Shown in pieces: positions 1 to 64,000 of a stretch of 64,000 nt of DNA. The notes under the pieces are model-generated. The model was not told the origin of the DNA. It was given only the letters and a program-made list of their open reading frames with translations, and did not search any database. The position numbers and the translations under genes were made by a program. Source of the stretch: Eledone cirrhosa (taxonomy: Eukaryota); NCBI GenBank assembly GCA_964016885.1, contig OZ024752.1:12214001-12278000 (forward strand), read 5' to 3'. Within the stretch, counting starts at the first letter, position 1. Each line of letters starts with the position of its first letter.

Positions 1-15979: not shown

Positions 15980-16898
15980 AAGTGTCTTGCTCAAGGACAT
16001 AACACATCTCTCAGTCTGGGAATCGAACTCACTACCTCACGACTGTGAATCCAATTCCTTAACAACTAAGCTATGTCCCTTCACTTTATTAATATATTAA
16101 TACACTTGTACCTACATACCGTACGTCCGACCATGTGTGTCACGCTTTCAGTAATATAAATAAAAATCGAATGACGTCCGTGAGACATGCTAAAACAATG
16201 GAAGTGGGGTGGTAAACAATCTACGAAAATCAAAGAGCGTTGCAATGTTTGGAAAGGAGAGAGAGAGGGGGGGGGGGGTTATAATATATTTAGAGAGAGG
16301 GGGGTTATAATATAGAGAAAGGGATGGGTTATTATATATATATATAGATAGGGGGTTATACTATATATAGAGAGGGGTTTATAATATAGAGAAATGGGTG
16401 GGTTATAATATATAGAGAGAGGGGGGTTATAATATAGAGAGAGGCGGTTATAATATAGAGAAAGGAGGGTTAAAATATATATATAGAGAGGGGGTTAAAT
16501 ATATATGTAGGGAGAGGGGTGTTATAATATATAGAGAGGGTGGTTTTAATAGAGAAAGGGATGGGTTTATATATAGAGAGAGAGGGTTTTAATATATTTA
16601 GAAAGAGGGGGTTATAATATAGGGAGAGGGATTATCTGTGAATTTTTTTCACGGGTCCAGCTAGTTAATATAAATATTGTAAATGAAGATGATGTTATGA
16701 TTTTGGACACATTTAAGGAGGTCAGTATTTCTCTACCTACACCCATACTATTTGCAATAATTGTAATGCGTCAAACTAGACTAAATATTTTGTCTCCAGC
16801 TGATATTATGACACGATATTCCAGAAGAGTTCCAAAACATTTTAAACCAAGTCTAGTGCACCCCTTCCCAGGTGTCAGAACACAGCCGGTCTCTCACG
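15980..16898 (+). pseudogene. Inverted duplicate of villin exon 11 with flanking intron (source ~35800-36192); splice acceptor deleted, interrupted by an insertion at ~16097-16664
   Basis: 16688-16839 is the reverse complement of 35895-36046 with 4 mismatches in 152 nt; upstream SINE flank and downstream flank also align. Confidence 0.9.
16097..16664 (+). mobile_element. Probable non-autonomous Helitron-like insertion with internal (agagagggggttataatat)-type minisatellite
   Basis: Absent from the paralogous region near 36075; ends ...cacgggtccagCTAG|t. Confidence 0.55.
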
Positions 16899-17056
16899 AT
16901 TAAGTCACACACATTCGCTTTTGTAATCTTTTGAAATCTTATACCCCAGTCATACATTACATGAATAAACAGTTGTTGGTTTATTATTATATATTACAGA
17001 TAGATTCAAAAAGATTATCAACAAGGAATACTCTCAATTCTGTAATAATTACTTAC

Positions 17057-17128
17057 GTCACGGACAAAAGCAATGCCAGCATTCTCTCGATCTAATTCCT
17101 GTTTAGCCTCCTCATATGATTTTGTTTT
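17057..17128 (-). CDS. VIL1: villin-like exon 14 (G6-headpiece linker): KTKSYEEAKQELDRENAGIAFVRD
   Basis: ttgtag|AAA acceptor, GAC|gtaagt donor, 72 nt; KSYEE.K.EL typical of the villin post-G6 segment. Confidence 0.9.
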
Positions 17129-17159
17129 CTACAAGAATAAAGAAAATGATATATATATA

Positions 17160-17705
17160 TATATTTTGAGTATATGTTGGTTGTATACCAACACCTCAGT
17201 ATGCAGATTGGAGCACTCGACGAAGTGCGCAGGTTGGTTTGGTTACTCCGGAGTAATGTAAAATAAAATAAAATAAATAAGTCAAATGTTTAAAATTTAG
17301 CTTCGTTTACTACTGCTATCTATATTTTGGTGACAGCCATCTTTGGTTGTAACCTCTTCAGGCAGTCCGAATTAGTGTGGTATAGACAAGTACATATGTT
17401 GTTGAGGTGTATAATTTTGTCAATACTCTGATATGTCCAGTTCCTGGTTGGGTTGTTATTTCTCTGAGGAACTGGAATCATATCCATCTATGATTCCAGT
17501 TCCTCAGTGAAATAACAACCCGACCTGGAACTGGGCATATCAGAGTATTGACAAAATTATACACCTCAACAACATATGTACTTGTCTATACCATACTAAT
17601 TCGGACTGCCTGAAGAGGTCACAACCAAAGATGGCTGTCACCAAAATATAGATAGCAGTAGTAAACGAAGCTAAATTTTAAACATTTGACTTATTTATTT
17701 TATTT

Positions 17706-17712
<7 letters not shown>
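17160..17712. mobile_element. Fold-back element, 224-bp arms (17259-17482 / 17489-17712), carrying a G12A-mutated hammerhead in each arm, plus a ~95-nt one-sided tail
   Basis: Reverse-complement arms with a few mismatches; actgc-CTGAAGA-ggtcaca..tgtcacc-AAAA-tatagata-gcagt at 17605-17659. Confidence 0.8.
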
Positions 17713-17769
<57 letters not shown>

Positions 17770-17805
17770 GGAGTAGACATTACAATACAACAGGAGGAAA
17801 CATAT

Positions 17806-17857
17806 TAGTACCACTGATGATGTCACAGGGGTGTGATGAAAGAACTTTGATAGACTA
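17806..17857 (+). ncRNA. Degenerate minimal hammerhead motif
   Basis: tacca-CTGATGA-tgtcacaggggtgtgat-GAAAG-aa-CTT-tgata. Confidence 0.45.
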
Positions 17858-18492
17858 TATATATATTTATATCTATATTTGTAACCAATTACCAGCTGAA
17901 TTAACTATAGGGATATAAAATATACAGAAGCAAAAACCAATCCAAACCAAACAGTGAGTGTGTTTTATTATTATTATTTCTGGCAATATTATAACAATAT
18001 GACCCTCACTAAGTATAACAATATTTTGTTTCAACACAGGATTTCATATCAAAAACCTTGCAAAACACATATATACTGTATACAATATATTAATAAATGG
18101 AAACTATATTTATAAAACCATATTTATTTTATTATACATATTTCAAGGGCCACCAAGGCAAATTATGGTGCGCTTTCATCAGATAAAATACAGATTTGTT
18201 TTATAAATAAATATTGACATACCCGGAAAAAAAACAACCTTAACGGTTGGAGCTTATTAATGTATTGTGTATTTACTCCACTAAACTGTTGAGTGCTTTA
18301 TATCAGTTATAAACATTTTTAAGCTTGTTGAATCCCAACAAATTAAATATAACCTCTGCATATATACTGTATATATATATTGTGTGTGTAAATATATATA
18401 TATATATATATGAGTAGGCTTGGTTGTGCGCCTTCGTATGCGCGGGTATATGTATATGTGTATGTGTATATATAGGTGTGTATATATGTGTA

Positions 18493-18533
<41 letters not shown>

Positions 18534-19079
18534 ATATCTGTGGGTCCGTGTATGTGTACATGTGTGCATATATCTGTGTATGCATGTACCTATATATGAG
18601 GGTGTGAATATATGCATGTGTACGTGTATGCGCACGCGCGGGGGTGTGTGTGTGCTTGTCCGCACAGATAAGTGTGTGCTGAGGAGCTCGGAATGTCTGT
18701 GTGTGAACACACGTGTGTGTGGTTGTGTCTGTATCGGGCTACGAGCAAGCTAGGGACAGGCAAGGCAGATCAGAACCCCATGCCCACGTAGCAGTAATTC
18801 TGGCGACATAATTAAGGTGAGTGACAGTTCACACCTGAATGGAAATGGCCAGTGGGCAGTTTTGAATGGTCAAACATACAGATGACGTCTCATACACTTG
18901 ACCAATCGATGGGCCGTGCAAACAGGATGATGGCAGGTGAAAGAAATTCAAAGGGTCGGAGTACAACGGACAGGAGATTTGCTTCGAAGTCACTAAACGT
19001 ATCTGAGGAACTTGCGAATCCAGGGTCAGGTTCAATCCAGAAATAGATCACACCTCGAGCTGTTCGCAGGAGAAAGAGT

Positions 19080-19317
19080 GAGGAATAACATGGTCGGCTG
19101 TACAAAAAGAGTTTATTATAAAAAAACCCATAAACTTGGGAATAAAACGATACTGGCCAATAAATTCTGGCAACTTAAAGACATCAACCAGAAATATGAA
19201 ATTAGCTGGTTGAAGTTATTGAGTGCAAGGGCCTACAATAATGGAATGTCCCACTGTGGACTATGCAATATAGAGCTGCTCCATATTTTAATAAACTGTG
19301 TTTCGATGCATCACTGA
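19080..19317 (+). mobile_element. Degraded Penelope-like GIY-YIG endonuclease fragment
   Basis: T.LA..FW.LK....Y.I.W..L..AR.YN.G...C.LC..E, paralogous to 2357-2686. Confidence 0.7.
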
Positions 19318-19514
19318 TTCTTTGTTTTCCATATGATTATACTCTGCTCTGAAGGAGCATAGAGTGCTCAACCAGCATACCGCCTATGGAAGTATCCAAG
19401 CCACCTTACCACAAATATATATATATAGGCAAGTTATTCTGGATTGAATCATAGGTAACCACAGTAAGTAAGGTACTCAATACATAGCAGAGTATAAAAG
19501 TTTTAATATAGATG

Positions 19515-19565
19515 AGATTCTACAGGACTAGAACTGTTTCATTCTTTAGAAATCATCAGGAATCT
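19515..19565 (-). ncRNA. Minimal type I hammerhead motif (same family as 7560-7610), sense to villin pre-mRNA
   Basis: Reverse complement reads agattcCTGATGAtttctaaagaatGAAACagttctagtcctGTAgaatct. Confidence 0.72.
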
Positions 19566-19606
19566 GGCTTTCCAAAAATAAATGTAGTGGTATTTATATC
19601 TTTTCA

Positions 19607-19830
19607 GGAGGTACACTGAGATTACTTTATCTACCCACTTGTCAGCTAGTAGTATACCTACACCACCCATCCCATCGTCATTTCCCACCCAGAAAAATTT
19701 GTAGCACTGACTTTTTCCTACAAGGACTCTAGCAGACTCTCCTCTCCATCTAGTCTCTTGCACACAGCATACATCAATTCCTTTCGCTCTAGCATCTCTA
19801 CGATTTCTTCTGCTCTTCCTTTCATTGTAA
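19607..19830 (-). mobile_element. RTE LINE apurinic endonuclease fragment
   Basis: CVQETRWRG..AR....YKFFWVG...G.GGVGILLA.KWVDKVISV. Confidence 0.85.
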
Positions 19831-19863
19831 TATATATATATATATATAGTTTTAATATAGATG

Positions 19864-19914
19864 AGATTCTACAGGACTAGAACTGTTTCATTCTTTAGAA
19901 ATCATCAGGAATCT
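19864..19914 (-). ncRNA. Second tandem hammerhead copy, 349 nt from 19515-19565
   Basis: Identical motif; element continues to ~20330 and is homologous to 7190-7560. Confidence 0.72.
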
Positions 19915-20614
19915 GGCTTTCCAAAAATAAATGTAGTGGTATTTATATCTTTTCAGGTGGTAGGAGAGGGTGGGGAGTGGGATGGGTGGAGGTCATTGGT
20001 TGAAAGAAAAGGGAATTCATTAAAAGCTAATTCTTTAAGTTTATAGTTTATATTTAGAGTGACAAAGGCAGAAAGGATTATATAAACAGGTTCAGAATGT
20101 GGTGCCACTCCTTATTTTTAAGTTTCTCTTAAGCTAACAATGCCTATATTTCAGGTGTCTATAAGATGGTGGGGTCATGGTTGATGGATTTAAAGAAAAG
20201 AGAAATTCTTTAAAAGCTAATTCTTTAAAGCACTCCTTAGAGTGACAAAGGCCAAGAGAATTCTATAAACCAGTTCAAAATATTGGGTGCCTATCATTAT
20301 TGTCATGTTTCTCTTAAGCTACATTCCAGGTGTGAACTGACACATTCACATACATACACACACACACACACTTATATATATGTATGTATGTATGTGTATA
20401 TAAAGGCGGTGCCCCAGCATGGCCTCAGCCGGATGGCTGAAACAGGTAAAAGAGTAAAAGAGTAATATTAAAGTGTTAAACAATATTCAATGATTATGTC
20501 AAAGAATGAGTTTTACAGTAGATTGGAAGCACTCAACGGGAAAAATAATTTTCTGGAGTTATTAATATTAAAATATAAGTATTAATAAAATAGATGTTCT
20601 TTTGATCAATTACA

Positions 20615-20665
20615 TTTTATTATACATATTTCGGATGTACAACAGTACGTCCTCATCAGACAAAA
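20615..20665 (-). ncRNA. Minimal type I hammerhead motif (AUA triplet)
   Basis: Reverse complement: ttttgt-CTGATGA-ggacgtac tgtt gtacatcc-GAAAT-atgt-ATA-ataaaa. Confidence 0.7.
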
Positions 20666-20926
20666 TATAATGATACATGACATACCCTGAGATGTTAATA
20701 CACATATACACAGGCACAGAAAATGCAGATAGGTGAGAGGTACTTACATAACCATAGTGCCGTGTATATGTGTATATATATATATGCATATGTATGTGTG
20801 TATGTGTGTATATATATATATATATATATGCATATATATGTATGTGTGTATGTGTGTGTATGTATGTGTATATATGTATGTATATGTATATATATATATG
20901 TATATATATATGTATGTGTATGCATG

Positions 20927-20959
<33 letters not shown>

Positions 20960-21101
20960 ATGTATGTGTATATATGTGTTTTATATATATGTGTATGTAT
21001 GTGTGTATGTTTATGTATATATATGTATGTATATATTTGTATATATATGTGTGTATATATATATATATGTATATATGTGTATATGTATGTATATATATGT
21101 A

Positions 21102-21132
<31 letters not shown>

Positions 21133-21179
21133 GTATGTTTGTATGTATGTATATATATGTATGTATGTATGTGTGTATG

Positions 21180-21476
21180 GTAAATATCATCTTGGTTAAG
21201 AGAGTGGGACTGGCCTTGTGCAGTGCCTTTGTTCACTATAAAAGCTTCACGGCACAGGCATTGCTTTATATCTGGAGATCTCTTTGCACTTGTCGTCACA
21301 TGGTACCATGGGCCTAGCACTATGTGTCAATAATTGTCACAAGTGTAGTGTTTGTACCAGAGTTTTCAAGTCGCTGGCTGGACTAAAAAGTCACACTTGT
21401 TCAGCGCATGGGTAGGGGTTCTCCTACATGGATATAAAGTAGCGGCCGTACTCGAAAACGAGTTGGCAACCACCAT
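21180..21476 (+). mobile_element. RTE/BovB-like LINE 3' end fragment; inverted copy at 25838-26135
   Basis: C-terminal C2H2-like [17 protein letters not shown]; close reverse-complement match to 25838-26135. Confidence 0.65.
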
Positions 21477-21523
21477 ATATATATATATGTATGTATGTGT
21501 ATATATATATATATGTATATGTA

Positions 21524-21555
<32 letters not shown>

Positions 21556-21809
21556 CAAATATAATTCAGCGAGAATCGTATTTCGGCTGGTAGAAAAAGC
21601 GAAACGAAACACAAAATCGTAGAAATGCTGGCAAGCGCTCAATAGTTAAAAATCTAGAGCTATACAATAAGTTAAAACGCCATACAAACTTAAAAAGTGG
21701 TTAAGAAGGTATTAACTACATAACCTCACAAAAAAATCAAGCTAAACAGGTCAAATAAAATAATTGTTTCTACTTTAGGCACAAGGCCAGCAATTACCCA
21801 GTGCATATG

Positions 21810-24546
21810 TGAAATAGGACATAGGGTGTGGTGGAATGGAGAGCAAAGGTATATTATGAGTAGGGTGTTTCTTGAAAACTATAGTTCTGGGTGACAAATC
21901 CTACAAAGCAGCTTTGTATGTGTTTAATCATGAGTAGGCAGGTGACTATTTCAGCCAGTAACAGATTTAAAGATATTTTACTCAACGCCTACGACAGTAA
22001 AGAAGAACAGATAGAGACATTCAATGTAGAAGAGAACTGGGAGTTCCTAAAAAATAACTTACTAGAGGCGACGGATGAGATCTGTGGCTGGAGTAAGACC
22101 ACAAGCAGGAGGAGAGTGACTTGGTGGTGGAACAATAAGGTAGGTGAGGCAGTTAAGGCCAAGAGACAGGCATGGAAAGAATGGAAGAACGGGGGAAGCA
22201 GGGTACATTACATAGAGACCAAGAGGGAAGCTAGGCGACAAGTATACTTAGCTAGGAGGGAAGCAGAGGATAGAAAATTCAAGCATGTTTTGCAATGTGA
22301 GGACCAGAAACAGGAGGTGTTCAAGATTGCGAGGCAGTGTCAGAGAGAATTCTGATGTCATTGGAGAGAAGTGTATCCGGAATTATAAAAGTGAGCTTGC
22401 CCTCACAAGTGCTGACCAGAAAGATGCATGGAAGAGCCATTATGATAGATTACTAAATGAGGAGAATGCATGGGAAGAAGAGACCCTACCCCGAATAGAC
22501 CCTATAGAGGGGCCAGCAGTACAAGTCAGCAGCAGCGTAGTAAGTAAGGCAATCAAAGATATGAAGATGAGGAAGGCAACCGGTCCATCGGGTATAACTG
22601 CCGAGATGCTGATGGCATCTGGGTCTGTAGGTCACACTATAACCACACGTATTGTTAACCAGGTAATACTAGAAGGTGTCATACCAAAAGATTGGTGCAG
22701 TAGCATCATTGTCAACTGCTACAAAGGTAAAGGAGATACACTAGATAGAGGAAACTATAGAGGTATAAATCTGAAGGATCAGGTCATGAAAGTAACAGAA
22801 AGAGTTATAGCACAGTTGTTTAGGGACCGGGTGAAACTAGATGAGATGCAATTTGGGTTTGTACCAGGAAGAGGCACCACTGATGCCCTCTTCCTTGTGA
22901 GGCAGTTACAGGAAAAGTACCTAGCTAAAAGTAAGCCACTCTACCTGGAATTCGTCGATCTCGAGAAAGCCTTTGACAGAGTTCCACGTGCTATAATCTG
23001 GTGGGCTCTTAGAAAACTAGGAGTAGATGAATGGCTTGTGAAAGCTGTACAAGCCATTTATAGGGGAGCAGTCAGCAAAGTTAGGATTAGCAATGAGTAT
23101 AGCGAGGAATTTAGCGTACAGGTTGGGGTCCACCAGGGCTCTCTTCTTAGCCCTCTCCTGTTCATCATAGTCCTGCAGGCAATAACGGAGGAGTTTAAGA
23201 CCGGATGCCCATGGGAACTCCTGTATGCAGATGACCTTGCAATTATAGCTGAATCTATGGTAGAGCTAGAGAAGAAATTCCAAACTTGGCAGCAGGGACT
23301 AGAGAGAAAGGGTCTCAAAGTCAACATGACAAAGACTAAGGTCCTTGTAAGTAGACGAGAAAACAGAACCCAGATCCCCTCAGGGAAATGGCCTTGCTCA
23401 GTATGTAGGAAAGGTGTAGGTAGGAACTCCATTCTCTGCCCCAAATGCAAACAATGGGTACACAAGAGATGTAGCGGGATCTCAGGAAGCTTAATTAAGA
23501 ATTAGGCTTCACATGTAGCAGCTGTACTGGGACAGCAAGCAGCAAACAGCCACAGGAAACAAGTACCACCAATCTCTGGGAGGGCTCTTTAGAAACAGTA
23601 GACAGCTTCTGCTACCTAGGTGACCGAATTAGCAGCGGAGGTGGGTGTTCAGAAAGTACAATAACTAGGGTAAGAACGGGATGGAAGAAGTTCAGGGAAC
23701 GACTGCCACTGCTAGCTGCAAAAGGCTTCTCCCTCAAAATGAAAGGCAGACTGTATGATGCGTGTATCCAAACAGCAATGTTACATGGTAGTGTGACCTG
23801 GGCGCTGAAGGTGGAAGACTTACGTAGATTAGAAAGAAACGAAGCCTGCATGCTCCGATGGATGTGTAATAGTAATATACGCGAACGGCAAAGCATAAAT
23901 GAATTGAGAGAGAGAGAGTGAGCATAAGAGGAATCAAATGCTGTGTGCAGGAGAGGCGGTTGCGTTGGTATGGACATGTGATGCCTATGAAGGATGGCAG
24001 CTGCATAAAAAGGTGAAGAGCACTAGAAGTCAATGGAAACCGCGGAGTGGGGAGACCCAAGAAGACCTGGGATGAGGTGATAAAAGCCGACCTTACCCAA
24101 TTACACCTCTCAAAGGCGATGACACACGACCGTGACCTCTGGCGTCACACAGTAATACAGAGTACCCGACCTCCCATGGGTACAAGCTGAAGCCTATAGA
24201 CAATATGCCCCCACACCCTCCCACTGTAAAGTGGTCGTGGAGGTGCCACGACAAAAAAGCACCCAGCCCACACTGTAAAATGGACGTGTAGGCGCCACGG
24301 AAAAAAGCACCCAGCACTCACTGTAAATGAGGTTGGTGTTAGGAAGGGCATCCAGCTGTAGACATCAAGCCAGAACCAGTTCCTGTATGAGCAAGTTGTA
24401 CGCATAGTCACCTGCATACTCGTGATTAAACAAACACATACAAAGCTGCTTTGTAGGACTGTCACCCAGAACTATAGTTTTCAAGTAACACCCTACTCAT
24501 AATATACCTTTGCTCGCCATCCCACCCCACCCTATGTCCTATTTCA
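21810..24546. repeat. ~140-bp inverted repeats (21810-21949 / 24404-24546) bracketing the RTE body
   Basis: tgaaataggacatagggtg...ggtgactat versus atagtcacc...ccctatgtcctatttca. Confidence 0.85.
21950..24400 (+). mobile_element. 5'-truncated RTE-clade LINE (RT with inserted PHD-like Cys finger), frameshifted, with 3' UTR
   Basis: ORFs 21891-22355 and 22285-23505: WWWN, NYRGI, QFGFVPGRGTTDA, FVDLEKAFDRVP, GVHQGS.LSPLLF, LLYADD, CSVC..C.KC..WVH.RC; later RLRWYGHV and GRP.KTW. Confidence 0.93.
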
Positions 24547-24761
24547 ATTCATTTTATAGTAACGAGGTTATGTAAGTACTCTTTGTTAACTTAACCTTCT
24601 TCTTGGCTCTCTGAAGCTCGTCTCTAGCTCCATACTGTCTCTATATCCAGTTTCTCAAACAGCTGTCTGATCTCCTCAGTGTTTGCAACCAGCCCAACAT
24701 ATATACACATATATACACACATATATATACACATATACAAAATACATAAACACATACACAA

Positions 24762-24792
<31 letters not shown>

Positions 24793-24819
24793 AAGAGAGA
24801 GAGAGACATATATATATAT

Positions 24820-25256
24820 AGTAAAAAACAGAGAGGCAGTACGAACAAAGGTTTATTAGTTTCACTCTCTTGAGAGTGGGGTTGTGGTGGGGAACGACGC
24901 TTCGGGCATAAGCCCTTCTTCAGGTGAAAAGTGTGCGGGAAGAGAGTTCCAAGGGTGTGTAGGGGAGTGGTGGAGAGACATATAGAAAAAAGGGGGGTGA
25001 GAAGAAACAGTACAAATGAAATTAAATATAAAAGCATGATAAAAATAAAAATAAATATGAAGTAAAACAGGTGGTGGAAGGGTGTGGGGCGTGTAGGGGT
25101 TGTGGCGGGTGGAGTGGGGAGAGGGAGGCGGGGTGTCCGAGCGGGGAGGGCTGAAGGTGGTGTGTGTGTGTAGGTGTACGTGTGTGTGTGTGTGTGTATG
25201 TGAAAGTAAGAGTTGGGGGAAGAACGGGGTTGCATGTTCAGGAAGAGGTGTGTGTT
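24820..25256 (-). mobile_element. Second copy of the 280-870 repeat (Penelope-like tail)
   Basis: Reverse-complement similarity to 370-860, including CTGAAGA-agggcttatgccc-GAAGCGTC. Confidence 0.55.
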
Positions 25257-25413
25257 TATACATATATACAGGAAGAGGTGTGTGTTTATATATATATACA
25301 CATACATATATACACATACAAATATACATACAAATATACATATACACACACATATATATATATATATAGTGACGAAACATAAGTCAATTGCATGAACTCA
25401 TAATCCTTTATTT

Positions 25414-25469
25414 ACTGCTATATATATTTCGATGAAAGCCATTGACTGGCTATGACCTCATCAGGCAGT
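25414..25469 (-). ncRNA. Minimal type I hammerhead motif (AUA triplet, palindromic loop 3)
   Basis: Reverse complement: actgc-CTGATGA-ggtcatagccagtcaatggctttcatc-GAAAT-atat-ATA-gcagt. Confidence 0.7.
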
Positions 25470-25655
25470 TAGTCAGTTCTTAGATATGCCAGCTCTGTGT
25501 GTATAGTGTTGATGGTATCAGAGCCTTGGGACATATATATATATATATATATATTCATATACACACATATATATACACATATATATATACACATACACAT
25601 GCATATATACATATATATATATATAATATATATACACTTATATACACATACATAT

Positions 25656-25686
<31 letters not shown>

Positions 25687-25799
25687 ACGGAAGAAATGTG
25701 GTAAGGAACCAGGTGGACCATAACGCACCAAAGTACTCAATACTTAGGGTAGTAGAGTGGGTAATAGGAACGAGTAGCACCCTAGGGGTGCTACTCGTT

Positions 25800-25804
<5 letters not shown>
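25687..25804. mobile_element. Miniature fold-back insertion (19-bp arms at 25764-25804 plus ~77-nt tail) in (TA)n
   Basis: ataggaacgagtagcaccc-tag-gggtgctactcgttcctat; tail shares gtactcaatac with the 6711 family. Confidence 0.7.
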
Positions 25805-25840
<36 letters not shown>

Positions 25841-26463
25841 GGTGGCTGCCAACTCGTTTTCGAGTATGGCCACTACTTTATATCCATGTAGGAGAACTCC
25901 TACCGATGCGCTGAACGAATGTGACTTTAGTCCAGCCAGCGACTTGAAAACTCTGGTACAAACACTACACTTGTGACAATTATTGACCCATAGTGCTGGG
26001 CCCATGGTACCATGTGACGACAAGTGCAGAGAGATCTCCAGATATAAAGCAATGCCTCTGCCGTGAAGCTTTTATAGTGAGCAAAGGCACTGCACAAAGC
26101 CAGTCCCACTCTCTTAACCAAGATGATATTTACCAAAAAGAAGAACAAGTCAACATCATTGGATACCATCAGAGTTGCAGGTGTTATATCAGAGTTTTCC
26201 TTCTCCTAGAATTCTGCCTTGACAAAGGCTAAGGGGTCATCTCTCCCGGTGATTTTGGATGGCCATTGACTCTTAAGAGCTCCTTTGCCCTTTGACAGGT
26301 TTTGTTTTTAGTCCTGCAGGATGTCCAAAGTCACCCTCCTCACCAAGAAACCTTAGTGGGGTTGCCAGTTTAGTCGCCAACGACCCGACCATGGGACAGG
26401 TTGTACTGGAATACATGTTACCAGTAGCACCAAGTGGTGACCTGACATAATATATGCATATAT

Positions 26464-26867
<404 letters not shown>

Positions 26868-26893
26868 TATATATATATATATATATATATACT

Positions 26894-29388
26894 ATTCATT
26901 AGTTAAGCAAAACAAGACCACAAATTTCACAAGGAAGACATTATTAAAAGAGATTAGAAATTGTGGGTAGTTTATAGTTAAGTGCTAATTTTTAATGTTT
27001 TTAATTGAGAGACAATGTAGGGGAGGTAACTTATAATTATCTAAGTTAGTTATAGCTATTTAACTTATTAGCTACAAGTAAAAATGGGGCTAAATGACTA
27101 TGTTGGGTCAAATATTCTATTGGCGATGTTGACAGCTAATAGTTACCTCCATTTTATCGTTAATCGGTAGAGGTCGGGATAGAGTTATGTAATATGCTTC
27201 GGTAATACAGAGATCACAAGATTTTCTTCGTTCATTGAACGGTTGGACCCTAGCCACGATATCCCATTTTAGTGAGTGTTCAATGTTGCTTAATTTAAAG
27301 TTTTAATGAGCCTAGCTAGAGATCTCGAACATCTGTTGCTAGGGTCTCGGAAGGAAAAAGAGTGCGCGTTATAGCGTACCTTAAAAGTGTTAGAGGTAGA
27401 CCCGATATAAGAGCTGGTATTCGAAGCAGTTTTAGCCGTGCACCTATAGACTATGTTGGGTGTCAGGCAGTGTCCATTTAATGGGCATGCATTAGGGTAA
27501 CGGCAGTTGCAGTTGCTTCTGCGATTAGTGAGAGTAGGGTAGTTTAACCTAAGCGGTTGGTCAGTGCTAGAAGGATTAGATGGGCGAGGTGTGCTACTAG
27601 AGTAATTATTGGTGTAGTGGCGTGGTGTATTTGATAGAGGTAGTGGTACCGCGGTGTGGGAGTTATACTGTCTTAGTTTATGATGGTTACTGAATGCGAT
27701 GTGGCTAGCTAGGTTAGGTGTTGTGGAGAATGAGATTTTAATGTTATTTTTATTAAAGAGTTTGTAATATCTATGGTTGGGGGGGGGGTGTTTAGATAGG
27801 ATAGAGAAGAAGCGTTTAGGGATATTAGTGGCTAGATTAGATGAGAATGGGGGGGGGGGGGGTTAAGCCAGGTGATATTTCTAGGTCTATTCCTTCTAGG
27901 GGTTCTAGTGGAGTTGGTAGGGGCCTTCCTAGGGTTATTATTACCTGGGGATTTGTTATTTGTCATCCCATTTTTCATTCCTATTCTAGGGTTGATTTTT
28001 AGTTTGCTACTTGGAGTGGGGAGCAGGCCGCTGCCACCATTAAACTTCCCTGTATAGGTGCTGTTACTGCTAAAATTCCGGCGAATCTGGCTATATGCTA
28101 AGGTATTTCTAGTTCTAGTGTTAAGTTTATTATGGTGAATTGCTGTGTTATGGCATTTAGGTATGTAGTAAATTGATTGTTCATAACCAGATTCAGAAAG
28201 AGCCTTATCATAATATTGTGCATGGTTTATAAATATCTCCTCATTTGCTGATAGCATGGAGATCCTATTCGAGATAGATTTAATTACTGCTCTGATGACT
28301 GCCGGTGGGTGGTTAGAGTGTGGGCTAATATATGTGAGTATTTCACCTGGTTTATGGAAAGGATAATATAGGTTATTGTTGAGATCCAGGTTGACGTCTA
28401 GGAAGTTTACTAATTTATGGTTCGGCTCGATGGTGATAGAGAGGCCGTTATTTTTAAAGAATCTATGTAATTGTTTTTTTAGCAAATCAATGCCCCGATT
28501 AGTGCAATTGTGGACTGCAAATAGGGCGTCGTCCCTGTATATTCCGCCTTGCAAGGGTTGGATTTCGGCTCTGATGTTATGTAATAGGTAAATTCCAACT
28601 AAATCGGTGATTTGCGCAGAGTCACTTGAGCCCATCGTGATGTCAAAGTTGTCTGTTCTATCTTTTCTAGTCCAGAGTGCTCCGTTGAATTCAATGATAG
28701 TCTGCCTAGCCATAAGTATGATGTTAATCTCATTATTGGTTATGTCCGAGTTGGTGCTGGCTAGGGTTAATGCTTTGTTGAGCAGTTCCGGGGTTATTGA
28801 AGCGTAATAGCTGTCGATGTCAAATTGGATGAACCTCATAGATTGCTTGGACCTTAGATCGGAGAACCATCTAATGACTTGGTCGGTGTTGGACCACAAC
28901 TTGTAGATGATATCATCCCGTAGCCCAGGGATTATCCTATCAAGGATGTTCTTACTGATACGACCCAGGTCGGATGTGGTTGGGCTTATAAGTCTAATAG
29001 ATGGGTTCTCTATAAAGTTTGGCTTATGATCCTTGAGAGAGAACCTTGTTGGTACATAAGGGTGGGTAAATCTATCCAGATGCAAGTCCTTAACCAAAGC
29101 CTGGGCTTTTCGGTTAAGTACGTTTACACTGGAGGGTATAGTTTTTTTTATAGTTTTTATTAAGTTCCTTAAGAAGGAAAGAGTTGTAAGTTTCAGGAGT
29201 CATGGTGTATAGATTTTTAGTTTTGTCAGACATAACATGTAAGAGTTGGCTATCTTTACTTGTAGCTAATAAGTTAAATAGCTATAACTAACTTAGATAA
29301 TTATAAGTTACCTCCCCTACATTGTCTCTCAATTAAAAAATTTAAAAATTAGCACTTAACTATAAACTACCCACAATTTCTAATCTCT
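26894..29388 (-). mobile_element. Penelope-like retroelement, 5'-truncated: RT (ORF 27832-29097) plus GIY-YIG (~27120-27520), with an inverted copy of its 3' UTR at the 5' end
   Basis: DKTKNLY, FIQFDIDSYY, TMGS, YRDD, VNFLDV, SNHPP; downstream CNCR..CPL.G.C...NIVY..YIGST..FKVRYNAH..SF and CDLCITE; 26950-27082 inverted at 29255-29388. Confidence 0.93.
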
Positions 29389-30488
29389 CGAGGAGTTACT
29401 TCCCCTGAAACCACCCTCTAATTAGTAAGGTAAATATGTCCTTTGGCAGCCATCTTGTTACCCATAGGCAGATCTCACACAATGCAGCCTCGACAGATGA
29501 ATACTGCTTGATTATGGCTGACAACTGATACAACCAGGACACCATAGTGAAATACCAATATATGGAACATTACATTATGTAACATTCTCTCCTTATTTTA
29601 ATTTATATTCCTTTGAAGTTCCGATGCGCCGCTCTGTTTTTAAATATGTTAATTATTTTCAACTGAACCAGATCAATAATGATATATAGACATCTGATCC
29701 AGAAATATTATGGAGTAGCGAAACAATTGTAAACGGACATTATAATTATTATGGCAGTATCGGTAGGGGGTCAGACGCCATGCTTTCCAGCATAGTTACG
29801 TCCCTTTACGATCTGAGTTCAAATCCCGCCGAGGTTGACTTTGCCTTTCATCCTTACGGGGTCGATAAAATAAAGTACCAGTAATGCACTGGGTAATTTG
29901 CTGGCCTTGTGCCTAAAGTAGAAACAATTATTATTAATATTATTATTATTATTCTCTACATTCCTTACATCAAACTAAAATATGTTGACAATCTTTTAAT
30001 AATGTCTTCCTTGTGAAATTTGTGGTCTTGTTTTGCTTAACTAATGAATCTTTCCAGCTCTGCGCGCCTAACTTCTGCATGAACCCAGCCACCTAGCTGC
30101 TTTCTACTGCATGTTGCACATTGAGCACATGCCTTTACGCTTTGGCTTCTAACTAATTCACCAATCTCTCCTCTCCTATCTCCTCTCCTATCTCCATCTC
30201 TCTCTTTAAGATTGGTTACTCTTGAACTGTGTGACGTATTATCTTCGTTTTTTCCGTTCATTGCCAGAGAACGTCTCTATGAACCACCTAAGAGAACATT
30301 AGTCTACGACTTCTTTTATACCATAGTGTAATTGTTTTTCACCGCTCCTATTAATGACGTATTATATTCGTTTTTTCCCGTTCTTTGCCAGGGAACGTTT
30401 CCACGAACCAAAGTATCATCTTCCTGTCTTCCTCCGGTTGCAACGTTTTTTTAAATATCCACTTCTGCGTTTACAGATTGACTTTGTT

Positions 30489-30539
30489 AGTTTCAGAAGA
30501 TCCCGTTAAGGGTGAAAGCAGCGATTCTTTGCTTAAACT
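30489..30539 (+). ncRNA. Hammerhead-like motif with U4A core (CAGAAGA); related copy at ~12349-12385
   Basis: agttt-CAGAAGA-tcccgttaagggt-GAAAGCA-gcgattctt-TGCTT-aaact. Confidence 0.5.
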
Positions 30540-30646
30540 TTAATCTGTTATTTTAATAAATATTTGCTCTACGGTTCTTATATATTTGATATATATTTAT
30601 CCTTATCGAGCCCTCTTTGGATTTTAGTCTTCAAATTTATTATTAT

Positions 30647-30691
<45 letters not shown>

Positions 30692-30716
30692 TATATAAAC
30701 ACACACATACATACAT

Positions 30717-30749
<33 letters not shown>

Positions 30750-30828
30750 CATACACACATACACATACATACAAATACACATTTACATACACACACATAC
30801 ATACGTATACATACACATATATATATAT

Positions 30829-30895
<67 letters not shown>

Positions 30896-31060
30896 CATAT
30901 ATATATATACATACATATACATATATACACATACATACACACACACATATATATATATATACACATATATATATACATACATATATACATATATACATAT
31001 ACACATACACACATACACACATACACACATATACACATATATATATACATATATATATAT

Positions 31061-31129
<69 letters not shown>

Positions 31130-31453
31130 TATATATATATAAGTATTGAAGTTTCCGTTTAAAATTGAAAACGTCATAGGAGTGAAGTATATATATATAT
31201 ATATACATATGGGAAAGTAAAAAATCGGAGAATAGACCGTTAAAACATGTTTATTTAAAACAGCACCTACGTACGTTTCGCCCAGTTGGGCTTCTCAATG
31301 GCATAAATAATCACAAGTGTTCCTTATATTGCTCTTTCTCTATACGTATATATATACATATATACACATACACAAATATATATATATACATACACATACA
31401 TATATATATATATATATACATACACATACATATATATATATATACAAACACAC

Positions 31454-31485
<32 letters not shown>

Positions 31486-31796
31486 GAACATACACAAACA
31501 TGCCCAAATGCAGGTACATGTGAACGCACCTACACACAGCGATGTGCATACAAACGAACGGCCACTCATACAAATACATACAAACATGTACTCATAAATA
31601 TACACCTATACACAGGCACATAAAAACAGCTCTAATTTGCATATCGAGTGAGTTCAGTCGGCCGGGCACACCGAAAACGATAAATGGAATAGAATGAAAC
31701 AAAATTTCATTACTCACTCTTAGTAGGGCACTTACTTAAATGTAAGTATGTATGTATGTATACGTACATACATATATGTATACAGACGTACAGTAG

Positions 31797-31835
<39 letters not shown>

Positions 31836-31987
31836 GCACACATATATATATGCACGTATCGGTTTACCGAACATTTATTATAATGCTCGGTTTGTTTGTT
31901 TGTAAACAAACAAACAGCCCGAATTACGCCGCACAATGCTCAGGCAACCACGTCACCTTTTTGTTCAACACTGACACAAGAACGATG

Positions 31988-32014
<27 letters not shown>

Positions 32015-32022
<8 letters not shown>

Positions 32023-32914
32023 TACATGCTGAAGTACTTAATATTGTTGAGAGAGATGTACATGCTGAAGTACTTAATATTGTTGAGAGAGATGTACACG
32101 CTGAAGTACTTAATATTGTTGAGAGAGATGTACATGCTGAAGTACTTAATATTGTTGAGAGAGATGTACACGCTGAAGTACTTAATATTGTTGAGAGAGA
32201 TGTACACGCTGAAGTACTTAATATTGTTGAGAGAGATGTACATGCTGAAGTACTTAATATTGTTGAGAGAGATGTACATGCTGAAGTACTTAATATTGTT
32301 GAGAGAGATGTACATGCTGACGTACTTAATATTGTTGAGAGAGATGTACACGCTGAAGTACTTAATATTGTTGAGAGAGATGTACATGCTGAAGTACTTA
32401 ATATTGTTGAGAGAGATGTACACGCTGAAGTACTTAATAGTGTTGAGAGAGATGTACATGCTGAAGTACTTAATATTGTTGAGAGAGATGTACATGCTGA
32501 AGTACTTAATAGTGTTGAGAGAGATGTACATGCTGAAGTACTTAATAGTGTTGAGAGAGATGTACACGCTGAAGTACTTAATATTGTTGAGAGAGATGTA
32601 CATGCTGAAGTACTTAATATTGTTGAGAGAGATGTACACGCTGAAGTACTTAATAGTGTTGAGAGAGATGTACATGCTGAAGTACTTAATATTGTTGAGA
32701 GAGATGTACATGCTGAAGTACTTAATAGTGTTGAGAGAGATGTACATGCTGAAGTACTTAATAGTGTTGAGAGAGATGTACATGCTGAAGTACTTAATAT
32801 TGTTGAGAGAGATGTACACGCTGAAGTACTTAATATTGTTGAGAGAGATGTACATGCTGAAGTACTTAATAGTGTTAAGAGAGATGTACACGCTGAAGTA
32901 CTTAATATTGTTGA
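32015..32914. repeat. 36-bp minisatellite, ~25 copies
   Basis: Unit gagagatgtacaYgctgaagtacttaataKtgttga. Confidence 0.97.
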
Positions 32915-32951
32915 GACTAAAGAATGATGAAAATTTAAATAAAACACTTAC

Positions 32952-33077
32952 TGCCCAACGTTTGGGATCCCAGTCAACAAAACAACCCCTGAATTTGAAG
33001 GGCTCTGCTCCTTGCTTTACTTGAACAATCAGTGTGGTATCGACAGTTCTACCAGATGGATCTGTTTTAATGTAATC
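32952..33077 (-). CDS. VIL1: villin-like exon 13 (G6 end): DYIKTDPSGRTVDTTLIVQVKQGAEPFKFRGCFVDWDPKRWA
   Basis: ctgaag|GAT acceptor, GCA|gtaagt donor, 126 nt; YI.TDPS.R..VKQG.EP..F.G.F..WD motif. Confidence 0.95.
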
Positions 33078-34881
33078 CTTCAGAGACAAATTATTATTAT
33101 TATTAGTAATATTATAATTCGGCCGTTGTGGCCAATAAATAAATGAAACCATTATTAGTGTTATAATTAGTATTTTGATTGGCAATATTGTTAGAGTATT
33201 GGACAACAGGCTTTACCGTTCATCCTTACAGGGTTGCTAAAATAAAGTACCAGTGATGCACTGGGGTCAATTTAATTGACTTTCCCCTCTCCCCGAATTG
33301 CTGACCTTGTGTTTATAGTAGTGTTTTAAATGTTTATTTTCTTAGTCTCTTTTTAAAATTTATTTTACACAAAGAAAACCCCACACTGTATCGTCCTGTA
33401 CCGTCTTTAATGTTTCCTTAATGTGAGCCCTGTGTGGCTAATAAAGAAATCATTATTATTAAGGGCCGGTAGATTGGAAATATCAGTAGAGTGACGGGCA
33501 GTATAGAGTTACGACGCTTTACGTTCTGAATTCAAATCCTGCCGAGGTTAACTTTGCCTTTCATCCTTACGGAGTCAATCAAATAAAGTACCAGTCATGC
33601 ACTGAGGTCAATTTCATCAACTTTCCCTTCTGCTCACACAATTGTTGGCCTGGTGCCTAAATCAGAAACCATTAAAGCGTAGTGGATACCCTACTTTGCA
33701 GCATCGAGTTACTACCCTTTACGTTCTGTGTTCCAATCCTGCTGAGATTAACATATATAGTCTAAGATAATTAAACCAACTATACGAAAATGTGTAGGTT
33801 TCTACCTAAGTTAAGAAACCATTGTTTTCAATATTGGCTCTCAGTCCTACATTTTGGATGTATTATAGTCCATTTAAACCAGCCATATCTGGCCAGAATT
33901 CTCTCACTTCTTTCTGTTCAAACCAGCTGTAACTGGTCACTCATACTGATAAGGTATTGTTCTCAAAATAAACAATATCAAAATCTCATAGATTTAATAT
34001 TATGTGAGATAAAGGCTTCACCATGAAAATACAATAGTAAATATAATGTAAATGCTAAGGGGTTAATTGTTCAAAGTATTTAACTTGTGTGGAGGCATGT
34101 GGTCTAGTGGTAAGGGTGTTGGACTTATGATCATAATGTCATGGGTTCAATTTCTGAGCTGATTTGTGTGTTGTGTTCTTGAGCAAAACACTTGATTTCA
34201 TGTAGCTCCAATATATTCAGCTGAAAATGAGTACCAGTTATACCTGGGGGTTTAACCTTGCGATGGAATGATGTCATGTCCAGGGAGGAGTCTTGTACTC
34301 TCAATCGATTCGCGCCATGGAAACCAGGATAAGCACCGGCCCAACAAGCTTCTTGGCATGAGACTGAAGAATTTAGGGTAAACATGACTATAGCAGATTT
34401 TAATTTCAAAATGTAAAAAGATGTAATTTTAACTACTGTTAGGCGAGAGAAGTAAGCATCGCAGCATTGCACATTAGTCATGTATCTTCGACTAAAACCT
34501 AGCATCGTCAAGAGCTTAAGAAGTAGAATTTCCCAACATCAACATATGAATCTCTTGTTGGTGAATTTTGATTGATAGATAATTCTTAATAATAAACAGG
34601 AAGATTGTAACAAAAAAAAAAAGAGAGACAGAGAAAATGTGGAGAAAAAAATGTAATGGGGGATGGGCAAACACTACACCCTTGGCTGGGTGGTACATCT
34701 CAGCTGTACCCTGCAGATAAAATGGGGAAAGTATTGCCATCAAGAGCAGTCAGTACAGTAAAACCTACAGATTCAGGCATACCACCTCACAGGGCTCTTC
34801 CTGAGGCAGGATGCACTCCTTATATTTTCTTAATACATTTATCAACATAGAAGTGAAATATAAATATTCTATACTACCAAC

Positions 34882-34947
34882 CATGGCTGTGTCCAAAGAT
34901 TCACACTTTTCTTCTTCATTTGCTCCTTTACCAATCCAGACGTATAT
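34882..34947 (-). CDS. VIL1: villin-like exon 12: IYVWIGKGANEEEKCESLDTAM
   Basis: tttcag|ATA acceptor, ATG|gttggt donor, 66 nt; VWIG..A..EEK motif. Confidence 0.94.
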
Positions 34948-36013
34948 CTGAAAGGATAAAATTGATAACCATAAAATTATCATCAATATCATCATCAGCA
35001 GCAGCATGATCTTTGTCTCTGTCGCCACCATCACCTTCATCACTGTCATCACTGTCATCATCATCATTAGTTAACGTCTATTTCTCATGCTTGCATAGAT
35101 TAGATAAGTTGTCACATTATGTGGCTGGAACGGTCAGGTGACCATATCTTTACAGCAGGTATTGGGAGCATTTTATCATGGCACTGTCGCAACCTCATTA
35201 TAGGGTTGATTGTATTATTTTTCTCATCACACCAGTACGACCAACTTTTGTTATGGACTGGGTGCTTTTTTTCATTGAAATACCAGCACAATTGCCTTAC
35301 AAGGGTGAACTGGGTATTTTTTGTCATGGCACCAGTAGAACCATCTGACAGGGCAAGCAGGGTGATTTTTTGCTGACAGCAGCAATACTACTGTACAGTG
35401 TGGACTGGATTGGGTATTTTTGACGGAGCGCCAGCATTGTGGGAGAGTACTTGGAAAGCATATCTGGCTTTACATGTATGCATGGATTGGATAGGAAAGG
35501 TGTTTCAAGGGTTTGGAGGCAAGAGCACATTCACATAGTCGATATCTAGTTTCCCCATGCCTACCTGAGCCAGGTGGGCTGTCACACTCTGTGACTAGGT
35601 AGGGCAGGAGACCATGTCTTGTTCATACATTCCATTCTTGTTTTGGCTTGGTCTTCTTGCCTAGATGAACTTCGTTGTCCCAACCAAGCATTTTGTCATC
35701 ATACAAAATCGGGTGTGTACAGCCTTTAATGTTAGCATGGGATGGCTGGCGGAGCATCCATCTTTGTATATTTGTATGGATTGGGCTGGGCTAAAAGGAG
35801 TGAAGAGATTAGCTGTGTTCTGACCTGGAGAGGGGTGGGCTATACTTGGTTTAAAATGGCCATGACTTATGTATGTCAGGAACTGTTCTAAAACTGTTTT
35901 GGAACTCTTCTGGAATATCGTGTCATAATATCAGCTGGAGACAAATTATTTAGTCTAGATTGCCACATTACAATTATTGCAAATAGTATGGGTGTAGGTA
36001 GAGAAATACTGAC

Positions 36014-36058
36014 CTCCTTAAATGTGTCCAAAATCATAACATCATCGTCATAAAGATC
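36014..36058 (-). CDS. VIL1: villin-like exon 11 (45 nt, G6): DLYDDDVMILDTFKE
   Basis: tttcag|GAT acceptor, GAG|gtcagt donor; DL..DDVM.LD motif. Confidence 0.94.
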
Positions 36059-36192
36059 CTGAAATTTACAATAGTTATATTAATAAAGTGAAGGTGCGTG
36101 GCTTAGTTGTTAGAGAATTGGCTTCACAATTGTGAGGTTGTGCGTTCGATTCTCATGTCGGGCAATGCGGTATGTCTTTGAGCAAGACACTT

Positions 36193-36440
36193 AATGATAA
36201 TGAAATTATTGTGTACAGTGCTCAGGTGCACTACAACTTGTCAAAGGTGCATGTATAGTACGTAGAATTATGTACAAATGTCAGGAAAGTGAACAGTGTA
36301 TGAGTCATGATATACATGCGTGCGTGTGTATGGAGGGGGGATATCAGGTATAGTGTTGGCGAATTTCAGGAAGCATGGAAGTGTTAAAGGATGCAATGTC
36401 TCGACAGCTAACAACTGATGCAGGTAGTTTGTTCCATGTG
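36193..36440 (-). mobile_element. CR1-type LINE 3' end fragment
   Basis: Reverse frame WNKLPASVVSC, followed by UTR and short (TTA/TCA) tail. Confidence 0.6.
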
Positions 36441-37513
36441 GAAACATTGTTTCGATGATCCGATTAGACAAGTTCCACCCCACTCGGTAAGGGAGTGAGA
36501 TCTGGTATCTTGTTGATTGATTCGATCAATTTAATAAAAACTGCAATTGAAATTAGTTTCACACTTAGGCATCCTGCATCTCATAAAACCACATTCACAA
36601 GTCATTCTTTGAAAGTATAAAACAGTATCGTGACTATTTCTTGTTAAAAATGAACGTTTTTACTATAATTTTGCAAATTTTCATATCAATCCGTCCATTA
36701 TAACAAAATTTATAACATTTGAACAAAAAAAAAAAAATTGTTTTTATATACTTTCTACTAAATATTCGTAAAACCACATTAGCAAGACATTCTTGAAAAC
36801 TACAAAACAGCTTTATGACTTTTTTGTTTGTTGCACTTGTACCAGGCCCATTGTGCTCTTGTGGCTAATAAAAAATATTATTTGGCAGAGTACTGGACAA
36901 AATGACTTGTAGTATTTTTTAAAGCTCCTTATGTTCTGAGTTCAAATCCCACCAAGTTTTACTTTGCCTTGCATCCTTCTGATGTCAATAAAATAAGATA
37001 CCAGTCAAATACTGGTGTGTTGATATAATCAATGTTCCTCACCCCCAAAATTACTGACATGTACTACAATGATAGCACAAATAGTAGCAACTATAATAAT
37101 TGCTTCTACTTTTGGCACAAGGCCAGCAATTACCCTAGTGGATTACTGGTACTTTATTTTACTGACCCGATAATAATTGTTTCTACTTTTGGCTCATGGC
37201 CAGCAATTACGCCAGTGTATTACTGGTACTTTATTTTACTGACCCCGTAATAATTGTTTCTTCTTTTGGCTCAAGGCCAGCAATTACCCCAGTGTATTAC
37301 TGGTACTTTATTTTATCGACCACCCTGTAAAGATGAAAGACAAAGCTAACTTCAGCGGGATTTGAACTCAGAACGTAAAGGGCCATAACTCTATGCTGCA
37401 AAGCATGGCATCTAACGCCCTACTGTTGCCCTTTAGCAACAATATTAACAATACATTTGCAGCAAATGCAGCAGAAATATTCAGTATCAATATAATTGAA
37501 AAAAGACTTGTTT

Positions 37514-38090
37514 AACATTTACATTACTCTATATTTACTATTGTATTTTCACAGTAAAGGCTTTACCTCACATAATATCTCACATAACATTTACATTACT
37601 CTATATATACTATTGTATTTTCACAGAGAAGGCTTTACCTCACATAATATCTCACATAACATTTACATTACTCTATATATACTATTGTATTTTCACAGTA
37701 AAGGCTTTACCTCACATAATATCTCACATAACATTTACATTACTCTATATATACTATTGTATTTTCACAGAGAAGGCTTTACCTCACATAATATCTCACA
37801 TAACATTTACATTACTCTATATATACTATTGTATTTTCACAGTAAAGGCTTTACCTCACATAATATCTCACATAATATTTACATTACTCTATATATACTA
37901 TTGTATTTTCACAGTAAAGGCTTTACCTCACATAATATCTCACATAACATTTACATTACTCTATATATACTATTGTAGTTTCACAGTAAAGGCTTTACCT
38001 CACATAATATCTCACATAACATTTACATTACTCTATATTTACTATTGTATTTTCACAGTAAAGGCTTTACCTCACATAATTATCTCACAA
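37514..38090 (+). repeat. 72-bp tandem array (8 copies) amplified from the sub-terminal part of a TTAA MITE
   Basis: Unit aacatttacattactctatatatactattgtattttcacagtaaaggctttacctcacataatatctcacat; period 72. Confidence 0.95.
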
Positions 38091-38770
38091 AATATCGAAT
38101 CTATGAGAATTTGATATTATTTATTTTGAGAACAATACCTCAACATCAGTATGAGCAGCCAGATACAGCTGGTTTCAACAGAAAGAGGTGAGACAATTCT
38201 GAGTGGATATGGCCAGTTTAAATGCGAAAGGGTTAAATGGAAAGTTTTGTATCAATGTAAGAATTTAGTGATATCTCCTTATAATATATAACCAACAATT
38301 TCTCTGTCTGTCTGTCCGACAGTGGAAACACGTGCGCGCGTGCGAATGTTTTTTGTGCACGCGTAGAGAGAGAGTGAGAGTGAAAGAAAGAGACAGACTA
38401 CGAGAGGAGGATAGCGGGAGGGAGAGAGAGTGAATAGACGCTAAAACACGTGCGCGCGTGCGAATGTTTTTTGCGCACACGTAGAGAGAGAGTGAGAGTG
38501 AAAGAAAGAGACAGACTACAAGAGGGGGATAGCAGGAGGGAGGGAGGGGGGAATTGAGGAGTGCTACAGAAACATATATACATTTCTGTGTGTGTGTAAT
38601 ATATATATATATACGCACACAGATATATATATATATACACACAGAAATATATATACATTTCTGTGTGTGTAATATATATATATATACACACAGAAATATA
38701 TATATATTTCTCTGTGTGTAATATATATATATACTAGCAGAAAACCACCCCGTGGGTGGTTTTCTGCTAG

Positions 38771-39248
38771 TCTATATATATAAAACTGAGGATGTCTGTC
38801 TGTGTGTGTGTCTGTGAGTTTGAATCCCTAAAACTCGAGAAGTACCCAACGGATTTTTTTCAAACTTTACATGTGTATTACTTATATTTCAGGGAGTGTT
38901 ATGCAACTTTTTGATCCCCTAGGGCCCGCATTAGGTGAAAAACTTCATTTTTTCAGCTTTTTAGGGCTTTTTTGAGGTGTTACGTCTAGCCAATTTTCCT
39001 GAAATTTCAAGGCATATTATGCACATAAAAAAAATTCATTTTCTTGATCCCCTAGGGCCCGCATTAGGTGAAAACCTGCATTTTTCCTGCTTCATCGAGG
39101 AAAATCTTAAAGATTATCCAGCCATCAGAGTATTCAGTTTATTTTCTTTACATATTGTCCAGGCATGCAGTTTTTCCACAATTAGGTCTGTTGGCGGCCA
39201 CCCTTCCAAAATACCTTATCCCGTGCAACGCCGGGTACCACTGCTAAT
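38771..39248 (+). mobile_element. Non-autonomous Helitron-like element
   Basis: 5' TCTATATATATAAAACT..(tgtc)n; 3' hairpin cccgtgcaacgccggg followed by taccactgCTAAt (CTAG variant). Confidence 0.7.
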
Positions 39249-39279
39249 ATACAATATATTTACTAATATATTTACTAAC

Positions 39280-39372
39280 CTCTTGACTGAAATTGGCAAT
39301 TTCCTCAACTTTGTAATATCCTGAAGCATTTGAACAGTGGAACAATCGCGGTGGCATTTCTATTCCATTTGC
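39280..39372 (-). CDS. VIL1: villin-like exon 10 (G6 start): ANGIEMPPRLFHCSNASGYYKVEEIANFSQE
   Basis: ttatag|GCA acceptor, GAG|gttagt donor, 93 nt; PPRLF.CSN motif. Confidence 0.95.
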
Positions 39373-40788
39373 CTATAAGTAAATAAATAGATAAGGCATC
39401 ACCATCATCATCATCACCATCACCATTACCACCATCATCATCACCATCATAACCATCACGATCATCATCATCATCACCATCACCATCAGCATCACCATCA
39501 TCACCATCATCACCATCATCATCACCATCACCATCAGCATCACCATCATCACCATCATCACCATCACCATCACCATCACCATCATCACCATCACCATCAC
39601 TATCACCATCACCATCATCATCACCATCATCATCACCATCATCACCACCATCATCACCATCATCACCATCATCATCACCACCATCATCATCATCACCACC
39701 ATCACCACCATCACCACCATCATCACCATCATCACCACCATCACCACCATCATTATCATCATCATCTATCTGATCTGCACGAGACAAACCTATCCAACCC
39801 ATGCCAGAATGGAAAACTGATGTTTTATTAACAGGGTGGTGGGTTGGCAGTATTGGTAGAGCGTCAGGCACCATGCATTGCAGCATAGTGTTATGTCCCT
39901 TTACATTCTGAGTTCAAATCCCACTGAAGTTAGCTTTGCCCTTTATCCTTATGGGGGTCGATAAAATAAAGTACCAGTAATGCACTGGGGTCAATTTAAT
40001 TGATTTTCCCCCTCATCCAAAATTGCTGGCCTTGTACTTATAGTAGAAATCATTATTATTAATACTTTATCGTGCAGGGTAGATAGAAAATGCACTGGAA
40101 TATTTAGTCATCCATCAAACTACAAGGAACTCAGACAGATACTTTCCTTAAAATATGCTCAGCACCTAGCAAGGTTGATTTTCTATGACACCAATCTTGC
40201 ATGGTATCATGGGTTGGAGGAGTTGTCCCATTGTGAGATGAATCAGATTATGTGACCATGTCTTGCTCATACAAAACTGTTTCTAGATTGGTGTTTATGG
40301 ACAGATGCTCTTCCTAATGCCCTTCCATATATGTAGATATCTAGAGCGGGGAAAGTTCCCAAGTAGTGTAGATAGGGGTTCTGACCCTAGTACTGTTAAA
40401 TGCACTCTCCACGGTTATTTTCAATGGCTAATAATGCCTTACCGGCGCCACTAGAGAAAGGTAATTATTTAACCCATAAATGGGGCCCTAACAGGTACTA
40501 CTACTCTGAGCCAGAGCAGACCTGGGAGTGATAACAACTAAGGGGTAACTCCACATTCCCCACAGCTCTTGAACTCCTGAACTGGATGCAGTTTAATGTC
40601 ATACCCAGGACATTATGTAGATATAAACATGATAATATGTTTTGTTTCCCAATTCAATAAATCTGGACATTTTGGATTCATCATCATCATCTCCATATAA
40701 CATCCATTTTTCCATGCTGGCATAAGTTGTCTACAGAAATGTGTATTATGTGGTTGATGATTGAATAAAAAAATATTTAAACATGTAC

Positions 40789-40882
40789 CTGAGAAACTAT
40801 TTCTGTAGCATAATTCTCTTTTCCACCTAAAATTTCCCAAAACATGTCCGGTTCTTTGCTTTCAAGGATTATGACTGGATCA
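40789..40882 (-). CDS. VIL1: villin-like exon 9: DPVIILESKEPDMFWEILGGKENYATEIVSQ
   Basis: ttctag|T completes the phase-2 codon; CAG|gtacat donor; E..EP..FW..LGGK..Y motif. Confidence 0.94.
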
Positions 40883-41182
40883 CTAGAAATAGATATGAAT
40901 AATTTTAAATTTAACAAACTTAATAATTGAAAAGAAATAGTTTTCTCGTCTGTGTAAATGAGGTGATTAATCTCATTTGCATATGAAGCTGCATAAGTTG
41001 GCTCAACTTATAATAGAAAAGAAATAGGATTTCGCTTCAAGCATAGCTTTATACAATATGTATAAATATTTCGTATTTCCAAAGAAATACGGTTTTAGGA
41101 AGCCATAGCTATGCAAACACCGGGGGGGGGGGGGGAGGGGCTAACGCCCTCTGGTGATGTCCAGCAGAAGCAAGGAGGACAA

Positions 41183-41224
41183 CCGTCTATGCATTTCAGG
41201 CTTAACTGGCCTTCGTCAGGACGG
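41183..41224 (-). ncRNA. Minimal type I hammerhead ribozyme motif, intact (AUA triplet)
   Basis: Reverse complement: ccgtc-CTGACGA-aggc cagttaa gcct-GAAAT-gc-ATA-gacgg; palindromic ATGCAT stem III. Confidence 0.8.
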
Positions 41225-41405
41225 TCCCTCCCACTGCTTGCGACTACTGGACTAGAAGACAGGCGAGAATATATAGTTGAATATAAGTTGAGCCAATTTA
41301 TGCAGCTTCATATGCAAATGAGATTAATCACCTCATTTACACAGGCGAGAAAACTATATATTCTCGCCTGTGTTCTAGTCCAGCAGTCGCAAGCGGTGGG
41401 AGGGA

Positions 41406-41447
41406 CCATCCTGACGATGGCCAGTTAAGCCTGAAATGCATAGACGG
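41406..41447 (+). ncRNA. Inverted hammerhead copy with two stem mismatches
   Basis: ccatc-CTGACGA-tggccagttaagcct-GAAATgcATA-gacgg. Confidence 0.6.
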
Positions 41448-42029
41448 TTGTCGCACTTGCTTCTGCTGGACATCACCAGAGGGCGTTAGCCTTCCGGTGT
41501 TTGCATAGCTACGGCTTCCTAAAACCATATTTCTTTGGAGATAGGAAATATTTATACATAAACTTAATAATTGTTTCTACTTTTGGCACAAGGCCAGCAA
41601 TTATTTTAGTGTATTACTGGTACTTTATTTTATTGACCCCGTAAGGATGAAAGACAAAGTTAACCTCGGCGGGATTTGAACTCAGACCATAAAGGGCCGT
41701 AACTCTTTGCTGGCGTCCGACCTTCTACCGAAACTGCCAATCCACCAATAATGATGAAATTAAAACACACTTGCATATTTTATTTTAGAACTTCCCTAAA
41801 TATTCTTATTTTTTTTATTAAAGATTTATCTTAGATTAGTGAAGGAACTGGAATGACAACCTTTCATTGCCAGTTTCATACAGTTGATATTGGCCACAAT
41901 ATACAGTCAGAATGGCCCGTGATGACCATTTTTAATTTTTATCTTCTAGACTTATTTAGAATTTTTTCGTAACCGTGATACAATTTTCTGTTAGTATACC
42001 TATACTAAAGGGCTTCACTGATAGGGTTA

Positions 42030-42735
42030 TCATCATCGTTTAACATCCATCTTCCATGCTAGCATGGGTTAGATGGTTTTGTTCCATTTGGTGCAGGAAT
42101 GGTTGGGAGACCATATCTCGCTTGCAGGGAAGCATCTCTGGCAGGTTTTTATTACAGCTGGAGGCCCTTTCTAACACCAACCACATTTACAGTGTGGACT
42201 GGGAGCCTTTTCCCCGTGTCTCCTACACGGGTGGACTGTTGTGTCATCGACAGAGTGGACAGAACGGGAGAGGGAGGGTGGGGTAGGATGTGGGGTGGGC
42301 TGTACATTGGGTTAAGAGGTGCCTACTGACTGTAGGTTTGTATGCAATGGTAGTCAGATCTTCTGTGCATCTGCATGGCGCCAAAGGTCTCGATCCAGTG
42401 TCATTGTCTTAGAGAGGTGTAGGTGGGCAAGGTCAGTTTTTATCACCTCGTCCCAGGTTTTTCTTGGTCTACCCACTCCGCAGCTTACATCAATTTTCAT
42501 TGCCTTGCACTTTTTTATACAGCTGTCATCCTTCATATGCATCACATGTCCATACTAATGCAATCTCCTCTCCAGAACACATTCGATACCTCTTATGCTT
42601 AGTCTCCCTCTTAGTTCGTTTATGCTTCACCTTTCGCGCACATTACTACTACACATCCATCGGAGCATGCAAGCTTCATTTCTTTCTAATTTATGCAGGT
42701 CTTCAGCACACAATGCCCAAGTCTCACTACCATGT
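42030..42735 (-). mobile_element. RTE LINE 3' fragment; related fragments at 44025-44660(-), 54095-54680(+), 60210-61425(+), 62430-62985(+)
   Basis: GHVM.MKDDSCI.KC....DG..GVGRPRKTWDE plus 3' UTR and (GAT)n tail shared with 21950-24400. Confidence 0.8.
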
Positions 42736-44921
42736 GTGTTATAATTTCCCAGTTCCATGTTATGGAAAGAAGTTGTGGTGAATCTTTGGAATAGTGCTTA
42801 ATAAATTTTAATGGCCCTAATAGTTGTTCCAATGTTCAAAAGTGGCCTGCCAATGGAATATGTTGCACACCTCTGCTTTAAAGCATGCATTTACCATTTA
42901 AACAATAACAGCATAAATGAAAAGGAATTATTGAAGTGTTGAGAAATGGGATTCCTCCAAAGGGTCTTTGGAGTAACGTTACTCAATAGAGTGCGTAGCT
43001 CAGAAATCAGAGTCATTCTCGGTAGAGACGCTACTTCTCCAAATTGAGAGATCACAGCTCCGATACTATGAACATGTGGTTAGAATGTCTCAGGAAAGAA
43101 TTGCTGGAGAGTCACTCCAGGTAGAGCTGCTACTTCTCTGAATTGAGAGATCACAGCTCTGATACTATGAACATGTGGTTAGAATGTCTCAGGAAAGAAT
43201 CCCTGGAGAGTCACTCCAGGTTGAGCTGCTACTTCTCTGAATTGAGAGATCACAGCTCCGATACTATGGACATGTGGTTAGAATGTCTCAGGAAAGAATT
43301 GCTGGACAGATCTTACGGTCGAAACCAACCGGAAGGAGACCCAGGGGTAGACCCCGAGGAAGATGGCTGTATAACATCCATGAGGCTGGCTGGTCTCACT
43401 TGGGGATCTAGCTAGATCAGTTGGAGACGGTTGCTTCTGACAGGACCTGCTGTATTGAGTATTTGAGGACTCTGCCCCCACGACCCTTTCAGAAATAAGT
43501 GGGTCAAGAAGAAGAAGAAGAAGAAGAGGAGGAGAAATATTTATGAATAGGACATTTCTGAGGTTTAGTTATATCTGAAATGTGGTTCAACTATATTGTT
43601 TACTGGTGTATGTGTTTCTGGTTGAATTTCTGATATGAGGTTAACCTCTGATAGACTTGTTTGCTTCAATTCTCCTCTGTGTGTACATATGCATGTGTGT
43701 AAGTATATGTGTATGTATATATGTCGGGTCACTCTTGAGTGCTACTAGTACATGTAATCCAGTACAACCTGTCGCATGGGCAGGTCATTGGTGACTAAAC
43801 CGGCAACCCCACCAAGTTTACTTGGCGAGGACACCCTGCAGGACAAAAGACAAAGCCTGACAAAGGGCGGAAGAACTTATAAGAGTCAATGGCTATCCAA
43901 AAATGTGTAAATATCTATATACATGTATGCATGTGTATATATGTATCTATATATATGTATGCATGTGTATATATGTATATACATGTATGCATGTGTATAT
44001 ATGTATAGACATTTATGCATGTGTATCATCATCATCATCATCATCATCAGGTTTAGCGTCCGTGTTCCACGCTTGCATGGGTTTGGACGGGGGTTTTCCC
44101 ACTTGAGGCAAGAGTGGTTGTCTTGCTCGCATAGGACTGTCTGGCGGGTTTTCTACAGTTGGATGCCCTTCCTAACACCAACCACATTTACAGTGTGGGG
44201 CTGGGAGGTTTTTACCGTGTTGCCTACACGGCCACATTTACAGCATGGACTGTGTGTTTTTTTGTCGTGACACCTACACGATCTCATTTGTTTCGGCCTG
44301 GATGTTGTGGGACCAACATAACTTTACATTGAAAGGGGCGGTGTGGATGGGGTGGAGGTGGTGGGACGGGGGGGGGGGGGGGGGGTTGATAGAGATGCCT
44401 ACTGACTGTAGTAGGTTTTTACTTTGTATTTAGGTAAGGCGGGTCTTCTCTATTACTGAGTACCGCCAAAGGTCTCGGTCCAGTGACATTGTCTTGGAGA
44501 GGTGTAAGCGTGTGAGGTCGGAATTTATCAGCTCGTCCCATGTTTTTCTGGGTCTGCCTACTCCGTGGCTACCGTCTATCTTTATTGCCCTGCACTTTGT
44601 TATACAGCTGTCGTCTTTCATGCGCATCACGTGACCGTACCAACGTAGCCTTCTCTCGATATGTATATATATATGTATGCATGTGTATATATGTATATAC
44701 ATGTATGCATGTGTATATATGTATAGACATTTATGCATGTGTATATATGTATATACATGTATGCATGTGTATATATGTATGCATGTGTGTTTGTGAAGGT
44801 AAGCCTTTATATATTAACTAGCAAAAGAGCCCGTCATTGCCAGCGACACCTTTTACCACTGTAAGCATACAAAAAAATTTGTATTATAGAAATTATAGTT
44901 GAATGAAATATAAATATTAAC

Positions 44922-44983
44922 CTGATGCATGTAAGATATGTCATTACATTTCTTGCCATCTTCCGTTCTTGTGTATTGGCTCC
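44922..44983 (-). CDS. VIL1: villin-like exon 8: GANTQERKMARNVMTYLTCI(S)
   Basis: tttcag|GGA acceptor, AG|gttaat donor (phase 2), 62 nt. Confidence 0.9.
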
Positions 44984-46121
44984 CTGAAATGGTAAACAGA
45001 TAGATAGATGGACAGACAGTTGGATGTATGTATGTATGCTCAGATGGATGGATGGATACACATGTAGTTGATATAAGCAGGGTTGGATTTAAACGTTGGG
45101 TGGTGACAGGGCACTTCAGGTTTGGAGGGAGGGGTCTGAGGTACTTCAGGTTTGAGGGAGCCCCCTCATATACAAAAAGAAAAAAATAGAATACACACCA
45201 ACCCCCGCCAATTTTGCATATCAATGTTAGCTTGCCGCAAGTAATTGGAATTTGAAACGTTATACAGGTATTAAATTAAAAAATTCTAACCATCCTAAAA
45301 CTAAAAAGCCCAGCTGAGGGCACAAATAAATTGTTGCGGCCATCACTGGTGAGGCTCTCCATTGCAGGGGTCTGAGGCAATTGCTTCCTTTGCTGCCCAT
45401 TTTTTTTTTTCATAAACACTTCTCCGTTCTAAACCCTTTTCTACTCTCGTCTCTTTCCTGAAGAAGGACTACAGTCCGAGATGTTGAAGTTTACTTTTTC
45501 CATTTTATACAAGCATGGACCTCAGATCACATTTTGTAATTGTTTGCTGTGTTTGTTTTCACTGATTTTAACCTTTCATCATCATCATCATCACCATCAT
45601 ATTTACCATCATCATCACCCATAACAACCACGACCACCACTACCATGACGATGACTCCCACCACCACCTCGACCACCACCACTACCACCACTACTACTAC
45701 CACTACTACCACCACTACTACTACCACCACCACCACCACCACCACCACTACCACCACCGCCACCACTACCACCACCGCCACCACCACCACCACCACCGCC
45801 ACCACCACCACCACTACTATGTGTGTAGGTGTGGACATGTGTGTGTGCAAACATGTGTGTTTGTGTGTGTGTATGTGTGCATGTGTGCATGCATGTGTGT
45901 GTATGTGTGCATGCATATGTATGTATGTATGTGTGTACGTGTGCATGTGTGTTTGTGTGTGAGTGCATGCATGTGTGTTTGTGTGTGTGCATAACAATTG
46001 ACTTCCAGAACTTTTCTTGTGTGAAGGAGTGCTTTAAACCATGATCAATATCCGTACATATTTAACAACAAAACAGTGTAACAAAAGCTAAAAAGATGTC
46101 ACTGTAAATAGCAATAGTTAC

Positions 46122-46205
46122 CCTGCCAAGCCAGAGATATGAGAACTCTTGGTGAACTAAAACAAATGCATCATTTGAGTTCAAAGAAGAAGCCAGAGGT
46201 TCAAC
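46122..46205 (-). CDS. VIL1: villin-like exon 7 (G5): VEPLASSLNSNDAFVLVHQEFSYLWLGR
   Basis: ttctag|GTT acceptor, AGG|gtaact donor, 84 nt; SLNSNDAFVL..YLW.G motif. Confidence 0.95.
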
Positions 46206-46672
46206 CTAGAAATATATATATATAGAAAGTTGTAGTTTACTTGAAGCATTGCGTAGTGAGGTATAAAGATTTGAAGTTAGAAGGCCAGACAATGCATACA
46301 TATACTTACATATACATACATGTACATGCATATCTCGAAATATAAGGATATTCAAATAAATTTAAGGTAAAAGACTAATTGTCAGTGATATCTTTTGCAT
46401 TTGTATTTATATTCTATATCCATACGTGCATTGTTCTGGTCTTCTAACTCCAAATGTTTGATCATAATTAATGAGCATGTCATAATTAATTATGTTTGAT
46501 CATAATTAAAAAAATCATGGTGATAGTAAACTTCAAAAACAATCTATCTTTAGAATCGTTGAGTGAAAGGAAGTTTGAGAATTAAAAAGAAGCTTGAACG
46601 TTGTTTGACTATGGAAAAAATTTTGTACAGACTTGAACCCAGATCTGCTATTAAAATTATGCTCAAAGATCA

Positions 46673-47475
46673 GAGAGTCACTCCAGGTAGAGCTGCTACT
46701 TCTCTGAATTGAGAGATCACAGCTCCGACACTATGGGCATGTAGTGAAAATGTCTCAGGAAAGAATCACTGGAGAGTCACTCCAGGTAGAGCTGCTACTT
46801 CTCTGAATTGAGAGATCACAGCTCCAACACTATGGACATGTGGTGAGAATGTCTCAGGGAAGAATCACTGGAGAGTCACTCCAGGTAGAGCCACTACTTC
46901 TCTGAATTGAGAGATCACAGCTCCGACACTATGGACATGTGGTGAGAATGTCCCAGGAAAGAATCACTGGAGAGTCACTCCAAGTAGAGCTGCTACTTCT
47001 CTGAATTGAGAGGTCACAGCTCCAACACTATGGACATGTGGTGAGAATGTCCCAGGAAAGAATCACTGGAGAGTCACTCCAAGTAGAGCTGCTACTTCTC
47101 TGAATTGAGAGATCACAGCTCCAACACTATGGACATGTGGTGAGAATGTCTCAGGGAAGAATCACTGGAGAGTCACTCCAAGTAGAGCCACTACTTCTCT
47201 GAATTGAGAGATCACAGCTCTGATACTATGGACATGTGGTGAGAATGTCTCAGGAAAGAATCACTGGACAGATTTTATGGGCAAAAACCAACTGGCAGGA
47301 GACCCAGGAGTAGACCCCAAGCAAGATGGTTGGATAATATCCATGAGCTTGGCTGGTCTCACGGGGATCAGACTGATCAGTTGGAGATGGCTGCTTCTGA
47401 CAGGACCCGCTGGAAGGAGTGTTTGAGGACTCTGCTCCCACGACACTCTCAGAAATAAGTGAGAGAAGAAGAAGA
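46673..47475 (+). repeat. 99-bp tandem array (6 units) in a second RTE-derived 3' fragment family; also 42961-43530 (3 units), 53332-53900 (~4), 55070-55433 (1), 14445-14712(-)
   Basis: Unit encodes ESLQVELLLL.IERSQLRYYGHVVRMSQERI.G; followed by RPRGR...RWLD and a (GAA)n tail. Confidence 0.85.
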
Positions 47476-47492
47476 TTTTTTGTGGGTGTGGG

Positions 47493-47645
47493 TATTCTTC
47501 ATTTTCTTATTGCTTTATAAAAAATTTTCTGTAAAAAACTTCTTTCCTACCTCCTGAACGTAAAGAGCAGCTATTTAGGTTTAGGGGTCAGGAAAGAATT
47601 TTCTTACAGAAACATTTTTATAAAGCAATAAGGAAATGAAGAATA
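47493..47645. mobile_element. TA-bounded MITE (~150 bp)
   Basis: tattcttcattttcttattgctttataaaaa / tttttataaagcaataaggaaatgaagaata. Confidence 0.65.
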
Positions 47646-47699
47646 GATTAAAGTGAAAAGAAATTACACAATGAAACGGAGAGGGGTAGGGAGCAACAG

Positions 47700-48155
47700 A
47701 CTCTACACTCCAGTCTGAGTGGTACCTCAAACTCTACACTCTAGTCTGAGTGGTACCTCAAACTCTACACTCCAGTTTGAGTGCTACCTCAAACTCTACA
47801 TTTCAGTCTGAGTGCTACCTCAAACTCTACACTCCAGTTTGGGTGGTACCTCAAACTCTACACTCCAGTCTGAGTGGTACCTCAAACTCTACACTCCAGT
47901 TTGAGTGGTACCTCAGACTCTACACTTCAGTCTGAGTGGTACCTCAAACTCTACACTTCAGTCTGAGTGGTACCTCAAACTCTACACTTCAGTCTGAGTG
48001 GTACCTCAGACTCTACACTTCAGTCTGAGTGCACCTCAAACTCTACACTCAAGTTTGAGTGGTACTTCAAACTCTACACTTCAGTCTGAGTGGTACCTCA
48101 AACTCTAAACTTCAGTCTGAGTGGTACCTCAAACTCTACACCAGTTTGAGTGGTA
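47700..48155. repeat. 31-bp minisatellite, ~14 copies
   Basis: Unit ctctacactYcagtctgagtggtacctcaaa. Confidence 0.95.
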
Positions 48156-48748
48156 GTTCTCAGCTGCGTCCTGTGGAAGAAATGGCAAGGTATTGCCATG
48201 GACACCAATGCAACAGTCACTCTACCTCACAGGTCTCTTTCCTTAAGTAGGCAGCCATTTTTGTAAAGATTTATCACTTGAATCATAATAATGTTGATGG
48301 GTGATGGTGCAGGCTGTTCATACAAAATATATATAGCAAATCATAACATTTTCTACCTCTGTTATAATTTTGATATATAGGCACCTCTTAACCTAATATG
48401 CAACCCAAACCCACTACCCCTACTCCATCTTCCCACTCCCACCAGCATCACCCTTTCTCTGTAAAGTTATGTTGGTACCACAGAAGATCCAGTCCACACT
48501 AAAGTGGCCATGTAGGTGTCACGACAAAAAACACAGTCCATGCTGTAAAGTGTTCGTGTGTTGGAGACACAGTAAAAAGGCTCCCAGTCCACACTGTAAA
48601 TGTGGTTAGGAAGAGCATCCAGCCGTAGAAAACCTGCCAGATACAGTCCTATATGTGTGAGACACGGTCACCCGATCAATCTTGCCTCAAGTGGAACAAT
48701 TCCAGTCTAACCCATGCGAAGGTAGGCATTAAACGATGATGATGATGA

Positions 48749-48938
48749 TACAGGGGTGCTGAAAAGTTCCTGGCTTAAGGGATCACAAAAGGGTAGAGCT
48801 GTTACCTTTACAGGGGAGGTAGGACTGCTGCAATAAGTGTGTGGATCTGAGAGGGGAATACATTGAATAAAATCATAATTAACTAATCCTCCTGTATTTT
48901 CTTTTATCCAAAGCCAGGAACTTTTCAACACCTTGGTA
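48749..48938. mobile_element. Tc1/mariner-type MITE
   Basis: TA-caggggtgctgaaaagttcctggctt ... aagccaggaacttttcaacaccttgg-TA. Confidence 0.75.
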
Positions 48939-49220
48939 TAATCATCCCCATTAAAAGTCCATGTGTTTGCATGTGGTGGATGTTATGAGGCTAGCCAGGT
49001 CTGGTGACCGTATCTTACTCATTCAGTTCTGTTTTCCACTCGGTTTTCTATAGCTGGATGCCCTTCTTAATGCCAACCATGTCAGTATAATTCACTGTTT
49101 CCTGTCCTCAAATTCCTGGTCTTGTGAATATGTAACAAATCATTATATTCCTTTCATGGCAACAAAATTTATTTCAATCAACACAAAATATAGAAGTAAA
49201 AATAAATTAATAAATCTCAC

Positions 49221-49310
49221 CTGCATGGCCCGTGTATTGAACTCAGAATATCCTCTAACATGAAACAACATGGTTTTGTTATTAAAGTTGTCCATTTTGC
49301 TGCCATCACC
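49221..49310 (-). CDS. VIL1: villin-like exon 6 (G5 start): GDGSKMDNFNNKTMLFHVRGYSEFNTRAMQ
   Basis: ttcag|GGT acceptor, CAG|gtgaga donor, 90 nt; LF.VRG....NTRA motif. Confidence 0.93.
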
Positions 49311-50239
49311 CTGAAGTAACAATACAAACTTTTACTAACTGTTTATCATTTACATTACTCTATATATACCATGGAGGCACATGGCTTAGTGGTTAGAGCA
49401 TTGGGCTTGCAATTGAAAAGTTGTGAGTTCAATTCTCAGACCGGATGATGTGTTGTTTCCTTGAGCAAGACACTTTATTTCACATTGCTCCAGTTTACTC
49501 AGCTGTAGAAATGAGATGATAGGACTGGGGTCCCTATCATTCCTCTGCAAAGTGATCGTGGAGGTGCCACGGCAAAAAAGCACCCAGCCCACACTGTAAA
49601 GTGGATGTGTAGGCGTCACGGTAAAAAAGCACCTAGCCCACACTGTAAAGTGGACGCGTAGGCACGACGGAAAAAAAGAAAAAAGCACCCAGCACTCACT
49701 GTAAATGAGGTTGGTGTTAGGAAGGGCATCCAGCTGTAGAAATCAAACCAGAATCAGTTCCCATCCCACCCTTGCAAGCAGGGAAAAGCGGACGTAAAAT
49801 GTTGATGATGATGATACCATTGTATATTCTCAGTAAAGACTTTATCTTACATAATATCTTACCCATATATCTTACATATATCTTACCCATGCTAGTCTAG
49901 AAGATAGACGTTAAACGATGATGATGATGATGATGAATATCGAATCTATGAGATTTCGATGTTATTTATTTTGAGAACAATACCTTAATGTTGGATGAGC
50001 AGCCAATTACAGCCAATTTGAACAGAAGGTGGGGAGAGAATTCTGGCCAGATATAGCTGGTGTAAATGTTAAAGGGTTAAACAATTGGAATAGACATTTT
50101 CTTCTGGTAAAATGGATGGAGTGGAGGTGTGTGGCCTTGGGGTAAGGGTGTTGGTCTTACAATCATAATGTAGTGAGTTTGATTCCTGGGCTGGGTTTTG
50201 GGTTGTGTTCTTGAGTAAAACACTTCATTTCACATCACT

Positions 50240-51390
50240 CCAGTATATTCAGCTGAAAATGAGTACCAACAATAGCTGGGTGTTTAACTTTGCAATGGAC
50301 TGGCGTCCTGTCCACGGGAAGTCTTTTACTCTCAGTCGCTTCACGGCATGAAACCGGGATAAGCTTTGGCCTGATGAACCTCCAAGCCCGATGCTTTCAG
50401 ACCAGTATATTCAGCTGAAAATGAGTACCAGCAATAGCTGGGTGTTTAACTCTGCAATGGACTGGCGTCCTGTCCACGGGAAGTCTTTTACTCTCAGTCG
50501 CTTCACGGCATGAAACCGGGATAAGCTTTGGCCTGATGAACCTCCAAGCCCGATGCTTTCAGACCAGTATATTCAGCTGAAAATGAGTACCAGCAATAGC
50601 TGGGTGTTTAACTCTGCAATGGACTGGCGTCCTGTCCACGGGAAGTCTTTTACTCTCAGTCGCTTCACGGCATGAAACCGGGATAAGCTTTGGCCTGATG
50701 AACCTCCAAGCCCGATGCTTTCAGACCAGTATATTCAGCTGAAAATGAGTACCAGCAATAGCTGGGTGTTTAACTCTGCAATGGACTGGCGTCCTGTCCA
50801 CGGGAAGTCTTTTACTCTCAGTCGCTTCACGGCATGAAACCGGGATAAGCTTTGGCCTGATGAACCTCCAAGCCCGATGCTTTCAGACCAGTATATTCAG
50901 CTGAAAATGAGTACCAGCAATAGCTGGGTGTTTAACTCTGCAATGGACTGGCGTCCTGTCCACGGGAAGTCTTTTACTCTCAGTCGCTTCACGGCATGAA
51001 ACCGGGATAAGCTTTGGCCTGATGAACCTCCAAGCCCGATGCTTTCAGACCAGTATATTCAGCTGAAAATGAGTACCAGCAATAGCTGGGTGTTTAACTT
51101 TGCAATGGACTGGCGTCCTGTCCACGGGAAGTCTTTTACTCTCAGTCGCTTCACGGCATGAAACCGGGATAAGCTTTGGCCTGATGAACCTCCAAGCCCG
51201 ATGCAGACTTTAAACTTTCAGACCAGTATATTCAGCTGAAAATAAAGTACCAGCAATAGCTGGGTGTTTAACCCTGCAATGGGCTGGCGCCCTGTCCAGG
51301 GGAGAGGGAGTCTTGTGGCCTCAGTGACTTAATGTCACAGAAACTTGGATAAGGACTAGCCTGATGAACCAGCAGGCTCAAGAAAGACGT
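50240..51390 (+). repeat. 162-bp tandem array (6 near-identical units plus 1 diverged) of a SINE body behind a single tRNA head (50125-50240)
   Basis: Unit starts at 50240, 50402, 50564, 50726, 50888, 51050, then 51223; monomeric relative at 34090-34360. Confidence 0.92.
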
Positions 51391-52348
51391 TACACTTTTA
51401 GAAGTGGCTGGAAATAGGAAGGGCATCCAGCCATAGAAAACTTGCTTAAGAAAGCGTAGTTTTTCAGTTGTATTAACCCTCTAGCATTTAAACCAGCCAT
51501 AACCGACCAGAATTCTCTCACCTCTTTCAGTTCAAACAGGCCATACCAGCCACTCATACTTATGTTAAGGTATTGTTCTCAAAATATATAATATCAAAAT
51601 CTCATAGATTCGATATTATGCGAAATAATTACCATGAAAATACAATAGTAAATATAGAGTAATGTAAATGCTAAAGGGTTAAAGCCATGACAGCTTCCCT
51701 AGTGCTGGTGCAAAGATAAGATCACCAGAGAACTCTACAAAGTGTGGGGACAATTGTAAGCTGATGCAACCCCTTGTCCATCTCTGATTATATCGTGGTT
51801 TGGTATGTGATGACCTGTTCAACCCTTGCAAGCAGAGAAAACATATGTTAACCTTTAGCGTGCTAGTAATTGATATGAATTGTTTCCCTTGACACTGCAT
51901 TATCTATTAAGGGGAGGTTACTCTATGGTGCCCTGTGTCACCGACAACATGTTAAAGGTTAAATGACGATGATGATGATGATGATGATATTTCAGGGAGA
52001 TTGAACTACCAATCTCTTAGAAAATATATTTTCGAGAAGCATCTGGTATTCCGCTATATAAGTTGATGATGATGATGACAACAATGATGATGATGATGAT
52101 GACAACAATGATGATGATGATGACAATGATGATGATGATGACGATGATGACGATGATGACGATGATGATGATGATGACAATGATGATGATGATGATGATG
52201 ATGACAATGATGATGATGATGATATTGATGATATTGATGATGATGATGATGATGATGGTGATGACAATGATGATAACGATGATGATGGTGATGGTGATGA
52301 CGATGACGACAAGGAGGAGGAGGGGAGGATGAATTAACATATATGTAC

Positions 52349-52420
52349 CTTTAACACAATCAATTTTCCGTGAAATATTCGAAGGAAATGTTCTGGTTCC
52401 TGATTTTGAGTGATGCGTAC
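52349..52420 (-). CDS. VIL1: villin-like exon 5: VRITQNQEPEHFLRIFHGKLIVLK
   Basis: attag|GTA acceptor, AAG|gtacat donor, 72 nt; R..Q..EP.HF motif. Confidence 0.93.
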
Positions 52421-53950
52421 CTAATCGATGAAAGTATCATCAAAGAAACATATCAAGTGAATTGGAAGAGATTTGAATTGAGAAATATGTTGGTGGTTCA
52501 AACTAAATGGTGGGCTGGAAAGTGTGAAAGATCAATAAGGAAACTTATAAAATGTCTGTGTTGTTAACCCTTTTGTGGCCATATTTATAATAAAATATGT
52601 ATAATGGAAATGTGGATTGGCAGTATTGGTAGAAGGTCAGACGCCATGCTTTGCAGCATAGAGTTACGGCCCTTTATGATCTGAGTTCAAATCCCGCCGA
52701 GGTTAACTTTGCCTTTCATCCTTACGGGATCGATAAAATAAAATACCAGTAATGCACTGGAGTCAATTAAATCAACTTTCCCCTCCCTCAAAATTGTTGG
52801 CCTTGTGCCTATAAAAGAAACCATTTATAATAAAATATGTATTGGAATTAATTGCTGAAGATTTCTGAAGAATTTACAAAGGCATCGCTTGGTGTGTGAC
52901 ATTTTTTTACAATGCATGGTATTGCTGGCCATAGGCAAGTCCCTAGCAAGACTAAACAACCATGTCCATGATGCTCATGCTTAAATATCAAGCGATTGCA
53001 TTACTTGAAATCGTGTATGTATATATGTATATATGTATGTATCAATGCATGTATGGATGTGTGCATGTGTGTATGTATATGTATGTATGTATGCCTATGT
53101 ATGTATGTATGCATCCATGTATGTACTTATTTGTCATTTCTGTATGTTAATGTTCTGTAACTTAACAATTTAACAAAGTTTCCTTTATTGTCTCATGAAA
53201 CAAAAGAGTCACATATTTGTGTGTCTGGAGCTAGAGTGAAAAGAAAAGATAGTTGTTATACATGGTAGTAACTGCTAGTGATGGTCTTGAACTGATATGC
53301 ATGATATTGTAAATCTTAAATAGAAAATTAAGATCACAGCTCTGATACTATAGACATGTGGTGAGAATGTCTCAGGAAAGAATCACTGGAGAGACACTCC
53401 AGGTAAAGCTGCTATTTCTCCAAATTGAGGGCTCACAGCTCTGATACTATGGACATGTGGTGAGAATGTCTCAGGAAAGAATCACTGGAGTGTTGTTCCA
53501 GATAGAGCCACTACTTCTCTGAATTGAGAGATTACAGCTCCAATACTATGGTCATGGAGTAGAATGTCTCAGGAAAGAATCCCTGGAGAGCCACTCCAGG
53601 TAGAGTTGCTACTTCTCCAAATTGAGAGATTACAGCTCCGATACTATGGTCATGTGGTTAGAATGTCTCAGGAAATAATAACTGGACAGATTTTACAGGT
53701 AGAACCAACAGGTAGGAGACCCAGGGGTAGACTCCGTGCAAGATGGTTGGATAACATTCATGAGCTAGGCTGGTCATGCTTGGGGATCCAGCCAGATCAG
53801 TTGGAAACAGTTGCTTCTGGTATGACCCACTGGTAGGAGTATTTGAGGACACTGCCCCCAAGAACCTCTCAGGAATAAGTGGGTGATGAAGAAGAAGAAG
53901 AGATAGACTAAAGTTTCAATCAAACCTTTCCTCCGATATCCGATACATAC

Positions 53951-54040
53951 CTGAACAGCTTTTCCATTGACTTCTTTGTAGTCGATGGTTTGTACCATCA
54001 TAGCACACGCTGCAATGTCATCCTTTGAACTTTTATTACC
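53951..54040 (-). CDS. VIL1: villin-like exon 4 (G4 helix): GNKSSKDDIAACAMMVQTIDYKEVNGKAVQ
   Basis: gacag|GGT acceptor, CAG|gtatgt donor, 90 nt. Confidence 0.93.
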
Positions 54041-55704
54041 CTGTCAAGGAAATCACAATTATAACAAAATGTTATAGATTGCTTGAAGCAATCAAGAGAG
54101 GAGATTGCGTTGGTATGGACATATGATGCGTATGAAGGATGACAGCTGTATAAAAATGTGCAGAGCACTCAAAGTTGATGGTAGCCGTGGTGTGGTCAGG
54201 CCTAGGGAGACTTGGGATGAGGTAATAAAAGCTGGCCTTGCACAATTACACCTCTCAAAGGCAATGACTCAGGACTGTGACCTCTGGCGCTATACAGTTT
54301 TACAGAAGACCCACCCTCTATTATTCTCAGGATGAGGCTTATACCTAGTAGGCAACAGCTTCCTCAACCTTCTATCCCCCTCTCATTTACCTCCCTTAGC
54401 AGTAACCATACCCTCCCTACTACCCTGTTCACATTTTCCCCCAAGCTTCTCCACCCTCCCTAGTCCCAAGACAAAAGTGCCCAGTCCACACTGTAAAGTG
54501 GTTGTGTTGGTGACATGACAAAGGTGCCCAGTCCACACTGTAAAGAACACCTAGTCCACACTGTAAAGTGATCGTGTAGGTGTCACGACAAATAGCACCC
54601 AGCCCACACTGTAAAGTGGATGTGTAAAAGACATGGCAAAAAGTACCCAGCATACACTGTCAATGTGTTGGCGTTAGGAAGTCCCTAGCAGGACTAAAAA
54701 GCCATGTCCATGATGCTCATGCTTAAATATCAAGCGATGGCCAGACACGGTCACCCGGTCCTTCGTCAACTCCTCTGTGAATTTCAGTGATCTGAGATCA
54801 GCTCTCACCTCCTCCACCATGATTTTCGTGGTCTTCCTCTACTGCATCTTCCTTCCACTGGGATTTCTTGGCACTTTTTATCCAGCAGTCATCCTCCATG
54901 TGCACCACATGTCCATACCATCGCATTCTTCTCTCCTGCACACTACAGTTTATCCCTTTTATACATATATAAATTCATAAATATTGATATAACAATTTAA
55001 TTACTGTATAACACATTATTGAAAGAATACGATCGTGAATACAAGCAATCAAAATCGTGGTTCATTTGAAGGGTCTTTGGAGTAACGTTACTCGATAAAG
55101 GGCATAGCTCAGAGATCAGAGAATCTCTCCAGGTAGAGCTGCTACTTCTCCGAATTGAGATATCACAGCTCCGATACTATGGACATGTGGTTAGAATGTC
55201 TCAGGAAAGAATTGCTGGACAGATTTTACAGGCAAAACCAACCGACAAGAGATCCAGGGTTTGACCCTGAGCAGGATGATTGGTTAATATTCATGAGCTT
55301 AGCTTGTCTCACTTGGGGATCCAGCCGGATCTGTTGGAGATGGTTGCTTCTGACAGGACCCACTGGAAGGAGTGTTTGAGAAGGACTCTGTCCCCACGAC
55401 CTTCTCAGGAATAGGTGGGCAAAGAAGAAGAAGATCATTAAACCATTTATATAAATTATTAGGCCCATAGGTAAAAGTACAGCACAGGGGATTACATGAC
55501 CACATGGGCATAGCTCATCATATCACTTATCAAATATTTTAATAGGGTCTCATATTGGCCCCATAGGGGGGGGGGGGGGGGACAATTTCACTGTTTGCCA
55601 TAGGTGCTATTTTCTCTAGCTACATCTCTGTCCACGGGGTAGTTTTCCCTGAAAGGACGAGTTTATCAAGTTTTTTGTCAATGTTTAGAAATGGTATTCC
55701 TTAC

Positions 55705-55845
55705 CTGCCAAAAATACAATATCTGAGATCCATCACCCCCAGCTCCACAACACACATATAAGATAATATAACAAGCACCATTATAAAATGTACCAAATTC
55801 TTCACTTGGGACTTCACTCAACGTTTTGTTATATACATGCCATAT
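55705..55845 (-). CDS. VIL1: villin-like exon 3 (G4): IWHVYNKTLSEVPSEEFGTFYNGACYIILYVCCGAGGDGSQILYFWQ
   Basis: poly-T+cag acceptor, gtaagg donor, 141 nt; G.FY.G..YIILY and Y.WQ motifs. Confidence 0.95.
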
Positions 55846-56559
55846 CTGAAAAAAAAAAAAAAATATATAAATGAATTCCTGAGGTATGTATCAAATAATA
55901 ATTGTTTCTACTTTTGGTACAAGGCTAGCAATTACCCCAGTTCATTACTGGTACTTTATTTTATCGACCCTGTAAGGATGAAAGGCAAAGTTAACCCCGG
56001 CAGGATTTGAACTCAGAATACAAAGGGCCATAACTCCGTGCTGCAAAGCATGGTGTCTGATGCTCTACCAATACTGCCAATCCACAGCAAGTGGTAAAAA
56101 TTATATTTGATTTATTTGCAAGCAAACGGCCTCATTGCGCTATGTTTTTTAGATGACCATCGCCATCCTTTTGTTCTAGCAGTGACAGAGAGAAACAATC
56201 GACAATATTGTTCCTGAGTTATTGCCCTTTGTCAAGTTTGTGTATCTTTCTTCTGTCACTCATTAGAACTCTTGCGAATATATAATATTCTCTAAGTATA
56301 CATTGGCTGATTAGCCTAATTTGCATACTGATTTATTTTACATGTTAGAGTGAAAAATCAAAAACATAATCGTTTTTTATTTTGGCACAAAACCAATATA
56401 TTACTGGTACTTTATTTTATCGACCCCATAAGGATGAAAGGCAAAGCTAAGCTTGCAAGGACTTTAACTCAGAACGTAAAGAGGCATAAATATATGACAC
56501 AAAGCATGGTGTCCAATGCTCTCTCGATACTGTCAATCTACTGCCCACACTTGAAGATC

Positions 56560-56760
56560 AAAATTACACAAATGTGGTTAATACTACCTTACAACATCAA
56601 GATAATTCCAGTTATTGGAACTTTGGACTTGATACCATTAAATCAGAGAGAGGGTGCCACAACAAAATTGACATTGTGTCACAAATTGCTCTTCTAAAAG
56701 AGACTGCACTGTTAGGGGCAGCACATATTCTCAAGAAAGTACAGTCTAAGGTATTTGTTG
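56560..56760 (+). mobile_element. R4/Dong-like (restriction-like endonuclease) LINE C-terminal fragment
   Basis: IIPVIGTL..IP...ALLGAAHILKKV resembles the R4-clade ORF terminus. Confidence 0.5.
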
Positions 56761-57049
56761 AGATGTGACAGGCAGGAGAAGGTCTAGCAGTTATATTTAC
56801 TGTGATATATTCTGGAAAGTACTGTTGTCTAAGGTCCTTGTTAAGGTGTGACAGGCAGGAGAAGATCCAGTAACCTTTATATTTACGGCCCTTTATGATC
56901 TGAGTTCAAATTCCGCCGAGGTTATCTTTGCCTTTCATCCTTACGGGGTCGATAACATAAAGTACCAGTAATGCACTGGGATAATTGCTGGCCTTGTGCC
57001 AAAAGTAGAAACAATTATATTTACTGTGATCCGGTAGAACCTTGATCCA

Positions 57050-57480
57050 GCAGAGCTCTGTCCCTATAGAACTGTTACCCAGTAGAGCTGTGACCCAGCA
57101 GAGCTGTGGTATAGTAGAGCTGTAACATAGCAGAGCTGTGACCCAGCAGAGTTTTGACTCAACAAAACTGTTACCTAGTAGAGCTGTGACCCAGCAGAGC
57201 TGTGGTATAGTAGAGCTGTAACATAGCAGAGCTGTGACCCAGCAGAGTTTTGACTCAACAAAACTGTTACCTAGTAGAGCTGTGACCCAGCAGAGCTGTG
57301 GTATAGTAGAGCTGTAACATAGTAGAGCTGTGACCCAGCAGAGCTATAACATAGTAAAGCTGTGACCCAGCAGAGCTGTTATCTAGTAGAGCCTTTATTC
57401 AGCAGAGCTTTGATCAAACAGAGTCTTGATCTAGGTCAGCATTGCATTACCAAGCAGAGCTTTGTTATAATAGAGCAGTG
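57050..57480. repeat. 16-bp minisatellite with 96-bp higher-order repeat
   Basis: agagctgtgacccagc variants; 6-monomer block starts at 57084, 57180, 57276. Confidence 0.85.
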
Positions 57481-57633
57481 ACTGCAATAATAACCCAGCA
57501 AATTCTAAACCCAGATATAATTCTTGGTGTCCTTCCCACAAAACATGAAGAATTGTTACAGATATCAAAAGCCCTCAGTGTTATTCTATCTATTGTTGTT
57601 GTTAAAGCTTTTACATTTGAGAAATATAATTAC

Positions 57634-57731
57634 CGTCAACAATCCGCTTCCATCATCGGCAAGTTGCTCATTTTCTTTGAACGATTGGTGTTTGTGCAGT
57701 ATCTTTGCATCAAATTTCCCTCTGTTGGCCC
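57634..57731 (-). CDS. VIL1: villin-like exon 2: (R)ANRGKFDAKILHKHQSFKENEQLADDGSGLLT
   Basis: ctacag|gg acceptor completes the phase-1 codon; gtaatt donor; FDA..LH...DDGSG motif. Confidence 0.92.
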
Positions 57732-58140
57732 CTGTAGGATATCGGCAAGGAAATATTTTCATACATTCATGCTTTCTACTATGTGATCATCTTCTAACAG
57801 TTTTTGCGATAAGCATTATGGTCCAATCACCTGAGCCACATATTTGTTAAATTGGCATGTATGTGGCTGAGTATTCCACAGACATGGATGTATTTAATGT
57901 CAATCTAAACCAAAGGTGGAAGTTGTGTTACGGTTTTAATGGACAGAGTTACAAAGGAACTACCCCAAAGGATAATGAGGAAGATATGCGGAGTCAGCCA
58001 ACCCCCCTCCCCCCATCTCAGAGGCTCTCTCCTCAGACGGGCCGCCGACATATCGATCTTGCGGATGTTGTAACTTTATGTTACTGTTGTTTCATCAACT
58101 TGAGCACTGGTTCAGTATGTGGGTCGGTTTTAGTCTAGTA

Positions 58141-59271
58141 CAAAGGTTCTCAACGGGGGGCATATGCACCCCCGGGGCGCGTTTGGGAGCAAGGTTGCGT
58201 TAGGGGGACGTTTGGAGCTGGGGGAGGGGGGGGCGCTGGAAGGCTCTTTATTTTGGTAAGTTTTATAAGCCACATTTGTTTGTCTTTGAGACAAAAAACA
58301 GAAGCGAGTAGCACACACATCTAGGACCACATACAACACATAATCAGATAATACACACATCTAGGACCACATACAACACATAATCAGATAATACACACAT
58401 CTAGGACCACATACAACACATAATCAGATAATACACACATCTAGGACCACATACAACACATAATCAGATAATACACACATCTAGGACCACATACAACACA
58501 TAATCAGATAATACACACATCTAGGACCACATACAACACATAATCAGATAATACACACATCTAGGACCACATACAACACATAATCAGATAATACACACAT
58601 CTAGGACCACATACAACACATAATCAGATAATACACACATCTAGGACCACATACAACACATAATCAGATAATACACACATCTAGGACCACATACAACACA
58701 TAATCAGATAATACACACATCTAGGAGCACATACAACACATAATCAGATAATACACACATCTAGGAGCACATACAACACATAATCAGATAATACACACAT
58801 CTAGGACCACATACAACACATAATCAGATAATACACACATCTAGGACCACATACAACACATAATCAGATAATACACACATCTAGGACCACATACAACACA
58901 TAATCAGATAATACACACATCTAGGACCACATACAACACATAATCAGATAATACACACATCTAGGACCACATACAACACATAATCAGATAATACACACAT
59001 CTAGGACCACATACAACACATAATCAGATAATACACACATCTAGGACCACATACAACACATAATAAGATAATACACACATCTAGGACCACATACAACACA
59101 TAATCAGATAATACACACATCTTTGGAATATTGTTAATCAACTTTTTAGTAATCTACTGATATAAAAATCAGTAGTATATTGAAAAATGGAAAAATAGGG
59201 TGGAGGGAGGGCGTTTTGTGATTTCGAGGGACAAAAGGGGGCATTTGGCCTAAATGGGTTGAGAACCTGTG
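58141..59271. mobile_element. Non-autonomous hAT element with 8-bp TSD (gtctagta) containing a 40-bp x 20 tandem array (58321-59120)
   Basis: TSD at 58133-58140 and 59272-59279; TIRs caaaggttctcaac / gttgagaacctgtg. Confidence 0.9.
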
Positions 59272-59629
59272 GTCTAGTACATTGTGTTACACATGTAGTG
59301 TGATAGGATTAGTCTCCCTCATAAGCAGAGTATAATATCAGACAAAGGGGACAGCATAGAGTTATGTCCCTTTACGTTGTGAGTTCAAATCCTGCCATGG
59401 TTAACTTTGCCTTTCATCCTTACGGGGTCGATAAAATAAAGTACCAGTAATGCACTGGGGTTGACTTAATCGACTTTCCCCTTCCCCCAAATTGTTGGCC
59501 TTGTGCCTAAATGAGAAACCAATATTAGACATATGTATACACAAAGCAGAGTACTTTGATATCAGGACCAACAGGAGTAATGAGCAAAAGACTAATTTGG
59601 TTATATTCCTTGCTGATAAAATATATCAT

Positions 59630-60185
59630 AAAACGAGGGGTTGTTTAGGTGGTTTGGAACATAACTTAACAAAGGTGATGAAATTAACATGAAATTATGA
59701 TGGGAGTGTTTTCATAGAACCTGGGTTGTTTCAGGTGATTTGGAACAAAACTTAACAAAGGTCCTTACATGAAATTATGATGGGAGTGTTTTCATAGAAC
59801 CAGGGTTGTTTCAGGTGACTTGGAACAAAACTTAACAAAGGTCCTTACATGAAATTATGATGCGAGTGTTTTCATAGAACCAGGGTTGTTTCAGGTGATT
59901 TGGAACATAACTTAACAAAGGTCCTTACATGAAATTATGAGAGGGGGGGGGGGGGGTTATATGAATATAAAAACTTTAGAATAAATAGACATGTATTATA
60001 GAACCAGGGATGTTTGGAACATAACTTAACAAAGATCCTTACATGAAATTATGATGGGAAGTTTTTATATAAATATATTCACTTTAAAATTAAAGTTTTG
60101 TATCATAGAACCAGAAGTTGTTTCAGGTGGTTTGGAACATAACTTAACAAAGGTTCTAATATGAAATTATGATGGGAAGTTTTTA
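59630..60185. repeat. ~80-bp tandem repeat, ~6 degenerate copies
   Basis: catagaaccagggttgtttcaggtgatttggaacataacttaacaaaggtccttacatgaaattatgatgggag at 59713, 59793, 59873. Confidence 0.85.
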
Positions 60186-60416
60186 TATAACTTATTTCAA
60201 TCTATATATGGCGGTACTCAGTAATAGAGAAGACCCGCCTTACCTAAATACAAAGTAAAACCTACTACAGTCAGTAGGCATCTCTAACAAAATACACCCC
60301 CGTCCCACCCACCCCACCCCATCCACACCGCCCCCTTCTATGTAAAGTTATGTTGGTCCCACAACATCCAGGCCGAAACAAATGAGGTCGTGTAGGTGTC
60401 ACGACAAAAAAACACA

Positions 60417-61318
60417 CAGTCCACGCTGTAATGTGGCCGTGTAGGCAACACAGTAAAAACCTGCCAGCCCCACACTGTAAATGTGGTTGGTGTTAGGAAG
60501 GGCATCCAGCTGTAGAAAACCCGCCAGACAGTCCACGCTGTAATGTGGCCGTGTACGCAACACGGTAAAAACCTGCCAGACCCACACTGTAAATGTGGTT
60601 GGTGTTAGGAAGGGCATCCAGCCGTAGAAAACCCGCCAGACAGTCCACGCTGTAATGTGGCCGTGTACGCAACACGGTAAAAACCTGCCAGACCCACACT
60701 GTAAATGTGGTTGGTGTTAGAAAGGGCATCCAGCCGTAGAAAACCCACCAGACAGTCCACGCTGTAATGTGGCCGTGTAGGCAATACGGTAAAAACCTGC
60801 CAGCCCCACACTGTAAATGTGGTTGGTGTTAGGAAGGGCATCCAGCTGTAGAAAACCCGCCAGACAGTCCATGCTGTAATGTGGCCGTGTAGGCAACACG
60901 GTAAAAACCTGCCAGCCCTACACTGTAAATGTGGTTGGTGTTAGGAAGGGCATCCAGCTGTAGAAAACCCGCCAGACAGTCCACGCTGTAATGTGGCCGT
61001 GTACGCAACACGGTAAAAACCTGCCAGACCCACACTGTAAATGTGGTTGGTGTTAGAAAGGGCATCCAGCCGTAGAAAACCCACCAGACAGTCCACGCTG
61101 TAATGTGGCCGTGTAGGCAACACGGTAAAAACCTGCCAGACCCACACTGTAAATGTGGTTGGTGTTAGAAAGGGCATCCAGCCGTAGAAAACCTACCAGA
61201 CAGTCCACGCTGTAATGTGGCCGTGTAGGCAACACGGTAAAAACCTGCCAGACCCACACTGTAAATGTGGTTGGTGTTAGGAAGGGCATCCAGCTGTAGA
61301 AAACCCGCCAGACAGTCC
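60417..61318 (+). repeat. 112-bp tandem array (~8 units) in an RTE 3' UTR
   Basis: Period 112 (ORF track offsets 60493, 60605, 60717...); 2 units at 62640-62875, 1 unit at 44135-44250. Confidence 0.93.
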
Positions 61319-61777
61319 TATGCGAGCAAGACAACCACTCTTGCCTCAAGTGGGAAAACCCCCGTCCAAACCCATGCAAGCGTGGAACACGGACGTTAAA
61401 CGATGATGATGATGATGATGATGATATATAAATTTGAGCGACTTCCATCTTTCACACAATGTATGTGTGTGTAAAAGGAAGGAAGGGGGATGGTGAAAAA
61501 ACTATAGCAAAACAGCGGATGGCGTTCCATTTGCTACGCTGTGTGTGAGTGTATGTGTGTATGTGTTTGTGTGAATGTATGTCTATGTATAAATGTATGC
61601 CTGTGAATGTGTATTTTTGTAAGTGTGTCTGTGTTTGCGCGTTTATATTTATATACTCATACATATAAATGTATACATATGCTTATACACACACGTACAC
61701 ACACATATACACATGCATGTCAGTGTGTTGAAAAAAAATCCTAGTATGAGAAACTACAGAAAATCAATGAAACTTAC

Positions 61778-61934
61778 TGGCTATGCTTCCAATAGAATAG
61801 GCTCTTGCTTTACCAATGATCATTTGAGGTTCAGTCCAGCCATCAAAATATTGCTTAAACAATGGAGTTTCACCTTGGTCAACCACTCGAGTCACTTGCG
61901 TCCATTCAGGATAGTTTTTATTTTCTATAAATTC
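61778..61934 (-). CDS. VIL1: villin-like exon 1 of 16 in window (end of G3, G3-G4 linker): EFIENKNYPEWTQVTRVVDQGETPLFKQYFDGWTEPQMIIGKARAYSIGSIA
   Basis: ctgtag|GAA acceptor, A|gtaagt donor (phase 1); gelsolin motif GETPLFKQ.F..W. Confidence 0.93.
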
Positions 61935-62984
61935 CTACAGAAAGTATAGGAATTTTGTCCAAATATATTTATCTACAAATGAATGAATATCTCTTCATGT
62001 ATGGCTACATTTTACCAAGAAACATTTGAAAAGATATATAAATATAGCTTTCTCCTCCAACTTTTACCATCTTTCCTTACAGTTTTCTATCATAGAACCA
62101 GGGCTTCTTTCAGATGGTTTGGCACATTACTTAACTCTTTAGCATTTAAACTGGCCATATCCGGGCAGAATTATCTCACCTCTTTCTGTTCAAACCGGCC
62201 GTAACCAACTGCTCATACTTACGTTGAGGTATTGTTCTCAAAATAAATAATATCAAAATCTCATAGATTCAATATTATGTGAGGTAAAACATTTACTGTG
62301 AAAATACAATAGTATATATAGAGTAATGTAAATGTTATGTGAGGTAAAGCCTTTACTGTGAAAATACAATAGTATATATAGAGTAATGTAAATGTTATGT
62401 GAGGTAAAGCCTTTACTGTGAAAATACAGACCTTTGGCGGTACTCAGTAATAGAGAAGACCCGCCTTACCTAAATACAAAGTAAAAACCTACTACAGTCA
62501 GTAGGCACCTCTATCAAAACACACCCCCGTCCCACCACCTCCACCCCACCCACACCGCCCCTTTCAATGTAAAGTTATGTTGGTCCCACAACATCCAGGC
62601 CGAAACAAATGAGATCGTGTAGGTGTCACGACAAAAAACACACAGTCCACGCTGTAAATGTGGCCGTGTAGGCAACACGGTAAAAACCTCCCAGCCCCAC
62701 ACTGTAAATGTGGTTGGTGTTAGGAAGGGCATCCAGCTGTAGAAAACTCGCCAGACAGTCCACGCTGTAATGTGGCCGTGTAGGCAACACGGTAAAAACC
62801 TCCCAGCCCCACACTGTAAATGTGGTTGGTGTTAGGAAGGGCATCCAACTGTAGAAAACCCGCCAGACAGTCCTATGCGAGCAAGACAACCACTCTTGCC
62901 TCAAGTGGGAAAACCCCCGTCCAAACCCATGCAAGCGTGGAACACGGACGCTAAACCTGATGATGATGATGATGATGATGATGA

Positions 62985-64000
62985 TATATAAAGTAATGTA
63001 AATGTTATGTGAGATATTATGTAAGGTAAAGCCTTTACTGTGAAAATACAATAGTATATATAAAGTAATGTAAATGTTATGTGAGATATTATGTGAGGTA
63101 AAGTGTTTACTGTGAAAATACAATAGTATATATAGATTAATGTAAATGTTATGTGAGATATTATGTGAGGTAAAGCCTTTACTGTGAAAATACAATAGTA
63201 TATATAAAGTAATGTAAATGTTATGTGAGATATTATGTAAGGTAAAGCCTTTACTGCGAAAATACAATAGTATATATAGAGTAATGTAAATGTTATGTGA
63301 GATATTATGTGAGGTAAAGCCTTTACTGTGAAAATACAATAGTATATATAAAGTAATGTAAATGTTATGTGAGATATTATGTGAGGTAAAACCTTTACTG
63401 TGAAAATACAATAGTATATATAGAGTAATGTAAATGTTATGTGAGATATTATGTGAGGTAAAACATTTACTGTGAAAATACAATAGTATATATAAAGTAA
63501 TGTAAATGTTATGTGAGATATTATGTGAGGTAAAACCTTTACTGTGAAAATACAATAGTATATATATAGAGTAATGTAAATGTTATGTGAGATATTATGA
63601 GGTAAAGCCTTTACTGTGAAAATACAATAGTATATATAGAGTAATGTAAATGTTATGTGAGATATTATGTGAGGTAAAGCCTTTACTGTGAAAATACAAT
63701 AGTATATATAGTGTAATGTAAATGTTATGTGAGATATTATGTGAAGTAAAGCCTTTACTGTGAAAATACAATAGTATATATAGAGTAATGTAAATGTTAT
63801 GTGAGATATTATGTGAGGTAAAACATTTACTGTGAAAATACAATAGTATATATAAAGTAATGTAAATGTTATGTGAGATATTATGTGAGGTAAAACATTT
63901 ACTGTGAAAATACAATAGTATATATAAAGTAATGTAAATGTTATGTGAGATATTATGTAAGGTAAAGCCTTTACTGTGAAAATACAATAGTATATATAAA
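62985..64000 (-). repeat. 72-bp tandem array (~14 copies, runs off window), same unit as 37514-38090 in opposite orientation
   Basis: gtaatgtaaatgttatgtgagatattatgtgaggtaaagcctttactgtgaaaatacaatagtatatata. Confidence 0.95.

Follow-up and report, generated by a model that had tools for sequence, protein, structure and literature searches.

An intron of the villin/advillin gene of Eledone cirrhosa contains an inverted copy of part of an exon of the same gene, and this copy is a real feature of the genome. It looks unusual, and its origin is probably ordinary and neutral. The structure of its flanks leads us to regard it, with moderate confidence, as a young, neutral, SINE-primed inverted templated insertion made during DNA repair. 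The evidence for selective maintenance largely dissolves, and little sign of it is left. The analysis covers a window of 64,000 nt (contig OZ024752.1 of assembly GCA_964016885.1, positions 12,214,001–12,278,000, forward strand). Positions are given in window coordinates, exons are numbered by their order in the window, and the features are collected in Table 1.

Anatomy of the inverted copy

The sequence-only reading of this stretch had described an antisense copy of a villin exon and its 5' splice site within the same pre-mRNA. Direct comparison, BLAST and short-read contigs bear out the match: the core of the copy and the donor segment are reverse complements that differ by four mismatches in 152 nt, with 81 nt perfectly matched, and BLAST extends the match to 16,683–16,843 against 36,051–35,891 (96.3% over 161 nt, E = 4e-72). 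The position and orientation are likewise as described, since the copy is located in the 1,395-nt intron that follows exon 14 of the same villin/advillin gene (between 17,057 and 15,661), and hence lies antisense inside the pre-mRNA, three exons downstream of its target at a distance of 19,056 nt. The copy lacks a 14-nt segment with the acceptor AG and the first nine exon bases, and a second deletion has removed 38 intron nucleotides; both deletions sit at 2-nt microhomologies. The lost acceptor agrees with the earlier description, as does the insertion of about 570 bp, which measures 576 nt. In total, about 270 nt of sequence from the villin gene itself make up the inverted duplicate. On the plus strand, the copy is crossed by a 108-codon frame, which belongs to a set of 325 stop-to-stop frames.

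The core is not a dispersed repeat. With 40 of 195 candidates scored, three full matches were found in the genome, namely the donor, the copy and a third copy at C12:12,154,080-240. This last one is part of a large inverted duplicate at a distance of 76 kb, and its core is identical to that of the window copy. A contig from short-read run X2 covers the left junction and the core (16,640–16,839) with 0 differences, and the right junction (16,810–17,136) is contained in contigs of both X1 and X2, again with 0 differences. In one X1 contig, the left junction of the copy occurs together with the donor's base at each of the four differing sites. This is most simply a collapsed assembly bubble, since the copy's four bases are present in X2, a run of the same sample, and in both assembled copies. 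X1 and X2 are two runs of one sample, maybe of the assembled individual, and so speak for a real sequence rather than one fixed in the species. Among RAD reads of other individuals, six in X4 and one in X5 fall on the stretch; depth arithmetic suggests that two X4 reads span the copy's left junction, too few to count.

Table 1. Positions of the inverted copy, its donor and the associated features in the window
Feature	Position	Strand	Remarks
Core of the copy, spanning the final 33 exon nt, the GT donor and 119 intron nt	16688..16839	+	Antisense in villin pre-mRNA; sequence match and short-read contigs
Piece of the upstream intron included in the copy, with the junction of the 14-nt deletion that removed the acceptor; GAA versus donor GAC	16665..16687	+	
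Donor segment matched by the core	35895..36046	-	
Target villin/advillin exon (11th in window, gelsolin repeat 6), DLYDDDVMILDTFKE	36014..36058	-	45 nt, AG/GT, phase 0
Window exon 12, acceptor of possible exon 12–14 circle	34882..34947	-	
Window exon 13	32952..33077	-	
Window exon 14; its donor 217 nt from the copy's core	17057..17128	-	
Window exon 15	15575..15661	-	
Last coding exon (villin headpiece)	13810..13923	-	
Recipient SINE (long form)	15833..16084		Head end joins donor sequence; left junction within 16,060-16,088
Donor SINE (long form)	36088..36521		Interrupted by another repeat at ~36,196-36,438; own 8-nt direct repeat at 36,080-36,087 / 36,531-36,538
Non-autonomous element, Helitron-like; the family begins with TC, ends with CTAG and has a minisatellite in its centre	16089..16664	+	Likely inserted after the copy arose
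Co-duplicated old dispersed-repeat fragment behind 38-nt deletion; right junction	16838..16894	+	7 copy-only substitutions and 2-nt insertion
Donor repeat fragment	35804..35858	-	0-1 changes since duplication
Block with exons 14–16 and the copy, inverted repeat at G000:C12 ~12,150,112-12,165,645	5283..20781		6 SNPs in 11,245 unmasked nt

The host gene

The host gene consists of six gelsolin repeats and a headpiece: its exons tile the O. sinensis advillin with its six gelsolin stretches and VHP, and the villin headpiece exon was also found directly in the window. The tblastn matches to the O. sinensis protein tile the minus strand between ~90.9 kb and 13.8 kb, where the headpiece exon lies. By motif scan a further coding piece was located at ~107 kb (window coordinates), and the product of one exon is 83–90% identical to octopod advillins. 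Window exons 10–16 have AG acceptors and exons 10–15 have GT donors. The target had been called exon 11; it is the 11th in the window, but at least ten more coding pieces lie beyond the window, which makes it the 21st of the gene or a later one.

The target exon encodes an acidic pair, whose calcium role and equivalence to gelsolin Asp669/Asp670 we assume. In gelsolin, these two residues are described as contributing to the locking of G2 to G6 (PMC6628662), and given that role the pair would matter to the octopod protein. At 16,687, the copy codon GAA (Glu) is the state of the three other octopod proteins covering the site, whereas the donor has GAC (Asp). The copy, not the donor, agrees with other octopods at this one base, which fits an older duplication better. 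Two further observations concern the 3' end of the gene. At 13,882, the headpiece exon encodes Ile where its twin copy, O. sinensis and Argonauta have Met, and a 600-nt (CAT)n-rich repeat (13,160–13,800) lies directly behind the villin stop codon, in the 3' UTR.

The left flank: two SINEs

The main argument for an old duplication with a maintained core had been that a SINE flank, ~81% identical, was duplicated together with the 97% identical core. The identity value holds (97 of 120 positions in BLAST), but positions 16,089–16,096 are the start of the inserted element and not SINE. The two SINEs were polarised with 56 family members, 28 retrieved with each SINE as query; L093 was left out because it occupies the same place as L064. 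In the first part of the SINE, donor and copy differ in 23 of 106 columns (11 donor-only, 11 copy-only and one changed in both) and share three non-majority states, none of them rare; 189 of 1,540 unrelated family pairs share as many. The donor SINE resumes past the inserted repeat, where 25 of 77 columns differ and two common states are shared (nine long-form members), the polarising of this long-form part resting on 9–10 members only. Overall, the pair is ~74–78% identical, with 48 of 183 columns different and five shared non-majority states, none rare; the shared 16,068A is the long-form majority (7/10), and 16,017T occurs in five of ten long forms.

No homology between the far flanks of donor and copy was found past the SINE tail (P = 0.61 against 3,000 windows). 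An 8-nt direct repeat is complete around the donor SINE, with its near half only at the copy. In the target-site test, for which 43 of the 56 members were usable, recognisable direct repeats were present in 6 of 24 assessable family SINEs and in 3.7% of 1,008 cross-pairs; the repeat of the donor is therefore informative, and its absence at the copy weakly so. Few and common shared states, unrelated far flanks and a target-site duplication that is complete only at the donor make it very likely that the intron-14 SINE is a separate insertion, joined by its head end to donor sequence, and not a co-duplicated flank. With 48 differing columns, no rare shared states and unrelated far flanks, the supposed co-duplication very likely fails, and the identity contrast between SINE flank and core falls with it. 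The SINEs behave as independent insertions, an outcome that the sequence-only reading had itself named as one that would remove this contrast. The left junction carries a chimeric repeat, with the body and far flank of one SINE and the near flank of the other, as in templated insertions. CpG decay was ruled out as the source of the SINE contrast, most differences being non-CpG. The SINE family (L061-L118) has a short and a long form, with ~40 extra nt before a GATC-type tail, and its members mostly adjoin (TA)n or (CA)n runs.

The right flank: a co-duplicated repeat fragment

On the other side, BLAST aligns the right flank (16,838–16,894) to 35,858–35,804 with 82% identity over 57 nt. It was polarised with 29 family members retrieved with a third repeat copy as query, which avoids donor-query bias; L121 was excluded as a near-duplicate and columns 16,895–16,898 as beyond homology. 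Donor and copy share seven states, six of them rare, compared with at most four in random pairs (406 pairs), which shows that this flank was truly copied. The changes since duplication number seven substitutions and a 2-nt insertion on the copy, and one, ambiguous, on the donor. At the donor-side rate of the SINE, 6–7 changes would be expected on the donor-side right flank, where 0–1 are present (P = 0.0007–0.013); the 7:1 asymmetry taken alone is weak (two-sided p = 0.07; 0.008 if 8:0). With 0–1 donor changes against 7–8 on the copy, the flank differences are not clock-like.

The burst of 7/55 on the copy side exceeds a young neutral rate (P = 1e-5 at 1.3%, 0.02 at 5%) and calls for error-prone synthesis, which is here an assumption. 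Errors clustered near the right junction together with two microhomology deletions again correspond to what is seen in templated insertions. A quasi-palindrome (fold-back) cause of the copy-side mutations was considered and rejected: three of the changed sites are linked by an 8-nt inverted repeat, but random substitution sets did as well in 69 of 400 cases, and 38% of such sets folded as stably. A second template for the mutated right flank gave no match longer than 12 nt in 264 kb, and no homology was found past the right junction.

The inserted element and the age of the core

The 576-nt inserted element, which we take to be Helitron-like from its ends, differs from the majority of 30 family members in 9 of 143 columns (by eye, four CpG, two common variants and three others). 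Its minimum age, based on three non-CpG changes in ~125 nt counted by eye, predicts ~6.5 core differences; four were found (P = 0.22). Unique sequence outside the core does not differ significantly from the core (2/27 versus 4/152, p = 0.22). With independent SINEs and a donor right flank changed at 0–1 positions since duplication, the notion of an old duplication whose core stays matched loses its footing. Whether the core is better kept than its flanks has a mixed answer: the SINE contrast is void, whereas the contrast with the right flank remains (4/152 versus 8/55 differences, p = 0.003), is one-sided and leaves some room for conversion or selection.

Predicted RNA pairing and its consequences

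As had been proposed, the two arms could pair very stably. The predicted duplex reaches −260 kcal/mol, whereas the two arms give −24 and −27 when each is folded on its own; the exon part of the duplex by itself gives −56. Among its five mismatches there are no A–C and one G–U, and none falls within the 33 paired exon bases. A–C mismatches or wobbles at target adenosines are a feature of selective editing sites, whereas near-perfect long duplexes lead to promiscuous rather than selective editing; the core duplex lacks the imperfect pairing, with A–C mismatches or wobbles at target adenosines, that marks a selective site. Editing of the paired exon could recode D>G, M>V, I>V, T>A, K>E/R and E>G. 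Inverted pairs of at least 100 nt are numerous in the gene, 40 being at least 90% and 10 at least 95% identical. Separately, a 460-nt near-perfect palindrome (96%) at 17,256–17,715, 128 nt from the exon 14 acceptor, is a much closer dsRNA candidate than the inverted exon copy.

The geometry allows the back-splicing that the sequence-only reading had suggested, and would also suit skipping of exons 12–14, because the arms flank these exons. The arms constitute a reverse-complementary match (RCM) of 123 nt and 96% identity, whose distances from the splice sites are 948 and 217 nt. Inverted matches near splice sites occur in 22 of 105 intron pairs, and this one ranks first by exactness and fifth by score. 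The candidate exon 12–14 circle would have 264 nt and a frame without a stop. RCMs are reported to favour both circles and exon skipping (PMC8330042). Skipping of the 45-nt target exon would be in frame, as had been stated, but this is not special, since exons 11–15 are every one phase 0 and a multiple of three in length. Unlike the transposon pairs that act as RCMs around circularised exons, the arm is unique sequence that also covers the donor site of the upstream exon, and the circle is a prediction only.

The copy resembles an editing complementary sequence (ECS) such as that of GluA2 Q/R in being intronic and complementary to an exon and its donor region within the same pre-mRNA. It differs in lying 19 kb and three exons away, in pairing over a long near-perfect rather than a short imperfect stretch, and in being known from sequence only. 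Pairing over tens of kilobases that could tune splicing recalls the ATE1 R2–R5 elements, which pair over 30 kb (PMC7797038); those elements are described there as conserved and mutation-tested, whereas the copy looks recent.

The two arms are predicted to pair in some transcripts, which would give low-level back-splicing or skipping and stray editing, not selected regulation. Detectable incidental editing or circularisation is possible, if rather doubtful, and a selected function of the pairing is unlikely. Some activity is favoured by the placement of the arms around exons 12–14 and by the short distance, ~600 nt, that would separate the exon from its partner after loss of introns 11–13. Still less likely is that a repair accident became a selected, splicing-gated antisense switch. 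With intron 11 present, the duplex would hide the exon donor and join the exon 14 donor to the exon 12 acceptor as a circle; with introns 11–13 gone, the 33 exon bases would pair with the copy 600 nt away and be recoded in the conserved DDVM.LD motif. Such a switch would mean that, in one octopod lineage, a copy of an exon had become the recoding ECS of that exon. If the duplex acts at all, even by accident, it would be a natural experiment on the origin of coleoid editing substrates or circRNAs, and would also bear on whether intron removal gates exon–intron pairing. Introns are largely ignored in coleoid work of this kind, according to one coleoid study (PMC8891338). A literature search that reached a minority of subscription papers yielded no paper on villin editing in a cephalopod, and villin was not found in the one PMC9068888 file (of three) and the one PMC8382921 supplement that were covered. 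A degenerate exon pattern had 0 matches in metagenome contigs.

Origin of the copy

The following course of events would account for the copy. A break in or beside the intron-14 SINE may have been repaired with a similar inverted SINE next to the exon, 20 kb off, as homology. Synthesis would then have copied the head of the SINE, the exon and the intron after it, with two slips at 2-nt microhomologies, and a cluster of errors would have arisen near its end, before the return to intron 14. The Helitron-like element would have inserted afterwards, and still later the whole 3' end of the gene would have been duplicated in inverted form. The SINE-primed template switching, the error-prone junctions and the order of events are what we infer here. 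On this account the core is 97% identical because it is young, and the SINE ~74–78% because it was never copied.

The surroundings of the locus, where near-identical inverted blocks form a mosaic, speak for an accident, and of random 285-nt pieces of the gene 8% contain at least 30 exon bases. For a young event, on the other hand, two deletions and one insertion in ~270 nt are a large number. The 13 nt next to the head end contain up to four SINE mismatches, leaving short homology at the switch point, which counts against SINE priming, and the Glu codon at 16,687 favours a somewhat older event with conversion. The features that the copy has in common with repeat-mediated template switching or templated insertion (Alu–Alu, MMBIR/FoSTeS) are deletions at microhomologies, one junction with a chimeric SINE, and another junction beside which SNVs are clustered together with an indel. 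Chimeric Alu junctions, and SNVs and indels beside replicative-repair junctions, are described in human (PMC6071635, PMC6902434). Unlike those human cases, the copy involves an invertebrate SINE, is a small inverted intragenic insertion and is deduced from a single genome, and its mutation cluster is heavier than in the human cases cited.

A distinctly less probable course is an older inverted duplication (~5–10% per lineage), its core later homogenised by gene conversion between the arms in a tract ending at the two deletions, with no RNA function. It gains from the exact coincidence of the core limits with the two deletions, the 81 nt of perfect match, the difference between core and right flank (p = 0.003) and the ancestral-looking Glu codon one base outside the tract, and a contig such as that of X1, with the copy's left junction and donor bases at the four sites, would be expected of a converted allele. 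However, equal change on both right flanks is predicted, and 7–8 versus 0–1 changes were found; had the SINE been copied, shared SINE mutations would also be expected, whereas the five shared non-majority states of the pair include no rare one, and the X1 contig is more simply the collapsed bubble, X2 and both assembled copies having the copy's bases. That exon reads overwrote a diverged paralogous stretch during assembly or polishing, or that a false join was made, is very improbable. A length of 152 nt comes close to that of a read, and near-identical duplicates abound in the region, but the X2 contig over 16,640–16,839 and the X1 and X2 contigs over 16,810–17,136 show 0 differences, and there is no N in 264 kb.

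We also regard as unlikely a selected long-range complementary element, in which the duplex is kept to regulate the exon by editing, by hiding the 5' splice site or through the exon 12–14 circle. The copy does cover the exon together with its donor site, the predicted duplex is stable (−260 kcal/mol; −56 for the exon part), the RCM is the most exact (96%) of the 22 intron pairs, among 105, with an inverted match near splice sites, the exon would be ~600 nt from its partner after removal of introns 11–13, and the residual contrast between core and right flank (p = 0.003) stands. The main age argument is gone, however, with the SINEs independent and the donor right flank nearly unchanged; the mismatches have no A–C or wobble bias, and a near-perfect long duplex is generally expected to edit promiscuously. 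Moreover, 119 of the 152 paired bases belong to an intron of 1,066 nt, the end of which is passed 18 kb before transcription reaches the copy, and the dsRNA potential is ordinary, this pair being one of the ten inverted pairs of at least 100 nt and at least 95% identity in the gene. Functional pairing over 30 kb does exist in ATE1 (PMC7797038), and coleoids recode heavily (PMC9068888, PMC8382921), 91% of robust recoding in squid being neural (PMC9068888). Against this, hyper-editing is rare in coding regions in an analysis that left octopus out (PMC5625713), and the 19 kb between the arms far exceeds the ~0.8–1.1 kb of edited human Alus, for which mean distances of 814–1,130 nt to the nearest inverted Alu are reported (PMC4365171).

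If the copy is the neutral templated insertion that we favour, it would be a neat invertebrate case of SINE priming, and a caution that a diverged repeat next to a duplicate need not date the duplicate.

Surrounding duplications and elements

From −95 kb to +20.8 kb, the locus is a gap-free mosaic of 96–99.7% identical blocks and is prone to inversions. The block with exons 14–16 has an inverted twin without upstream villin exons. Near-identical direct and inverted blocks are distributed over window 5,283–20,781 and G000:C12 ~12,118,000–12,214,000, with one block present three times in direct–inverted–direct order, and an orphan inverted copy of villin exons 14–16 forms part of this mosaic. 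The mosaic may represent either a recent real rearrangement or a false duplication; the contig depths (4.7 and 12.4 at the copy flank, 10.6 and 7.55 at the donor flank) are too noisy to judge a 15-kb duplicate. A 217-nt direct duplicate (96%) occurs at window 19,611–19,826 and G000:C12 ~12,325,724–12,325,939, 92 kb apart, and had no match in the outside loci compared.

Two further elements lie between the copy and the donor. At 26,894–30,049, nested inverted terminal pairs (58 nt at 100% and 137 nt at 98%) enclose a 455-codon stop-to-stop frame (27,832–29,199, minus strand) with no Pfam match; this element is possibly an undescribed DNA transposon. At 21,180–26,133, a 417-codon frame with a reverse transcriptase match and a weak PHD match lies inside nested inverted pairs of 295 nt (95%) and 144 nt (92%), and a 93% copy of this element is present at ~+109–111 kb.
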